Shown here: in pieces, positions 1 through 64,000 of the stretch | How the letters are laid out: each line of letters starts with the position of its first letter | Position numbering within the stretch: position 1 is the first letter of the stretch | Source of the DNA: a virus | Virus record (IMG/VR): IMGVR_UViG_3300021963_000113 | Span: 3,835 to 67,834 of that record | DNA: 64,000 nt | Strand: one strand, 5' to 3' | Notes under the pieces: model-generated | Seen by the model: the letters and a program-made list of their open reading frames with translations, nothing else | What the model was told of the DNA's origin: nothing | The model's database searches: none | Translations under genes and position numbers: made by a program

Positions 1-975
1 TTTACCCTGTAAATTGTAAGTATTTGATCCGTGAAAATGCTCTGCTCCTTCAATTATTTCATCGTGACTACGACTAGTAAACAAAGTGCCATTACATTGC
101 ATATTTCCTTCACATCTTCCATCTCCCTCAGAGTAAACTGTGGCATTAGTCTCTCCAAATAAATTGGTGGTTTGCACTCTACCTCCGCCACCAGTGCCAC
201 GAAACGGTCCTTGAGGAAATTGAAAATTATTATCCAAATCTTCGGGAACATCACCCCTTGATACTCTAACTTGCACAGATGGATTTGCAGAGACTCTAAA
301 AGCAGCAGTAGTAGTACAGTTAACTAGACATTCACCACCAGGTTCTCGGCGGCGGCCTTGACACCAACTAGCACGACTACCTTCCCTATTATAAGAAGTA
401 GGATCAGTACTAGGATCTGCATGACTGTGCTCAGGAAGATGATTTACTCCCAAAGATTCTCCAGCAATAGTTGCCGTAAATGTGTAATTACCGTCGTCTA
501 CTGTTATATCATCATAAATCCCTTGAAATTGCACTGTAGTGCTTCTTTCCTGACCTACTAAATCAATAGTAGAAATCCAAAATGTTTGGGAATTACTACC
601 AGTGTCTCCATTTGTTCCTCGACCTATTATATTCCAAAAAGGGTCTAAATCAAATGTATCAGAATTTGAAGACGGGGAATGAGCATCTCCTGCGCTTTTC
701 AAATGATTGTAGTGCCCCCTAAAAGCATCCATAATACCTGGACCACCCTGTGTCAATGGTGGTAACCTATAAGTGCTTCCGATAGTTCCACCATATGCGT
801 TACCAATTATTTTAAAAAGTATTGGATATCTAGTATTTGAAATTGTTGCGCCATTACACACAATCCACCCAGGGGGAATTGTAGATTGGTCAGATGCCCA
901 CGGTATTATAGCGCCAATGGGCAAACCTTTCATAGAGCGTATTCTATTATATTTGATTGTATCTGCAAATGCCAT
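1..975 (-). CDS. Tail-collar-domain tail fibre/baseplate protein; its 3' end runs off the window start
   Basis: Manual translation from ATG at 975: MAFADTIKYNRIRSMKGLPIGAIIPWASDQSTIPPGWIVCNGATISNTRYPILFKIIGNAYGG, a phage tail-collar motif. No stop before base 1. Confidence 0.8.
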   Translation of the reverse strand, partial: MAFADTIKYNRIRSMKGLPIGAIIPWASDQSTIPPGWIVCNGATISNTRYPILFKIIGNAYGGTIGSTYRLPPLTQGGPGIMDAFRGHYNHLKSAGDAHSPSSNSDTFDLDPFWNIIGRGTNGDTGSNSQTFWISTIDLVGQERSTTVQFQGIYDDITVDDGNYTFTATIAGESLGVNHLPEHSHADPSTDPTSYNREGSRASWCQGRRREPGGECLVNCTTTAAFRVSANPSVQVRVSRGDVPEDLDNNFQFPQGPFRGTGGGGRVQTTNLFGETNATVYSEGDGRCEGNMQCNGTLFTSRSHDEIIEGAEHFHGSNTYNLQGK

Positions 976-979
976 AGAA

Positions 980-3900
980 TTAAATCTCCATCAAGAACCA
1001 ACCCTGCTGCTCTCCAGCGATACTATTTCCTGCTGCATCTGTTTCCCCGACATAGATAAGACCAAAAGCAGCATTTGGAGTGTTAACAACCAATTCACCA
1101 CCTCCATAATTAGATGCCCCACCCAAACTACTACCAGTTGGACTTCCTTGTAGAGATGTGCCAAGAGGTGCTCTAATAACTAGATTGACACTAAAGTTTA
1201 GAGCTCCACCAACATCAACAACTCTAATTGTATCTCCAGTAAGAGCGTCCTGAGGAAGTAATAAAACTAAAGTAGATGAAGGTCTAATCAAGTATTGAAT
1301 ATTTGGTCTCAATTGATATTGAGTATCAGATTGGGCAGATGCTTGATTGTTTCCTTGAGCACTAATAAAGACTGTTTTTCTGCCACCATTAGCATTATAG
1401 AAGTTTTCGTGTCCGAAAGCTTGTATAGAAGCATCCTGTCTAATTCTAAATGGTTTTGAATTATTATTACCTAAATTATTAATACTTAAGTAATTAACAG
1501 CAGCAGTAGGAGTACTAGTATAAGAGCCATGTAATGTAAGTGTTGCACCAGTGGCAGCAGAAGTTAATTCTCGTCCAATTACTGTACTACCTAATTGAGC
1601 GTCAACAGAGAATCTAGTAGTAAATGGATTTTGTCCAGTTTCCGTTGATGCGGGAGTAGTTAAAGTACCAACTGTCAAGTCATCGCCAACACGTAAAGTG
1701 CCTGCAATTTTAGTATTGCCAGTAGCACCCAATACTTCAAGTGCAATATTTTGTGCTACATCTTCTCTTCCTTTATCGAAATTACCAGAAGCAAAGAAGG
1801 AATCTTTAAAGATTTTGAGATTACCACCATTATAGATGCTTGTATTTCCAGATGCGGATTCGACATAGAATTTTGGAAGAGATCCATTAGTAATTACGAA
1901 ATACTGTTTTGCTGGTGTAGAAGTAGAAGTATTACCACTCAACTCAATTGAATTATGTACAATTAAGTTTCCGCCACCAGTTGCAATAATTGGATTTCCG
2001 TCCTTATCAACATCTGGTTTAGAAGTGCTAGATGGGAATCCATAAGAATCTGCTAGATTCTGGTCATTATCAGCATCATTAAATGGTTTAGTTGTATCAT
2101 AACCAATTACAACGTCACCAGAAATTTGTGTGTTACCTGTAGTTGATATTGTTTCAAATACTTTTAATGCATCTTTTTCAAATGATTCATTACCAAAATC
2201 TCCATTATTAATGACAAACTTCTGAGCATCTGCAGGATTTACCTGTGTAATTCTCACATATTCGCCACCTTCATTCAAACTTACCTTATTAAGTCTAAAC
2301 AAATCATTAATTTTGATATTTGCAGAGAATTCAGCAACATTAATAGCATTGCTAACGGCCGTTATTGGATTTGGATCTATATACGATGCATTTTGTTGCT
2401 CAACTAATCTGTAAATTCTCTGTCCATCTGGGTGAGATGATGCAGCTGTTCCTCTTTGTGCTCTTATAACTTCAACGTAGAATGGTTGTGGGCTATTAGG
2501 CACAAATGTGGATGGGAAATTAACTGTCTGAATAATTTCTTCACCAATTAAATACAATTGATTAATACCAATACCCGTTGGATTACTAATAGGAAGATTC
2601 CATGTTTGAATTCCATTAAAAATTCTATTCTTGAAAGAATCGTTGCCCCAGGGAACATCACCAGTTGTATCAATCACAGTGGAGAATAATCTCATTCTAG
2701 CATTACCTGCATCAGTAGTGCCAGATCTAAGTGCAATAGTGATATTATTATCAGAACTATTTTTTAATGTAAATCCTGTGGAATCTCTACTTGCAACATA
2801 ATAAGTTACATTAGTAGAAACGCCAGTTAGATTACCAACATCAAAAAATACTACCGCATCGTTTTGACTAAACCAATAATTATCAGAAAGTAATTTATTA
2901 TTTACTACTGTATTGATTCTAACAGTGCCATCAAAATTAGGAACAACAGAGAAATAATCGATATTCAAATTATCAAGACTACCAACCGACTGAGTAAGTC
3001 CTATATTTGTAATTACAGTACCAGTTGCTGCAGCCTGTGGATAATTAATACCAGGATTAGTATAAGTAAATGAATTTGGTCCAGTTACAGTAATTGCTAC
3101 TTGTCCGACCGTATTAAATGAATCGACACTACTTACAATTTGAGCAGTAGAAGAAATATTATGTGGGGAAACAGTGGTTACAGTCGCAACGCCATTAGAT
3201 CTTGTAAGAGTTGCAATTCTAATAGTGCCAAAGATATTTCTATTAATACCAAGATTGGTGTTTTTCAATCCACCATTTTGAGTAACATCAGATTCAAAGA
3301 ATGAAGAACCTAATACTTTCAATCCATTTCTGATTGTAGTTGTGCCAGCAACACCACCAAGAGTTAATGTACCAACACTTAAACCAATATTAAGTTTAGT
3401 AATTCCAGATGGGAATAGAGTGAATTCATCATTCAATGAAGTGGTATTAATTTCACCACCATTAATAGTTAATACACCATCAACTATAGTCTGATAATTT
3501 TTAATGTTGAAGAAACTGGACTGTCTGTTTAAGAATGCTCCACCAAAAGTAATATTTGATGAATATGCAGTATCATTATTTTCAACCGTGCCAATATCAA
3601 TTATAGAATTAGTAGCATTAGTATGAATATTGAGAGTTGATGCACCAGTTACCGCAGTGCCAATATTTACAGTTTGCTGGGTTGTTGCGAGATTTCCAAC
3701 ATTAACTGTTGTTGCATATCCAGCAAGAGTAAGATTAGTAGTGCTAGTCTGATTGGCAATTGTAAAGACACCCGAAGTAGTGCGAATATCTCCACCATTT
3801 ACATCAATATCAGATTCAAATCTGAAATCACCAGTGATTCTACCAGTGCCAGCAACCACAAGTGCTCTATCCAATGCACCATCAGCAATATTAATACCAA

Positions 3901-6900
3901 CTCTACCCTCATTATTTGTAGCAATTCTAAATGTTGCTGTGGTATCTGGATTCGCACTATCACCACCGACTAAGAAAGCATGTCTTGTTGGTAATGGAGT
4001 GCCACCATTAAGATTAGAGAAGTTTGTTTGCTTCTTGCCGCTGATAAAGGCGTTACCAACAACATCAAGGTTTGCTCTTGGCTCAGTTCTTGTTGGGGCA
4101 ATAAATCCAGTTGCATAATCAGTAGAAAGAGCTCTAGCAAGAGTGTTAATACCTAACTTATAATCACCATATGTTTCTGTTTCTGTGCGAAGTGCTTCAG
4201 CACCAATAACACCAACTTCTTTCCACTGCGACTCACCACGAGCAATTTCAAGAGTGCCTTGAATGATTGGATTTGTTGAAGAAATATATGGAGGATTGCC
4301 AGATAATGTAGCTTCAGACGCTCTTCTCGTTAGGAGATAAACATAACTGTTTGATTCGGAGTATTCATATCCTTCAGATGGATTGTCGTATACAGTGTGG
4401 ACACCATTAATAAACTGAAGTCTATCTGTGCCGCCAGTGATTCTGATTTGCGTTGACCTTGTGATTCCGAGAGAAGCTCCAGGATTAGAAGTGCTAAAAT
4501 TAATTTTTCCAATCTGGAAAATTAATTTAACAACATTGAGGTTTGGATAGAATTGTACGCCTGTAATATCAATCGATGATTCTTGTCCAGCAGGTGCGCC
4601 AAGTCTATATGCAACATAAGAATTTGCATAAATCCAACCAAGAGAACCAGTATAATTAATCTGTGCCCCTTTGAGTATTACATCACCAGAAAGAGGAACA
4701 GATGAACCAAAGGCAATAGTTTGTGAAGAATCAAATCTTGCTTTAGCACCAACAGTGAATTGGTTAGGAGTTACGTTTGTAATTGAAGTGCGGAATGAAT
4801 AACGCTGGGTGCCGCGTGTATTCATATCGAATATAGCAGCTCTTACTCTATTCTTATCAATTACAACGTCACCAGCTCTTGTAGTATCAAGTTGGGGGTC
4901 ATCATCACCTGGGAATACACCCTGTCTATCTCCAGGTCTAGAAACAATAGTGAGAGATGGAGGCGTCATGATTGCCTCAAACTCTGGGTCAACATTAATA
5001 GTAACTGGAGAGTTGAAGAAGTTAGTTAAATTTGGTGGAGCATTGAGAGTGATAATATTCTCAAAAGTAACGGGATCTTCAAATACCGTTACGAGGCTAC
5101 CGAAATCTCCATCCTCTTCTGTCTCTTCATCTGTAATAATAGCATCGAGAAACTCTTCTTCACCAGTAATAGCATTAATCTTACGGTTACCGATGTAAAG
5201 CTCACCATTAGAGTTAATACCAGTATAGAATACAATACCAGCATCTTGACGCTTGGACTGTGCATAGTAATCTTGTACAGAAGTTAAGATAACAGTTTGT
5301 CTTGCTGGGAAACCAGTTGAGTAGTTACCAGGACCAAAACCAAGATATTCAAACGTGTGGTTACCTGCACGAGCAATAGATGGTCTACGTAATTCAACAT
5401 AGATTCTTTGCTCTAATGGGAATTGAGAATCACCAGCAATAGGAATTAGTCTTTCCTCAGCCCCAGAAGACGCTGCGCCAGACCTTGCTTCAATCTTAGT
5501 TGCATTTGTAGTGAATTCATATCTACCAGATCCAGGATCTTGAATGAAATCTAATACTGCTTCCTTAGTGATGCTATTCTTAGCATCATTAATTGTTACT
5601 AGACCATGGATGTAGTTATCTGCCGCACAAACAGATGCTGGTGGGTCGATGATAGTTGTATTCTTATTACCACCTTGAGAATCAGAACCATCATACTGGA
5701 ATAATAGTGCATCATTTTTATATGATAGTGGATATAGTCTAGATACTGGTTGACTAAACTTAAAGTTTCTGAAGTTGGTACCAACTCCAGATCCAGTTGG
5801 ATATGGGGAAATATCACCACGAATACACGTTAGGTAGTAAATACCATCTTGCTGGCGTGGAATTCTTCTTTGAATAGTTTCAATTTTGTAAATATAATAT
5901 GTTTGTGCTAGGTCTTCTACATCTTCAACACTCACAACACGATACTGTCTAGCAGCATCGTCAGTAATGATGTCACCTGGAGTTACTGTGTAAACATTAG
6001 ATGCCTCAACTGCATATAAGAAATTTTTCTTATCCTCTTTTCCAAAGTTTGGTCTAGAGATAAGTTCAGCAATTACATTTGCTTCCCCATCAATTTCCTG
6101 AATAAAGAATGTTTGAGTCTTTTCATCAAAATCTAATTCGCCTTCCAAATCCTTTAGAATGAGATAATTGAAAGTTTCTGTGCCACCCTCTACTGGCTCT
6201 GTTCCATACCATGAGTGGACAATAGCAGATCCAGTGTATTCACCATACCATCTAATTCTCTTTTCAGGAACAAAGTTTCCATTACCACCCTGAGGTTGTG
6301 CAACTTTTACAGTTACAAATCTCTTTGCTTTTAGCGATTCTACATCAAGTCCATGGTCGAATACAACCATTTCCATGTATCCACCTTCAACAATCTTCGC
6401 AGATTGAATTGTAAATGAGATATTACTTTCAGTCTTGGTGCCTTCAATTCTCTTTCTAATTTCTGGATTATAAGGATCGTAAGTTCCCAATACATTAGTT
6501 ACACCAATTCTTTCTCTTGGTGATGGACCATTCTGGAAGAATGTCGCATCTTTCTGGTCGTTAGCAGAAACAGGCTTAAGTAGTAATCTCTGAGGTAAAA
6601 GTTTTCTAGTTTCGTCAGTTCTAATTTTAATAGCAAAACCATTGATAGGATCTCTAACATCATCACGATAGTTAGGAATTACATAACGTAGTTTGTAAGT
6701 TCTATCGTCATTTTCTCTAGTATCATCTGCTCTGTAGAAGAATGAGTCTGGAGTTCTGGGTGGTTTGTTAACATATGAAGAACCTCTAGATGGGTCATTC
6801 AATGTTAATCTTTCGTAGATTTCATTACCTTGTAGAAGAGTTCTGATAAACCAACCACCCTGTACAGGGTCATAACCAATAGGACTTCTCTTTCTGTTTG

Positions 6901-9900
6901 CAAGTACAAAGAATTCTTCTCCACTTGGGAAATTAAATTGTACAGCATTTTGTCTATTAATAGCATCAGATACTGATGTATAAATCGAGAATTGATTATT
7001 CTTGGTATATGTTGCTGGTCTACCAACATAGTAGTTTCTATTTGTTTCTAGTCTACCACCAGATGTTTTTGCAGGTAGAGTAGCGAGAGCAGCAGCATCA
7101 ACGATTCCATTGGTTAGATTTTCTTCTAGTGGATAGAAGAATACTTGCTGAACCTGGACACCAGCATATGCAGTATCAAATACGTTATTGGTTGAAGTTT
7201 CAAATACTCTGGAACTTGTTAATTTAGCAGTATAGCGGTGCAAATCGTAATTAACATTTGTCAAATATTGATGAACTTCAATCTGAACATCTGGGTCAAT
7301 TCCACTAGTCTCAGAAGAATAAATGTAGTTACCAGCAGTAGCATTTTCGATGCTAGTTGCAAGCATAAATGACTGAGTATTATTAAATTGTGCTGTTGCT
7401 CCACCAGCAGAATAATCATATGGTGCAGTAATCTTACCAGGAGCAATTACATAATAATTTTTGTTGCTTTCAAATCCTTTTGGTAATCTTACGAGACGCT
7501 TATCAACATCAACTGGTTTACCAGTAGAAGGATCTTTTCTTGGAACAGCAACAAGTCTTACTGGTGTGCCTGTTTCTAGATTGTGTGGATTGCTACCAGA
7601 TACTTTAAATAGAGTTGCTCTCTGTGCAAACGAAGTTGTGTTTACAAGTTGAGAAATGAGAGGCTCGGCATCAACACCATTCTTAATAATGTTTTCAATT
7701 ACTCTCATCTTCTCGATGATAGCATCCTTAGTACCAGCACACTTGTTAGCACTTGTGTCTACAATAATACTATTGTCTCTTTCAGGCTTTGTTCTTTCAG
7801 TATATTCATCTGTACCAAAAGTTTTTGGAGGAAGTGGAGATAGATTTTGAAGAGCGCCGAGAAGAATATCAAACTCAGTGGCAATGGTATAAGCAACATC
7901 TGCACAACGAGGAACTCCAGCAGTTGTAGTATCAATAGTAGGATCAATTTGATAATCTAAAGTTGTATTTGGGCGCTTAACATACAATGGATCGGAGTCT
8001 GTGCCATCACCAGTTCTCCAGTTACGCATCGCAAGAATAGCAAGATCTCTTGCCTTCTTATATGCATATACACTAATATCCAACTCACCAATAAGTGATG
8101 CTGCCCCAGCATTATATTTCAGAGCAGGATACTGATAAGAACCATTTTGTAGTTTTGTGAGAAGAATATTGAATAGTGAATTAATTTCGTTTCTTACATC
8201 AAGATAGGCATTAGGATTATCATTTGGAATGTTTGGACCAGGAACGCCTAATTCTGCTGGGCCAACAGGAATACCAAAATCTCTTACATTGAGTTGATTT
8301 GTTACTGCCTTGAAGCAAAGGTCTCTAGCAGCTTGGAATGCAGTTACTGACTGAGCAATTTCGCCAGCAAGTCCATTGTTTAATAGAGTATTGCCAGTGC
8401 TATCAAAATATGACTTGGTTGCAGTAATAATATTATAGTTTCCACCTAGAGCAAGGTCTTCTGCGATAGAATCAACAATGAATCCGATGTCACGCTTACA
8501 CTTAGCTTGGAATTCTGGTGCGCTACCATAATTAATTGGAGGTAATGCTGGATTTTGTGTAGTGCCAGTTACTAAATCACCTTGACGAATTCTAGCAAAA
8601 ATAATATTAGAAAGTGTATCTAATGTTGCTTGGACATTAGAGCAAGATTGACTATCATCATTGTTAGCAGTTACACCAGGAGTGCCAAATACGCTTAATC
8701 CAGATTGAGGAGTGCCAGGTGCTGGATCTCCAGTTAGAGAAAGATCTTTAACAGTTAGTTGGTTAGTAATTGCCTTCTTCATTTCGGCAATTGCCGCAGT
8801 GTAGGCAAAGATAGATTTTTGCTCTTCACCTTGAAGACCATTCTGAATCCATGCCTGCTCTACTGTAGAAACAGTTACTACAACATCATCAACTACATTA
8901 ACACCACCAATAGAAGATCCAGGAATAGTTACTGTATTACCAGCAACATACTTATAACCAGCAGCGTTAATAGTAACAGATGTAATTGCACCAGTAGAGC
9001 TTCTGGTTACATTGAAGGTAGCTCCCACACCGCTACCATTTGTCGTAGTTGAAACGCCAGTGTAAACTCTATTCTGTCTATTGGAAAGAGTAGTGCCATT
9101 GCTACGGGTAAAGGTTAAGATTTTGCCATTAACTTTATCTTCAATAAAATATTGACGAATAAAATCAATAGAATATGAGTTTCCTAGTGTAGTTAAATCA
9201 GTAGAAACTGCATCAATAAAATATCCGATATCACGCTTACACTTGTTTTCTAAATCTGCTGGAGCAGGTGTTGGAAGGCCGCTAGCAAGTAGAGCATTAT
9301 AAGCATTATTAATAATTTCTGCTCTATTTTGCTGAATTAGACGATATGAATCCTTATATCTTGAATAAACATTTGTCTGAGTATCTCCACCATCTGTAAA
9401 TCCAGGTCCACCATAATAGAAATCTGGATATTCGATAGCAAGTTTTGCAGCTGCTTTGTCTACAATTTCTCTTCTATTTGAAAGAATAAGATTCTTGGAA
9501 TAAGCATAACGAGAAGGAGCTCCAACATATGCTTCTGTAGCAGTTACAATACCAGAGTTGCCAGTTGTTTTAAGGTCTTGAATTACACCATCAAGCACTA
9601 AACCAATATCACGCTTACACTTAGTATCGTTTGGCACTGTAACTGTTGGGTATTGTGCCTTAGCAAGATTGAGTGCTTCTTCTGCAATAAAATCTTTGTT
9701 GCGATTGATTAAAGTGCCAGCATCAAATGCTCTACCAGATGAGGTAGCAAACTTACCTTGCTCTAATTCAAAGTTGAGTGTAACACCACCAACACCAATA
9801 GAGTTTGCAGTAATGGTAATGAGTGCTTGCACCTCCTCAGTATCATTTCTGTTACCAAGTTTAAATTGAGTTGTGTTTACAATTTCTCTAATATAGGTGC

Positions 9901-12343
9901 CAGCAGGAATTGGATTTGTTTGACCAGAAGCAACTGTAGCAGTTACTTTCATGCCCTCTACTAATCCAATAGTAGTGATATTGTTGGGTACAGTAACTGT
10001 TGATTGTCCAACAAAAGTTGAGCATCCTTCAATACGGAAATTCCAATTACGCATTGCAGCAACTGCAAGATTTCTAGCGTAATTAAATGCATCAAGAGTT
10101 TCTTCCTTCTCTGTGCTGATATAATCTAATTCGTTACCAACATAGTATGCTTGTGCTGCCTGGACGCTATTAACATTACCACCAACACGAAGGTCATTGG
10201 CAACTGCTTCTAGGATATAACCTACGTCACGCTTACACTTATTGATGCTGATGGGTCTAGTGAGAAGATATGGATACTTACGAGTGATGTATCCATATGT
10301 TTCAGCAGCAATGAAATCTCTGTTTAAATCAATAAGATTTGCAGCATCTTGGTCGTTGTTTGAAACTCCAGTTGCTACGCTTGGACTCAAAATAGATAGA
10401 GAAACATTCCACTTCTGATAACCAGATGGAGAAATTTCTGCACTGCGAATAGCTCCAGTAAATCCCTGTGCTGGATCTAGTTTAACATAAATTTTTTCGT
10501 GTGCAGCTGCGCCAAGACGATAACCATTTACAGTAGTAGATGGTTTTTGTAAAGGATTAGATGCTTCATCCTGACCATAATATAGTTTTGTTGTAACAGA
10601 AGAATTGCCGTTGGGACCATCAAAGTTTAGAGCATTTGGATTTCTAGACTTGATTTGATTGAATGTGAAATACTGGAATTTCTTAGTTGTAGTGGTAACT
10701 TTTCTTGGTGGGACAATGTGCGAAATATATCCACCTTGATCCTGGGCAAAGGAATATCCCTTATAACCAATAGCATGTAGAGAGGTATTACCAAAGTTAG
10801 AGTTTGAGTTGGTGATAGACATATCACCACCAGACTCCATGAGGAAGTGGTCAGCGAAACCTACAGCGAAGATAGAAACGTTTTGAATGAATGCGTCATT
10901 CGATGCTTTAACGTGGAAGTTTCTCCAATCATCTTTCCAGTATGCGTCACCCTTAGTGTGGTAAGGTGTGGTTGCAAACGCATCAGTAAGAGGTGCCTGA
11001 TTCCAAGTGTTAGAGAATTCATCGTAGCGAATGAATGCTCTGTCGTCTCTCTGTAGCGAAACACCCGTATACTGGGCGATAACCATCGACTTGAAACCAC
11101 TTGCCTTGGATCCATCAGCGTGGATGCCACAGATACCCCACGTAGAGCGGATAGAGACGTTGAAGACGTATGGTGAGGCAGATTCTACCGAGTCAACTTC
11201 CGCTTGCGTGATGGCGTTTGTATCGAGCGTAGGAGGCGTAATTGGTTGCCCAATTCTATCGCCTAATCCTACAGCAGCAGCATTCTTACCTTCTACACGA
11301 TACGAGAATTCTTTAGGATCACTAATGCTGATTCCTCTAACAGCAAATACACCAGTGAGAGGGTCATTTGCAAGTGGAATTGGCTCGCTAGCACCTGCAG
11401 GAAGAGTCGAACGAAGATTCGCAACAGCAACTGCTTGTCCTACATAATATCCATGATTTGTCTTCGTTCTAACAGTGACATCTAAAGCAGTGGTGCCAGG
11501 GACATTATTAACTTCGATAGAATCAATACGAATAGCATCTTGAAGAGGACCAACAATTCTATTTTCTTGTGGTCTCTGAGTAAATTCACCAGGATCGTCA
11601 ATTGTTGGTTGGAATAGAGAGAATGCCTTAGCAATCTTTCTGTAAAGTAAACCTAGATCGTCTCTACTAGCAAATTCAAAGTTACAAATTTTGTGGTGAG
11701 AATAATAAGGTATAGATTTAATAGTAGAATTTGGTTGAGAATAAACTTTACCAATTCCTTCATTTTCATCATACAATGGTGAATTAGGATCAACATCACC
11801 ATCAAGAATAGTAAACTGCCAGAAATAGCATCCACCAGTTACGTTAAAAAGGGTTGTGCGACCGATATCCTTGTCTGCTGGGTCTGGAACATAGAGAGGA
11901 TGCAGACGAGTCCTACGGAGGTCCATACCAACGAGAGAGGTGCCTCTAGGAATCGTAGCGCCACCGTTAGGACCGTTAAACTTGTAGAGAATATTATCAG
12001 GATTGCTGAGGTCTACAATCGAGTTATCTTCCCACTCTTGTGTTGCTTGATTGAATGCAAAAGGAACAATTTCCTCTGCATTCATGATGCCAGGACGGTT
12101 ATCAATATAGTGGTTGCCTGGCGACAACATAATTGTAAATTGGTCAAAACGATCATTCTCTTGACCAGGAACATACGAATACCTAGCAACCTCTAGGAAT
12201 GCTCTCTGAATTGTGAGGAAAGGACGGGTTGGGGAGTTGCCTCTATTGTCTAATGCATCAGAAGCATTAAAATCGTCAGGTGAAACATATAGATATCTTC
12301 CAGTTTTACTAGAAATTAAATTCTCTAATTTGGTTAGTGGCAT
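980..12343 (-). CDS. Giant (3787 aa) cyanophage structural/fibre protein with four internal phycobiliprotein-like units
   Basis: N-terminus MPLTKLENL..YVSPDD..GNSPTRPFLTIQRA is typical of large cyanomyovirus structural proteins. Beta-rich C-terminus, four KCKRD repeats, late promoter upstream. Confidence 0.8.
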   Translation of the reverse strand: MPLTKLENLISSKTGRYLYVSPDDFNASDALDNRGNSPTRPFLTIQRAFLEVARYSYVPGQENDRFDQFTIMLSPGNHYIDNRPGIMNAEEIVPFAFNQATQEWEDNSIVDLSNPDNILYKFNGPNGGATIPRGTSLVGMDLRRTRLHPLYVPDPADKDIGRTTLFNVTGGCYFWQFTILDGDVDPNSPLYDENEGIGKVYSQPNSTIKSIPYYSHHKICNFEFASRDDLGLLYRKIAKAFSLFQPTIDDPGEFTQRPQENRIVGPLQDAIRIDSIEVNNVPGTTALDVTVRTKTNHGYYVGQAVAVANLRSTLPAGASEPIPLANDPLTGVFAVRGISISDPKEFSYRVEGKNAAAVGLGDRIGQPITPPTLDTNAITQAEVDSVESASPYVFNVSIRSTWGICGIHADGSKASGFKSMVIAQYTGVSLQRDDRAFIRYDEFSNTWNQAPLTDAFATTPYHTKGDAYWKDDWRNFHVKASNDAFIQNVSIFAVGFADHFLMESGGDMSITNSNSNFGNTSLHAIGYKGYSFAQDQGGYISHIVPPRKVTTTTKKFQYFTFNQIKSRNPNALNFDGPNGNSSVTTKLYYGQDEASNPLQKPSTTVNGYRLGAAAHEKIYVKLDPAQGFTGAIRSAEISPSGYQKWNVSLSILSPSVATGVSNNDQDAANLIDLNRDFIAAETYGYITRKYPYLLTRPISINKCKRDVGYILEAVANDLRVGGNVNSVQAAQAYYVGNELDYISTEKEETLDAFNYARNLAVAAMRNWNFRIEGCSTFVGQSTVTVPNNITTIGLVEGMKVTATVASGQTNPIPAGTYIREIVNTTQFKLGNRNDTEEVQALITITANSIGVGGVTLNFELEQGKFATSSGRAFDAGTLINRNKDFIAEEALNLAKAQYPTVTVPNDTKCKRDIGLVLDGVIQDLKTTGNSGIVTATEAYVGAPSRYAYSKNLILSNRREIVDKAAAKLAIEYPDFYYGGPGFTDGGDTQTNVYSRYKDSYRLIQQNRAEIINNAYNALLASGLPTPAPADLENKCKRDIGYFIDAVSTDLTTLGNSYSIDFIRQYFIEDKVNGKILTFTRSNGTTLSNRQNRVYTGVSTTTNGSGVGATFNVTRSSTGAITSVTINAAGYKYVAGNTVTIPGSSIGGVNVVDDVVVTVSTVEQAWIQNGLQGEEQKSIFAYTAAIAEMKKAITNQLTVKDLSLTGDPAPGTPQSGLSVFGTPGVTANNDDSQSCSNVQATLDTLSNIIFARIRQGDLVTGTTQNPALPPINYGSAPEFQAKCKRDIGFIVDSIAEDLALGGNYNIITATKSYFDSTGNTLLNNGLAGEIAQSVTAFQAARDLCFKAVTNQLNVRDFGIPVGPAELGVPGPNIPNDNPNAYLDVRNEINSLFNILLTKLQNGSYQYPALKYNAGAASLIGELDISVYAYKKARDLAILAMRNWRTGDGTDSDPLYVKRPNTTLDYQIDPTIDTTTAGVPRCADVAYTIATEFDILLGALQNLSPLPPKTFGTDEYTERTKPERDNSIIVDTSANKCAGTKDAIIEKMRVIENIIKNGVDAEPLISQLVNTTSFAQRATLFKVSGSNPHNLETGTPVRLVAVPRKDPSTGKPVDVDKRLVRLPKGFESNKNYYVIAPGKITAPYDYSAGGATAQFNNTQSFMLATSIENATAGNYIYSSETSGIDPDVQIEVHQYLTNVNYDLHRYTAKLTSSRVFETSTNNVFDTAYAGVQVQQVFFYPLEENLTNGIVDAAALATLPAKTSGGRLETNRNYYVGRPATYTKNNQFSIYTSVSDAINRQNAVQFNFPSGEEFFVLANRKRSPIGYDPVQGGWFIRTLLQGNEIYERLTLNDPSRGSSYVNKPPRTPDSFFYRADDTRENDDRTYKLRYVIPNYRDDVRDPINGFAIKIRTDETRKLLPQRLLLKPVSANDQKDATFFQNGPSPRERIGVTNVLGTYDPYNPEIRKRIEGTKTESNISFTIQSAKIVEGGYMEMVVFDHGLDVESLKAKRFVTVKVAQPQGGNGNFVPEKRIRWYGEYTGSAIVHSWYGTEPVEGGTETFNYLILKDLEGELDFDEKTQTFFIQEIDGEANVIAELISRPNFGKEDKKNFLYAVEASNVYTVTPGDIITDDAARQYRVVSVEDVEDLAQTYYIYKIETIQRRIPRQQDGIYYLTCIRGDISPYPTGSGVGTNFRNFKFSQPVSRLYPLSYKNDALLFQYDGSDSQGGNKNTTIIDPPASVCAADNYIHGLVTINDAKNSITKEAVLDFIQDPGSGRYEFTTNATKIEARSGAASSGAEERLIPIAGDSQFPLEQRIYVELRRPSIARAGNHTFEYLGFGPGNYSTGFPARQTVILTSVQDYYAQSKRQDAGIVFYTGINSNGELYIGNRKINAITGEEEFLDAIITDEETEEDGDFGSLVTVFEDPVTFENIITLNAPPNLTNFFNSPVTINVDPEFEAIMTPPSLTIVSRPGDRQGVFPGDDDPQLDTTRAGDVVIDKNRVRAAIFDMNTRGTQRYSFRTSITNVTPNQFTVGAKARFDSSQTIAFGSSVPLSGDVILKGAQINYTGSLGWIYANSYVAYRLGAPAGQESSIDITGVQFYPNLNVVKLIFQIGKINFSTSNPGASLGITRSTQIRITGGTDRLQFINGVHTVYDNPSEGYEYSESNSYVYLLTRRASEATLSGNPPYISSTNPIIQGTLEIARGESQWKEVGVIGAEALRTETETYGDYKLGINTLARALSTDYATGFIAPTRTEPRANLDVVGNAFISGKKQTNFSNLNGGTPLPTRHAFLVGGDSANPDTTATFRIATNNEGRVGINIADGALDRALVVAGTGRITGDFRFESDIDVNGGDIRTTSGVFTIANQTSTTNLTLAGYATTVNVGNLATTQQTVNIGTAVTGASTLNIHTNATNSIIDIGTVENNDTAYSSNITFGGAFLNRQSSFFNIKNYQTIVDGVLTINGGEINTTSLNDEFTLFPSGITKLNIGLSVGTLTLGGVAGTTTIRNGLKVLGSSFFESDVTQNGGLKNTNLGINRNIFGTIRIATLTRSNGVATVTTVSPHNISSTAQIVSSVDSFNTVGQVAITVTGPNSFTYTNPGINYPQAAATGTVITNIGLTQSVGSLDNLNIDYFSVVPNFDGTVRINTVVNNKLLSDNYWFSQNDAVVFFDVGNLTGVSTNVTYYVASRDSTGFTLKNSSDNNITIALRSGTTDAGNARMRLFSTVIDTTGDVPWGNDSFKNRIFNGIQTWNLPISNPTGIGINQLYLIGEEIIQTVNFPSTFVPNSPQPFYVEVIRAQRGTAASSHPDGQRIYRLVEQQNASYIDPNPITAVSNAINVAEFSANIKINDLFRLNKVSLNEGGEYVRITQVNPADAQKFVINNGDFGNESFEKDALKVFETISTTGNTQISGDVVIGYDTTKPFNDADNDQNLADSYGFPSSTSKPDVDKDGNPIIATGGGNLIVHNSIELSGNTSTSTPAKQYFVITNGSLPKFYVESASGNTSIYNGGNLKIFKDSFFASGNFDKGREDVAQNIALEVLGATGNTKIAGTLRVGDDLTVGTLTTPASTETGQNPFTTRFSVDAQLGSTVIGRELTSAATGATLTLHGSYTSTPTAAVNYLSINNLGNNNSKPFRIRQDASIQAFGHENFYNANGGRKTVFISAQGNNQASAQSDTQYQLRPNIQYLIRPSSTLVLLLPQDALTGDTIRVVDVGGALNFSVNLVIRAPLGTSLQGSPTGSSLGGASNYGGGELVVNTPNAAFGLIYVGETDAAGNSIAGEQQGWFLMEI

Positions 12344-12384
12344 GTTCCTCAGGTACCCTTAATTACATAGGATTTCTTCTGTGT

Positions 12385-12392
12385 TATTTATA
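12385..12392 (-). promoter_or_regulatory. T4-type late promoter TATAAATA for the giant structural gene
   Basis: Exact TATAAATA about 40 nt upstream of the ATG at 12343. Confidence 0.8.
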
Positions 12393-12393
12393 C

Positions 12394-12420
12394 AAAAAAA
12401 CCCCAGGCGGACCTGGGGTT
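12394..12420 (-). terminator. Rho-independent terminator after tRNA-Thr
   Basis: AACCCCAGG-TCCG-CCTGGGGTT followed by a T run on the minus strand. Confidence 0.8.
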
Positions 12421-12442
12421 GGTTTTACTTCCTTCACACGGA

Positions 12443-12516
12443 AGCCCAAGGTCGGACTTGAACCGACGACCTACGGTTTACAAAACCGTTGCTCTATCCA
12501 GCTGAGCTACTCAGGC
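12443..12516 (-). tRNA. tRNA-Thr(UGU)
   Basis: Cloverleaf; anticodon arm ACGGT-TTTGTAA-ACCGT. The 5' end overlaps the pebS stop codon. Confidence 0.95.
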
Positions 12517-13143
12517 ATATTCAAAGAGAAATTCGTGTGTATATTTCTCTCCAAACTCTTTACCAAATTTAGAAGACATGTAACCAGAAACAGGATCTAA
12601 CTTTAGCATATATTTGTCAAAATCAGCAAATTCTGTTACATCATCTTCATCTGGTTGTGCTTCTTCTAGTAATTTGGCGTAAGTGCTAACATATTTCTCG
12701 AAATCAGGCAAATATTGCTCAACTTCATCCATATGGCACTTACGCACAAATACATAGCGTGAAAAGTGATTACCTGGCTCAAAGAAACGAATTTCTTTGG
12801 TATTGCCAGCATACTCACCCATGTTTTCCCTCACAATCTCATGATCAAAGTCATAATGCTCTTTTGGGTGTTGAAAATCAAATGTTAGAATAACTTTGTT
12901 TTCAAAGAATGCCATCAAGTCCATTCCCAGACAAGGCAGGTTTTTGCCTGTTTTTGGATAGATGATATTATTATATATTGAAGAAACACCGTGGGAAATA
13001 TCGGTAATTCTTGCTTTTTTGATATACTTGCCCTCGTAGAGCATCGAATCCATCACAATGTCCTTGTGACTATGAGTTTCACTGTATGTTTTGTTTAGGT
13101 CCAGATAGTCAAAAAGTATTTCATGGTATTTGCCCCAAAACAT
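12511..13143 (-). CDS. pebS: Phycoerythrobilin synthase (ferredoxin-dependent bilin reductase)
   Basis: Motifs IYPKTG.NLPCLGMDLM, FDFQHP, RFFE.GNHFS and LDPV.GYM match cyanophage PebS, including both catalytic Asp residues. Confidence 0.92.
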   Translation of the reverse strand: MFWGKYHEILFDYLDLNKTYSETHSHKDIVMDSMLYEGKYIKKARITDISHGVSSIYNNIIYPKTGKNLPCLGMDLMAFFENKVILTFDFQHPKEHYDFDHEIVRENMGEYAGNTKEIRFFEPGNHFSRYVFVRKCHMDEVEQYLPDFEKYVSTYAKLLEEAQPDEDDVTEFADFDKYMLKLDPVSGYMSSKFGKEFGEKYTHEFLFEYA

Positions 13144-13153
13144 AATCGTGTCC

Positions 13154-13420
13154 TCAGTCGTCTTTAGGAAGTAGCTCTGGATTGTCTATTTCTACTTCAA
13201 ACATTAGCGGATGCATTTCTTCCATTATTAAATAATTGGAAATTTTAAACATATCCTCATCATCGTAATCACGATGAGTCAGTGCTTCTGTTTGGACAGC
13301 AGGGTGGTCTTGTATAATCTGAGGTAATTCGTCAAATGTATAGGGAAGACCTTGGATGAAATACATTCGCACAACTTCTCCCATATAGAAGCAGTATGCT
13401 TGTGTTAGTGTGTATTTCAT
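13154..13420 (-). CDS. Cyanophage hypothetical protein (88 aa)
   Basis: Start trimmed to MKYTLTQAY because the longer ORF overlaps tRNA-Leu. Late-type ACTAAATA at 13440-13447. Confidence 0.7.
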   Translation of the reverse strand: MKYTLTQAYCFYMGEVVRMYFIQGLPYTFDELPQIIQDHPAVQTEALTHRDYDDEDMFKISNYLIMEEMHPLMFEVEIDNPELLPKDD

Positions 13421-13453
13421 TACATTTCCCACTACAATGTATTTAGTAGGAAA

Positions 13454-13537
13454 TAGGGCGAGGGAGACTTGAACTCCCACGGGCATAAGCCCAACAGATT
13501 TTAAGTCTGGTGTGTCTACCGATTCCACCACCGCCCC
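13454..13537 (-). tRNA. tRNA-Leu(UAA)
   Basis: Cloverleaf with long variable arm; anticodon loop CTTAAAA. Confidence 0.95.
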
Positions 13538-13671
13538 AAAAATTACCGACAAATAATAGTATCGGTTTTTAGTAGTTTTCTACACTTATCTAGTAGGTCA
13601 AAGAATTCATTAATTGTGGAGCATTTAAGGACAATAGTGGAATTGTCCTCTCCACGAATGATTATCTTCTT

Positions 13672-13700
13672 ATTATACAGGTCCGTTGTGATTTTGTCAA
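13672..13700 (-). promoter_or_regulatory. Sigma70-type early promoter
   Basis: TTGACA-N17-TATAAT. Confidence 0.85.
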
Positions 13701-13718
13701 TCACTTGCTCGTTAGAAA

Positions 13719-13946
13719 TCACTTTTCTGCCAAACGAGGAAGGAACATGTAACCAATCTCATCACCGTCATCAGCACTACCCCATTCCCAGAATTCTTGG
13801 GCAAGAGCCATAATATCTTCTTGACGGTCTTCTTTGTCGAGAGCATCAAAACGAGATTCTACATATTCAAGGATACTATCGATGGTTTCTTGCACTTGGT
13901 CAGACTCAACTTCTAGAATTTGACCGTCATCACCGTAGTTGAGCAT
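13719..13946 (-). CDS. Small acidic hypothetical protein, probably early
   Basis: Start trimmed to MLNYGDDG, which follows an AGAGGAG RBS and an early promoter. Confidence 0.7.
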   Translation of the reverse strand: MLNYGDDGQILEVESDQVQETIDSILEYVESRFDALDKEDRQEDIMALAQEFWEWGSADDGDEIGYMFLPRLAEK

Positions 13947-13974
13947 TTGGAGTGTCTCCTCTGTGTATGTATGT

Positions 13975-14003
13975 ATTATAGCAGGGTTGGAGGGGGTTGT
14001 CAA
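13975..14003 (-). promoter_or_regulatory. Sigma70-type early promoter
   Basis: TTGACA-N17-TATAAT with extended -10 TG. Confidence 0.9.
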
Positions 14004-14055
14004 GAGCTCTTAAGAATCTCTTAGGGACTCGGCCCCTTCAACCGAGCACATCGTT

Positions 14056-14084
14056 ATTGTAGCAGGATGGCAGGGGTCTGTCAA
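14056..14084 (-). promoter_or_regulatory. Second, tandem early promoter
   Basis: TTGACA-N17-TACAAT with extended -10 TG. Confidence 0.8.
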
Positions 14085-14168
14085 GGGGGCAGCTCGACTT
14101 TTTTTAGCGATTTTTTGCCGAGATTTTTTTTGCGCCTATTTGGTAATTAGAGGTCAATTTTGGATTTT

Positions 14169-16145
14169 CTAAATTATTCCGATGTTATCCACCGTTAAGT
14201 CTTCTCCATTTGCTCTAACTAATGGACCAGCTAATTGCACTAACACCCCGCTGGCTACAACTGTAGTTAATGCGCCAGACAATACTGCCGCACCACCTGC
14301 TAGGAGACCAATTGCACCAGCAGCAGAAACATTCAATGCTCCTCCAGCATTAATACTAACAGTGCCGCCTGCGTTGATGTTATATGCTCCGTCCGCATTA
14401 ACATTTATTGCTGGGGCAGATTGTGTCGCAAATCCAAATCCTCGTTTTGCCCAAACAGCACCATCTAGTTTTGCAAAAGCACCAGCATCAAATTCAAATG
14501 CTGCTCCCAGTTTAGATGTCTTATCAAATCCAAGCGTGGTATCAAACTTAGCGCCTTTGATATCTTGCCACTTAATACCAGAATAAGTGCCTGTTTTGAA
14601 TCCATTGATTATATCAAGTGCTCCAGCTGGTGTAAATGCCTTCAAAGACAACCCACTAGTCTGATAGATACCGAGACCAGCCTGTTGAGTAATACTACCA
14701 AGTCCACTGCTAAGTAAAATATTATTTGGCACTGCCTCAGCAACATCAAATGGTATAACTTTACCAGTATACATGCTGATAGACCCAACCTGAGTGCCCA
14801 TCGTGATGCCACCCAAACCTGTTACGTTGGCACGAATAGCAGAATTCCAACTAGCAAGAGAGATGCCGATTGGAGTTGGTGGTCCTAAAACATTTGCTGC
14901 TACTTCAAATGCAGCTGGTTGCTGAATCCACCACGCAGGTGGTATAGTAAGAGGATTAGATGTATTGATTGGCCAGTTTTGTGCCTCGATTCTAACTTTT
15001 TGACCAGCAGAAATTCTTACATTACCAGACGTGCTTAAATTAATATCGCCAGCAGAGTCTGTTGCGTCTACAGCATTAGAAGACCCCACTTCAGAAGTTT
15101 TAGCAGCACCAGTTTTAGATTGACGTTGTGAAGCAGAGTCTTTTAGCGTGGTGACATCCATATTCAGTTTACCACCCTTCATTATAATCTCACCGCCGCC
15201 GCCGACTGGCAGCTCAAAACCAAACAAGCTGCCAAGTTGTTTTGCTATACCAAATGCAGCACCAGAAGAACCAGTGAATGAAGAAAATAAACCTAGAGAC
15301 CTAGTGCCATTAAGATGTAGATTTTCTGTGGCATTCATGATAATATTCTTTCCTAGGAAAGAAATGTTTCCATTCTCACAGGTAATATCTAAACCACCGT
15401 TAGTAACATTAATACTGAATGCTGGATAATAAATCTTTGATGACGATTGAGACCCAGAAGAACTCATCGTGGTTTCTTCCTTGTGTTTTCCAGACTGATT
15501 TACATCAATCTTTAAGGAAGTGCCAACGTTAATTCTCATGCCATGCTCAGACCCAACCTCAACATTTCCCATTGTGAGGTCAGTATCGACAGGGGGAGCT
15601 GCTTTTATTTTCGCATTGCCTTTTTCATCTAAAATAAAATGAGAACCAGGAGTTGTCATCACTCCCCATGTGCTATCACCTTCCTTATTCTCACCCTGGA
15701 ACGTCATCGTCCCTTTCACCAAACTCACTGCAGAATCTGGTGGCACCACACTAGCAGTGCCCTCCTTAAAAGGTGAAGTGGGTGTTTGACTTTCGCTTTG
15801 ATCACTTGAAGAATTTGTATCAGCATTTTCTCCAGTTGATGTTTTAGGTGCTACGTCATCAAATGAAGACGTTACGTTTGGGTTACCAATAGAACCTAGC
15901 GAAGGGAAATTAATGGTGGGAGTGCCAGTAGTAACTACATTATTATCATTTTCTGTATACGAAACATCATCTCCAAATATTCCATCATTTCTATCTTTTT
16001 CTATGTCTTTTAATTGTGTTCCAGAAATACTCGCATCTTTAGTTAATGCATTAATCGCACCATTTTTATTGTAAATTCCCGTTTCGTTTTTTACAATAGT
16101 AGATTTTTGATTACCACCAATTACTGCTTCTAAATTTTTAGACAT
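14169..16145 (-). CDS. Putative baseplate spike protein, gp5 C-terminal beta-helix-like
   Basis: TPGSHFILDEKG motif, 8-residue G/A-rich repeats (INAGGTVS-INAGGALN), and position downstream of the gp5 N-domain gene. Confidence 0.55.
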   Translation of the reverse strand: MSKNLEAVIGGNQKSTIVKNETGIYNKNGAINALTKDASISGTQLKDIEKDRNDGIFGDDVSYTENDNNVVTTGTPTINFPSLGSIGNPNVTSSFDDVAPKTSTGENADTNSSSDQSESQTPTSPFKEGTASVVPPDSAVSLVKGTMTFQGENKEGDSTWGVMTTPGSHFILDEKGNAKIKAAPPVDTDLTMGNVEVGSEHGMRINVGTSLKIDVNQSGKHKEETTMSSSGSQSSSKIYYPAFSINVTNGGLDITCENGNISFLGKNIIMNATENLHLNGTRSLGLFSSFTGSSGAAFGIAKQLGSLFGFELPVGGGGEIIMKGGKLNMDVTTLKDSASQRQSKTGAAKTSEVGSSNAVDATDSAGDINLSTSGNVRISAGQKVRIEAQNWPINTSNPLTIPPAWWIQQPAAFEVAANVLGPPTPIGISLASWNSAIRANVTGLGGITMGTQVGSISMYTGKVIPFDVAEAVPNNILLSSGLGSITQQAGLGIYQTSGLSLKAFTPAGALDIINGFKTGTYSGIKWQDIKGAKFDTTLGFDKTSKLGAAFEFDAGAFAKLDGAVWAKRGFGFATQSAPAINVNADGAYNINAGGTVSINAGGALNVSAAGAIGLLAGGAAVLSGALTTVVASGVLVQLAGPLVRANGEDLTVDNIGII

Positions 16146-16157
16146 CTTTATATACTC

Positions 16158-17123
16158 TTAAGTTACTCTAATTTCTTGAGGCAACTCTGGATCAGATCCG
16201 AATTCCACTTCATTATCATGCATAACTTCAAATGCTTTAGTCCATATCCCCTTCAAAACATTATCATATGGATCATAATTTTCTTCCCATACATTAGATA
16301 TGCCATAAAAAGTTGTTGTTACTCCCTTATCACTACCAAATGCACTAGCCGATCTAAACCTGGCACTTAAAGTATTTTTCCATTCAATATACTGAGAAAA
16401 TTCTAAAAGAAAAGATTTAATACCAAACTCTTTAATATTATATCCTTCTTCTAGATTTTCTTTGAGTGCTTTGTTGTAATCTCTCCTCCAACTCGCAGGT
16501 AACTCAAGGTATGCTGGTAATGTTTGGAGCGCACGTAAATCTGGAGTGCTATAGGCAAGAATACCACCTCCAACTTTCCTAAGAATATAAGCACTCTGTC
16601 CAGTGCCCATTACAAAATCTGCTGCAATGAGAGAATAGTATGGTTTACCTTCATAAGTAAATGATGGTTCTTGTCTAGCCATCATACGATAGTATTGTTT
16701 TCCATCTTCACCCGTAAAAGTATATAATTCTATACCTTCATAATCTCTACCATCTAATCTAATTCTATCTGTATCATAAACTTTAGTATCAAATAAAACG
16801 TAATCATCTAATTGTATGTAACAAAAAAGTATGGGAACATCATGTAATACTCTTTTTGATAAGTCGGCGGTATATTTTCTAGTGCCATTAACTTGTCTAG
16901 AACTTATAGCGGGTCTAGACTGATAATATAAAACATTTTTAATGTTATAAGTATATCTTCCACCAACAGTGAATGGATAATCGAATACTACATATTTTGC
17001 TAGATTCCTTTTTCTAGCATTGATAAATTCCGTAGGACTCTTGGCAGACCCTAGAGCTCTTCTTTCATAATCATCTATAGATTGTTTGAATACAGACGGC
17101 AATGTTTGTTCAGTAAATATCAT
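16158..17123 (-). CDS. Hypothetical protein (321 aa) in the baseplate operon
   Basis: Long ORF with a GGAG RBS; no motif recognised. Confidence 0.75.
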   Translation of the reverse strand: MIFTEQTLPSVFKQSIDDYERRALGSAKSPTEFINARKRNLAKYVVFDYPFTVGGRYTYNIKNVLYYQSRPAISSRQVNGTRKYTADLSKRVLHDVPILFCYIQLDDYVLFDTKVYDTDRIRLDGRDYEGIELYTFTGEDGKQYYRMMARQEPSFTYEGKPYYSLIAADFVMGTGQSAYILRKVGGGILAYSTPDLRALQTLPAYLELPASWRRDYNKALKENLEEGYNIKEFGIKSFLLEFSQYIEWKNTLSARFRSASAFGSDKGVTTTFYGISNVWEENYDPYDNVLKGIWTKAFEVMHDNEVEFGSDPELPQEIRVT

Positions 17124-17134
17124 TTTCTATTCTC

Positions 17135-20100
17135 CTATGGGCAATCAATGTATTCGCCAACAGGTGTTGGTCCAACAATGTCTGCGAGCTCGTTAACTCT
17201 TTCTCTATCTAGGCAAGAAATATTTGCCACTGCAATGGCTCCAAGACCAGTGGTAGATGGAATAATTCTTACAGTAGGGTTATCAAGAAACTCTTTTGTT
17301 TTTTGTTTAACTTTGATATCAACCAACACACCATTAGAAACAACTGCTTCTGCGATAGTTTCATCACCATTAACTAATACAATAGGTGGTGTGCTATATC
17401 CAAATCCACTTTTAATTATAGTGAATCCAGTTATGACACAATTTAAATTATCATTAGGTGGAGCTGGTGGATACCCTCTACCTGCTCTAACAACTTTAAT
17501 CTCTTTCACGTATCCATTAGTATCTAATACAGCAACTGCAGAGGCACCGTATCCATTTCCTTCTGATTGGATGTAAACATCAGGTGGAGTTATGTATCTA
17601 GTTCCTGGTTTGCAAATAGGAATGCTGAGAATCTGTCCTTCTGTTGATATAATAGGAGGACATGCAGTTGGTGGTTGAGGTTCTAATGGTATAGTTTCTG
17701 GTATAATTGGCGTGTAATTACCTTTAATTACAAACTCAGCTGCTGCAGCACCATTATAAAGAGCAGCGTAAACCAATTCATCTTCAACAAAACTAACCTT
17801 TTCGGATACAGTAAAATCAAATGTTGCATAGTCATTTACAACATTGAAAATTCCTGTGAATGTTTCTTCTTCTAAATCTGAAAACTGTAAGTTAGGACCA
17901 AAGATATAAAATGGTATAGCTGTATTATTATTTACGTTTTCTGTGCGTAAAGTCACTCTAAACTTTTGTCCCGCATTCACTACTTTCGGGAAAACAGAGA
18001 GTTGATATGTTGGATTTTCTACTACATAATCAATCTTTCTAGGACTTGGGATATACAACACTTCAATATTACTATTGAAACCAAATGCTCGTTGCCTTAA
18101 GTTTGAATTGTCGAAAACATGGTCATATCTATTAGACTGGGCATTGAATTTGGTATAATTAATAGACGATACCGATTGTCTAATCGTCACACTATAATCA
18201 TTAAATCTTCTTGGATTTGAATCAACAACATCAGCGTTATCAAACAATGATATTGTTGCAGACTCTGATGTGAGAGAAGGTGGATTAGTATTCGCTGAAG
18301 ACACAACACATCTATAACTATATTGGTCTTGAGTTATCTGAATATCTTCTACAATATATGTTGATTGATTTGCTTGGGGAATGTCATCCCACAAAACGAT
18401 AGCAGGATTTTTTATAGCATCGTAAACCTGCCATTGATATGATATTGCACTACCCCTAGAAGTAGAAGCAACTACCTCAAATATGTGATTTTCCCCCACT
18501 CGTTTAGTAACAGATTTAGGATCTATTAAAATCGAAAGTGTTTCATCATTCAAGGTGGTGCCGCCTCCTGGTGTCCCTCCACCTGTTTCGCCAGTTGACT
18601 CTGGGTTTACTACAGTTTCTGGCATTGGATCTCCACCTCCAATGACCACATCAACCTCAGGAATTTGTGTTTCTTGACCTTCTTTACATACTCCTGGTGG
18701 AGAATATTTTATGCCACCCGTAAATGGATCTGTACTTGGTGCAGCATTAAGGTCATTGAGTAATCTATCTAAAAAGTCTTCTCCCTTTCCCTGCTTTACC
18801 TTCGGACCCTCGCCACACTCTTGGATTGGTTTCTTGCATTCCTTGGGTAATCCCGAGCAGGTAATACCTAGGACATCAAAAATTTTAGAGATAACTGCAC
18901 CTACTCCGTCTAATACTTTACCTACTGCACCTAGAATTTCAAGCAAAGGACCAAGTATAGTTTGAATAGCATCCTCAATAAATGATTGAATCTTTTGAAT
19001 AATATTTGCTACGAATTCATCTACTGCACAGACAGCATTGGACCAAATTCTATTGACTGCATCAAAAATAGTATTCATAATGAATCCAAGAAGTCTATCG
19101 TAAAGACTTTCAATGGTGCAACCAATTTTTGCTAATTGAGTTTTTAAAAATTCTTCAATTCTATCTAAAAGTTTTCTTGGATTTGCTGGACTATATGGAG
19201 GTTTAAAATTCTTTGGTTTAGCTTTATCAGTAATTAAACTAAGCAAAGAGTTAACAAGAAACTGCACACCTTGCTGTAGTAAATTGTACAACTCTCCTTT
19301 AACCCAAGCATATCCACCAGAAATAACCGCCAATATTTTATTGACATAACCCATTACAAATTGCTGTCCACTAACAGCGTATCCAGTTACTTTACTGGTT
19401 AAAAAACTACCTACTTGACCCCCAGATTGACTGACAATTTTAAATAATTCCGAAAGAATTATCTCAAGTTTAGATGCTGTCCTTCCCGCAGGACACTGTG
19501 CTTGTGAAAGAGTAGTGCATTTATATCCAGCAGAGTTTAGATTCCCCCCTGGTTGATGGGGACCATGCATAATAGATGATGGACCACCTGGACCTTGTTT
19601 TGTTGGATACTTAGATGTCCCTGGTTGCACAGTGGTAGAAACAAATCCTTGCGTTGCCTCTGTAAGAGTTTTCTCATCTCTTGGGATAGACATGTGAGGA
19701 TTAATTCTTTCTGGAGCAAAGTTAGTAAATGCTCTGCAATCTTCCTCGTCTCCTTTTAGTTTAGGGTATGGTAAGTTTTCTTTTGACTCTGCGTTTGCAA
19801 TACTACCAATAGACCCTAGAATAAATGGCTGTTGTGCCATATCGGAATCCATAAAGAATCCAATAACCCAATCACCCGCTTCTAATGGAGTGCTTGTGCT
19901 AGTGTGATATCCGTATGGTTGAGTTGTTGGAGCAACAGTTTGAGCAAGAGGTAAATCCTCTGTCTTTATTGCTTCACAACTCTTAAGATGGTGACCAACA
20001 ATTCTTACATGATAGCGATTAGAATTTTTACCATTCTGATCTCTATCTTTAACTCCTCTTTTGTCAGACTTTTCAATCTGACCTACCCACCAGTGGAAAC

Positions 20101-20149
20101 CATCTTTACCAACAAAATTGTTTGGTCCGATATAGCTTTCAAATGCCAT
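17135..20149 (-). CDS. gp5: Baseplate hub protein with gp5 OB-fold N-domain and an Ig-like insert
   Basis: N-terminal FVGKDGFHWWVGQIE..RYHVRIVGHH..LPLA..GDWVIGFFMD..QQPFILG; Ig-like segment SYQWQ..YRCVVS; G.GY..PP.V repeats. Confidence 0.8.
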   Translation of the reverse strand: MAFESYIGPNNFVGKDGFHWWVGQIEKSDKRGVKDRDQNGKNSNRYHVRIVGHHLKSCEAIKTEDLPLAQTVAPTTQPYGYHTSTSTPLEAGDWVIGFFMDSDMAQQPFILGSIGSIANAESKENLPYPKLKGDEEDCRAFTNFAPERINPHMSIPRDEKTLTEATQGFVSTTVQPGTSKYPTKQGPGGPSSIMHGPHQPGGNLNSAGYKCTTLSQAQCPAGRTASKLEIILSELFKIVSQSGGQVGSFLTSKVTGYAVSGQQFVMGYVNKILAVISGGYAWVKGELYNLLQQGVQFLVNSLLSLITDKAKPKNFKPPYSPANPRKLLDRIEEFLKTQLAKIGCTIESLYDRLLGFIMNTIFDAVNRIWSNAVCAVDEFVANIIQKIQSFIEDAIQTILGPLLEILGAVGKVLDGVGAVISKIFDVLGITCSGLPKECKKPIQECGEGPKVKQGKGEDFLDRLLNDLNAAPSTDPFTGGIKYSPPGVCKEGQETQIPEVDVVIGGGDPMPETVVNPESTGETGGGTPGGGTTLNDETLSILIDPKSVTKRVGENHIFEVVASTSRGSAISYQWQVYDAIKNPAIVLWDDIPQANQSTYIVEDIQITQDQYSYRCVVSSANTNPPSLTSESATISLFDNADVVDSNPRRFNDYSVTIRQSVSSINYTKFNAQSNRYDHVFDNSNLRQRAFGFNSNIEVLYIPSPRKIDYVVENPTYQLSVFPKVVNAGQKFRVTLRTENVNNNTAIPFYIFGPNLQFSDLEEETFTGIFNVVNDYATFDFTVSEKVSFVEDELVYAALYNGAAAAEFVIKGNYTPIIPETIPLEPQPPTACPPIISTEGQILSIPICKPGTRYITPPDVYIQSEGNGYGASAVAVLDTNGYVKEIKVVRAGRGYPPAPPNDNLNCVITGFTIIKSGFGYSTPPIVLVNGDETIAEAVVSNGVLVDIKVKQKTKEFLDNPTVRIIPSTTGLGAIAVANISCLDRERVNELADIVGPTPVGEYIDCP

Positions 20150-20151
20150 GA

Positions 20152-20364
20152 TTAATCTTCATAAATTCTACATTCTAGTGCTGATGGATTTTCATCACAA
20201 AATAATTCCAATGGAGTTGGATCTTTTTCTTCACCAGGATGTCTCTGTTGATATTTTTCCAATGCTTCTAATTCTTCTTCTGCATGTCTTCTTGACTGTG
20301 AAGATGCCATAGCATCGTCAACAATTTTTCTATCATGCTCTATGTGTTTTTGAATGTTTTCCAT
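20152..20364 (-). CDS. cp12: CP12 Calvin cycle inhibitor
   Basis: RRHAEEELEAL and C-terminal LELFCDENPSALECRIYED. Confidence 0.95.
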   Translation of the reverse strand: MENIQKHIEHDRKIVDDAMASSQSRRHAEEELEALEKYQQRHPGEEKDPTPLELFCDENPSALECRIYED

Positions 20365-20365
20365 G

Positions 20366-21742
20366 TTACTTTGCCTTGCTAATTAACCACCCTGGAGTAT
20401 CTTTAATTGCATCAATAACTGTGGTGGCTGTGTATGGATTTGCACCTCTAACAATAAAATTGTATCCAATATTCTTTACAAGATATTTACCACTATGCTC
20501 TTCATCATATGGTGTTTGCTCTCTGCCAGTTTGGTTAACCATGTTAGGAAATTTTAGAGTTAGCAAATCCCCAGCCCTTACCGATAGATTCGGTGGGACT
20601 GTAATATTTAGCTGCTGATTACTAGCGAAATGATACCTGGCATTTGACTGTGCTATAGCATACAAGTATGTGTCTTTAAACTTAGCATTTTCTTTACCTG
20701 GCGTATCTCTTTTGTCATGAAACATTTCATTATTAATCATCTGTGTCATAATCCTAGTAGGATATTGCGACAACTCTTTAGCACCTTTACTAATGCTAGC
20801 CGTTTTCCCTAAGTGTTTCATTTGATTGAAAGAATCTTCAAACTTATAAAGTCTTTCTTCGTAGGTATTTGTAGTTACATCAAACGCAACATACATGGTC
20901 GAGTAAACACCAGACCTCAACTGCTTGAGCATATCAAACTCATCTCTAAAAGTATAATCTAAAATTTTAAAAGCATTTTGACTATCACTCACTCCATCGT
21001 TTGCAATGCCATAAGTAAAAGTAAACTTTGATTTCTGACTCATCAAATCATTAAGAGACCTGAAATGATAATTATCATACGTTTCATAAAACAAATACCC
21101 CGCAGTGCCTTTCAGTTTCTTCATATCTTTACCAGTGATATCACTCTCTGGCATCTCTGAGGTAGCACCACCTTCTGATAACTTTCCTGCATTCGATTGC
21201 TCCCAACTAGACACAGTAATTCTTGCTAGCTGATAGATGAAATCGAATGGTCTCTTGAGTGAAGGAATATACTTCTGTCTAAATGCAGATGGGGAGGACT
21301 TCAATCCTTTTTTAACCTTAAGATAATTAGAAAGGATTGATGATACAATCTCTTCTGGTTTACCTTCTAATGTTTTGCCAATTCGTATGCCTTCATTTTG
21401 CATACCAGCATATGTCATCAACATTAAATTATAGAATTGATTTCTGTCTGATAGAGTGCGAGAACCAATTCCACTCACAACCATATCAAAAGTATATTCT
21501 TGTTGTGATATTGCAGGAGTGCTTACTGTAATTTTTACCCTTTCTCTACCCTGAATTGGGAGATTGGATAGAATATTATTAGAGCTATCTTCTAGCAATA
21601 AAGACCCTAGCATATAAGGATTATTAATACTTTCAAAAATAGTAAATTCTATAACCAAAGGAGTAATGTTAATAATTTGATTATCAACACTACTTAATGT
21701 CACTGATTTTAATTCAAATTGCCTTGAGTTTTCTATTGCCAT
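20366..21742 (-). CDS. Putative baseplate hub protein (gp27-like)
   Basis: Lies between the tape-measure-like genes and gp5; IFESI..P, LPIQG.E and C-terminal GD....SGKYLV features. Confidence 0.6.
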   Translation of the reverse strand: MAIENSRQFELKSVTLSSVDNQIINITPLVIEFTIFESINNPYMLGSLLLEDSSNNILSNLPIQGRERVKITVSTPAISQQEYTFDMVVSGIGSRTLSDRNQFYNLMLMTYAGMQNEGIRIGKTLEGKPEEIVSSILSNYLKVKKGLKSSPSAFRQKYIPSLKRPFDFIYQLARITVSSWEQSNAGKLSEGGATSEMPESDITGKDMKKLKGTAGYLFYETYDNYHFRSLNDLMSQKSKFTFTYGIANDGVSDSQNAFKILDYTFRDEFDMLKQLRSGVYSTMYVAFDVTTNTYEERLYKFEDSFNQMKHLGKTASISKGAKELSQYPTRIMTQMINNEMFHDKRDTPGKENAKFKDTYLYAIAQSNARYHFASNQQLNITVPPNLSVRAGDLLTLKFPNMVNQTGREQTPYDEEHSGKYLVKNIGYNFIVRGANPYTATTVIDAIKDTPGWLISKAK

Positions 21743-21743
21743 T

Positions 21744-24620
21744 TTACTCTATTAAATCTGCGTATAAAAAGTCAGCAAAAGTTGCTGCCATTGACCTTCC
21801 TTGTGGGACATTGCCACCAAAACCACCAACACTAAATGATTTACTAGATGCTGATGTAGATGCTGGCGGAGTGATAACTGCAGCTGCTGTTGCTGTTGGT
21901 TTAGATTGACTTGGTGATGGACCCACTCTCTGTGCAGCAGCAGCAGGTGGAGCTGGTTTTGGTGGTTTTGGTTTTAATTTTGCTGCCTCTTGTTTATTTA
22001 ACCTAGCAGCAAGTGACTTTGCTAATGCTTCTTGCTTTGATTTTCTTTCTGCTGTTGCTCCTTTCTTATTCCAAACCTGCCACCATGGGTTTCCACCAAC
22101 TGCTCTGTCGCTCACTCCCATGTTAACCCACTTGCCATTCACTTTCTGCACACCCAATCTTGAGCGTTGTGCTGATGCTCTTTGTGCTCTCAATCTAGCA
22201 GCATGTGCATGTCTGGAATCCATAGGTCCACCAGATGCATAACCTTTTAGTGGTGGTAGCCCCATCGTTCTTCTCATTTCTGGGTCAGTTACATCTTTAT
22301 ATCTTGCGTTATATCCTAACCCACTATTAGTATTTCTTTGATTGTTTACTAATTTACCCCAAGAGAATGGATTCCACCATGCTCCACCATCTTCTGCTTG
22401 TTGCTTTGGTTTATTCTTATTCCAATTAAATATAGGACTTACATCACCAGTTGGTAAATTTGTTTGTGCTGGATCATTAGTTGGATTTGGCGCTGGTTGA
22501 GCAGATGGTGTAGGTGGAGGATTAACTGGTTGACCATTATTTCTTTGTGTTGGTAAAGCAGGTGGTTGTGCTCCAGCTCTTCTCACATAATCAATTTTAT
22601 CTAATGCTATAGTGCCTCTAGTTACCTGGCCGCCTTGATTTCCACCAATGATTTCTACTGCCCCATTCTTAGGACTACCAGCAGCAAACATAACATGAGA
22701 CCTAGATCCACCACCGTAGTCACCAACAATAACATCTCCATATTGTATATTCTTTTTGTCTACAGGTGCTCCCCAGTTTTCAAAACTATCAGCTGCTGGA
22801 GAATCTGATCCTTTAATTCCCTGTCTTTCAAGTTGAGCATTTACATATGCAGCACACCATGGACCTTTTGTTGGATCTATAATACCTCTAGCACCACTTT
22901 GCATAATTTCTTCTCTCATCTGAGATGCATCTTTCCCAATGTCTGCTTCCAAATCACCCTTCAAACTTTCTGGTGTGCCGCCTGGTGGATTATCACCCCC
23001 ATCTCCATCACCTTTCTTCTTGTTAGCATCTCCACCACCACCTATTTTCATTCCATCAAAAAGATTTTTCATAAAATCTTTAGCAGCTTTGTTTGTATCA
23101 ACTACACCAAACTTTCCTTTGCCAATAGATGATGTAAATGTAAGATTAGATATACCAAATTCTTTTGCTGCTTTTCTAATGTCTTGCTTGACCATATCAC
23201 CTGCAGTGCCACTCTCTGTCTTGCCGAGCATACCAGAAGCAACACCAAGAATCATTGCACCAACAGTATCGACTGCAGTTTCTCCAGCTGGTGTATCTTT
23301 AGTATCACCAAACATTTTTTTACCAATGTTTCTGTTTAAAGGAATAACAGAATCACCAGGATTTAAATTTGTCTTAGTTGGATTATCTACTAGTCCTCCT
23401 TCTGCCATTGGAGAAACAGGAGATGGTGGTACTGCTGATGGGACTATACCACCTTCAGATGCCTGAGTTCTATCGATATTGGATAAAACATTATTATATT
23501 TTTCTCTCTCTCCAAAAATTCTTTCATTGAGCATTCTAGCTCTATCTGCCTGCGGACCTTCTCCTCTGACATCATAAAGATTTTTTTTGTTTGGGTCTGT
23601 TTGGAATAGATTGTAAATAGAAGATCCCAAATCTCCCAAAGAAGTGAAGAGATTATCATCTGGATTTAATACTTCTTTAGTTTGATTATATAAATCAAAC
23701 ACCATCAATGGTGCAGCTAATTTACCTAATACTCCACCCATTCCTTTAGGCATTCCAGGCATCTTAAATCCTTTAGGCATTCCAGGCATCTTAAATCCAC
23801 CTGAAGATGTGGCACCACCACTAGTTGTAACCTTTGGTCCAGTGCCAGGCATTCTAGGACCAGGAGGTTTGCCACCCGCTCCTTGAGTTACTGGAGATTT
23901 TTTAAATGGATTTAATTTTTGTAACCACTTATCAGGGATGAAGTTACTTGCTAAATCCCCAAGGCCAAGTAAATTTAACATCCAATCGAAAGGTCCACCG
24001 CCTCCGCTATCATTACCTTCCCCACCTTCCTTTCCTTTCTGAGATTCTCCCAGTGGAGATCTAGTGCTCGAAGTATCCTGTGTCTTCTCTAATTGCTTTT
24101 CTGCTCTAGCATATTTTGCTTCTTCTAATGCTTTTCTTCTTAAGTCAGTTTGAGAATCTAAAGTTTCTTTTATAGCTGTGAGTGTGCCTGCAGAGCTAGT
24201 TGTTGCTGCTAAATTCTGACCAATGCCATCGTTGATTCCACCCAGTTTAGCAACCATTACACCAGTATCTTTTAAGATAGCAGTGAATCCACCTGCGATA
24301 AACTCTTTTAGTTTAGCAGACCCGTTGGCACCGTCTCCTTCTGTCGGTGGTGTTACTGGTTTATCTTTTGGTTTATTCCAACTAAATTGCTTTGCCCAAT
24401 TAGACTTTGCTTTCTTAGACTTGATTGGGTTGAATTGATTTGCTAAAGAAGACTTAAACAAAGACCCCTTCTTAGGAGTTTCGCCTGCTGCTTGAGCTTT
24501 CTCTCTTTCTTCCTTAGCATTTTCAGCAGCATCACGAATTTTTGCACCAATAGTCTTGGCGATATTTAATACACTAGGACCAGTGCCAGCTTCTGTTGGT
24601 GTAGTGGTAAATGCTGCCAT
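21744..24620 (-). CDS. Tape-measure/hub-like virion protein with a CHAP/NlpC-P60-like (TIGR02594-type) peptidase domain
   Basis: PWCAAYVN..A.SF.NWG..GDVIV..SHV..IGGNQG motif; coiled-coil and low-complexity stretches. Confidence 0.7.
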   Translation of the reverse strand: MAAFTTTPTEAGTGPSVLNIAKTIGAKIRDAAENAKEEREKAQAAGETPKKGSLFKSSLANQFNPIKSKKAKSNWAKQFSWNKPKDKPVTPPTEGDGANGSAKLKEFIAGGFTAILKDTGVMVAKLGGINDGIGQNLAATTSSAGTLTAIKETLDSQTDLRRKALEEAKYARAEKQLEKTQDTSSTRSPLGESQKGKEGGEGNDSGGGGPFDWMLNLLGLGDLASNFIPDKWLQKLNPFKKSPVTQGAGGKPPGPRMPGTGPKVTTSGGATSSGGFKMPGMPKGFKMPGMPKGMGGVLGKLAAPLMVFDLYNQTKEVLNPDDNLFTSLGDLGSSIYNLFQTDPNKKNLYDVRGEGPQADRARMLNERIFGEREKYNNVLSNIDRTQASEGGIVPSAVPPSPVSPMAEGGLVDNPTKTNLNPGDSVIPLNRNIGKKMFGDTKDTPAGETAVDTVGAMILGVASGMLGKTESGTAGDMVKQDIRKAAKEFGISNLTFTSSIGKGKFGVVDTNKAAKDFMKNLFDGMKIGGGGDANKKKGDGDGGDNPPGGTPESLKGDLEADIGKDASQMREEIMQSGARGIIDPTKGPWCAAYVNAQLERQGIKGSDSPAADSFENWGAPVDKKNIQYGDVIVGDYGGGSRSHVMFAAGSPKNGAVEIIGGNQGGQVTRGTIALDKIDYVRRAGAQPPALPTQRNNGQPVNPPPTPSAQPAPNPTNDPAQTNLPTGDVSPIFNWNKNKPKQQAEDGGAWWNPFSWGKLVNNQRNTNSGLGYNARYKDVTDPEMRRTMGLPPLKGYASGGPMDSRHAHAARLRAQRASAQRSRLGVQKVNGKWVNMGVSDRAVGGNPWWQVWNKKGATAERKSKQEALAKSLAARLNKQEAAKLKPKPPKPAPPAAAAQRVGPSPSQSKPTATAAAVITPPASTSASSKSFSVGGFGGNVPQGRSMAATFADFLYADLIE
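23742..23798. repeat. Perfect 27-bp tandem duplication encoding GFKMPGMPK twice
   Basis: TCCTTTAGGCATTCCAGGCATCTTAAA occurs twice in tandem. Confidence 0.9.
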
Positions 24621-24643
24621 TAGTTAAAATCTCCCTGTGATAT

Positions 24644-27600
24644 TTAGGTTATAGATGTATAATGAGATAGTCTTGCCTTTTCTCTAGCAGCAACCAAAGG
24701 ATTTGCGGGGACATGAATATACTTAGTGTCACCTTTAATATAAACAGGCACCTGTTGTATGACAGGTGTGATAGTTTGTATCATAGCAACAGATGTACCA
24801 CTAACAGTGTCTTTAGGAATTGGTATAGGGTTTACTTGTCCCTCTGGAATTTCTGGAAGTGATGCTCCCTTAACAGGAGTGCCACCAAGTAGTCTTAAAA
24901 TCTCAGCACCAGATTCATCCTCTGCTCTATAAATTCTTTTAGGTTTAAATCCTTCTCCATATACGGGAGTCCTACCAGTTTTTGGTGGTGCTAATAAGTT
25001 ATCAATAAAATTAACAAATCCAGCAACTTCTACACCAGCTTGTCTTCCTATTTGCTCGTATCTATTAAATGCTTTTGCTGGATCTTTATAAACATTATAT
25101 TCATTATTTTCTATAGGAGCAATCACCATTTTATTTCCGATGTGGAATAACAATTCTCTACCATGTCCTATGTAAGGTTGACCACCTGTATATTGTGGAG
25201 GAATATTGAAACCAGATGGAGGACCAGAAATTTCAAATAATCCACGCACTTGATCAGAAAAATTGTTAGTGATGTTTTGCACTGCACCTTTAGATGCTCT
25301 TCTAGTAGAAGCACCTTTAGCTTTATCAATTGCTTTTTGTAATTTTTCTCTATTCTCAAATTTCAAACCTCTCCATTCTGATATAAAATTATCAACATTT
25401 GCTCCTGTTTTTAGTCTATATTTAATTAAAGCAATACCTAACTTATCTTGAGTTGATGCATTAAATTTATCATTAGGAGAAACACCAGTTTCTCCATAAC
25501 TTTTACGATTAATCAATCCATCCATGGTGCTGCCAATAATTTGGTATCTACCAGCTGCATGAATTGGTGGGTCTTTATCTTTTTGATGTTGCATAATCTC
25601 TGCAACAGTCATATCAGTCAGTTTTCTTTTTATTGGTCCTTGATCTGAAGGTCCACTGTAACCAATAACAGAATAACCATTATTAGATCCTCCTTCATTG
25701 TAAGCAATATAACCACCAGCAGAAGTACTTTCTTTGCCAGCAATCATATCTAATAATTCTTTATAGTCACCTGCATCAGGACTAGTTGTGTTATCATCAT
25801 CATCTCCACCATCACCACCGTCTTCACCATCACCACCTATATTAATTCCAAACATCTTGAAGAAGTTTGCAAAGAATTTGGATAATTCTTTTGCTCCTTG
25901 CTCTTCAGTCATTGCAGCGGAGTCTAACTCAGCAGCAAATGCTCCTTGATTTAAACCAAATAAAGTTGCTAATCCACCCAACAGGGGAGAAAACATCTTA
26001 GCAATTACACCACTGAAGGGACCAGCAGCTGCAACTATACTGGCAAGAGCACCAGAAATTTGAGCACCAATTACTTTGAATGGCATTTCCATTACATTGG
26101 CAAATGGTTGCACCTTCTTCATTAAGTCGCCAGCAGCACCAAGACCAGTGGCAAGAATATTGCTACCCGTGCCTTGCATTACACCACCTTCAGCAAGCTT
26201 CTTTGGAGCACTCCTAACAAGTATTTCTGGACCAGCTTCACCTATCAATGCTGGAACGGTATTTCTAACAGACGCAGCACCTTCAGAAAACTTCATTCTC
26301 CTACCAAACCTACCAAAAGAAGGCATTTTAAACCTGTTTCTCTTTGGCACATCACCTGTTATTTTAGGACCACCTCTTCTGGTAGTAGACCTCTGACCAC
26401 CTCCCTTTATTTTCTTTGCAATATCTCTTGTATCATCTGCTGCCATTAACAAATCAAACCAATCTAATCCACCCTCTGATTTTCCAAGTAAACCACTTAA
26501 ATCAATAGATGGAATATTAATATCACCTCCCGCTGCTTGCTGAGCAACTGCTTCATCAGATCCAGAATCAATTTCAACATCAACCATCTTGGATATAGAT
26601 GTTAGTATTCCCTCTAATAAATCTGAATTCCTTTCACTGGCATTAACAAGTTGCTCTAGAGTTTGTGTCTGTTTTGTTATTTGTTTATTAATTGCGCCCA
26701 ATGCAATTGATACTTTTTTAAATCCCGTTGCTAAATCACGTATCTCGTTTGCTTTCTTTTTCTTCTTGGGGTCTGAATCTCCATAGTCAAACTGGTCTCC
26801 AAATCCTGCTTGAGATTTGGATTGTTTAGATGGCATACTCTCAATGAATGCCCCAAATGTAGTGTCAAATGCTCTGCCACCAAACTGATAACCTATAGAC
26901 TTCTTGATAAAATATCCAGGCTCTAATACTTCTTGAGGTATATCAGCACCATTAGACTGTGCTTCTAATGCTCTTTCTTTCTGCTCTTTGGCATCTTGAA
27001 ATGCAGTCTTTACTTTTTTTCCTATCCATGAACCAAATGCTAACACAGATGGTCCTTCTCCTGGTGCTTTACTTACACCACCAGAAAATAATGTTTTCCC
27101 AACAAATGATCCTGTCTTTTTTAGACCACCACCAAACATTCTACCAAGACGTTTTCTTCTACTTGGTGGTGTTGGTGGCTCATTACCACCAGAAGGTGCC
27201 TTTGGTTTCTTTTTCTTTTTAACTGTATTCTTAGGTCTCTTAAGTTTTCTTCTAGAAGGTTTTTTCTTTTCCTTTTTTTTCTCAGTCTTAGGAACAGTTT
27301 CACTTCCCTCCCAAGGATCAGCAGGTCTCTGATACTCATTAGGAGGTGGCGAAATCTTCTCTTGAATATCTTCTAATATATCTATCTTGTCTTCAAGGAT
27401 TTCAGAAACTTCTGCTTTAGTTTCTGCTTCTTGAATCTCTTCTTGTGCTTCTACTAATACTTCCGAAGTTTGCTCAACAATTTTTTCACTTACTGCTTCC
27501 TCAAATGGGTTGTTGAGATACGCTTCTACTAACCACTCTTGATATAATCGTTGTCTCTCCATCCACTGTATAGGAGTGCCACTTTCCTGATCCAAAGAGG

Positions 27601-27808
27601 GATAACCTCTTGGATCTTTTTTTATATTAGCAATTAACCTATCGGCATCTTCATCAGATAGATTCACATATGAAGTATAGCTTTCATCTCCCTGTCTTCT
27701 ACCAGTTAATTTTGATTTTAAAATCAACCACAACCTAGAGTTAGGATTAATCCTACTCCAAGGCATCTTTGGGTGTAATACTCCTTCTGGCGGTTGTGGT
27801 AGATTCAT
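24644..27808 (-). CDS. Tape-measure/hub-like virion protein with a lambda-lysozyme (GH104)-like muramidase domain
   Basis: LLDMIAGKES..Y..AAGRYQII..T..F..QDKL motif; IGEAGPE motif. Confidence 0.7.
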   Translation of the reverse strand: MNLPQPPEGVLHPKMPWSRINPNSRLWLILKSKLTGRRQGDESYTSYVNLSDEDADRLIANIKKDPRGYPSLDQESGTPIQWMERQRLYQEWLVEAYLNNPFEEAVSEKIVEQTSEVLVEAQEEIQEAETKAEVSEILEDKIDILEDIQEKISPPPNEYQRPADPWEGSETVPKTEKKKEKKKPSRRKLKRPKNTVKKKKKPKAPSGGNEPPTPPSRRKRLGRMFGGGLKKTGSFVGKTLFSGGVSKAPGEGPSVLAFGSWIGKKVKTAFQDAKEQKERALEAQSNGADIPQEVLEPGYFIKKSIGYQFGGRAFDTTFGAFIESMPSKQSKSQAGFGDQFDYGDSDPKKKKKANEIRDLATGFKKVSIALGAINKQITKQTQTLEQLVNASERNSDLLEGILTSISKMVDVEIDSGSDEAVAQQAAGGDINIPSIDLSGLLGKSEGGLDWFDLLMAADDTRDIAKKIKGGGQRSTTRRGGPKITGDVPKRNRFKMPSFGRFGRRMKFSEGAASVRNTVPALIGEAGPEILVRSAPKKLAEGGVMQGTGSNILATGLGAAGDLMKKVQPFANVMEMPFKVIGAQISGALASIVAAAGPFSGVIAKMFSPLLGGLATLFGLNQGAFAAELDSAAMTEEQGAKELSKFFANFFKMFGINIGGDGEDGGDGGDDDDNTTSPDAGDYKELLDMIAGKESTSAGGYIAYNEGGSNNGYSVIGYSGPSDQGPIKRKLTDMTVAEIMQHQKDKDPPIHAAGRYQIIGSTMDGLINRKSYGETGVSPNDKFNASTQDKLGIALIKYRLKTGANVDNFISEWRGLKFENREKLQKAIDKAKGASTRRASKGAVQNITNNFSDQVRGLFEISGPPSGFNIPPQYTGGQPYIGHGRELLFHIGNKMVIAPIENNEYNVYKDPAKAFNRYEQIGRQAGVEVAGFVNFIDNLLAPPKTGRTPVYGEGFKPKRIYRAEDESGAEILRLLGGTPVKGASLPEIPEGQVNPIPIPKDTVSGTSVAMIQTITPVIQQVPVYIKGDTKYIHVPANPLVAAREKARLSHYTSIT

Positions 27809-27924
27809 TGTTGCTGACTATTCTTTTGCTCTTCTAGATAATTACTAAGCATAGCAACGAAAACTTCTCTCTCCCAAGGTATCATATTTTCTAATTCAGT
27901 TAATGAAAACTTATGGTGATACAT
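27805..27924 (-). CDS. gp51: Baseplate hub assembly protein gp51-like, probably made as a frameshift extension of gp26
   Basis: MYHHKFSLTELENMIPWEREVFVAML. The frame stays open upstream to the gp26 slippery site. Confidence 0.8.
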   Translation of the reverse strand: MYHHKFSLTELENMIPWEREVFVAMLSNYLEEQKNSQQQ

Positions 27925-27974
27925 TAAGTTGAAATTAGTTTGATAAAAGTTAGCAAGGTTTTCATGGAAGAGAC

Positions 27975-28691
27975 TTATGCGAAAAAATTTGTAAGACCCT
28001 CAATAGTATATTCAGACTCAACATTTGTCTTTGGATTCTTCAACGTAAATGTATGTGATACCTTAGGCATCGTAGCAAAGAAGTTTTGAATTGCTTCAAA
28101 CTGTTTACTTGTCAGACCTTCTAAGTAATCAGAAATATCTTTCTTGGAAAGACTAGACCCTTCCCATACTTCATCACCATCGAAAATTTGCTCTACACAA
28201 TCAATGATAACATCAAAAACTTCTTGCGTTGACTGCTCTTTCTGAAGAATTTGGGAAGTGATAAACTGCTCCATACCAGGATACTTCATAATCAAACCAG
28301 CACTATCAGTAAGCATTACCTTTTTGTCATGACCTTCTGGTTTGATGACCTCAACCTTTTCTAGATTTAATTTGTAGGGAATAGATGTTTCGCCATCATC
28401 CTTAGCAGTGAAAATCATCTCAACAATTTCACCCACAGATTTAGATCTGATTCTCAAGAAAACATATTCTAAATCAAACATCGGCAACTCATCAACTTTA
28501 ATACCTCTAGTGGTAATACAAGACTTCAAGGTTTCAATGATAGCATTACGAATCTCTTTGTCATCTTGACTCTCTGTTGCCATCAGAAGAATTTTTTCTT
28601 CCTTAACTAAAAATGGTCTATATTTAATTGTCTTGCCAGATGAGGGAAGTTGCAACTCATATGTTGGCACTGGGGGCTTTGGTAAAGACAT
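27975..28691 (-). CDS. gp26: Baseplate hub assembly chaperone
   Basis: MSLPK..PTYEL.LPSSGK.IKYRPFLVKEEKILL, LRIRSKSVGE, and C-terminal EGLTNFF. Confidence 0.92.
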   Translation of the reverse strand: MSLPKPPVPTYELQLPSSGKTIKYRPFLVKEEKILLMATESQDDKEIRNAIIETLKSCITTRGIKVDELPMFDLEYVFLRIRSKSVGEIVEMIFTAKDDGETSIPYKLNLEKVEVIKPEGHDKKVMLTDSAGLIMKYPGMEQFITSQILQKEQSTQEVFDVIIDCVEQIFDGDEVWEGSSLSKKDISDYLEGLTSKQFEAIQNFFATMPKVSHTFTLKNPKTNVESEYTIEGLTNFFA

Positions 28692-28721
28692 AATTTAACT
28701 CCTATTATAATATTATATATT

Positions 28722-29360
28722 TCAGTTAACTTGCCTTGAAATATTATTTCCCTGCCAAGACCAATTCCTATAATAAAAACTAGCAGTAACTTTCAAGAGT
28801 TGAGAAGAACCATAAGAAACTGGGGTGCTTTGAATTGTATATGGCCAAACTTCGTTGAAAGTATAAGTGCCAGCAGTTCTTCCTAAAGTATCTCCTTTAC
28901 TTCTTTCTGCTTTTCTTATAGTCATAGTACGACACATATATTCTTTGGGGTAATTCAATCTTGTAATGTTGTATCTAGTTGGACCACCCTCACCCTCTTC
29001 AAAAATTGCTCTCATCCATCCATTTAAAAATTTCAAAGGTAGTAAATTAGCATCACAAGTCCACCCCAAAGTTATATCTTGGTATGACTTAGTATGTGCA
29101 TAATTTACTTGACCTTCACCAAGATATTTTCCTGTAGTTTGTCCAGTATTTGCCATCATTCCTGGTAAAGATGCTTCTTCACACAATAAAGTTAGTAATG
29201 TTTCTGCGTCACGATCTCTATTAAATCCTGCTTCTTTGATTCGATCTTCTGCAGCCGAACCAAAAGCACCAAACTTTACCTCATAAGTATTTGAAAAAGC
29301 AACTCCACCAGAGCTCGATATTCTCTTTAAGAATTCGTTGATGCCTATATTTTCTGCCAT
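28722..29360 (-). CDS. Tail tube-fold protein (gp54/gp19-like)
   Basis: CEEASLPG, W...I, and Y.F..VWP.....PVSYG....KVTASF.Y motifs; synteny. Confidence 0.7.
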   Translation of the reverse strand: MAENIGINEFLKRISSSGGVAFSNTYEVKFGAFGSAAEDRIKEAGFNRDRDAETLLTLLCEEASLPGMMANTGQTTGKYLGEGQVNYAHTKSYQDITLGWTCDANLLPLKFLNGWMRAIFEEGEGGPTRYNITRLNYPKEYMCRTMTIRKAERSKGDTLGRTAGTYTFNEVWPYTIQSTPVSYGSSQLLKVTASFYYRNWSWQGNNISRQVN

Positions 29361-29396
29361 CTAAATAGATACTGAGGATAATATATATTATTTATG
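29360..29396. promoter_or_regulatory. Pair of crossed late promoters between divergent genes
   Basis: TCTAAATA on + (29360-29367) and CATAAATA on - (29389-29396); each overlaps the start codon of the opposite gene. Confidence 0.6.
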
Positions 29397-29828
29397 GCAT
29401 ACTCTGGGAAGTATAGACCTGAAAATCCACAGAAGTACAAAGGGAATCCGACTAACATAATCTATCGGTCTCTTTGGGAAAGAAAGTTTATGGTATTCTG
29501 TGATAGAAATCCCAGTGTCTTGCAATGGGGAAGTGAAGAATGCGTAATACCGTATCGCTCACCTATTGATGGTAGGGTGCATCGTTACTATGTTGATTTC
29601 TATATCAAAATACAAACAAAGACTGGTGAGATAAAGAAATACCTAATAGAAATTAAACCTAAAAAACAAACGATACCACCAGACCCACAGAAAAAACAAA
29701 CAAAAATTTATAAAGATAAAGTATTATCTTACTACAAAAACATGGCGAAGTGGGAAGCAGCTAAAGAATGGTGTGAAGATAGACGCATGGAGTTTCTAAT
29801 ACTGACAGAAGATCACTTAGGAGTCTAA
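29394..29828 (+). CDS. gp4: Head completion nuclease
   Basis: YSGKYRP.NP.KYKG, YRSLWE, WGSEE, RYYVDF, EIKP and N.AKW.AA motifs. Confidence 0.95.
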   Translation: MAYSGKYRPENPQKYKGNPTNIIYRSLWERKFMVFCDRNPSVLQWGSEECVIPYRSPIDGRVHRYYVDFYIKIQTKTGEIKKYLIEIKPKKQTIPPDPQKKQTKIYKDKVLSYYKNMAKWEAAKEWCEDRRMEFLILTEDHLGV

Positions 29829-29829
29829 C

Positions 29830-30507
29830 ATGGCAAAAGGATTCGGCAAAGATAGTAAGTCTGGTGGTAAAAACTACGAGACTATCTTTGAGCGTGTCCA
29901 GAAACTAACTGATGGTGAAGATAAAACGTGGTCATGGTATCGCCAAGCAGTAAAAAAAATAGCATTAGAATATAAAACAAAACCAGAAAAAACTATCAGA
30001 GACGAAAGAAGAGACAGGGTGCAAGATGAAAATAAGCAAGACAAAAATGAGTTAAGAAGATACGCTAGACAAGGAAGACTATTCCTCTTTGAATACAAAG
30101 CAAAAATGAAGTATCTTCCATACTACGATCAGTTTCCTCTTGCATATGTAATAAAAGCAAACAAAGATCATTTCATTGCAGCTAACTTACATTATGTACA
30201 TCCGAATAAAAGATTGAAAATCATACAGGATTTGATGGATGATAAAATTAACGTACCTACATGTATCATCCATAAATATATAACAGACCACGTTGATGGA
30301 TTTCTATTAGACTTAGCATCTGCTGAGTGGGAAACATCCATCGCCCTACCTGTTGAAAGTTTTGTCAGAGATAAGAATGGTCAAAAGTTTCCATACAAAT
30401 CTGCTGATGTGTGGAAAGAAACCAATGAAAAATTCTATACTAAATTTAGAGCAAAAAGAATCATCAAAGGTTATGGCAAACCAGAAGACATCGAGGACGT
30501 AGAATGA
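29830..30507 (+). CDS. gp2: DNA end protector protein
   Basis: LFEY.AK..LPYYDQFPL and NLHY motifs; follows gp4. Confidence 0.8.
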   Translation: MAKGFGKDSKSGGKNYETIFERVQKLTDGEDKTWSWYRQAVKKIALEYKTKPEKTIRDERRDRVQDENKQDKNELRRYARQGRLFLFEYKAKMKYLPYYDQFPLAYVIKANKDHFIAANLHYVHPNKRLKIIQDLMDDKINVPTCIIHKYITDHVDGFLLDLASAEWETSIALPVESFVRDKNGQKFPYKSADVWKETNEKFYTKFRAKRIIKGYGKPEDIEDVE

Positions 30508-31406
30508 TACCAGGAAAACTAAGCAACGCTGCAGGGGGAGGTGGTTTAAAGACTGGATTACGTTATCCTAGTGGCGGTATTGATTCGACTACCGACTATG
30601 TGAGTATTGCATTTCATGAATACAAACCTCCATTTAGTAAACAAGCATTTGGAGGATCAGGCACCGTTGGTGGTTACAATAAAAGTATTAGCGATTTAGG
30701 ATCACCGATAGGATCTGCACTCTTATACATGCCCCAAGACGTAAGTGTGCAGTATGGTGCCTCTTGGCAAGACATGAATTTTAGTAACATCGCTAGAAGT
30801 GCTGTAGGTGCAACTGGTCAAGGATTTGGCGGTGACTTGACAGGAGCTGCTGGAACTATGATAGAACAGTTTAAAGAAACTTTGATGAATGGAATGACAA
30901 AGGGAACTGCTGTTGCTGCAATAACTTCAGAAATGTTACAGCAGACAAACTTCGGAAATTTTTCTGTGCAAGATATATTTTCTGGCACCAAAGGAGAAAT
31001 ATTCAATCCAAACACTGAAGTTTTATACCAAGGACCAAAAATGAGAGGATTTTCTCTTGAATTTAAAATGATGCCAGAAAGTGACAGTGAAGCACAAGTA
31101 ATAAAAGATATTTTAATTTTATTTAAAACAGCAATACTTCCAAAATATGGTAATGCTGGGGCTAATGGAATAGCTTCTTTCGTTAAAGTTCCATCAATAG
31201 CAAATGTAACATTTATGACGGGCAACACACCAAACCCAAATGTTACTCAATTCAAACCATGTGCAATGATTGATTTAGATATTTCATATACGCCTGACGG
31301 ATCATGGGCAACATATCGAGATGGCACCCCAGTTGCAACAACATTGAAAGCAACTTTCCAAGAACTGAAGATGGTATACGCAGAAGAAGTAGCACAAGGA
31401 TTCTAA
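30504..31406 (+). CDS. gp48: Baseplate tail tube cap
   Basis: LRYP, LYMP, NPNTEVLYQGP.MRGF, YTPDG and F.EL motifs. Confidence 0.88.
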   Translation: MIPGKLSNAAGGGGLKTGLRYPSGGIDSTTDYVSIAFHEYKPPFSKQAFGGSGTVGGYNKSISDLGSPIGSALLYMPQDVSVQYGASWQDMNFSNIARSAVGATGQGFGGDLTGAAGTMIEQFKETLMNGMTKGTAVAAITSEMLQQTNFGNFSVQDIFSGTKGEIFNPNTEVLYQGPKMRGFSLEFKMMPESDSEAQVIKDILILFKTAILPKYGNAGANGIASFVKVPSIANVTFMTGNTPNPNVTQFKPCAMIDLDISYTPDGSWATYRDGTPVATTLKATFQELKMVYAEEVAQGF

Positions 31407-31407
31407 T

Positions 31408-32052
31408 ATGTATTTTTCATTTGTACCCGACATCAAATACGACGAGAAACCAATCAAGTTTCCATTTTCACAGTCAGAATATATCACTGCGAAAAATTTC
31501 TTTCGTCGTTTTAAGATAGATGAGGATTACTTTCAGTATTCAGTATACTTTAATAGGTATGCAATCACTGATACAGATAGATTAGATACCATCTCAGAAA
31601 AATTTTATGGCAATCCTTTTTATGATTGGGTGATTGCTATCACAAACAATATTATCAATACTCAATTTGATTGGCCATTGAAAGAATGGCAGGTTAGAGA
31701 TATGGTTGAAAATCCAGATGATACCCACCATTACGAAACTATTGAAGTAATAAATGCTGAAGGTAATGTCGTGCTACAACCTGGACTGACAGTAGATGAA
31801 AGATTTGTTAATAGTGTATTCAAATATGTTGATACAACTACACCTACAGTCATCTATACTACTAGAGCTGGCACTAATGTAACTCACAGAGTTACAAATT
31901 TGGACCAAACTATCAAAGAAAACGATGCAAAGAGAGAAATTTATATTCTTAAACCAATCTATCTTCAAAGTTTCGTAACAGAATTTAGAAAGCAGAATCT
32001 ATATTCGGAATCATCTAATTATATTAGCAGCACTTTAAAACAAACTGGGTAA
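31408..32052 (+). CDS. gp53: Baseplate wedge subunit
   Basis: MYF..P, KNFFRR, R.D.IS.KFYG..YDWVI..NNI..WP, HHYET and E...ND.KR.I.IL motifs. Confidence 0.92.
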   Translation: MYFSFVPDIKYDEKPIKFPFSQSEYITAKNFFRRFKIDEDYFQYSVYFNRYAITDTDRLDTISEKFYGNPFYDWVIAITNNIINTQFDWPLKEWQVRDMVENPDDTHHYETIEVINAEGNVVLQPGLTVDERFVNSVFKYVDTTTPTVIYTTRAGTNVTHRVTNLDQTIKENDAKREIYILKPIYLQSFVTEFRKQNLYSESSNYISSTLKQTG

Positions 32053-32064
32053 ACTTTTTCACAC

Positions 32065-32095
32065 AAAAAAATGGGCGGATTTTTTTTCCGCCCAT
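32065..32095 (-). terminator. Terminator hairpin between convergent gp53 and gp32
   Basis: ATGGGCGGA..TCCGCCCAT with a T run on the minus strand. Confidence 0.7.
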
Positions 32096-32121
32096 ATGGT
32101 TTTTAACTATGGATTTTGGTT

Positions 32122-33045
32122 TCAGTCTTCCTCAGCAAGGCGAGCGAAGTAACTGAGAGCATCATCTTCATCCTCGTCTACACCAGCAGCAACTGCAACC
32201 TTAGGCAGGGCAGGTTCGCGGCGAGCGATAGGGGCGGGAGCAGTGAATTCTTCATCCTCAATCTCTTCATCCAGAGTAGGACGAGCAACCTTTGCACGAG
32301 CAACGGCAGGAGTTTGAGTAACACCAAGCACCAGATTCAGACGCTCTTCAAGTTCTTCGTAGGACTTGAAGTTTTCTGCAGCAGTGAAAGCGGCAAGAGA
32401 ATGCTCTGACTTCCAGATGCTTTCCAGTTGAGAATCATCAGCAGAGAGTGCAGCAGGAGCAGCAAACTCAGACTTGTCGTAATTCCAGTAACCAGCAACG
32501 TTAGTAATCTTCAGTTTGAAGTTAGCACCTTCCCACATATCAAAGGGATTGATGGGAGTTTCATCTTCAAACTCAGGTTGCATGGCAGCCATAATCTTGT
32601 CAAAGATTTTCTTACCAAACTTATACAAGAATACTTTACCTTCATTCTCAGGGTTTGCTTTGTCGCTCACCACATAGATGTTAGCATAGTAGGACAGTTT
32701 GCGCTTCTGCTTACGAGCAGTTTCTTTATCAGCATCACTGCCGCTATTCCACAGGCGACGATTGATTTCACCAACAGGATCTTTGCCACCGATAGTGGTC
32801 AGAGAGTTTTCAATATACCAACCACCTGGACCTTGGAAGGCATGACTATACAGTTTTGCCCAGGGTACATCTTCACCCTCGGGGGCAGGCAGGAAACGAA
32901 TGACAGCAAACCCGTTACCAGCAGCATCGACTGACGGTTTCCAGAAACGCTCATCAGCACTGGAAGAAGAGTTTGCTTTCTCCAACTCTTTAGTAAGAGT
33001 TGCGAAATTGTTTTGCGACTTACGCTTAAGGTCAGCAAAAGACAT
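32122..33045 (-). CDS. gp32: Single-stranded DNA-binding protein
   Basis: DERFWKP, GNGFAVIRFLP, HAFQGPGGWYIENS, GKKIFDKI and an acidic tail. Start MSFADLK follows GAGGT. Confidence 0.97.
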   Translation of the reverse strand: MSFADLKRKSQNNFATLTKELEKANSSSSADERFWKPSVDAAGNGFAVIRFLPAPEGEDVPWAKLYSHAFQGPGGWYIENSLTTIGGKDPVGEINRRLWNSGSDADKETARKQKRKLSYYANIYVVSDKANPENEGKVFLYKFGKKIFDKIMAAMQPEFEDETPINPFDMWEGANFKLKITNVAGYWNYDKSEFAAPAALSADDSQLESIWKSEHSLAAFTAAENFKSYEELEERLNLVLGVTQTPAVARAKVARPTLDEEIEDEEFTAPAPIARREPALPKVAVAAGVDEDEDDALSYFARLAEED

Positions 33046-33099
33046 AGGATTACCTCGGATTAGTTTAGATTTGGTCTGTGTGACGCCTGCCACGGATAC

Positions 33100-33128
33100 A
33101 TCATAACACGGCAGAGGGGCGGCGTCAA
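33100..33128 (-). promoter_or_regulatory. Early promoter for gp32
   Basis: TTGACG-N17-TATGAT. Confidence 0.7.
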
Positions 33129-33469
33129 CCCTCTGCCTCTATCTCCTGCTCAAAATGGTCGAGCTTGTTGAGCATCTCACGCATCAGGGAGGTCACGTCA
33201 GCGGTCTCCCACCACCCATAGAGCATCTTAGCACCCTGCTCAATCTGCTCACACATCTCGACCGCACGAGGGTCGTCTGAGAGCTTTAGACGGGTGTAGA
33301 AAATCTGCTGCTTCTCCACCAGTGACCTTACTGTTTTGATGTAGTGTAGTTGGTCTTCTTTGGATTTTTGGAATGGAGCTGAGAGAGTCAGCTCCATTGC
33401 TTCCATCTGAAGACGCTCCATTTCCCGTGCTTCTTCACGGACAATTTCAGAATCAAAGAAGTCGTTCAT
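33125..33469 (-). CDS. DUF1825-like protein
   Basis: FFDSEIV.EE, L.EKQ.IFY.RL.LSDDP motifs. Confidence 0.75.
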   Translation of the reverse strand: MNDFFDSEIVREEAREMERLQMEAMELTLSAPFQKSKEDQLHYIKTVRSLVEKQQIFYTRLKLSDDPRAVEMCEQIEQGAKMLYGWWETADVTSLMREMLNKLDHFEQEIEAEG

Positions 33470-33717
33470 ACCAACATTAATTTTGCGCGTGATGTTTTCT
33501 TGATGAAGTTTAATTTTTGAGCATCAAACTTTAGTTTTTCTTTTAGAGGTTTGGTAATAAGTTTTGATACTGTTTCAACCTCAATATTATTGATATCACA
33601 ATAGTGTAGAATAGCATCAATATAATTCATATCATTATGTGATGCAATCTTCTCCACATCCTGTGAGAATTTTGCACTGGTCATAAATTTATCCTCTAGT
33701 ATTTCTCCTTTAGTCAT
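33466..33717 (-). CDS. gp33: Late promoter transcription coactivator
   Basis: F...VE......YIDAI..YC....IE.E...KLI.KPLKEKL..DA..LNF. Confidence 0.9.
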   Translation of the reverse strand: MTKGEILEDKFMTSAKFSQDVEKIASHNDMNYIDAILHYCDINNIEVETVSKLITKPLKEKLKFDAQKLNFIKKTSRAKLMLV

Positions 33718-34381
33718 AGGTTTTTTTGTATAGGTCTATGTAACCAATTAGTTTTTGAAGGTATTCCTTCTTTGGTGTTTCTACAAACACCTGAGTGTCT
33801 CCGCTTTCACAAGCGATGATAGTAACAATTTTATTAACTTTTAGTTTGTATCTTTCATACAGCATACATGCATATGCTGTTTCCTGAATAAGATAATCTT
33901 CAATCCACTCTAGCTTTTTTTCTTCGGCGGATGTTTTGAAGTCGATGATAGCCAACTCCCCATCAAATTCAGCAATACAATCCACCCGCCCTGCAATCTC
34001 TAGATTATCTGAATAGAGTGCTGCTTCTTGTGCGTAGATGTTATTGATTCTGTTTAGTGTTGGTTTAGCATTCTTAAACATCATCAAGGGCAAGTGCTTG
34101 TCCTTGAATTTAGTTTCATCGTATCTATTATTTAGGTAGTCTTCACACATAAGGTGAAACGCCGTGCCGCGAGTAGCAGCACGGTTAGAGATTCGATTTG
34201 CTTTTTCTTCTCCTACTCTTTGTCTCCACTTCATTATACCAGCTTTCTTGTCTGGATTACAAGAGAGCACAGTAGTAATTGATGGATACTTACCGCCAGA
34301 TGGCACGGGATATACCCTGCGACCATCTACGGTTTCCGCAATCAATTCGATTGGAGTCAAAGGCACATGATGAAAAAGCAT
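33710..34381 (-). CDS. PD-(D/E)XK exonuclease
   Basis: YPSITTVL, RGT.FH...E, AGRVDCIAE, IIDFKTS and Q..AY motifs. Confidence 0.85.
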   Translation of the reverse strand: MLFHHVPLTPIELIAETVDGRRVYPVPSGGKYPSITTVLSCNPDKKAGIMKWRQRVGEEKANRISNRAATRGTAFHLMCEDYLNNRYDETKFKDKHLPLMMFKNAKPTLNRINNIYAQEAALYSDNLEIAGRVDCIAEFDGELAIIDFKTSAEEKKLEWIEDYLIQETAYACMLYERYKLKVNKIVTIIACESGDTQVFVETPKKEYLQKLIGYIDLYKKTYD

Positions 34382-34382
34382 T

Positions 34383-35140
34383 TTATAGTCCTAAGTTTGT
34401 TTTGCTAATAAGATAACTACGGACTAATCCGCTACGTACGATGTCTTCGATTTGGAATTCAACCGTGGAAAACTCTTCCATGGTTTCAATGATACGCATA
34501 AAATCAATGATACCATTGCGCTCATGGGTTTTGATAAGGTCAGACTGCCTAACATCACCAGAGAAATAATCTTGGAGTCTTGTCCCACACGAGTGATGAT
34601 TGAATCTAACTCATGGAAGTTGAGGTTCTGCATCTCGTCAATAAGAATGATGCAGTTGTCTAGAGTGGTGCCACGAATAAAAGATGTGCTCCAGAAAGAA
34701 ATGGTTTCCTGTGCCTTGAGATTGTAATACAGTTTATCAAACTCGTCATCACTAGGCATCTCAAACATATATTTTACCATATTCTTATATGGAATTTGAT
34801 ATAGAGATGACTTATCTTCATGGTCGCCAGGTAGGAAACCAATCTCGCGTGTCGCTACCAGTGAGCGGACGATGTAGATTTTCTCATAAGGGGTATTCTC
34901 ATTGAGAACATCCTTGAGTGCGAGATATAGTGCGATGAATGTTTTACCAGTGCCAGCGCACCCGTAACCAAACATGTTTTTACCTTTTGCATACTCTTCA
35001 AAATATCTTTTTTGATTTTCTGTAAGGGGCTCAATGTCTGTAAGCAATTCAGAATTGACAGGTTTCTTCCTTTTCATTTGCTTCAAGCTCATACCAGCAG
35101 GCACCACGGCACCATTTTTCTTTCTAGTTTTCACAGGCAT
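34383..35140 (-). pseudogene. phoH: PhoH family ATPase with a 1-nt frameshift near 34565 (real or a sequence error)
   Basis: GCAGTGKT, IGFLPG, RGTTL, DEMQN and ITRVG motifs. The conserved tail FSGDVRQSDL..DIVRSGLV lies in the shifted frame; the span is 758 nt. Confidence 0.85.
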
Positions 35141-35143
35141 AAT

Positions 35144-35374
35144 TTACAGTCTCTCTACATTTGATCCAGGTACATTAGCAGCGCGGTTGATAATTGATTT
35201 CCAATCGCTCGATGATTTGTTTTGCCAGTTTCCAATCTCAGAAACTGAATGCAAAAGTGTTGGCATCTGAGTGATGTGAGGATTGGCAGCAAGATACGGT
35301 TCTCTTTCTGCCATATACATCCACTTCTCAAACTCTTCACCTGTGTTATTATCTTTGAATTTGTAAGTTGGCAT
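35144..35374 (-). CDS. Small FmdB-like conserved T4-like protein
   Basis: MPTYKFKD..TGE.FE..M; precedes phoH. Confidence 0.75.
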   Translation of the reverse strand: MPTYKFKDNNTGEEFEKWMYMAEREPYLAANPHITQMPTLLHSVSEIGNWQNKSSSDWKSIINRAANVPGSNVERL

Positions 35375-35912
35375 CTTCAATAAACCATGTGGGAATAGTA
35401 GCAGGAGATTTCCATTTCGCAAAAGAAACTTTATCTCCAATATAATAGTTACGGTATGACTGGATAGAATCACCAGGCACTTTATATATATCTGGCATCG
35501 CAGGAGGTGGATCTGTCCAACCATGATCAGGAATGTTGAATGGCGCTACCCACAGGTAACTAATCAAACTCTCTGTGCTGTGATAGTTTCCATAGCGTCG
35601 TGTGTATTCTACACAACAGTGCTGAAACAAATCAAACAACCAGCGATAGTGTGAGCGTGACTGACGCACCCAGATGTTAGATGGGTGATTAATATGACAT
35701 GCTTTGTATAGAATATCTTCGCGTGGTTTGTCGAGACGATAACGCTTTACCGTCTTACCTTTCGGTGACTTCTCTGTATAAGGAATGCCGTCGAGCACAC
35801 GATGAGCAGTGGAGAGAAGTTGAGCATACTCAACAATCATCTTAACCACATGCTTATCACAGTGCTCGGCGGCACAAGTGCGTGGATCGTAACTCAAATA
35901 GAAAATATTCAT
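35349..35912 (-). CDS. Pyrimidine-dimer DNA glycosylase/DenV-like family protein
   Basis: MNIF.L..DP..CA..HCDKHVVKMI.EYAQLLST, H.NHP..W and YR.YY motifs. Confidence 0.75.
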   Translation of the reverse strand: MNIFYLSYDPRTCAAEHCDKHVVKMIVEYAQLLSTAHRVLDGIPYTEKSPKGKTVKRYRLDKPREDILYKACHINHPSNIWVRQSRSHYRWLFDLFQHCCVEYTRRYGNYHSTESLISYLWVAPFNIPDHGWTDPPPAMPDIYKVPGDSIQSYRNYYIGDKVSFAKWKSPATIPTWFIEDANLQIQR

Positions 35913-36082
35913 TGCGAAATTTCTAGGAGGGGTATTCTCTCCTTGATTCTATCACCATCTACCCATAAACGCAAGACCCCGATGAGGTCTGTATATTCAA
36001 TTAAACATTTGCCAGTTACTTTATCCCATTCAATAATCTGGCAGGATACTGGAGTGCCATTGAGATCACATTCGTAATACAT
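35909..36082 (-). CDS. Hypothetical protein (57 aa), not in the ORF track
   Basis: MYYECDLNGTPVSCQIIEWDKV..EISQ; its stop overlaps the next ATG (ATGA). Confidence 0.6.
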   Translation of the reverse strand: MYYECDLNGTPVSCQIIEWDKVTGKCLIEYTDLIGVLRLWVDGDRIKERIPLLEISQ

Positions 36083-36083
36083 A

Positions 36084-36374
36084 TTATTCTCTCACTCTAA
36101 CTCTCCACATTTCAACTACTTCATCAAAGACACCACCCATACAAGTCTCCATCCAACCTGCATGGTCTGGATGATAGAAGGCAACTTTTGCCAATTCTTT
36201 TTCACTATCAACTTCAAGGATTGCACAGGGAATCCAACCCCTATCAACAGAAATCAAAACCTCGTATGGAAATCTGATTCTGTTTCGTTGTTCTTCGGAA
36301 ATTTTTACTTCATCTGAAGTTGCTTCTTCAAATTTCTGATGCAACTCTGAAATATCTGGTTGTTTATTCTTCAT
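36084..36374 (-). CDS. Hypothetical protein
   Basis: Tightly packed in the operon. Confidence 0.65.
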   Translation of the reverse strand: MKNKQPDISELHQKFEEATSDEVKISEEQRNRIRFPYEVLISVDRGWIPCAILEVDSEKELAKVAFYHPDHAGWMETCMGGVFDEVVEMWRVRVRE

Positions 36375-37008
36375 TGGTCCACCCTAATGCTTCAGATACT
36401 GTGGGGAATTGTTGTTTAAATACTTCACGACATGCTTCAGCGATTTGCATATGTTCTTTCTGAGTGCCATGTGCAGAGCGCAAATCAATATAATGAATCC
36501 ATGACCTGCATGAACCAGTCATATAGATTTTTGTTTTGGTTGCTAGAGGAAGCACAAACCTTGCACACTCTTTGGCAACTCCATGCTCTAGGAGGCGCTT
36601 GTAGAGATTGTTTGCTGCCATGAAGTGCTCTTGAATCTGAGTCTCTAGAGTAAGCTTCAGGTATCCTTCAAGGTCATCAGTAGAATTCTGACGATTCTTT
36701 TCATCTTGGCGACGCAACTCTGGCACAGGAATGTCAGATGCTAGAAGGTTAGCATCAGCATAGCGTTGAGAAAACTCTTGAAATGTAAATGAACGGTGGC
36801 GCAAAATCTGCGCCGCGATACCACGAGAGGTTTCAATCTCAAGTGTCATATGAGATTGCTCAAACACAGACCAATGATTATGCTTAATGCAATAACGCAA
36901 TAGCCCTGCATAGTTTTCGTTATCTTGGTTACTAGGATTAGACACTCTAGCAACATACGCCATTGTCTTTTCTGCATCGGGAGTTACGGAAACAAGTTCA
37001 ACCTTCAT
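36364..37008 (-). CDS. thyX: Flavin-dependent thymidylate synthase
   Basis: ARVS, HWSVFE, QILRHRSFTFQEFSQRY, ECARFVLP and TQKEH motifs. Confidence 0.96.
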   Translation of the reverse strand: MKVELVSVTPDAEKTMAYVARVSNPSNQDNENYAGLLRYCIKHNHWSVFEQSHMTLEIETSRGIAAQILRHRSFTFQEFSQRYADANLLASDIPVPELRRQDEKNRQNSTDDLEGYLKLTLETQIQEHFMAANNLYKRLLEHGVAKECARFVLPLATKTKIYMTGSCRSWIHYIDLRSAHGTQKEHMQIAEACREVFKQQFPTVSEALGWTNEE

Positions 37009-37372
37009 TATTTTCTTCACCTAGACGACGGATTTCGGACAGATTGCTACGAAGATACTTCTTATACTTCTTAATAATTTTATTAATCTCTTGTTGTTTG
37101 AGAGTAATTTTTCCTGTTGGTTCTAGAGAATCATCAAACCCTTTTGTGTCTTCATTTTTATAATCTTGTTGCCACTCGCTAGGAAATGAAGGAAGGTTTT
37201 CCAATTCCTTTCTTCGCTCTTCAATTTGTTGTAAACCTTCTTCACTTGCATCATCAATAAAAGTAGGGTCTGGAATATTCATTCCCTCTTCATTTATTTT
37301 TTCTTCAGGCACATCACGATTAGTAAATTCTATGACATGCTGAGCTTGCACATCTACAATTTCGTCAGACAT
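36998..37372 (-). CDS. Hypothetical acidic protein
   Basis: ORF with a GAGGT RBS. Confidence 0.65.
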   Translation of the reverse strand: MSDEIVDVQAQHVIEFTNRDVPEEKINEEGMNIPDPTFIDDASEEGLQQIEERRKELENLPSFPSEWQQDYKNEDTKGFDDSLEPTGKITLKQQEINKIIKKYKKYLRSNLSEIRRLGEENNEG

Positions 37373-37418
37373 TTTCTTACCTCAACTCATATTAGTTTAA
37401 CAAAAATTTTTGTGATTG

Positions 37419-37814
37419 TCAAATCAAAGAAATGGATACCGTAATTGTCACCGTATCACCAGGGGTTGCAATCGTAAATGGACCAGAATTAAATCTTTCT
37501 GCCGCAATTACTTTTCCTGAATTTTTTCCCACTAGATAATATCCATAAATTTGACCGACAAATGTTTGGAAAGAAAAGAATAATGGATTGGTAGTAGCAG
37601 TACCAGCATTAATAGACCAATTAGATGGAGTCAAAGTTTTAGATTGATATCCACCAACATCTTGCACTTCAACAAAAGTATCAGCAGCACTAACAAGTGT
37701 TGGTGTTACATTATTTGTGTACAATTTAAGAATTAATTCTTCAGTTTGAGTATTAACACCAACAAAGTTTTTTAAAATATTATCATTGCCAGTATTAGTA
37801 ATTTGAATTGGCAC
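37419..37814 (-). CDS. Hypothetical beta-rich protein, possibly structural
   Basis: GTG start after GGAGGT; LKLYTNN.TP and YGYY motifs. Confidence 0.65.
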   Translation of the reverse strand: MPIQITNTGNDNILKNFVGVNTQTEELILKLYTNNVTPTLVSAADTFVEVQDVGGYQSKTLTPSNWSINAGTATTNPLFFSFQTFVGQIYGYYLVGKNSGKVIAAERFNSGPFTIATPGDTVTITVSISLI

Positions 37815-37816
37815 AA

Positions 37817-38071
37817 TTACCTCCTTTTCTTTTCTTCTTTTGGTTTATTTCCCCATAGTTTTGGGTTGACTCTACCTTCAGATTGTTTCCAACCTTTCAG
37901 ACCTTCTCTATATCTATCCCAGTAGTAATCAAAAATTTCTACTTGTTTGTCTGGGATAACTAAATCATATGCAAGTGCTCCATCGATTTCATAAGTAACT
38001 AAGTAAGCATTGTAGGGTAGCTCTCTATCATTTGCTACCGCTGGGTCACAGTTTTGATGGAGAATTCGCAT
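37817..38071 (-). CDS. Cyanophage hypothetical protein
   Basis: Operon packing; G..NPKLW motif. Confidence 0.7.
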   Translation of the reverse strand: MRILHQNCDPAVANDRELPYNAYLVTYEIDGALAYDLVIPDKQVEIFDYYWDRYREGLKGWKQSEGRVNPKLWGNKPKEEKKRR

Positions 38072-38505
38072 CAGCTACGACCTCCCCATTGAATGTTAGG
38101 GAATGTTTCTTGAATCAAAGTCTTTGAAATACGAGTGTATTTTTTCTGCAAAGACTTATCTTTTACTAGACAAAGAATCTCTGCCTCTTCGGCATGGAGA
38201 GTTTCAAGAAGTCCGATAAAGATTTCCTCGCGCTTCATGTTACTAACATTCATACCACCCTTTACAAAGTAAGCAAACTTACGCTGCTCATTTTCAAGAT
38301 AGGTGTGGTCAAGACCTTTCGCAGCAGGATTCTTACGATAAGGCACATCACCTTCTGGAAGAAGTGTAACTACACTCTCATCATAATTCCAAATGAAAAG
38401 ACTACGAAGAGCTTGTGAATTATTCTCTTGTAGAATTTTACTTTTTTCTGCCTTGGTCTTTGCGTTGTTTACTTTCTGTAGAATTTCTGAAATTAAAAGT
38501 TTCAT
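38071..38505 (-). CDS. Conserved T4-like hypothetical protein
   Basis: LISEIL..V, LPEGDVPY, KRE..FI.LLE.LH..EA motifs; follows rnh. Confidence 0.8.
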   Translation of the reverse strand: MKLLISEILQKVNNAKTKAEKSKILQENNSQALRSLFIWNYDESVVTLLPEGDVPYRKNPAAKGLDHTYLENEQRKFAYFVKGGMNVSNMKREEIFIGLLETLHAEEAEILCLVKDKSLQKKYTRISKTLIQETFPNIQWGGRS

Positions 38506-38506
38506 A

Positions 38507-39409
38507 TCAGTTATTATTAAAGGTCAGTGTATTCTTGCGGAAATAATATTCCTGCATCAAATCATTGAGTTGGTGCTCCTTAAAATATTCAAGAGGCACT
38601 TGCTTCTCTTGATTATTTAGTGACAGATATTCATCGATGATTTTATTTTCAATGTCACTAGGAATACATGTGAGGTCAATTAGATTTCTATTTCTTTCAT
38701 AGTTGTCCATCAACTCTTTTGTATTACAGAAAACAGATGGGTCTAACTTAACCCACTTTTCTAAGTTTTTCTTACTTATAGGCTTCTGTCTTTTATTCAC
38801 CACAAATGTGTCGTCGTCAGATAAGAAATTAGGTATGCCATCTGACTTATCTCCCTTAATGATATGTTCGAGAATGTATGTCTTGGGGTCTTCATGTTTA
38901 ATTTCTTTCTTCAAGATAGGATTGAATTGTTTTACAAACGGATACCGTTGTAACTGAATAAAATCTTTGTCCCCAGATAGAATCAAAACTTTCTTAAGAG
39001 GTTGCCCTGCCTTATGAAGTTTGATATTCTCTTTCGCTTGATGCTTCACTAGTGAAGAGATAACATCATCTGCTTCTGCACCATATACTTCAACTACTTT
39101 GTAGGGAAAGTATTGTTTAATCTCATCCCTAATCTTATTCAGGACTTCAAAGATAGCATTCCAATCTAACTCGGATGCTTCGCGGTCTTTCTTTCTATTC
39201 TGTTTGTAATGGGGAAAGGCAGACTTACGCCAGTAATGTTTGCTGTCATATGCTAAGACCATTTCCCCATACTGATCTTTGTATTGTCTCTCGTAAGAGC
39301 GCAACCCAGTAAGCACCATATGCCTAACTAGATTCTCATTCAATACACTCATCTTCAACTGCATCATCAGATTACTAATCATAATCTGATTCATATCAAT
39401 TAGAATCAT
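38507..39409 (-). CDS. rnh: T4-like RNase H / 5'-3' exonuclease
   Basis: ILID.NQ, YWRK..FP.YK, EADD, SGDKDF.QL and GD.SDGIPN motifs. Confidence 0.95.
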   Translation of the reverse strand: MILIDMNQIMISNLMMQLKMSVLNENLVRHMVLTGLRSYERQYKDQYGEMVLAYDSKHYWRKSAFPHYKQNRKKDREASELDWNAIFEVLNKIRDEIKQYFPYKVVEVYGAEADDVISSLVKHQAKENIKLHKAGQPLKKVLILSGDKDFIQLQRYPFVKQFNPILKKEIKHEDPKTYILEHIIKGDKSDGIPNFLSDDDTFVVNKRQKPISKKNLEKWVKLDPSVFCNTKELMDNYERNRNLIDLTCIPSDIENKIIDEYLSLNNQEKQVPLEYFKEHQLNDLMQEYYFRKNTLTFNNN

Positions 39410-39676
39410 TTAATCCTCGTCGTCATACTCCTCTTCATCTACAAATGTGACTCGTAACAAGTCATCTCTATACATTTCACCATTCTCATCAAACATTTCT
39501 GGATGTAAAATGTGCTTGGCATAACCAGCATTCTCATACCACATATCAAAGATGTCTTTGAGATTCCATACTAACACACCACCTAGGATAAAGGCACCCA
39601 CAGTGAGGAAAAAAGCAATGAACAAAAATGGTGCTGTTGCTTCCATGAGTCTACTCCCTTGAATTGATTCTGTCAA
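39410..39676 (-). CDS. Hypothetical membrane protein
   Basis: One TM segment; HPEMFDENG motif. Confidence 0.7.
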   Translation of the reverse strand: MTESIQGSRLMEATAPFLFIAFFLTVGAFILGGVLVWNLKDIFDMWYENAGYAKHILHPEMFDENGEMYRDDLLRVTFVDEEEYDDED

Positions 39677-39800
39677 TCCTCAGAGACTTTCCAGTGTTAT
39701 CCTGAATGTCTTACGGAGGATTGTAAACGTTTTACTAAACATAATACCAGACTGATCTGGTGGATTTGTCTCCTTCCTCCGAAGCATTAACTCCACACCT

Positions 39801-40187
39801 CTATTTATTTGTAACTGCTGATTGTTTCTTTTTATTTTTACTTCCTGGTTTTCTCCCAGGTCTTTTTTCGGTTTCATATTTTTCAGCATCTTCAATTATT
39901 TTCATGAGATATTCTTTATATTTTCTGGCTCTTGGTTTGCCCATCCACCCATAAACTTCCCTGAGGTCAGCAACATCTGGACCGCCATCGAGATACAAAT
40001 CCAGATGAGAAATTTCGTCTCTCATCTGAGAAACCAATGAGCTATCAAGAAAAGATTTAATTTCATGCCTCTTAATATTTTCACCCTTGAGAAAGGAATA
40101 AAAATTCAATTGGTATTTTTCTGTGGTAACAGCAGAGTCAATTGCCGTGTTAACAATGTTATAAATCTCGTCGCTGTTTGTTTTCAT
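39801..40187 (-). CDS. Cyanophage hypothetical protein
   Basis: LREVYG..GKPRARK; basic tail. Confidence 0.7.
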   Translation of the reverse strand: MKTNSDEIYNIVNTAIDSAVTTEKYQLNFYSFLKGENIKRHEIKSFLDSSLVSQMRDEISHLDLYLDGGPDVADLREVYGWMGKPRARKYKEYLMKIIEDAEKYETEKRPGRKPGSKNKKKQSAVTNK

Positions 40188-40188
40188 T

Positions 40189-40443
40189 TTATTTCTTCGG
40201 CGGTTCTACGAGTCCTTTTTCTAGAAAGAGTTTTGCTGTCTCCACTAGTCCACCAATTTCTTTACCGTCGATGACAACATGCGGATAACCAGATGCCATA
40301 GGAAACTTAGTCCTAAATTCTTCTGCAGAAATATCTCTATTGATAGAAATCTCTGTGTAAGAAACAGATGCTCTCTTGAAAAGTTGTTTCAAGGTCGTGC
40401 AATAAGAGCATCCAGTATTTGTATATGCTACTACTTCCATCAT
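40189..40443 (-). CDS. nrdC: Glutaredoxin
   Basis: CSYC, YP.V and IGG motifs. Confidence 0.85.
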   Translation of the reverse strand: MMEVVAYTNTGCSYCTTLKQLFKRASVSYTEISINRDISAEEFRTKFPMASGYPHVVIDGKEIGGLVETAKLFLEKGLVEPPKK

Positions 40444-40793
40444 ATTCCTCTATAAACAATAGTAAAAATTGGTTGCTTTGATTCTAGCGCATCCGCCATG
40501 AATCTGCAAGCAACGTCTGGGTTGGTATGATCACCACAAGTAAAGATATCAACAGCAGCGTAACCCTTCTCTGGCCACGTATGAATGCTGATGTGACTTT
40601 CTGATAGCAGGCAGACAGCAGTGATTCCCTGTGGCGTGAATTCGTATTTAACTTCTTCAATCAGTGTTGCGTTAGCATGTTCTACTGCCTGCCTAAGGGA
40701 AGTGCTAATAAAATTAGAATCATTCAAAAGATCTGCATTACACTCACACAACTCAGCGATGTGATGCACACCAAGCACTTCATTAACCATCAA
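40440..40793 (-). CDS. speD: S-adenosylmethionine decarboxylase proenzyme
   Basis: F.PQG.T...LLSESHISIHTWPE.GYAAVDIFTCG. Confidence 0.93.
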   Translation of the reverse strand: MMVNEVLGVHHIAELCECNADLLNDSNFISTSLRQAVEHANATLIEEVKYEFTPQGITAVCLLSESHISIHTWPEKGYAAVDIFTCGDHTNPDVACRFMADALESKQPIFTIVYRGI

Positions 40794-40826
40794 TGTATCT
40801 CCAATGTCGTTGAGTATTTATCCCAA

Positions 40827-40851
40827 TAAAAAAGGGAGGGTCTCCCCTCCC
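40827..40851 (-). terminator. Terminator after psbA
   Basis: GGGAGGG-GAGA-CCCTCCC-TTTTTT on the minus strand. Confidence 0.85.
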
Positions 40852-40876
40852 AGTGTATCAGGTTTTACCCAGAGTG

Positions 40877-41956
40877 TCAACCGATTGCAGGTGCGGTGAG
40901 AGCAACAGGAGTTGCACTAGCAGCAGCAAGGTCAAGAGGGAAGTTGTGAGCGTTGCGCTCGTGCATCACTTCCATGCCCAGACCAGCACGGTTGAGGATG
41001 TCTGCCCAAGTGTTAATCACATGACCTTGACTATCCTGGATGGACTGGTTGAAGTTGAAACCGTTGAGGTTGAATGCCATGGTGCTAACACCAAGAGCAG
41101 TGAACCAGATACCAACCACAGGCCAAGCAGCAAGGAAGAAGTGCAGCGAGCGTGAGTTATTAAACGATGCGTACTGGAAGATCAGACGACCGAAGTAACC
41201 ATGAGCAGCTACAATGTTGTAGGTCTCTTCTTCTTGTCCGAACTTGTATCCGTAGTTTTGTGATTCGTTTTCAGTCGTCTCACGAACGAGTGAGCTTGTG
41301 ACCAAAGATCCATGCATAGCAGAGAAAAGAGAACCGCCAAATACACCAGCCACCCCAAGCATATGGAAGGGGTGCATGAGGATGTTATGCTCCGCCTGGA
41401 AAACAAGCATGTAGTTAAATGTTCCACTAATGCCGAGCGGCATAGCATCAGAGAAGGAACCTTGTCCAAAGGGATACACGAGGAAAACTGCAGAAGCAGC
41501 AGCAACGGGTGCGCTGTAGGCAACACAAATCCAAGGACGCATACCAAGTCGGTAAGAAAGTTCCCATTCGCGTCCCATGTAAGCATAGATGCCAATCAGA
41601 AAGTGAAAGACGACCAGTTGGAAAGGTCCACCATTATATAGCCACTCATCGAGAGAAGCAGCTTCCCAAATGGGGTAGAAGTGCAGTCCAATAGCGTTGG
41701 ACGATGGGACAACAGCACCAGAGATGATGTTGTTTCCATACATGAGTGAACCAGCAACGGGTTCACGGATACCATCAATGTCCACAGGAGGAGCAGCGAT
41801 GAAAGCAACAATGAAACAGATAGTAGCAGCGAGAAGGGTAGGAATCATTAGAGTTCCAAACCAACCGACATAGAGACGGTTATCAGTAGAAGTGATCCAC
41901 TCACAGAACTGTTGCCAAGTATTTGATTGTCGTTGTTGTGAAAGTGTAGCAGTCAT
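40877..41956 (-). CDS. psbA: Photosystem II D1 protein, intron-free, with Glu at the position-130 equivalent
   Basis: Full D1 sequence from NRLYVGWFG to HNFPLDLA. Confidence 0.99.
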
Positions 41957-41969
41957 TTTTTAAAAGAAT

Positions 41970-42075
41970 AGTAGGACCATCAGGGAAATGGTGGTGATAC
42001 TATGCTCCCCGCACCCTAAGCGGGGATATGAGAGACGTAATTTATACACCCATAGGTCTCGGTTAACGGGTGTTA
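41970..42075 (-). ncRNA. PhotoRC-II-like RNA motif in the psbA leader
   Basis: GAGAC..GTCTC, CCCCGC-TTAGGGT-GCGGGG and ACCAT..ATGGT stems directly upstream of psbA. Family assigned from recall. Confidence 0.7.
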
Positions 42076-42115
42076 CAAAAGATTAGAAATGTTTACATTT
42101 CTTAACCAGTTGACT

Positions 42116-42149
42116 TATTTATAATAGCATGGGATTCCACACCTGTCAA
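42116..42149 (-). promoter_or_regulatory. Composite early and late promoter of psbA
   Basis: TTGACA-N17-TATTAT overlapping TATAAATA (42116-42123). Confidence 0.8.
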
Positions 42150-42168
42150 GCCCCTCTCCCATCCGATT

Positions 42169-42176
42169 TATAAATA
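42169..42176 (+). promoter_or_regulatory. Late promoter of the fibre/protease cassette
   Basis: TATAAATA about 30 nt upstream of the ATG at 42207. Confidence 0.8.
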
Positions 42177-42206
42177 ACATAAATAGAAAACTTTTGCGTT
42201 CGTGTA

Positions 42207-45200
42207 ATGGCAAACCGCTTCCCTTTGATTGTCAATCCAGACACTAAAGAAATTCAAGAATTAAAACTAAACGATAATCTAGATTTAACTGGCAACGGAA
42301 TATATGCTGGTGGATCTATTGGCAACAACGGTCAAGTATTAACTAGCAACGGCACAACTGTTGAGTGGAGGACAGTCACTGGAGGTGGCGGAGGTGGCGG
42401 AGGTTTAGACCTCAACACTACTTATATTATTGAAACCGAAGAGCAAGCAGATGGTGCTAATTTAAACTTAGTTGCTGGTGGCACTGGTGTTGGCACTATA
42501 CGAGTTAAGTTTTTAGATAATGCTCAACTTAAATTCGATTCTCCAAATAATTTAACCATTGCGCCATCCATAAAACCAGCAAGTATTACTAATAGTTTAC
42601 TTGCCAATTCATCTTTTAGTGTAACTGTAGATGGAGTAACTCAATCAGTTTCTTTAGGCGGAAGTTTTGCTATCCCAATCTACGGAGATGTATATAGAAC
42701 CGCAGCACAAACAATAACTAATAAAACTTTTAGTAATTGTTTGCTATCTGGTGCTATCAATACATTTTCTAGTATTCCAAATAGTGCTTTATTAAACAAC
42801 AGTATTACAATTAACAATACTGTTGTTCCCCTTGGTGGAAGTATAAACATCGCTGGTGGAGGAGGAGGAGGTGTAGATACCAATACCACGTACAGTTTAT
42901 CTGCTATTGATTGGAGTGAGAACGGAGTAAATAACCCCAACAAAAAAGCAATTCGTTTAACTGGTAGCGATGCTGCTACAACTAATGCTGTGCTAGTTGC
43001 TGGCAGTAGAATTTCATTAAGTAGAAACGGAAATGAAATTACAATTACTGGCACTGAAATAAACACAGATACAGATACTACCTATAGTGTAAATACAGAT
43101 AGTTTAATTGTTAATAATTCCTCCGTGGGAGCAAGATTAAATTTAGTTGGAGGTGGCACTGGATCTGGTAATGGCACAACAGATAGAATTAACTTCAGAA
43201 GTGGAACTGGAGTAACGATATCTTCATCTACTGCCGATGATATATCAGTTTCAATTGGTCAAAACGTTGCAACCACAGCAAACGTAACTTTTAATGATTT
43301 AACATTAACTGGAAATTTGAATGTATCTGGTGCGCTAACTTATGTAAACACCACCAATTTAGTAGTAACAGATAAAACTATCACTATCGCAGATGGTGTT
43401 ACAAATTCAGTCTTGGCAAATGGGTCAGGTATTCTATTAGGCACTTCAAATATTAATTTAACTTATAGTCACGATGCTCAGTCATGGGAATCTACATCAA
43501 ACCTAAATCTAGTACCAACCAAAGTTTATAAAATTGGTAACACTACTGTATTATCATCTACTCAAGTACTAGGAAAATCAATGCCAACTGGCAATATTGT
43601 TGGTACAATTGATACACAAACTTTATCTAATAAAACTTTAGTAAATCCTGTAATATCATCAGTTATTAATACTGGCACAGTATATTTCCCTGCTCCTAAT
43701 ATTGCCGATACTCTAGTTGGTAGAAATACTTCGGACATTTTAACCAATAAAGTAATTAATGGAAATAATAATACCATTTCAAATATTGGAAATTCTTCAT
43801 TAGCAAATAGCAGTATTGTAATTAATGGAAATACAGTTGCCCTAGGAGGCAGTATTACAGTAGTTGCACAAGATCCATATAGCGATGAAAAAGCTCAAGA
43901 TGCTGTAGCAGGAAGCTTTACCAATGGAGTTCACAGTGGTATTAATTTCACTTATGATGATACTACTGGTAGAATCAACGCTAATGTAACCAACACTTTC
44001 GTATACCCAAATATTTCTGATTTCCCATCCGCTCTAACAAACGAGGGTGGCATTGCATATTCAGAAAATGACGGTGCTTTATATTATTCAAATGGCGTAA
44101 GCTGGACGAGTCAAAGAGTAGTAACAACAAATAGTTCAACATCATCCGATTTAGCAACTCTACTGAATAATTTTCAACTAACCTATTCGCTGTCCGCTGT
44201 AGATCAAGACTCAGAAAGAAAGAAAATAAGATTATCAGACTCGCAAGGAGTAACCAGTGAATTAGTTGTCAGAGCACACAATGGATTAAATATTTCAAGA
44301 TCTAATAATGAAATATCTCTAACTGGTACTACTTATGGTATTTCTGCAGAAAATGCAACTGGCACAAATGCAAATTTAAGATTAACACAAACGACTTCTG
44401 CTGGAACAACTAATGATGATGTGCTTTTAGTCGGCACAAATGGATTAACTATCACAAGAACCGATGCAAATACATTAACTTTCTCCATCCCATCTACTGC
44501 TTCAGAGACATATACAAATGAAGAAGCACAAGATGCAGCTGCTCAATTATTTTCAAATGGTACCCACACTGGTATCACATTTACCTACAATGATGTATCA
44601 AACAGTATCAATGCAACTGTTACAGGGGGTGGCGGCGCAGGCGGTGGCACATTATACGATCTAGTTGGTAGCAACACCACTAGCAACAACGCCATAATAA
44701 CTTTATCTGGTGCTGATAATACTGAAGATAGCATTGAATTTGTTGGAGGCGGCGGCACATCTGTTACTTGGGACGATTTAAATAACAGAATTACTCTTAG
44801 CAGCACTGCACCAGTGCAAGCAGATTGGAATGCTACATCTGGTCTAGCACAAATTCTCAACAAACCAACAATTCCACCAGCATACACGCTACCAACTGCG
44901 TCTGCTACCGTCCTTGGTGGAATTAAGGTTGGTGCTAATCTAACAATTAATCCTGTCACTGGAGTATTGGATGCTAACCCTGGATCATATACTCTGCCAA
45001 TTGCAAGTCCAACTACACTAGGTGGAATTAAAATTGGTGCTGGAATGTCAATCGACGCTAATGGAGTTGTTAGTGTTTCAGCTGCAGATGCACCAATTAT
45101 CCAAGACCTTTCTGGAACTTCTTCATTACTTAATATTAATTCAACTGGAGAAATAAATATTGTTGGATATAATGCTTACTCTTTATTCAAGATAACTACA

Positions 45201-45470
45201 GATGCAGAAGCATGGGTTAGAGTTTATGTAGATGATGCATCAAGAGATGCCGATTCCACTAGAAGTGAAGGCGTAGATCCAGCACCTGGAAGTGGAATTA
45301 TTGCTGAAGTAAGAACTTCGGGAGCAGAATCAATTTTAATCTCTCCTGGAGTTATGGGATTCAATAATGACAGTCCAAGAACCAGCACAATTTATGTTTC
45401 TGCAACAAACAGATCATCTTCCCCAACAACCATCACAGTAACTCTAACAGCGGTACAAATAGGAGCTTAA
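42207..45470 (+). CDS. Tail fibre-like protein (1087 aa)
   Basis: MANRFPLI N-terminus; repeats DTNTTYS, QTL.NKT, NS.L.NSSITIN and YTLP.AS..LGGIK.G. Confidence 0.75.
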   Translation: MANRFPLIVNPDTKEIQELKLNDNLDLTGNGIYAGGSIGNNGQVLTSNGTTVEWRTVTGGGGGGGGLDLNTTYIIETEEQADGANLNLVAGGTGVGTIRVKFLDNAQLKFDSPNNLTIAPSIKPASITNSLLANSSFSVTVDGVTQSVSLGGSFAIPIYGDVYRTAAQTITNKTFSNCLLSGAINTFSSIPNSALLNNSITINNTVVPLGGSINIAGGGGGGVDTNTTYSLSAIDWSENGVNNPNKKAIRLTGSDAATTNAVLVAGSRISLSRNGNEITITGTEINTDTDTTYSVNTDSLIVNNSSVGARLNLVGGGTGSGNGTTDRINFRSGTGVTISSSTADDISVSIGQNVATTANVTFNDLTLTGNLNVSGALTYVNTTNLVVTDKTITIADGVTNSVLANGSGILLGTSNINLTYSHDAQSWESTSNLNLVPTKVYKIGNTTVLSSTQVLGKSMPTGNIVGTIDTQTLSNKTLVNPVISSVINTGTVYFPAPNIADTLVGRNTSDILTNKVINGNNNTISNIGNSSLANSSIVINGNTVALGGSITVVAQDPYSDEKAQDAVAGSFTNGVHSGINFTYDDTTGRINANVTNTFVYPNISDFPSALTNEGGIAYSENDGALYYSNGVSWTSQRVVTTNSSTSSDLATLLNNFQLTYSLSAVDQDSERKKIRLSDSQGVTSELVVRAHNGLNISRSNNEISLTGTTYGISAENATGTNANLRLTQTTSAGTTNDDVLLVGTNGLTITRTDANTLTFSIPSTASETYTNEEAQDAAAQLFSNGTHTGITFTYNDVSNSINATVTGGGGAGGGTLYDLVGSNTTSNNAIITLSGADNTEDSIEFVGGGGTSVTWDDLNNRITLSSTAPVQADWNATSGLAQILNKPTIPPAYTLPTASATVLGGIKVGANLTINPVTGVLDANPGSYTLPIASPTTLGGIKIGAGMSIDANGVVSVSAADAPIIQDLSGTSSLLNINSTGEINIVGYNAYSLFKITTDAEAWVRVYVDDASRDADSTRSEGVDPAPGSGIIAEVRTSGAESILISPGVMGFNNDSPRTSTIYVSATNRSSSPTTITVTLTAVQIGA

Positions 45471-45473
45471 AAA

Positions 45474-47837
45474 ATGGCCATTTTAAAATCAGTCATCAAT
45501 GTAAATAATGGTAACACTGGTTGGACAAAAGCAAATGTATTAGATGCATTAGAAACTGCTTTTGCTAACTTAGGGTTTCATGGAGGCACTCCTATAACTG
45601 GATCGCCAGTAGCATTGCTATCCCCAGTAACACAATCATCAAATATAGGAGATAACAGTTGGATTAATGTCGGGGGAGTGCAACCTGGAAGAAGATATAA
45701 TAACTCAAGATATTTTTATGTAACATCAGTAGGAACTAGTGCATATAGTATTTTAGAAGAATGGAGATTTACTAGTGGATCTGTAAACACAAATGACAAC
45801 ACTATTCAATTAGTTCCTGGTGCAAATTATTTACCACATGTTGTGCAAACTGGAGATGCACTTCGTTATGCTCCAGGAGAAACTAATACTAACTTAAATA
45901 TTGGTGGTGGTATCAACATCAATACAGTATACTATGCTATTCGTGTAAATGAGTTTACTATAAAATTAGCAGCAACCGCAAATGATGCTACAAATAATGT
46001 ACCTATTGATATTACTTCAGCGCCAGCTGGCACTTTAATTCTTAGAAGAGAAGCAAGTGCCACTTGGGAAAATCCAACTATCAATATTGATTTAGGAGAT
46101 ACCGTATATTTCACTGTAAATGATACAACAAGTGGTGGAGATTTTTATCTAATTGATACAAGAGTAAATTCATATTCTACTGAAAGAATTTTAAATACGT
46201 CCAACTTCGATTCTGTTAGTTATAGACTATTCCCATCTGGAATGGGCATAAGAGATGCTAATGGTGTTCAATCAATTACATGGGAAGCAAGAGGTTGGCA
46301 ACAATCGGAAACAGAAAACGGTAGTCCAGAAGACATTTTACCTGAAGCTGGTTTTGGTGGCACATTCTCTTATGGGTATGCCAACAGCGCAAATGCTTCC
46401 ATGAAAGGAACTATCAATCTAGTTACTAGATATTCTACATGGAATGATTATACACCATTCTATCCATACTACAAATACACAGTGCCAGCGAGCGGTGGAA
46501 GATCAGAATTAAAACTAAGAATCTATCGCTTTCCAAGACAAAATACCAATGCTAATCAAATCGCAGGTGTATCCATTCATAGCATAGGAAGTGGGTGGTC
46601 CAACAATGAAGTATTTACTATTCCTGGATCAGCAACTGGTGGTGATGCAGTTAATGTAACTAATGATATTAAATTTGGTGTTAATGCAGCTGAAACTAAT
46701 AGCAATGCAAATGATGGCGTTGCAAGTTTGAAAGTAACAAATTATGGTGCAGGAAATTCATTCTGGCAAAAGAATCCTAATGGATATTTTGCCGTACTTA
46801 AGAATGTAAATGATGCTGGTAAAACTTTCGGCACCACATACTACACTTTCGGAATGGCATCTGGAAATAGTTACAGAATGTATACGCAATCTGGATGTGT
46901 CTGGGGCTCTTTAAATAGACTAGGAACTAACTCTGGCAATCCAGATGGAGCTTATGAGTATGGTTACTTTGGTGGTAATCCTGGTTTAGATTATCAATCA
47001 GGTTACAACTATATCGCAAACAGTGATAATAGTTTCAGTTATGTTGATTATGCATCAACTGCTACACCAACTGCATACCCCCTTTCAATTAGGACATACA
47101 GAGCACAATCACCACAAGACAACAGTTACGCTATCATACAGTTTACACAAACAATTAATGGAGTTGTAGTTCCTTTTGCTACATTTAGTATTAATAGAGG
47201 AATTAATTATGGTAGCGGAGTATGGGATACAAATCACGTATGGAATGGAGGACTAACATACTATTCTACCTCAACCAGAGGAGTAGATATTAGATATACT
47301 TCTCCTGGATATTCAAACGGTAGCGTTCAACCACAAGATGAGCCAGCAGATGCTCAATCATTAGCAAGAATGGCGGAGTATGGTTACCTAAGAAATCCTG
47401 GAAGTTGGACATCCAGAGAATCTAGAACAATGTATACATGCAATATTGATACAGATTCCGACACATACAACTACTCCCATGCAATAACTTACTACAGAAA
47501 TTCAACTTTTGATTCTGAACCAAGGACAGAAAGTATCTGTTTTGCTGATAGAAACAGAAACGTATCTTCATCTGCTAATTATTATAAACCAATCAAAGGT
47601 ATTCCTTTAGCAAATAACTTAATACCATGTCCATATTATATTCCAGATGATTTTGTAATGCTACAAGTCGCAACATCACCTGGACTTACTGAGTTTAGAG
47701 TTGGCGACACAGTAACAGTAAGTCAATCTGAAGTGTATGAAATTATTATGGCTTCATATCAAACAAACCAAAATGGATTGGATAATATCAGTAATAATTC
47801 TTCGATAGGAATGCTATTCTGCGCTAGAGTAACCTAA
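45474..47837 (+). CDS. Putative fibre-associated structural protein (787 aa)
   Basis: G/N/S/T/Y-rich; YYAIRV...IKLA repeat type; lies in the late cassette. Confidence 0.65.
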   Translation: MAILKSVINVNNGNTGWTKANVLDALETAFANLGFHGGTPITGSPVALLSPVTQSSNIGDNSWINVGGVQPGRRYNNSRYFYVTSVGTSAYSILEEWRFTSGSVNTNDNTIQLVPGANYLPHVVQTGDALRYAPGETNTNLNIGGGININTVYYAIRVNEFTIKLAATANDATNNVPIDITSAPAGTLILRREASATWENPTINIDLGDTVYFTVNDTTSGGDFYLIDTRVNSYSTERILNTSNFDSVSYRLFPSGMGIRDANGVQSITWEARGWQQSETENGSPEDILPEAGFGGTFSYGYANSANASMKGTINLVTRYSTWNDYTPFYPYYKYTVPASGGRSELKLRIYRFPRQNTNANQIAGVSIHSIGSGWSNNEVFTIPGSATGGDAVNVTNDIKFGVNAAETNSNANDGVASLKVTNYGAGNSFWQKNPNGYFAVLKNVNDAGKTFGTTYYTFGMASGNSYRMYTQSGCVWGSLNRLGTNSGNPDGAYEYGYFGGNPGLDYQSGYNYIANSDNSFSYVDYASTATPTAYPLSIRTYRAQSPQDNSYAIIQFTQTINGVVVPFATFSINRGINYGSGVWDTNHVWNGGLTYYSTSTRGVDIRYTSPGYSNGSVQPQDEPADAQSLARMAEYGYLRNPGSWTSRESRTMYTCNIDTDSDTYNYSHAITYYRNSTFDSEPRTESICFADRNRNVSSSANYYKPIKGIPLANNLIPCPYYIPDDFVMLQVATSPGLTEFRVGDTVTVSQSEVYEIIMASYQTNQNGLDNISNNSSIGMLFCARVT

Positions 47838-48100
47838 TGGCAAACATCAATCTATCTGGATTACAACCAACAACTGCAGTTTCAACAAGAAATAATACAC
47901 TTCATTTCAGACAAACTGCAGTTGGATTTTTACAACTAGTATTTTCTTCTTTAGTAAGATCACCAGTTGCTCCAAGAAACTTCAATATTAATAATTTAGA
48001 TTCTCCCACCTCAGGAGAAAAAAGAGCTGAAAGAGGATTCTTATTTGGCAGAAGACCTTCTAGAGGTCTTCTTTTTCCAAGAGGTTATTATAACAAATAA
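47837..48100 (+). CDS. Small basic hypothetical protein
   Basis: Translationally coupled (TAATG); G.L.GRRP..G..FPRG.YN tail. Confidence 0.65.
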   Translation: MANINLSGLQPTTAVSTRNNTLHFRQTAVGFLQLVFSSLVRSPVAPRNFNINNLDSPTSGEKRAERGFLFGRRPSRGLLFPRGYYNK

Positions 48101-48143
48101 ACTAAATATACTAAGAGAAGTATTATCATCCTAGAGGAATAAG

Positions 48144-49988
48144 ATGTCGATTAAAAAAATTCCTATTGCTATTGGAATTAAACCAAATCAGGTAGCAACA
48201 TTTACCAACAAAACTCTTGATGGCACCCAGAATATATTTCAGAATATTCCAACAGGTGCTCTGCAGTTTAATACCATTACAATTAATGGAAGCACTATTC
48301 CTCTTGGCGGTTCTATCAACATTCAAGCTCAAGGTGGAGCTCCAATTGTTGATACCAACACTACTTATAGCATTAAAGCATCCACTGTTACTAGTGGAGC
48401 ACGTTTAGATTTAGATGCTGGTGGTAGTGGAGCAGGCACAGATTCAGTTAACTTCATTGGTGCTGGTAATGTAACTGTGTCTAGAATAGATGACAATACT
48501 ATTAGAATTAGTGACGCTGGAACACTTGGCGGAGTTGCGTTAACTGCAGATAACACTGCAACACTAACAAATAAAACTATCAGTGGAAACACTAATATAT
48601 TATCAAATATTCCAAACACCGCATTAAATAATTCATCCATTACAATTAATGGAGAATCAGTTCCTCTTGGTGGAAGCATCACTATTGCAGGTGGTGGAGG
48701 AGGTGGTTCAGGAGATGTAACTCTTGCAGGAATTCAAACTCTCTTCAATAAAACAATTTCTGGCATATACAATAGTTTTGATAATATTCCAAATAGTGCT
48801 TTATTAAATCCTTTTATTAGAATTAATGGTAATGTAGTTAATTTAGGATCTAATTTTACCGTAACGGGTTTAGGTGATGTAACAACCACGGGAGTCCAAG
48901 ATTTATCAAATAAATCTTTAGCAGCTCCAATTATTCAAGATGCAAAATTAACTGGTACACTCAGAATTGGAACAGTAGGGGGAGGAAACCCTGGGGTAAA
49001 CGGCCAAGTATTAAAATCTACTGGCACTGGAGTTGCTTGGGTTGATGAAAATCGCACTACTGCATCAACACTAGTTGTGGGGTCTGGTCTCACTGGAACA
49101 GGAGGCACTGAGTTTGACGGATCTAATGGCATTACTATTTCTGTCAACACTGGTATTGTTGCTACATTAACTGGCACCCAAACATTAACAAACAAAACTT
49201 TAACAGCACCTAATCTAACAGGCGATTTAAAAATTAATAATGTTTCTGGCACCGCTGGACAAACCATTGTTTCTGATGGCGCAGGTGGTCTCACATGGGG
49301 TGCTGGTGGAGGTGGAGGAAGCGGAAGCTTCAATGGACCAGGATCAGCAGTTGATAATGCTATTGTTAGATTCGATGGAACCACTGGTGCATTAGCACAA
49401 AACTCTTTAGTCACCATCTCAGATACTGGTGTGATTACAGCACCATCTGTAGGAAGCGTAATTCCTTTTTATCATTCAAGTCCATTAGCATTCCCATCTG
49501 CTTCAACATACAACGGAGCAGTAGCAGTTGCAGCAAGTGATAACACTATTCACTTTGCAAGTGGTGGTAACTGGATTCAACTTGCTAAATCCACTGAAGT
49601 TGCAGTTTCTAGTAGACAAACTTTCTCAACTACGACATCAGCATTAGCAAATAATGCACCTGCATACCCAGATATTACTAATGCATACAAGTCTTATCTA
49701 CTATTCAAAATTCAAACTGATAGAGCAGCATGGGTAAGAGTTTACACATCTGTTGCTGCAAGAACTGCAGATTCAACAAGAAGTATTGATGTTGATCCAT
49801 TGCCAGGTAGCGGTGTTATCGCAGAAGTCATTACTACAGGTGCTTCTACTCAAGTATTAACACCAGCGGTAATCGGTTTTAATGACCAAGCATCTCCAGT
49901 TAATACAATTTATCTTGCTGTGACAAATAGAAGTGGCGTAACTGCCGCAGTAACCGTAACATTAACCGCCCTCAAGCTAGAAGCATGA
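48144..49988 (+). CDS. Tail fibre-like protein (614 aa), paralog of 42207-45470
   Basis: Same repeats, and the shared C-terminal AWVRVY..R.ADSTRS..VDP.PGSG.IAEV domain. Confidence 0.75.
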   Translation: MSIKKIPIAIGIKPNQVATFTNKTLDGTQNIFQNIPTGALQFNTITINGSTIPLGGSINIQAQGGAPIVDTNTTYSIKASTVTSGARLDLDAGGSGAGTDSVNFIGAGNVTVSRIDDNTIRISDAGTLGGVALTADNTATLTNKTISGNTNILSNIPNTALNNSSITINGESVPLGGSITIAGGGGGGSGDVTLAGIQTLFNKTISGIYNSFDNIPNSALLNPFIRINGNVVNLGSNFTVTGLGDVTTTGVQDLSNKSLAAPIIQDAKLTGTLRIGTVGGGNPGVNGQVLKSTGTGVAWVDENRTTASTLVVGSGLTGTGGTEFDGSNGITISVNTGIVATLTGTQTLTNKTLTAPNLTGDLKINNVSGTAGQTIVSDGAGGLTWGAGGGGGSGSFNGPGSAVDNAIVRFDGTTGALAQNSLVTISDTGVITAPSVGSVIPFYHSSPLAFPSASTYNGAVAVAASDNTIHFASGGNWIQLAKSTEVAVSSRQTFSTTTSALANNAPAYPDITNAYKSYLLFKIQTDRAAWVRVYTSVAARTADSTRSIDVDPLPGSGVIAEVITTGASTQVLTPAVIGFNDQASPVNTIYLAVTNRSGVTAAVTVTLTALKLEA

Positions 49989-51724
49989 TGGAAAGAGAAT
50001 ACATCGTAACAGCTAAAACAAAAGAAGATTTAGAAAGTTTATATAATGACTTAGAAACTATCGGTGGTTGTGATTGCATTCCAGATAGAGAAGTTGAGTG
50101 TGTCCATAGAAGGCCAATTAGTAGAAATACACATTATTATTTGACTGATGAAGAAGCAGAGTTAATTAAAAAAGACCCTAGAGTTTTAGACGTTGCTTTA
50201 ACTCCAGAAGAAAGAGGCGCTACAATTACTCCACAATATACTTTATCTACTACTACATGGAACAAATCTAATACAAATAATGATGCTCATAGATCATGGG
50301 CAATGTATAGATGTGTAAATGGAGCGACAGTTGCAAACTGGGGAAGTGATAGCACAGCAAGTCAAAACGCTACAGTTTTATTTACAAGCACTGGAAAAAA
50401 CGTAGATGTTGTAGTTGTTGATGGTTGTTTCGACCCAGCACACCCAGAATTTGCAGTTAATGAAGCAGGCACTGGGGGGAGTAGAGTTAATCAATTCAAT
50501 TGGTTTTCTTTAAACCCAGAAGTAACAGGCGGGGCTGCTGGAACCTATCTATATACAAATGTCGGTGGTAACTATATCAATGGTACAGCAGGACAGCAAA
50601 GTGACAATAACCATGGTTGCCATGTCGCAGGGACAGTATCTGGTAATAGAAGAGGATGGGCAAGAGAAGCAAACATTTATAATATAAACCCATATGGTAG
50701 TGCTCCTTCTACTATTACATCAAGTTTGTTAATTGACTATATCAGAGCATGGCACAATAGTAAAGCAGTAAATACAACTACTGGTAGAAAGAATCCAACT
50801 ATAACCAATCACAGTTATGGTATCACATATAATGTCGCCATATCAAATATAGATTATGTGATATACAGAGGCACTCAATATAATAGTCCCACTGCTGCAC
50901 AATTAACTACATTTGGACTATTAAATAACGGCACAACTGTGCTAAACATTCCTTATGTATCAACCGCAGCAAATGTAGATATTCAAGATGCAATTGCAGA
51001 TGGAATTATTTTTGTCGCTGCAGCAGGCAATAGCTCTTTCAAAATAGATGTTGCTGGTGGTCAAGATTATGATAATCAAATAAAAGAAGTTGGATTTGCT
51101 GCAGATTATTATCATAGAGGTTCTTCACCTGGAGCATTGGATAATGTAATTTGTGTTGGTAACATCGATGCTACTGTAGTAGAACAAAAAGCAACTTCAA
51201 GTAATTGTGGTCCAAGAATTGATGTGTATGCTCCTGGCACTAATATCATATCATCTGTACATAGTAATGAAGCGGGTGTGTCAGATTCTAGAACTAATAC
51301 AATAGCAGCAGAAGTTATAAAATATAATGGCACCAGTATGGCATCGCCAAATGTTGCTGGTGTCGTTGCTTGCTTAGCAGAGCAGTGGCCAAGAATGACA
51401 CAGGCAGAAGTCAGAGCATATCTTGGTGCTAGCTCATGGGGACAAACTAATTTAGCAAAACTAAATCAAGTTAATGATAACAACAACACCAATAGACCTT
51501 TACAAGGAAGTCCTAATAGATACTTATTCTACCCAATGGTAAGAAGAGTGCCAAATCCATCTGGAACTACTTGGGTCGGAGGACAAACTACTTCACAAAT
51601 TTCATTTCCAAGAAACGATAATAAATTCAGACCAGTATTAAACACTGGCAACCCAGATTCTACTCTATATAATTCTAGTATGGTTTATCCACGACATCCA
51701 ATTTGGAATAGAAGTTTGACATAA
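49985..51724 (+). CDS. Subtilisin-like S8 serine protease with propeptide
   Basis: Catalytic triad motifs VVVVDG, HGCHVAG and GTSMASP; oxyanion motif AAGN. Confidence 0.92.
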   Translation: MMEREYIVTAKTKEDLESLYNDLETIGGCDCIPDREVECVHRRPISRNTHYYLTDEEAELIKKDPRVLDVALTPEERGATITPQYTLSTTTWNKSNTNNDAHRSWAMYRCVNGATVANWGSDSTASQNATVLFTSTGKNVDVVVVDGCFDPAHPEFAVNEAGTGGSRVNQFNWFSLNPEVTGGAAGTYLYTNVGGNYINGTAGQQSDNNHGCHVAGTVSGNRRGWAREANIYNINPYGSAPSTITSSLLIDYIRAWHNSKAVNTTTGRKNPTITNHSYGITYNVAISNIDYVIYRGTQYNSPTAAQLTTFGLLNNGTTVLNIPYVSTAANVDIQDAIADGIIFVAAAGNSSFKIDVAGGQDYDNQIKEVGFAADYYHRGSSPGALDNVICVGNIDATVVEQKATSSNCGPRIDVYAPGTNIISSVHSNEAGVSDSRTNTIAAEVIKYNGTSMASPNVAGVVACLAEQWPRMTQAEVRAYLGASSWGQTNLAKLNQVNDNNNTNRPLQGSPNRYLFYPMVRRVPNPSGTTWVGGQTTSQISFPRNDNKFRPVLNTGNPDSTLYNSSMVYPRHPIWNRSLT

Positions 51725-51751
51725 AAAAGGGGGGTCGAGAGACCCCCTTTA
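51723..51751. terminator. Terminator between convergent transcription units
   Basis: GGGGGTC-GAGA-GACCCCC flanked by A and T runs. Confidence 0.85.
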
Positions 51752-51756
51752 AAGTA

Positions 51757-51876
51757 TCACCACACACCAGGAATAATTTGACCAGTGGTGAGGTAAGTGC
51801 CAACAGCAATGACGAAACCGAGCATTGCCAGGCGAGCGTTGAGGATCTCTGCCTCAGGGGTGAATCCGAATTTCAT
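51757..51876 (-). CDS. hli: High-light-inducible protein (39 aa), not in the ORF track
   Basis: MKFGFTPEAEILNARLAMLGF..TGQIIPGVW. Confidence 0.93.
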   Translation of the reverse strand: MKFGFTPEAEILNARLAMLGFVIAVGTYLTTGQIIPGVW

Positions 51877-51886
51877 AGTTGTTTCC

Positions 51887-52180
51887 TCAGTTAAGGTTTT
51901 CTTCTTGTTCAGTAAGGATGACGCAATCGCTGGTGGGATATGCTACGCAAGTGAGCACCCAACCATCAGCAAGTTGGTCGTCATCAAGGAAAGATTGCTC
52001 TTCATTATCTACTGTACCGCTAATGAGTTTGCCAGCACAAGCAGAGCAAGCGCCAGCACGGCAACTGGAAGGTAAATCAATGCCAGCCTCTTCAGCTGCT
52101 TCAAGAATGTATTGATCTTCAGGACACTGAATAGTTGCCTCGGTGCCATCAGGTGAGCGGAGGGTAACGGAATAAGTCAT
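51887..52180 (-). CDS. petF: Plant-type [2Fe-2S] ferredoxin
   Basis: [23 protein letters not shown]. Confidence 0.98.
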
Positions 52181-52266
52181 TAGTAAGTTTCACAAAGTTT
52201 TTCTACGGAATACGACAGCAACACGAGGAAGCTGACACTAGTGATTATAAAGGTAAATTCTGCCAT
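52180..52266 (-). CDS. 28-aa single-TM peptide between hli and petF
   Basis: [28 protein letters not shown]; TAATG-coupled to petF. Confidence 0.6.
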
Positions 52267-52279
52267 AGTCAATCAATTG

Positions 52280-52474
52280 TCAGAAGATGCCGAAGAAGAG
52301 CTTGCCAGTGACCATATAAGAAATAGCACCAGCAACAATGCCGACCATAGCCCAGCGTCCATTATACTTCTCCTTTACTTGGTTTGGGGTGTCCATACCA
52401 TAGTTTTCGTAATACATGGTAGGCTCTTTGGCAAACATATTCTGTTGACCAAACTCATTGGTTGTGACAGTCAT
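52280..52474 (-). CDS. hli: High-light-inducible protein
   Basis: NMFAKEP and EKYNGRWAMVG motifs. Confidence 0.93.
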   Translation of the reverse strand: MTVTTNEFGQQNMFAKEPTMYYENYGMDTPNQVKEKYNGRWAMVGIVAGAISYMVTGKLFFGIF

Positions 52475-52726
52475 GGGTTTTGTAACGAATCTTTACATAG
52501 TATATAGCATTGTAACGGGTTTGTCAAGCCCCCAGTCTGTCAGCAAACCCTGATAAGCATTTGCACCTACTAAATAGCTCGTTATACTACACATGTATGA
52601 GATATATCCATATCTGCTTACTACTTTGGAATGGCAGAACTGAATGGAGAACTATTCCATGGGGCAAAAAACACCTTGATTTTCATAGAAAACATGGTGA
52701 CATAATAATGTATAAAGAGTAATCTT

Positions 52727-52939
52727 ATGTATAACTTATCAAGCAAAGACGTTAATAGAATTATCACTGCTTGCAAACACTATGCTTACCATGAGACAGG
52801 CAGCGAATGGATGCATGATGAATATATTAATATCATCGAAAAACTTTGCACTTACTTAGAGCAAAACTTCGATGACGAAACTCCAAAGCCGTTGGAATGT
52901 TACATTCGTGTAAAGAAAGATGACTCATCTGATAGTTGA
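52727..52939 (+). CDS. Hypothetical protein
   Basis: First gene of an overlapping small-ORF array. Confidence 0.65.
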   Translation: MYNLSSKDVNRIITACKHYAYHETGSEWMHDEYINIIEKLCTYLEQNFDDETPKPLECYIRVKKDDSSDS

Positions 52940-53090
52940 AATCTTAAATAATCCCATCAGTTTAGGCATTCTATGCTTTGCCCTTGTTATGTTTCCTATT
53001 ATAGGTATCGCAAAAATCCATGAGTCACCGAATGAATCAACTCAACCCACAGAAACTGGTAACACAGAAAGAATGTCAGGAGATGATTGA
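52920..53090 (+). CDS. Single-TM microprotein
   Basis: MTHLIVEILNNPISLGILCFALVMFPIIGIAKIH.. Confidence 0.55.
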   Translation: MTHLIVEILNNPISLGILCFALVMFPIIGIAKIHESPNESTQPTETGNTERMSGDD

Positions 53091-53238
53091 TGCTGCTATA
53101 CGAAGGCACAATAGGAATGCTTCAATTATTTCTATGTGCGTTGGTTGGGTGGTTCTTGCTTTATTTGCTGAAGGATTGCTGAGATTGATAGGCGTTATTC
53201 CACCCGTACTACCATGGCTCAACATCACGTTGAAATAA
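53020..53238 (+). CDS. Small membrane protein
   Basis: ECQEMIDAAIRRHNRNASIIS followed by a TM segment. Confidence 0.7.
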   Translation: MSHRMNQLNPQKLVTQKECQEMIDAAIRRHNRNASIISMCVGWVVLALFAEGLLRLIGVIPPVLPWLNITLK

Positions 53239-53393
53239 TCGGTATCGTTTTCTTGTTAGTATTTGCTGCCACGATGTTTTATCAAGGCACCTGCATCATG
53301 AAAGGGCAGAGAGGATATTCTCTTAGAGATTATCTCAAGCAAGACAGCACGAATATGCGTAAAAGAATAGAAGAACTATTAAAAGACAAATGA
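53214..53393 (+). CDS. Single-TM microprotein
   Basis: MAQHHVEIIGIVFLLVFAATMFYQG..EELLKDK; ATGA overlap with the next ORF. Confidence 0.6.
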   Translation: MAQHHVEIIGIVFLLVFAATMFYQGTCIMKGQRGYSLRDYLKQDSTNMRKRIEELLKDK

Positions 53394-53518
53394 TAGTGTT
53401 AACCGAAGAGGATATAAAAGAACTTCAAGAAAGAGTTCTACAACAAAAGATGGATGAATTGTTTGAAGAGCCATCGACATACGAAGATGATGACTATGGA
53501 ATTGACAGAATTTATTGA
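53390..53518 (+). CDS. Acidic microprotein
   Basis: MIVLTEEDIKELQERVLQQKMDELFEEPSTYED.. Confidence 0.6.
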   Translation: MIVLTEEDIKELQERVLQQKMDELFEEPSTYEDDDYGIDRIY

Positions 53519-53609
53519 TTTTCTTGACAAACAAATTTTAATTTTTATAGTATTTGTTTGTGGTCTTATTGTTGGTTACATGTATGGTTTCCGAGACGGA
53601 GCAGGATAA
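53496..53609 (+). CDS. Single-TM microprotein
   Basis: MELTEFIDFLDKQILIFIVFVCGLIVGYMYGFRDGAG; TAATG overlap with the next ORF. Confidence 0.55.
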   Translation: MELTEFIDFLDKQILIFIVFVCGLIVGYMYGFRDGAG

Positions 53610-53734
53610 TGGGAGAGTTACCTTGGGGAGTTATTTCTATTCTTGGGGTTGGACTAGCAGGCACAGCGTATATCATTTATTACATACTTAAATTAGCAGC
53701 AGAGGAAATGAAAGATGACCAGCCTCATCATTAA
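53609..53734 (+). CDS. Single-TM microprotein
   Basis: MGELPWGVISILGVGLAGTAYIIYYILKLAAEEM.. Confidence 0.6.
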   Translation: MGELPWGVISILGVGLAGTAYIIYYILKLAAEEMKDDQPHH

Positions 53735-53807
53735 ATCAATGATACTTTTTACATCTATGGGGATGTTTATTTACTGGGGACTTAACAACGCTTATCCAAT
53801 CCATTGA
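53715..53807 (+). CDS. Single-TM microprotein
   Basis: MTSLIIKSMILFTSMGMFIYWGLNNAYPIH. Confidence 0.55.
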   Translation: MTSLIIKSMILFTSMGMFIYWGLNNAYPIH

Positions 53808-53832
53808 CAAATTTGAATATATATCTTATAAT
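53804..53832 (+). promoter_or_regulatory. Early promoter
   Basis: TTGACA-N17-TATAAT. Confidence 0.85.
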
Positions 53833-53855
53833 CAGCCACATATATCTGTTTCGTT

Positions 53856-54056
53856 ATGACACACTACAAACCATACTCACCAGAGTGGCATCGGAAACGC
53901 TACCTAAAAGAAGCGTTAGATAAGTATTTGGATGAATACATCGACAACGAAGTAATCCTTGATGATATTTCTGATATTCTAGCTGAAAGATCTGAGCGAG
54001 CATACGAAGAATTCAGTAGAATCAATGATTTGGAAGCAATGATTAATGCTAAATAA
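53856..54056 (+). CDS. Hypothetical protein
   Basis: YKPYS.EWHRKRYLKEALD; follows an early promoter. Confidence 0.7.
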   Translation: MTHYKPYSPEWHRKRYLKEALDKYLDEYIDNEVILDDISDILAERSERAYEEFSRINDLEAMINAK

Positions 54057-54075
54057 CCCTATATGGAGATTGCAT

Positions 54076-54396
54076 ATGCTCTCTACACAATATCGTCTTC
54101 GACTGGAAGGAATCTGTCAGAAAATTGCACAGCACGAAGAAGTATCTCTTGAAGACATGATTTGGGCAGAGAAACTTGCTAAAGCAAATAGAACGGCAGC
54201 AACCATTCTACGCCAAGCAAGAAGAACTGCAGAGAATCCCGACATGAAGGAGGGAGATATGGACGATTTTTTAAACCAACTTGACATCGGTGGTACAGGT
54301 CACGAGCGTTTTGGCAAACGTGGATTTGATAGCGTCGATGATATGGTTGATTGGTGGACTAAAGACAAACCTGATGACTGGAGGCAACGTGACTGA
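54076..54396 (+). CDS. Cyanophage hypothetical protein
   Basis: Start trimmed to MLSTQYRLRLE after GGAG; ends PDDWRQRD. Confidence 0.75.
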   Translation: MLSTQYRLRLEGICQKIAQHEEVSLEDMIWAEKLAKANRTAATILRQARRTAENPDMKEGDMDDFLNQLDIGGTGHERFGKRGFDSVDDMVDWWTKDKPDDWRQRD

Positions 54397-54565
54397 AGAA
54401 TCTCAAAAAGACAAATGGAATAGAGGTCTAGATTTATTCATTGAGAGTGTGCATAAACCAGACAATGAGCTTAGGCAATGTGCCCATGATCAAAAGTGTT
54501 ATCATGAATTAATGTGGGTGAGAGAAAATGTTTTAGAGTATCTCGCCACTCTACGACACCATTAA
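54389..54565 (+). CDS. Hypothetical protein
   Basis: GTG start after GGAGG; KWNRGLDLFIESV.KPD..LR.CAH.QKCY. Confidence 0.65.
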   Translation: MTEESQKDKWNRGLDLFIESVHKPDNELRQCAHDQKCYHELMWVRENVLEYLATLRHH

Positions 54566-54588
54566 AAAAGGGGGCAATTGCCCCCTTT
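54564..54588. terminator. Terminator between convergent transcription units
   Basis: AAAAAAGGGGGC-AATT-GCCCCCTTT. Confidence 0.85.
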
Positions 54589-54592
54589 CATT

Positions 54593-54679
54593 TTATCCAA
54601 GAGTCGCCATATGATATTGCGCTTCCTGTAGTTTCTTTTGTTTTTGAATTTGTTTACGGATAACATTCAACCAATTCAT
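54593..54679 (-). CDS. 28-aa basic peptide coupled to the DUF4278-like gene
   Basis: MNWLNVIRKQIQKQKKLQEAQYHMATLG; ATGA overlap. Confidence 0.6.
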   Translation of the reverse strand: MNWLNVIRKQIQKQKKLQEAQYHMATLG

Positions 54680-54840
54680 TTTGCTTCCTCCCAATTCCAG
54701 TTATTACATGGACGGTAGGCAACACCACGATACTTATTTTGTGGATGTGCTGGTGCATGAGTTTCTGAATACCAGTGCTGATATTCTTGCTTAGGGGTGT
54801 CAGTATTATACTTGCACCCACGATAGGTTGCTTGTGACAT
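54676..54840 (-). CDS. DUF4278-like protein (54 aa)
   Basis: Two YRG motifs (TYRGCKY, KYRGVAY), an AAGGAG RBS, and position downstream of glutamine aptamers. Confidence 0.8.
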   Translation of the reverse strand: MSQATYRGCKYNTDTPKQEYQHWYSETHAPAHPQNKYRGVAYRPCNNWNWEEAK

Positions 54841-54871
54841 TAGGTGTCTCCTTAAGTGTTAGTTTAAAGAG

Positions 54872-55043
54872 CGTTCCTTCAGTCGGCTTTTGCGTCTATG
54901 TTACACTTCTTTGGCGTTACAATTTTTAATTCATAAAGCAAATCATTTTTTAACTGAGGCGTCATTTGAGGATGAGAAGAAACTCTTCCCCAAATTAATT
55001 GTGCCTGTAAACAAGTTAAAACGAGTGCTTCCATAGATGAACG
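54872..55043 (-). ncRNA. Glutamine riboswitch-like (glnA-motif-like) aptamer 2 with a 131-nt P2 loop
   Basis: CGTTCA-TCTATG[131 nt]CATAGA-CGCAAAAGCCGACTGAAGGAACG. Confidence 0.65.
54879..55034 (-). CDS. 51-aa ORF nested inside aptamer 2
   Basis: MEALVLTCLQAQLIWGRVSSHPQMTPQLKNDLLYELKIVTPKKCNIDAKAD. Confidence 0.6.
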   Translation of the reverse strand: MEALVLTCLQAQLIWGRVSSHPQMTPQLKNDLLYELKIVTPKKCNIDAKAD

Positions 55044-55046
55044 TCC

Positions 55047-55088
55047 CGTTCCGAGTCGGCTTACTTCCGTCGCATATAGCGATGAACG
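55047..55088 (-). ncRNA. Glutamine riboswitch-like (glnA-motif-like) aptamer 1
   Basis: CGTTCA-TCGC-TATAT-GCGA-CGGAAGTAAGCCGACTCGGAACG. Confidence 0.75.
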
Positions 55089-55097
55089 TATTGTATA

Positions 55098-55126
55098 TAT
55101 TTATTTGATTTGGTAACATTTAATAC
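55098..55126 (-). promoter_or_regulatory. NtcA-box-like site plus late-type promoter upstream of the aptamers
   Basis: GTA-N8-TAC at 55113-55126; AATAAATA at 55098-55105. Confidence 0.55.
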
Positions 55127-55129
55127 CAA

Positions 55130-55201
55130 TGGGAACAGATAGATTTGAACTATCGACCTCCGCGTTATCAGCACGTTGCTCTACCACTGAGCTATGCTCC
55201 C
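55130..55201 (-). tRNA. tRNA-Ile(GAU)
   Basis: Cloverleaf; anticodon loop CTGATAA. Confidence 0.93.
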
Positions 55202-55204
55202 ATA

Positions 55205-55276
55205 TGGGTCTGGTGGGATTTGAACCCACAACTTCCAGGTTAAAAGCCCGTTACTCTACCATTGAGTTACAGACCC
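55205..55276 (-). tRNA. tRNA-Lys(UUU)
   Basis: Cloverleaf; anticodon loop CTTTTAA. Confidence 0.95.
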
Positions 55277-55280
55277 TCAA

Positions 55281-55362
55281 TGGGCAGGGAGGGATTTGAA
55301 CCCCCGTAGGCAGAGCCAGCGGATTTACAGTCCGCCTCCATTAACCACTCGGACACCTACCC
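55281..55362 (-). tRNA. tRNA-Tyr(GUA)
   Basis: Cloverleaf with variable arm; anticodon loop CTGTAAA. Confidence 0.95.
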
Positions 55363-55458
55363 AGATGGAGCAAGTGTGATACACCTCAAGGATGTAACAG
55401 TGACTTGCCCTCTATCTCACCACGGCATTCTGGTTTATCTTTCCAGCGCAAGTGGTAA

Positions 55459-55530
55459 CTGGAGTGGTGGGATTCGAACCTACGACCAATCGGTTAACAG
55501 CCGACCGCTCTACCACTGAGCTACACTCCA
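55459..55530 (-). tRNA. tRNA-Asn(GUU)
   Basis: Cloverleaf; anticodon loop CTGTTAA. Confidence 0.95.
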
Positions 55531-55536
55531 ATGAAA

Positions 55537-55707
55537 TCAGGACTGTTTAGTGTCCATCATGTATTCTACTGTGTTTGCAATATCATTCATTGCATCACGT
55601 AGAAAAGGTCGTTGACCAGATTCCTGGCGAACTATTGGGCGATGATCATCAGTGAGCGACCATCGCCATTGCTTCAACATTTCACAATACCATAGATTAA
55701 TCTTCAT
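55537..55707 (-). CDS. Hypothetical protein
   Basis: Start trimmed to MKINLWYC..QWRW.L..ESGQ. Confidence 0.65.
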   Translation of the reverse strand: MKINLWYCEMLKQWRWSLTDDHRPIVRQESGQRPFLRDAMNDIANTVEYMMDTKQS

Positions 55708-55900
55708 GTTTGCTATACTCCAATCGTATCCAGTTGAGAAGTGCGTAGACTTCTGACAATTCTGATTTGTATTCGGTATAGTCTGTGTCATCAAAAAGTT
55801 TTTCTTTTTCAAAAAATTCAATTTCACTGGTCAAAAAATCCACATAATGATTGAATACATTGATTGCAAGTTGTCTGTCTCTCTGTGAAATAAGTGACAT
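55697..55900 (-). CDS. Hypothetical protein
   Basis: GAGG RBS; begins MSLISQRDR. Confidence 0.65.
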   Translation of the reverse strand: MSLISQRDRQLAINVFNHYVDFLTSEIEFFEKEKLFDDTDYTEYKSELSEVYALLNWIRLEYSKHED

Positions 55901-55922
55901 GTTATTTATCCTCAGGGATAAG

Positions 55923-55994
55923 AGCGGAGTATCGGAATCGAACCGACGACATCTAACTTGGAAGGATAGCGTTCTACCGCTGAACTAACTCCGC
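55923..55994 (-). tRNA. tRNA-Gly(UCC)
   Basis: Cloverleaf; anticodon loop CTTCCAA. Confidence 0.93.
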
Positions 55995-56080
55995 ATGGCA
56001 GGAAGGAGAGCTCTTGATGCAATCGCAGGATCACTTCCCCCTTGGCCTCCTTCTAGGCTGTCTGCCTAACGAGTAACCAA

Positions 56081-56162
56081 TGTCGATGAGAGGACTTGAA
56101 CCTCCACGAATAAATTCACTGGAACCTAAACCCAGCGCGTCTACCAATTCCGCCACATCGAC
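56081..56162 (-). tRNA. tRNA-Leu(UAG)
   Basis: Cloverleaf with variable arm; anticodon loop TTTAGGT. Confidence 0.95.
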
Positions 56163-56163
56163 T

Positions 56164-56199
56164 TATTTATATTATACCCGAGAGGGTGGGGGATGTCAA
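56164..56199 (-). promoter_or_regulatory. Composite early and late promoter for the tRNA cluster
   Basis: TTGACA-N17-TATAAT overlapping TATAAATA. Confidence 0.85.
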
Positions 56200-56335
56200 C
56201 CCCCCGTTGCTCGGCTCGCCACTTGCCCTTTGACCAGAGGCAAGAAACTGGGCGGGAGTTATCCCCATCCGCACCACCAGTTTTTGAGAGAAACTGGAAA
56301 CTCATCGAGGGGGTTTCCCGACCAGGGCACTTTTA
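56198..56335 (-). ncRNA. manA-like structured RNA
   Basis: GAGTTTCCAGTTTCTC..AAACTGGTGG and GTTTCTTGCC..GGCAAGTGGCGAGCC modules, closed by AACCCCC/GGGGGGTT, next to tRNAs. Family assigned from recall. Confidence 0.65.
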
Positions 56336-56338
56336 ACG

Positions 56339-56575
56339 TCATTCCGAGACGGTTTGAGGAATTAAATCCTCGTATGCAGCATCTACTGCGTCCTGAAATT
56401 TACTATACGGTCCATGATTAACATCATTATACACATAGTAATACTTGTTTTCAACCTCTAGCACATCGAAATAAGTAATAACTTTATCTCCGTTGTCAAG
56501 GTCTTCAACGATTCGCATCCTAACAGGATTTGTATCAACAGGTTGCATAACATTCAAAGGGTAACGTGACTCCAC
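56339..56575 (-). CDS. Hypothetical protein
   Basis: HGPY..F.DAV.AA motif; operon context. Confidence 0.6.
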   Translation of the reverse strand: MESRYPLNVMQPVDTNPVRMRIVEDLDNGDKVITYFDVLEVENKYYYVYNDVNHGPYSKFQDAVDAAYEDLIPQTVSE

Positions 56576-56583
56576 CAGTGCTT

Positions 56584-57039
56584 TTAAAGTCTCTCCGTGA
56601 CTTGTTTTTCAAAGATATATAGGTCTTTTCCACCCCACACAATTTCACCGTTTTTGATACCAGCATCATAACACAACACCTGATTGCCTGTCAAGGTCAT
56701 TCTGGTTTCCATACGAGCATCATAAAGAATGCATTCTTCGTGATTAGTGCCCTCCCATGCTGTTGATGTGCGAGTGAAAATCATATCACATGGATACTTT
56801 TCCCAGTTGGCATCATAGTTTCTGACAATAATATTATTACCAGAGATTTCTAGTCGATGATACTTCTCTCTATAAGGAGCATCTTCACCAGCATAGTTAT
56901 ACCAGTGCTTAGAGTGAATTTCATTCTCTCCCACTTGCTCCCAATAGCAGTGAATGTATGCAAACTTAGATGGATTTACAAATGCTTGGTCTCTATTGTG
57001 ATAACGACCAAGTAGAAAAGAAAGAAAGTCTTCTATCAT
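56584..57039 (-). CDS. cpeT: T-type phycobiliprotein (bilin) lyase
   Basis: G.Y.N..QA..NP..FA.I, PYR, CDM.F, W.G and D.G...G..VWG motifs. Confidence 0.88.
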   Translation of the reverse strand: MIEDFLSFLLGRYHNRDQAFVNPSKFAYIHCYWEQVGENEIHSKHWYNYAGEDAPYREKYHRLEISGNNIIVRNYDANWEKYPCDMIFTRTSTAWEGTNHEECILYDARMETRMTLTGNQVLCYDAGIKNGEIVWGGKDLYIFEKQVTERL

Positions 57040-57245
57040 GATAGGTCTACTAGCGCGTCATCCTTAGGTTTATAATATGAATAAGGGTCTTCATCAAGAC
57101 CGAGATAGGGAGCATAGATACCCATATGGTCATCGTATTTTACTGGTGTGCTAGCAACTTGAGTATCTTCACGAAGATACTTTGCCATTTCTGTCAGAGC
57201 ATCAATCGCTCGCTCTAATTGATATAGTGCTTTATCATTCATCAT
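57036..57245 (-). CDS. Hypothetical protein
   Basis: Overlapping operon ORF. Confidence 0.6.
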   Translation of the reverse strand: MMNDKALYQLERAIDALTEMAKYLREDTQVASTPVKYDDHMGIYAPYLGLDEDPYSYYKPKDDALVDLS

Positions 57246-57519
57246 CGTCGTCTCCTTTAACGTAAGCAGGAACTCGGTCTGGGTCTAGCCAACAAGTATA
57301 GTCATGGTCTTCCATGGCAGTCAGCAGTTGCATTTCATTGTCACAAAGATACATATCGCGGTAACGACCAGTGTATGCATCTACTTTTTGAATACGACAA
57401 TCGGGTTTGCCGTTGATTTCAAGGGTGCCTACTTGCACATAACGATAAGGAAAGCGGTCAAGAAGAACCGTCACGCGGCTTCGGTTTGTTGCACTCATTG
57501 CAGTAGTAGGAGAATCCAT
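57235..57519 (-). CDS. Cyanophage hypothetical protein
   Basis: RFPYRYV..G.LE.NG.PD.RIQK..Y.DMYLCDN.MQ; promoter-like TTGACA-N18-TAAAAT upstream. Confidence 0.75.
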   Translation of the reverse strand: MDSPTTAMSATNRSRVTVLLDRFPYRYVQVGTLEINGKPDCRIQKVDAYTGRYRDMYLCDNEMQLLTAMEDHDYTCWLDPDRVPAYVKGDDDDE

Positions 57520-57590
57520 TACGAAAGTATTTTACCACCTGATAGTGGTCGCTGTCAAGGGGTTTCTCGGTGTCGCATTTAGAGCAAACC

Positions 57591-58172
57591 CTAGTCCCAC
57601 CACCAGCAGAGGTTTTCAAGGGTGTTGATGAATTGCTCATGATAGACCGTACGACTTGGATTAGGTTTGCCATCTTTCATGTCTTGGAGATACTGCATTA
57701 TACCACGAACCACTGGAGTGTCTTGAAAGTATTCGTGCATTCGGTAACAATCAAACTTCTCATTGTATTGAATGAAGTCATGGAGAGGTGCCATGTTGCG
57801 ACGGTATGCACGAATGAATACGTCTTCATCTTTGATACCGTGCTTATTACGAATGTCAAGTGGTGTATATTTTTCACCATTATATTCTTCATCCAGTTCT
57901 TCTGGGTCACCAAATACAAAGTGAAGGTCTTCGTAATACTTCTCCATCAACTCTAGGTCTGGTGCTACACGAAGTTCTTCATTCTCTTCCAAGTAATAAT
58001 CCATTCTGCGTTTCGCGTCTGAGTCTGTCAGACGAAATACGATGTTACCGATGTAGTAATTTACTGGACCACCATATGTGCTTTCTGATAGTTTCTTACG
58101 AAAGGATAAATGAATAATTTTAAATCCAGGCTCTTCATTCTCTTCCATTACTAAACCTTGCGAAATGCTCAT
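57591..58172 (-). CDS. Hypothetical protein (193 aa)
   Basis: Long ORF ending LCWWWD. Confidence 0.7.
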   Translation of the reverse strand: MSISQGLVMEENEEPGFKIIHLSFRKKLSESTYGGPVNYYIGNIVFRLTDSDAKRRMDYYLEENEELRVAPDLELMEKYYEDLHFVFGDPEELDEEYNGEKYTPLDIRNKHGIKDEDVFIRAYRRNMAPLHDFIQYNEKFDCYRMHEYFQDTPVVRGIMQYLQDMKDGKPNPSRTVYHEQFINTLENLCWWWD

Positions 58173-58173
58173 G

Positions 58174-58389
58174 TCAATACCTATCAGGAATGTTATCGTA
58201 ATCTAGTGGGTGGTCTTGTTTCTTTTCTTGCTTGCGAAACTTTTTAAGGTCTTCAAACAACTCTTTGATTTTTTTATATGCCGCGTCGGCATCTTCTTTT
58301 CCTGCCATCTCAGCAGCAATAATATATTCCACCTTTTTACCGAAGTCAAATAGGTGATACTCAAAATCTGTTTGATGTTGATATGACAT
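58174..58389 (-). CDS. Hypothetical protein
   Basis: AGGAGGT RBS; FG.KV..I.A.E..GK...AY..IK. Confidence 0.7.
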   Translation of the reverse strand: MSYQHQTDFEYHLFDFGKKVEYIIAAEMAGKEDADAAYKKIKELFEDLKKFRKQEKKQDHPLDYDNIPDRY

Positions 58390-58411
58390 ATGACCTCCTT
58401 TTTATTTTATA

Positions 58412-58504
58412 TAGGAGTGGAGGGACTCGAACCCCCAACCGCGCACTAATCTGGTGCATACAGAAGGTATAAGCTTCTCGCTCTGCCAATTGAGCTACAC
58501 TCCC
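58412..58504 (-). tRNA. tRNA with UAU anticodon (Ile?) and a long variable arm
   Basis: 7-bp acceptor stem; AGAAG-CTTATAC-CTTCT; extra arm TGCAC-CAGATTA-GTGCG. Confidence 0.8.
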
Positions 58505-58509
58505 ATAGG

Positions 58510-58582
58510 TGCTCCTTGCGTGGATCGAACACGCCTCAGGCGAATTATGAGTTCGCTGCATTCACCAGATTGCTAAAGGAGC
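58510..58582 (-). tRNA. tRNA-Met/Ile2(CAU)
   Basis: Cloverleaf; anticodon loop CTCATAA. Confidence 0.9.
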
Positions 58583-58589
58583 TAATGAA

Positions 58590-58662
58590 TGGAGAATAGG
58601 GGACTCGAACCCCTGACTTACAGCTTGCAAAGCTGTCACTCTACCAACTGAGTTAATTCCCC
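58590..58662 (-). tRNA. tRNA-Ala(UGC)
   Basis: Cloverleaf with G3:U70; anticodon loop TTTGCAA. Confidence 0.95.
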
Positions 58663-58809
58663 TTGTATTCGCTCATAATTTTGATATGGCGTCAGAAGAA
58701 CATCACTGCCATCACTGGTAGTAATAATAAAACTTTCTTTATTGAGCATCACTTCGTCCATGATTGCATCAAAGTCGTGGCAAAAAGTTTCTTCTGAAAT
58801 AGTTTTCAT
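58636..58809 (-). CDS. Phd/YefM antitoxin-fold-like small protein
   Basis: MKTIS..F..DF..IMDEV....E.FIIT...G.DVLL.P...YE pattern. Confidence 0.6.
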   Translation of the reverse strand: MKTISEETFCHDFDAIMDEVMLNKESFIITTSDGSDVLLTPYQNYERIQGELTQLVE

Positions 58810-59069
58810 ACCATACACTCCATGTCTTTTTCTTCTTGTAGGCAACCAATACTGGTTAGATATTCAATAGTGTCGGTGCATCCACCCATAATCATACCAT
58901 CAAGAGTTACCTGTGGAAAGGTAGCACCTTGACCAAACTCAGTATAAAATCCTTCACGAGTAAAGTCATCGTCAAGTTTGTATTGTGTGTATTTCACATC
59001 AAAACTATCAAGAATCATCTTGAGTTTGCTGCAATACTGACAATTTTCACGAGTGTAAATAACTAACAT
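58806..59069 (-). CDS. nrdC: Glutaredoxin (second copy)
   Basis: CQYC, FG.GATFPQV and GGC.D motifs. Start trimmed because the longer ORF overlaps tRNA-Pro. Confidence 0.88.
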   Translation of the reverse strand: MLVIYTRENCQYCSKLKMILDSFDVKYTQYKLDDDFTREGFYTEFGQGATFPQVTLDGMIMGGCTDTIEYLTSIGCLQEEKDMECMV

Positions 59070-59089
59070 TAAATCTCCTATAAGAAGAA

Positions 59090-59163
59090 TCGGGATGACA
59101 GGATTCGAACCTGCGACATCTCGCTCCCAAAGCGAGTGCTCTACCAAACTGAGCTACATCCCG
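59090..59163 (-). tRNA. tRNA-Pro(UGG)
   Basis: Cloverleaf; anticodon loop TTTGGGA. Confidence 0.95.
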
Positions 59164-59239
59164 TGGTGAGTCGGATATGATGGTCCCGACTCGTTATGAA
59201 AACCTCTTTTTAGGCTATCTGCCTAACGAGTGCCTTCAA

Positions 59240-59324
59240 CGGAAAGGGTGGGATTCGAACCCACGGAAGCTTTCACTTCGCTGGTTTTCAAGACCAGAGC
59301 CTTCAACCACTCGACCACCTTTCC
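59240..59324 (-). tRNA. tRNA-Ser(UGA)
   Basis: Cloverleaf with variable arm; anticodon loop CTTGAAA. Confidence 0.95.
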
Positions 59325-59337
59325 AAGTGACCTCCTA

Positions 59338-59366
59338 ATTATATAGGAGGTTGGGGGTTGTGTCAA
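59338..59366 (-). promoter_or_regulatory. Early promoter for tRNA-Ser
   Basis: TTGACA-N17-TATAAT. Confidence 0.85.
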
Positions 59367-59378
59367 CCCCCCTGGTTA

Positions 59379-59744
59379 TCAAAAGGTATAACGAACTTTC
59401 AGTTCACCACCAAGAGCGAAGATTTCGGAATCGAAACCATGCTCACCAGCAACCTTGGCTTTAATAGAAACGCTTTCGCCCACGGGGAAAGTAGCACCAA
59501 GTTCACCAACAGCAACTGCTTCGTTGCCAAGACCAGCATTATTCCACTCATAACCAGGACCAATCTCAGCAAAGAGAGTGATACCATTTTCCAGTTTCTG
59601 CTCATAACCAACACGAAGTTCGGTTTGAGCACCAGTGTAATCACCATCCACCATAGCGCCAGTGGTTTTAGATTCCACATAAGGAGCTGCCATAGCAGGT
59701 GCTGCAATCATGGGGAGAGCAGCAAGAGAAATCAGTTGTTTCAT
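59379..59744 (-). CDS. Small outer-membrane beta-barrel-like protein
   Basis: Signal peptide ending in AMA, alternating beta-strand pattern, and C-terminal VRYTF. Confidence 0.75.
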   Translation of the reverse strand: MKQLISLAALPMIAAPAMAAPYVESKTTGAMVDGDYTGAQTELRVGYEQKLENGITLFAEIGPGYEWNNAGLGNEAVAVGELGATFPVGESVSIKAKVAGEHGFDSEIFALGGELKVRYTF

Positions 59745-59786
59745 ACTTTTTTAATGTATCAGTTTACAAAATGCCCATAAGGGCAA

Positions 59787-59877
59787 CGGAAGTGGTTGGA
59801 TTTGAACCAACGGATGCCCACAAAAAGACATCGGGGGATTAGCAATCCCCTGCATTAAACCGCTCTGCCACACTTCC
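59787..59877 (-). tRNA. tRNA-Ser(GCU)
   Basis: Cloverleaf with long variable arm; anticodon loop TTGCTAA. Confidence 0.93.
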
Positions 59878-60134
59878 TAACGGATTTCAAACTCCATTTT
59901 TCTGGGTATTCTCTTAGTATAACCTGATACTGGTTGTGTGTCAAGCTTTTTTTCTTTCGGTTTTCCGACTCCATCAATACCCGTAATAACAGACAAATCA
60001 TTACCTGAGATGATAGGCATACCACTTCTATCCAATCTCAATAGAGTATGATTATCACACCCACATGCTTTGCTTTTGTTTGCTTGTGTTACTTCTAATT
60101 CTACACCACATGCGTTACATCTGATCCTTGCCAT
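59877..60134 (-). CDS. Small putative zinc-binding protein
   Basis: CNAC..CGC.N pattern. Confidence 0.7.
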   Translation of the reverse strand: MARIRCNACGVELEVTQANKSKACGCDNHTLLRLDRSGMPIISGNDLSVITGIDGVGKPKEKKLDTQPVSGYTKRIPRKMEFEIR

Positions 60135-60342
60135 TTTCTTTCATCCATTCTTTCATTGCTTTTTGCATATCATTATAATCTTTATCAAGCTGTCGCTTCA
60201 TTTTAATCTTCATAAAAAATGTGATGACTTTAATTCGTGCTAGTTGAGTCATCAAATTAATAAACTTCGGCACATTCGGGTCTTGCCAAAGAATGTATAC
60301 GATAGCAGCGATTGCTGCCATTGAAATGTAATATGTATTCAT
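60115..60342 (-). CDS. Hypothetical membrane protein
   Basis: N-terminal TM segment. Confidence 0.65.
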   Translation of the reverse strand: MNTYYISMAAIAAIVYILWQDPNVPKFINLMTQLARIKVITFFMKIKMKRQLDKDYNDMQKAMKEWMKENGKDQM

Positions 60343-60351
60343 AGTTTAATA

Positions 60352-60423
60352 TGGGCGATACTGGAATCGAACCAGTGACTTACCACTTGTAAGGAGGCCA
60401 CTCTACCGCTGAGTTAATCGCCC
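60352..60423 (-). tRNA. tRNA-Val(UAC)
   Basis: Cloverleaf; anticodon loop CTTACAA. Confidence 0.92.
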
Positions 60424-60499
60424 TGGCGTCTCGGGCTGGGATCGAACCAGCGACCAACTGCTTAGAAGGCAGATGCTCTATCCGCTGAGCTACCGAGAC
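60424..60499 (-). tRNA. tRNA-Arg(UCU), CCA encoded
   Basis: Cloverleaf; anticodon loop CTTCTAA. Confidence 0.95.
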
Positions 60500-60507
60500 A
60501 TGTATGT

Positions 60508-60536
60508 ATTATATCACTGCTTTGGGCAGTTGTCAA
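60508..60536 (-). promoter_or_regulatory. Early promoter for tRNA-Arg
   Basis: TTGACA-N17-TATAAT, partly inside the upstream ORF. Confidence 0.85.
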
Positions 60537-60915
60537 GCCAAGGAGCACAGAGTCTCATGGGTGGTGCGAGTGATTTACACTCTTCAGTGTAGCATATCGA
60601 TTCGTTGTTTGCTTCTTCTATATAGCGAGGTTTTGATACCTCTGCTTTTGATAATCCAGATTGTCTCCAGTAGTCATCTACTGCTCTGTCTACGTCTCTC
60701 GTAATTCTTCTGTTTAGTTTCTCAGGATCTTTAAGTATAAACTCATTAAGCATAGTTTGTGGGAAATATTTTCTTTGAATCTCATCCAGTAAATCCCATA
60801 ATCCATTTTCAGATACTCCAGTGCATTGTGAGAGTGCTGCAATAACAGATGATAATATTACTGCAAGTATAGCGTATTGTTTTATATCAGGTTTCTTCTT
60901 TCCGAAGTTAAACAT
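60514..60915 (-). CDS. Membrane-anchored hypothetical protein
   Basis: MFNFGKKK followed by a TM segment; Cys-rich C-terminus. Confidence 0.7.
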   Translation of the reverse strand: MFNFGKKKPDIKQYAILAVILSSVIAALSQCTGVSENGLWDLLDEIQRKYFPQTMLNEFILKDPEKLNRRITRDVDRAVDDYWRQSGLSKAEVSKPRYIEEANNESICYTEECKSLAPPMRLCAPWLDNCPKQ

Positions 60916-60954
60916 AGGGGAGTTCTGCAGCACTCCCCCGTATTTATTCGATTG

Positions 60955-61590
60955 TCAAACTTCTACCGTAATCAGTTTGTTGGCATACTCATAGGCATAA
61001 TCTGTACGGGCACCATGAATACCCCAACCAATCCAACTGTACGCATAATTCATGTAGCGAGAGATTGATTTGCCAGGAGTTTTCATCTTCTCCTCAATCT
61101 CTTTCCACTGAATTTCATTAGTTAGATAACGAAGTTGCGTCTCAAGCGATGATGGAGAACCACCATACTTTCTAGCAAAATCACCCAGTCCATGATAACG
61201 ATTGGCAGATGTCCATTGGATCAGTCCATAACCGCCGTAGCAATTATGATAACTGGTCCTGCTACCACCTTCACAAATATTAGGAACAAAAGTAGACTCT
61301 TGCTTAATATTGCCCATGATAGTAGCAAGGGCGTTTCTGTCTTTAATACCTCTGTCTTGGAAATATTCCAAAGCAAGGTTTTCATGTGTCGAACACCCTT
61401 TACAAATTAACCTTTTCTCTTTTGGTTTTTCGGGAGCAACCGTTCTGGTCGCTGTCTTTGTTTCAAACTCCTTGATAATAGCAAATGGGGGTGGACCCTG
61501 GACTGGAGGAGGTGGAAACAATGGCATCGTTGCCGTTGTGGTTGTAACCGATGCCAGGAGAGGCAGGGTTACTGTAAGGAATTGTTGCAT
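60955..61590 (-). CDS. Phage-tail-lysozyme-family muramidase with an N-terminal hydrophobic leader
   Basis: A.IMGNI.QES.F.P, GYGLIQWT and L.TQL.YL motifs. Confidence 0.8.
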   Translation of the reverse strand: MQQFLTVTLPLLASVTTTTATMPLFPPPPVQGPPPFAIIKEFETKTATRTVAPEKPKEKRLICKGCSTHENLALEYFQDRGIKDRNALATIMGNIKQESTFVPNICEGGSRTSYHNCYGGYGLIQWTSANRYHGLGDFARKYGGSPSSLETQLRYLTNEIQWKEIEEKMKTPGKSISRYMNYAYSWIGWGIHGARTDYAYEYANKLITVEV

Positions 61591-61724
61591 TTAAATTGAT
61601 TGAACTCTACATCCCAATAGAAGGGGGGTATACCAATCCTCTCGGAGGGCACCTTCCTGGGCTCTAATTGTCACATCACTTTCTCATAATGCGAAACCTG
61701 CCCCTTTCGGTAGCAGGTCGTAAC

Positions 61725-61753
61725 ATAATATCACGTATTTATGAAGTTGTCAA
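61725..61753 (-). promoter_or_regulatory. Early promoter with an embedded late element
   Basis: TTGACA-N17-TATTAT, with CATAAATA in the spacer. Confidence 0.7.
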
Positions 61754-61795
61754 GTTTGATAAATAGATATGGTCATCTTATATACCAAAAGAACA

Positions 61796-62260
61796 ATGAA
61801 AAGATTACTTTTAATCTCTTCGTTATTCTTAATTACTCCTGTAAGTGCTGCTGAAATTACATCCAAAATCACTGATTCTGTTCAATTAGGTGTACAGGGC
61901 GCTGCGGTTCAATCTACAAGGATTGGAGCATCATACTCCGTTTCAGGAACCAACATTCAATCATCTGCATTTGGCGGTGTTGCTGGTGCTGGAACATACT
62001 CAATCAATACAGCAGGTCAAGCATTTAGCTTCTCAGAAAGTTTCAATGCTGCTGATACTCCTGTAACCACACAAACAGTTACCAACCAAGGAACAATTAC
62101 ATCACCCAATCTCTATGGAGATAGTGTAACTCAAGTTGGTGGCGAGAAAGGAACTCTCGCTGGCACACTATCTCCTACTGGTGTACCTACTGTTACTGCT
62201 GGTGGTGCAGGAACTACTGCTACAGCACAACGTAGTATTGAATTGAGCGTATTCAAATGA
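61796..62260 (+). CDS. Exported hypothetical protein
   Basis: Signal peptide MKRLLL..PVSA; T/S/G-rich; late element GATAAATA at 61758. Confidence 0.75.
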   Translation: MKRLLLISSLFLITPVSAAEITSKITDSVQLGVQGAAVQSTRIGASYSVSGTNIQSSAFGGVAGAGTYSINTAGQAFSFSESFNAADTPVTTQTVTNQGTITSPNLYGDSVTQVGGEKGTLAGTLSPTGVPTVTAGGAGTTATAQRSIELSVFK

Positions 62261-62616
62261 GAAGAATCCTAGCAGGGTTATTCCTGCTAGGGTTTCATCA
62301 TGCTGCCCTAGCGGAATCTGTTGTGCCTAATTTTACTAGGGGCACAATTACGGCAACAACCGAATCGACTACAAAGATTATAGAAACAATTCGTCAAGTT
62401 GAATATACAACTGGCACATCATACACTGTGACTGGAACTAATATTAACATTCCTGGGAGACCTACTCAGGATTCAAATTATAGTATCATGACTCAGGGTG
62501 CTCCATTCCAGTTCAGTGAAACTTATCTCGGACCTGGAGTGGCAAAAGAAACATGGATAGATCGCACCACAGAAACTCAGTCTACCACAAACTCGGTATC
62601 TGTCTTTACGCAGTAG
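62257..62616 (+). CDS. Exported hypothetical protein
   Basis: Signal peptide ending in ALA; VVPNF motif. Confidence 0.75.
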   Translation: MRRILAGLFLLGFHHAALAESVVPNFTRGTITATTESTTKIIETIRQVEYTTGTSYTVTGTNINIPGRPTQDSNYSIMTQGAPFQFSETYLGPGVAKETWIDRTTETQSTTNSVSVFTQ

Positions 62617-63131
62617 GTTTATATGTATCGCCTGTGCTGGCTCAAACAGCTCCTAGCAACACTAATATTGCTGGGCCTAGTGCTAGTGCTACAGGAAACG
62701 TTACTAACCAAGCGGTTCAAGTCTTACAGGGTCCATACGCCCTCAATACGTTTGGTGCTGGAGTTAGTTGCCAGGGACCAACGATGAGTTTTGCTCCATT
62801 TGCTTTAGCAACTGGAAACGGTAATGATGACCCAGAAACATTTAAATCTTACAGTGGCAACGCTGGTGTAAGTTTGGGATTCAACTTTCCTCTCGATGGA
62901 TCTCTACAAGAATTATGTAAAGCAAGAGTAAATGTTGAAATTGCTAGACAACAAGCAGAAGCAGATAAAGCACGTCTTGATTTTGAATTAGTTAGATTAC
63001 TCAAGTGCGGTGAAGCATACAAGAATGGTATTATGTTTCATCCTGATAGCCCATACTATAAAATTTGTGCTGATGTTGTTGTAAAGTATCCGAAGGTTGA
63101 GGCAGTAGTCAATGCCAATAAACCAAATTAA
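62553..63131 (+). CDS. Putative exported hypothetical protein
   Basis: Hydrophobic leader; VTNQAVQ, SCQGPT and a Cys-containing helical tail. Confidence 0.7.
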   Translation: MDRSHHRNSVYHKLGICLYAVGLYVSPVLAQTAPSNTNIAGPSASATGNVTNQAVQVLQGPYALNTFGAGVSCQGPTMSFAPFALATGNGNDDPETFKSYSGNAGVSLGFNFPLDGSLQELCKARVNVEIARQQAEADKARLDFELVRLLKCGEAYKNGIMFHPDSPYYKICADVVVKYPKVEAVVNANKPN

Positions 63132-63966
63132 TTCTAATTCAATACCGACAATCGGAAATAAACCGATTAACGTATCGAATATAGGCATCAACGGACCAAG
63201 CGTTATACCAACCATCAATCCACCAGTCACCAAAAGTGTAGAGGTGCCAGTGGTGCGTGGTCTTGCGCTGCCTGTATTTGAAGCACCAGACCCATCAATC
63301 AAGTATCCTGTGATTAATGTGCCAACACAGGAAGAGTTTGATGCTGCTGTAAAAGCAGAGCGTGATAAGCAAGCAGCAGAAGAGCAGCAGAAAAGTAGAG
63401 GACTACCAGATAGTAAACCACCCGAATTGCCACAGCAACTGGTGCAATCTGCTACACCACCACCCGTAACAAAAGCAGAGATACCAGCAGAAAATCCAAG
63501 CATTCAGATTGCTGGAATGAATATCGATCTCCCAGACCCCTCTGTGGTCGCCACAGCGGGTGCTGTAGCAGTTGTGACTACTGCCACTACGATGGTCTCT
63601 GGCATCGCCTTAAACATGGTAAAGAATGCCGCTGAACCACTCATCCGTGAAGCAGTGAAGAATAAATTTAAAATCAAACTCAAGCAAGTCAAACCTGTGC
63701 TTCACTATGTCATGACAGACACAGGACACGTTGACATCTTTGAGTATTCTGCTGATGGCACAAAGCTTGTTGACACTACAGACAACGTAGAGAATTATAT
63801 CAGAGCACAAGTAGAAACCAATGCTTTCTACGAAACAGAAAACAAAATTATTATTGATGATGTAGTGGGAGAGACATTCACAAAGGAAGGTCAGAAAAGA
63901 TTCAAGCCTCTGTTTGCTCCTGCGAAGAAGATTGCGAAGAAGTTGTCTGCTCGTCTTTCTTTTTAA
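63112..63966 (+). CDS. Pro-rich hypothetical protein with a central hydrophobic segment
   Basis: 284-aa ORF overlapping the previous gene. Confidence 0.7.
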   Translation: MPINQINSNSIPTIGNKPINVSNIGINGPSVIPTINPPVTKSVEVPVVRGLALPVFEAPDPSIKYPVINVPTQEEFDAAVKAERDKQAAEEQQKSRGLPDSKPPELPQQLVQSATPPPVTKAEIPAENPSIQIAGMNIDLPDPSVVATAGAVAVVTTATTMVSGIALNMVKNAAEPLIREAVKNKFKIKLKQVKPVLHYVMTDTGHVDIFEYSADGTKLVDTTDNVENYIRAQVETNAFYETENKIIIDDVVGETFTKEGQKRFKPLFAPAKKIAKKLSARLSF

Positions 63967-64000
63967 TAGCAACCTCTGTGAGCAGCGAAGAGAATGCTGC

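Follow-up and report, generated by a model that had tools for sequence, protein, structure and literature searches.

The window, by which we mean the whole 64,000-nucleotide stretch of viral DNA analysed here, makes up most of a virus record of 67.8 kb that is rated 35% complete, and it carries hallmarks of cyanomyoviruses, namely a wcaG RNA, a PhotoRC-II RNA and tRNA arrays. On its minus strand lies a cyanophage leader with two candidate glutamine-I (glnA) riboswitch cores, the second of which encloses a 51-codon open reading frame (ORF). The leader is followed by a DUF4278 gene and the remainder of a small operon, whose elements, in the order in which they would be transcribed, are these:

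55088 to 54872, minus strand: the leader, with two glutamine-I (glnA)-type cores, upstream of the DUF4278 gene
55088-55047, minus strand: unit 1, CGUUCA...GGAACG; unit 2 starts with the CGUUCA at 55043-55038
55083..55088, minus strand: 5' strand of the outer P1, CGUUC plus A (aligned as P1 by RF01739; invariant in 41 of 41 aligned relatives)
55070..55082, minus strand: outer hairpin P2a, UCGC-UAUAU-GCGA, short here (RF01739 alignment)
55062..55069, minus strand: outer junction J2/3, CGGAAGUA, the AGUA half of loop E (aligned to the same RF01739 consensus)
55054..55061, minus strand: P3 strand of unit 1, AGCCGACU (partner 54888-54881, from inter-unit covariation)
55038..55053, minus strand: inner P1 as a hairpin of CGGAACG (55053-55047), loop GGA (55046-55044) and CGUUCA (55043-55038)
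55032..55037, minus strand: 5' strand of P2b, UCUAUG, with the nested ATG (55034-55032) inside it
54879..55034, minus strand: nested gene of 51 codons plus TGA at 54881-54879 (from the ORF list; phrog_504)
55031-54901, minus strand: loop of P2b, 131 nt
54895..54900, minus strand: 3' strand of P2b, CAUAGA (codons for N-I-D)
54889..54894, minus strand: inner junction J2/3, CGCAAA, lacking a loop-E half (codons within D-A-K)
54881..54888, minus strand: P3 strand of unit 2, AGCCGACU, whose final U opens the stop codon
54872..54880, minus strand: GAAGGAACG, the GAA half of loop E and the 3' strand of the outer P1; its first GA finishes the TGA
54848..54871, minus strand: putative expression platform, in which CUCUUUAA (54871-54864) pairs with the Shine-Dalgarno (SD) sequence UUAAGGAG (54855-54848)
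54676..54840, minus strand: downstream gene for a 54-aa DUF4278 (IF17-like) protein with two YRG motifs
54593..54679, minus strand: 28-codon ORF overlapping the DUF4278 stop (ATGA), conserved in loci L001 and L002
54567..54588, no strand assigned (reported on plus; the stem is palindromic): palindromic G+C-rich hairpin between A/T runs, terminator-like, ending the small operon

An initial annotation of the region had described two aptamer-like units of the CGTTCA..GGAACG type in 54872-55088, a stem TCTATG/CATAGA closing a 131-nt loop (55037-55032 with 54900-54895), and a 51-codon ORF that starts in the 5' strand of that stem and stops in the 3' half of the aptamer (55034..54879). All of these elements were recovered on the minus strand. 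The gapped pattern of unit 1 matches once in the window, against 0 matches expected from 100 shuffles, and the inner P1 hairpin occurs a single time in the 67.8-kb record. This hairpin is present in the free minimum free energy (MFE) fold, and both of its strands are invariant in 41 of 41 relatives. The conserved 3' core, ...AGCCGACUGAAGGAACG, runs to 54872 and contains the nested TGA.

The downstream protein scores 22.3 bits against PF14105, under the cut-off of 25.3, and matches phrog_5049 (E 2.6e-9). Among 100 proteins sampled downstream of related leaders, DUF4278 is matched by 92 at E <= 0.01. According to the available text of Klahn 2018 (PMC6212724), this domain marks IF17, a glutamine synthetase inactivating factor, and the leader of the Synechocystis gifB/IF17 gene is an ON switch for glutamine that probably acts by making the ribosome site accessible. 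In the window, CUCUUUAA follows directly on the outer P1, and its hairpin with UUAAGGAG has a predicted energy of -9.0 kcal/mol (z -2.79; 3 of 200 shuffles as stable), and hairpins of this type occur in about 30 of 145 related platforms. Over the same 145 platforms there was no general signal of SD sequestration, with 33 fully paired compared with 558 of 2900 shuffled sequences (19%). Since sequestration is not general, the platform logic may differ between clades. A stretch similar to the 28-codon ORF forms part of the DUF4278 protein in S-CREM1.

Aptamer identity and the arrangement of the two cores

A blastn search of the region against 50,697 phage records returned 22 records. The Synechococcus phages DSL-LC03, DSL-LC02 and S-SRM01 carry both units with a homologous ORF in the second, which in S-SRM01 reads on into the anti-SD region, and P-SSM7 has a more distant ORF in the same place. 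In P-SSM3, P-SSM4 and one single-cell virus contig there are ORFs in both hairpins, while in S-PM2 and S-CREM1 the hairpins of both units are short and hold no ORF. A further set of loci, L010-L217, came from two pattern scans of IMG/VR. At least 184 leaders were parsed, the second hairpin loop being long in at least 120 and short in at least 64, and loops in ORF-bearing relatives run to about 118-183 nt. The 181 unique leaders listed divide into 82 with P2a short and P2b long, 43 with both short, 24 with both long, 16 with P2a long and P2b short, and 16 that could not be assigned; the P2a loop is long in 40 of these 181, and 35 of the 40 have an ORF inside it. A search of genome contigs with the 14-base inner-hairpin pattern was dominated by chance matches, with the full architecture at 0 of 120 loci, and is uninformative on the layout in cells.

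Unit 1 scores 31.0 bits against RF01739 (E 9.3e-5), under the gathering score of 35. For unit 2 Rfam gives no match in the whole window at gathering thresholds, nor in 54600-55200 at E <= 10, as the initial annotation had anticipated when it suggested that covariance models would miss the split aptamer. It had also proposed a search with the loop deleted, for which natural ORF-less relatives stood in: L010 scores 38.1 bits and L013 37.2 bits, with others at 33.5 and 33.3 bits against the same gathering score of 35, and the 3' core and tail of L013 are identical to those of the window. The leader RNA fails or borderline-passes the RF01739 model because its P3 is non-local and because of the 131-nt insert. 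The Glutamine-II family (RF01704) was rejected (E 0.23 and 15.8 bits, on unit 1 only; gathering score 33).

Several features of glutamine-I RNAs are present. P1 (CGUUC/GAACG) adjoins P2 hairpins that covary, and the leader stands upstream of a DUF4278/IF17-like gene. The loop-E halves CGGAAGUA and GAAGG lie one in each unit, and would belong to a single aptamer only if an outer core is built from the first 5' half and the last 3' half. These comparisons support the assignment of both units as glutamine-I (glnA) aptamer cores of a riboswitch derivative, as had been proposed for them at the outset. We infer from their likeness to the RF01739 family that the RNA is a putative glutamine sensor.

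The two cores had been described as tandem units. Two cores are indeed present, while the side-by-side arrangement fits the alignments poorly. The two AGCCGACU segments, one from each unit, pair over 8 bp; the form found in the window, which is also the most frequent, has two A.C mismatches. Their variants change together: AGCCGACG occurs with CGCCGACU, AGCCGACA with UGCCGACU and CGCCGACU with AGCCGACG, the variant AGCCAACU is partnered by AGCUGACU or AGUUGACU, and there are 5-bp forms of AGUCG/CGACU and AGUCA/UGACU. In an alignment of 41 ORF-less leaders, 4 of the 8 P3 pairs change on both sides, as do all 4 P2a pairs, and the inter-unit pair 42-89 is UA in 15, GC in 12, AU in 4 and unpaired in 0. 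Among ORF-bearing leaders the excess of P3 pairing is small (80.7%, compared with a mean of 76.9% and a maximum of 78.4% for shuffled partners).

This covariation supports an arrangement in which one core is nested in the other and both share P3 (55061-55054 with 54888-54881). The outer core would comprise the first CGUUC, the last GAACG, P2a, CGGAAGUA, P3, GAAGGAACG and both halves of loop E. The inner core would be a permuted copy at the other end of P3, made of the P1 hairpin CGGAACG-GGA-CGUUC, P2b with the gene, and CGCAAA; in the alignment of ORF-less relatives this inner J2/3 has a 2-nt deletion relative to the consensus CGGAAGUA. As the strands of P1 are invariant, covariation cannot assign their 5' and 3' partners, and the nested topology rests on P3 and the split loop E.

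The alternative is a pair of side-by-side aptamers, each with its own P1, in which the contact between the AGCCGACU segments would be no more than a tertiary kissing one. In its favour, both units align in Rfam as complete aptamers, and the available text of Sherlock 2022 (PMC9481103) gives 157 glutamine doublets as tandem pseudo-cooperative systems. Constrained MFE is also slightly better for the tandem fold (-55.8 kcal/mol, against -52.7 for the nested and -59.8 for the free fold), energies that are undecisive on topology; the whole-leader fold has a z of -1.47. Against this arrangement, either unit alone misses a piece of the consensus (unit 1 the GAAG, unit 2 the GU of AAGUA), whereas the first 5' half and the last 3' half together are complete. 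A tandem model depends on an intra-unit P3 mini-hairpin, which fails to pair in 16 of 31 sequences; P3 is formed between the units instead. Nor does each aptamer appear to fold alone with a platform of its own, since the 3 nt between the units leave no room for independent platforms. On geometric grounds, moreover, the 8-bp inter-unit helix would set each P1 3' strand at the P3 end far from its own junction. We therefore consider the side-by-side arrangement very unlikely.

A conserved gene inside the putative sensor hairpin

The stem around the gene, P2b, can be followed through the 118 unique ORF-bearing leaders listed. Its five junction-proximal pairs are formed in 99.3% of pair cells, compared with a mean of 75.7% and a maximum of 81.2% over 1000 shuffles of the partners, and with 34-54% when the 3' partner is slid by 1-3 nt. 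Pairs 3 to 5 covary in these leaders (pair 3: CG 70, UA 39, UG 9; pair 4: CG 49, AU 38, UA 16, UG 15), and in the ORF-less alignment 4 of 5 pairs show double-sided changes. On the 5' strand, the 3-5 nt that come before the ATG are non-coding, while the matching part of the 3' strand is the codon before Asp, which may be W, I, E, K, R or V. It follows that this covariation is selected at the RNA level and does not come from the protein. A 6-bp stem closing a 131-nt loop is weak on its own; on this comparative evidence, P2b closing around the nested ORF is a real RNA helix.

The frame inside the helix is equally well kept. Among the leaders listed, the ORF from the ATG to the core is retained in 116 of 120 long-loop leaders, and in 114 of these 116 it stops at exactly the window's position. 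A relaxed stop window raises the count to 119 of the 120 listed (3 stop five bases ahead of the junction and 1 has no ORF). Conservation of both ORF and stem in relatives, which the initial annotation had named as a check, is thus borne out. The stop is TGA in 86 of the 116 listed leaders, TAA in 30 and TAG in 0, and the ATG begins 3-5 nt past CGUUCA in 114 of the 116 relatives listed. The other two frames of 117 unique ORF stretches contain 520 and 644 stops.

Substitution patterns were examined in the window's clade (34 sequences, at least 50% identical), with the first 4 and last 8 codons left out because they overlap the aptamer. Pairwise differences in the central codons are 0.35, 0.18 and 0.50 per codon position, and dN/dS is 0.19, compared with 0.36 over all 117 sequences. 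In the 107 unique nested proteins Cys8, Cys44 and Ala48 are invariant. The window's protein matches phrog_504 at E 2.3e-5, as do 90 of the 107 (best E 9.2e-31). Taken together, these comparisons indicate that the nested ORF is a real, conserved protein-coding gene under purifying selection.

A profile of the nested protein matches 901 clusters at E <= 0.001, none with a Pfam domain, and among the 120 of these clusters listed all 120 end in DAKAD and 119 have exactly two Cys. The aptamer core GAC-GCA-AAA-GCC-GAC encodes this C-terminus, so that among the clusters listed the family is seen only inside the riboswitch, although such an ending is favoured by the profile itself. AlphaFold2 predicts a confident two-helix hairpin (pLDDT 86), for which a Foldseek search of the PDB gave no informative neighbour (best E 2.6). 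The sole Pfam match, to MinE, was rejected (E 0.2). A predicted complex of the nested and DUF4278 proteins scored 0.00, which gives no verdict for or against binding.

No strong SD site for the nested ORF was found in the window, where only GGGA lies 9 nt upstream. In 30 of 118 ORF-bearing leaders listed, against 0 of 60 ORF-less ones, a linker starting with GAG lets the inner P1 loop form GGAG, which hints at a dedicated ribosome site but may reflect a single clade. Contigs from RNA libraries X17-X19 cover 54859/54868-55092 with 6-7 differences, and one from X16 covers 54881-55038 with none; such metatranscriptome contigs speak to the presence of near-identical sequence only, and not to transcription, ends or strand, and X17-X19 may belong to one campaign. 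The metatranscriptome contigs of higher depth represent an ORF-less relative, in which the joint skips 151 nt.

A candidate toggle and its relation to known systems

We propose that this small cyanophage operon leader is a double glutamine-I riboswitch in which one sensor hairpin encloses a real gene, such that folding of the sensor and translation of the gene exclude each other and the two outputs are reciprocal. We put the probability of this reading at roughly 0.6. Within the leader, the nucleotides of the nested ATG and of the ~20 nt upstream of it are also those of the inner P1 hairpin and of P2b's 5' strand; those of the last eight codons are shared with P2b's 3' strand, the inner junction and one P3 strand, and the stop spans the end of P3 and a half of loop E. 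Initiation at the nested ATG would need ~35 nt around it to be single-stranded, which are those of the inner P1 hairpin and the P2b 5' strand. A ribosome starting on or crossing the gene would melt the inner P1, P2b and P3, the last being common to both cores, and a folded, glutamine-stabilised sensor would hide the nested start codon. Mutual exclusion on one mRNA, which the initial annotation had already suggested, would follow from this shared geometry.

By analogy with gifB, glutamine binding would free the ribosome site of DUF4278. At low glutamine the nested protein would then be made and the sensor held open, and at high glutamine the sensor would fold, the nested gene would be shut and the DUF4278 protein made. 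There would also be a co-transcriptional window with the nested start still free, as RNA polymerase reaches the 3' strand of P2b only ~140 nt beyond the ATG. More tentatively, we suggest that this may be a natural riboswitch wrapped around a protein gene, with the same nucleotides serving as sensor and as codons: a toggle that, from one mRNA with two outputs, chooses between two small effectors according to the nitrogen status of the host.

One consequence of the layout speaks against the proposed toggle, as a ribosome that stops at the TGA would extend over the beginning of the anti-SD as well and could activate the downstream gene. The nested gene might then behave as an upstream ORF, whose terminating ribosome, seated on the outer P1 and the first anti-SD bases, opens the SD hairpin and turns DUF4278 on, bypassing or adding to glutamine sensing (an OR gate or co-expression). 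The distances suit such coupling, with the TGA 7 nt before CUCUUUAA and 38 nt before the DUF4278 ATG, and so do the constant position of the stop in 114 of the 116 relatives listed, the SD hairpin, which is real in the window's clade, and the continuation of the S-SRM01 ORF into the anti-SD region. However, RNA constraints alone explain the fixed stop, its U closing P3 and its GA or AA lying in loop E, and TAG is found in 0 of 116; in addition, the SD hairpin is absent from many relatives, and a constitutive form of coupling would defeat the glutamine switch. We regard coupling as unlikely.

The gene could instead be a passenger. ORFs lodge in the peripheral loops of group I introns, and the P2 loops may likewise be tolerant sites where a compact phage genome has accommodated a small gene that is simply co-transcribed, the sensor working only on untranslated copies and no interplay having evolved. 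That either P2 loop may be short or long among the 181 unique leaders listed, and that ORF-less leaders with the same cores exist, would be expected of tolerant sites. Yet a passenger could sit wholly within the loop with its own ribosome site, whereas here it is always the stem that holds the start, and the 3' half of the core that contains or adjoins the stop; among the listed homologues, 120 of 120 (from 901 clusters) end in the aptamer-encoded DAKAD with no free-standing copy, though the profile favours that ending. These points make a passenger gene quite unlikely. Hardly credible at all is a loop that is a non-coding structured RNA, or an ORF that is a chance open frame. With 79 ORFs of 30 aa or longer in the surrounding 6 kb, the 51-codon frame is unremarkable on size alone, and a whole-leader z of only -1.47 might be cited for either version; the frame is nevertheless beyond chance because it is conserved in relatives, being kept in 116-119 of the 120 listed despite loops of about 118-183 nt, with a dN/dS of 0.19, most variation at the third codon position and two invariant cysteines.

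The proposed toggle has partial parallels among known RNAs. The ORFs of group I introns in T4-type phages encode mobile homing endonucleases, which have free-standing relatives, and are not known to share codons with the core. Like them, the leader places a gene in a peripheral loop of a functional RNA, where translation into the core would conflict with folding; unlike them, it uses sensor nucleotides for the start and for the last eight codons, and it is a putative ligand sensor and not a ribozyme. Leader peptides act through translation itself and are poorly conserved. As in leader-peptide attenuation and dual-function RNAs, translation of a small leader ORF would decide between RNA folds here, but the product is a 51-aa protein under purifying selection with invariant cysteines, and the competing fold would be a metabolite aptamer. 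A leader peptide that senses Gln codons, for which the Q-rich window clade was considered, was rejected, as marine relatives have few Q by eye and the protein is under selection.

Among glutamine-I RNAs, the closest match is the Synechocystis gifB/IF17 leader (RF01739), which according to the available text of PMC6212724 shares the P1 CGUUC/GAACG, the P2, the CGGAAGUA and GAAGG junctions and the position upstream of a DUF4278 gene, and is likely a translational ON switch with a 3' tail masking the ribosome site. The leader departs from this type in that its two cores share P3, one of them circularly permuted, in that its P2 hairpin encloses a gene whose codons double as aptamer core, and in that its units score at or below the Rfam gathering score, the ORF-bearing one being undetected. 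With the tandem pseudo-cooperative riboswitches in the available text of Sherlock 2022 (PMC9481103) it shares two glutamine cores per leader and probably a sharper response; those doublets are described as independent and in series, whereas here covariation indicates one nested fold with a single platform. Such glutamine pairs are called tandem in the text seen of Weinberg 2010 (PMC2864571), and Table 4 of the S-CREM1 paper, in the portion available, lists the locus only as glnA, at 44 bits. In the text covered of PMC9481103 an ORF inside the aptamer goes unmentioned and the word 'nested' occurs 0 times. Neither a glutamine aptamer with an ORF inside it nor a double core of nested type was found described in the main texts of the full-text literature searched, or in the portions covered of PMC2864571, PMC6212724, PMC9964418, PMC9004378, PMC12379486, PMC6698751 and PMC9481103.

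If the proposed toggle holds, a sensor folds across 130-180 nt of translated sequence, a conserved protein takes its start and last codons from the core of that sensor, and the passage of ribosomes feeds directly into metabolite sensing. Search models assume the usual picture of a riboswitch aptamer, a compact non-coding domain of 50-150 nt. Standard scans would undercount switches of this kind; the window's split core goes unreported by Rfam. Cyanophages are major agents of nutrient turnover in the ocean, and they appear to wire the glutamine status of the host to a choice between small proteins, one of them like a glutamine synthetase inactivating factor. For RNA engineering, a double aptamer with one core nested and circularly permuted may also be a design principle of interest.

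Start and stop of the nested ORF

In some leaders, the loop of inner P1, the short hairpin just before the second-unit hairpin P2b, begins with GAG, which places a GGAG about 10 nt 5' of the ATG of the ORF nested in P2b. Among the leaders listed, this loop occurs in 30 of the 118 that bear the ORF vs none of the 60 that lack it. One possible reading is that the hairpin loop presents this GGAG as a ribosome site; another is that the motif marks a single clade. In some database gene calls (P0013, P0026, P0041 and others) the nested protein is lengthened upstream (..TEVSRLGTDRSS-M..). The reading frame has no stop across the 3' half of unit 1, and these automatic start calls are therefore probably artefacts.

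At the other end, the stop codon is displaced in one relative:

L003 (S-SRM01), 1569-1736: nested ORF with shifted stop

Here P3, the helix proposed to be shared between the two cores, carries a compensatory C-G change at its end. The stop codon thereby loses its U, so that the ORF gains five codons and runs across outer P1 into the anti-SD stretch. The RNA pairing of P3 is preserved while the stop position is sacrificed.

Genes and hairpins of the two cores

The loop of the first-unit hairpin, P2a, carries an ORF in 35 of the 40 cases in which it is long, among the 181 unique leaders listed. Examples are:

L006, 400-600: ORF nested in P2a
L010, L018, L025, L028 and others: likewise gene-bearing first hairpins

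The products are 60-73 aa long and share two conserved Cys, as does the P2b-nested protein; in P-SSM3 the P2a-nested family is phrog_6471. The N-terminus of one subfamily, MTKALLLLAWVPLL..., resembles a signal peptide.

A near-identical 9-bp hairpin occupies the P2a position in some ORF-bearing leaders and the P2b position in ORF-less ones, which suggests that hairpins have been swapped between the two riboswitch cores:

UUCGCUAUU...AAUAGCGAA as P2a: L001, L020, L026
UUCGCUAUU...AAUAGCGAA as P2b: L005, L023, L034

Surroundings of the riboswitch operon

Two tRNA arrays, directly upstream of the operon, hold 14 of the 16 tRNA matches of the window, and tRNAs flank the wcaG RNA on both sides:

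55130-56162 and 58412-60499, minus strand: tRNA arrays
56208-56305, minus strand: wcaG RNA (95 bits)
41992-42085, minus strand: PhotoRC-II RNA (82.7 bits)

Two further features lie at the downstream end:

54593-54679, minus strand: 28-codon ORF (MNWLNVIRKQ...), overlapping the DUF4278 stop in ATGA
54567-54588: hairpin of palindromic sequence GGGGGCAATTGCCCCC between converging genes, flanked on either side by A/T runs

The 28-codon ORF is kept in DSL-LC03 and DSL-LC02; in S-CREM1 the DUF4278 protein has a similar stretch as its C-terminal part, and the gene may thus be split or fused depending on the phage. The palindromic hairpin is likely a bidirectional terminator.
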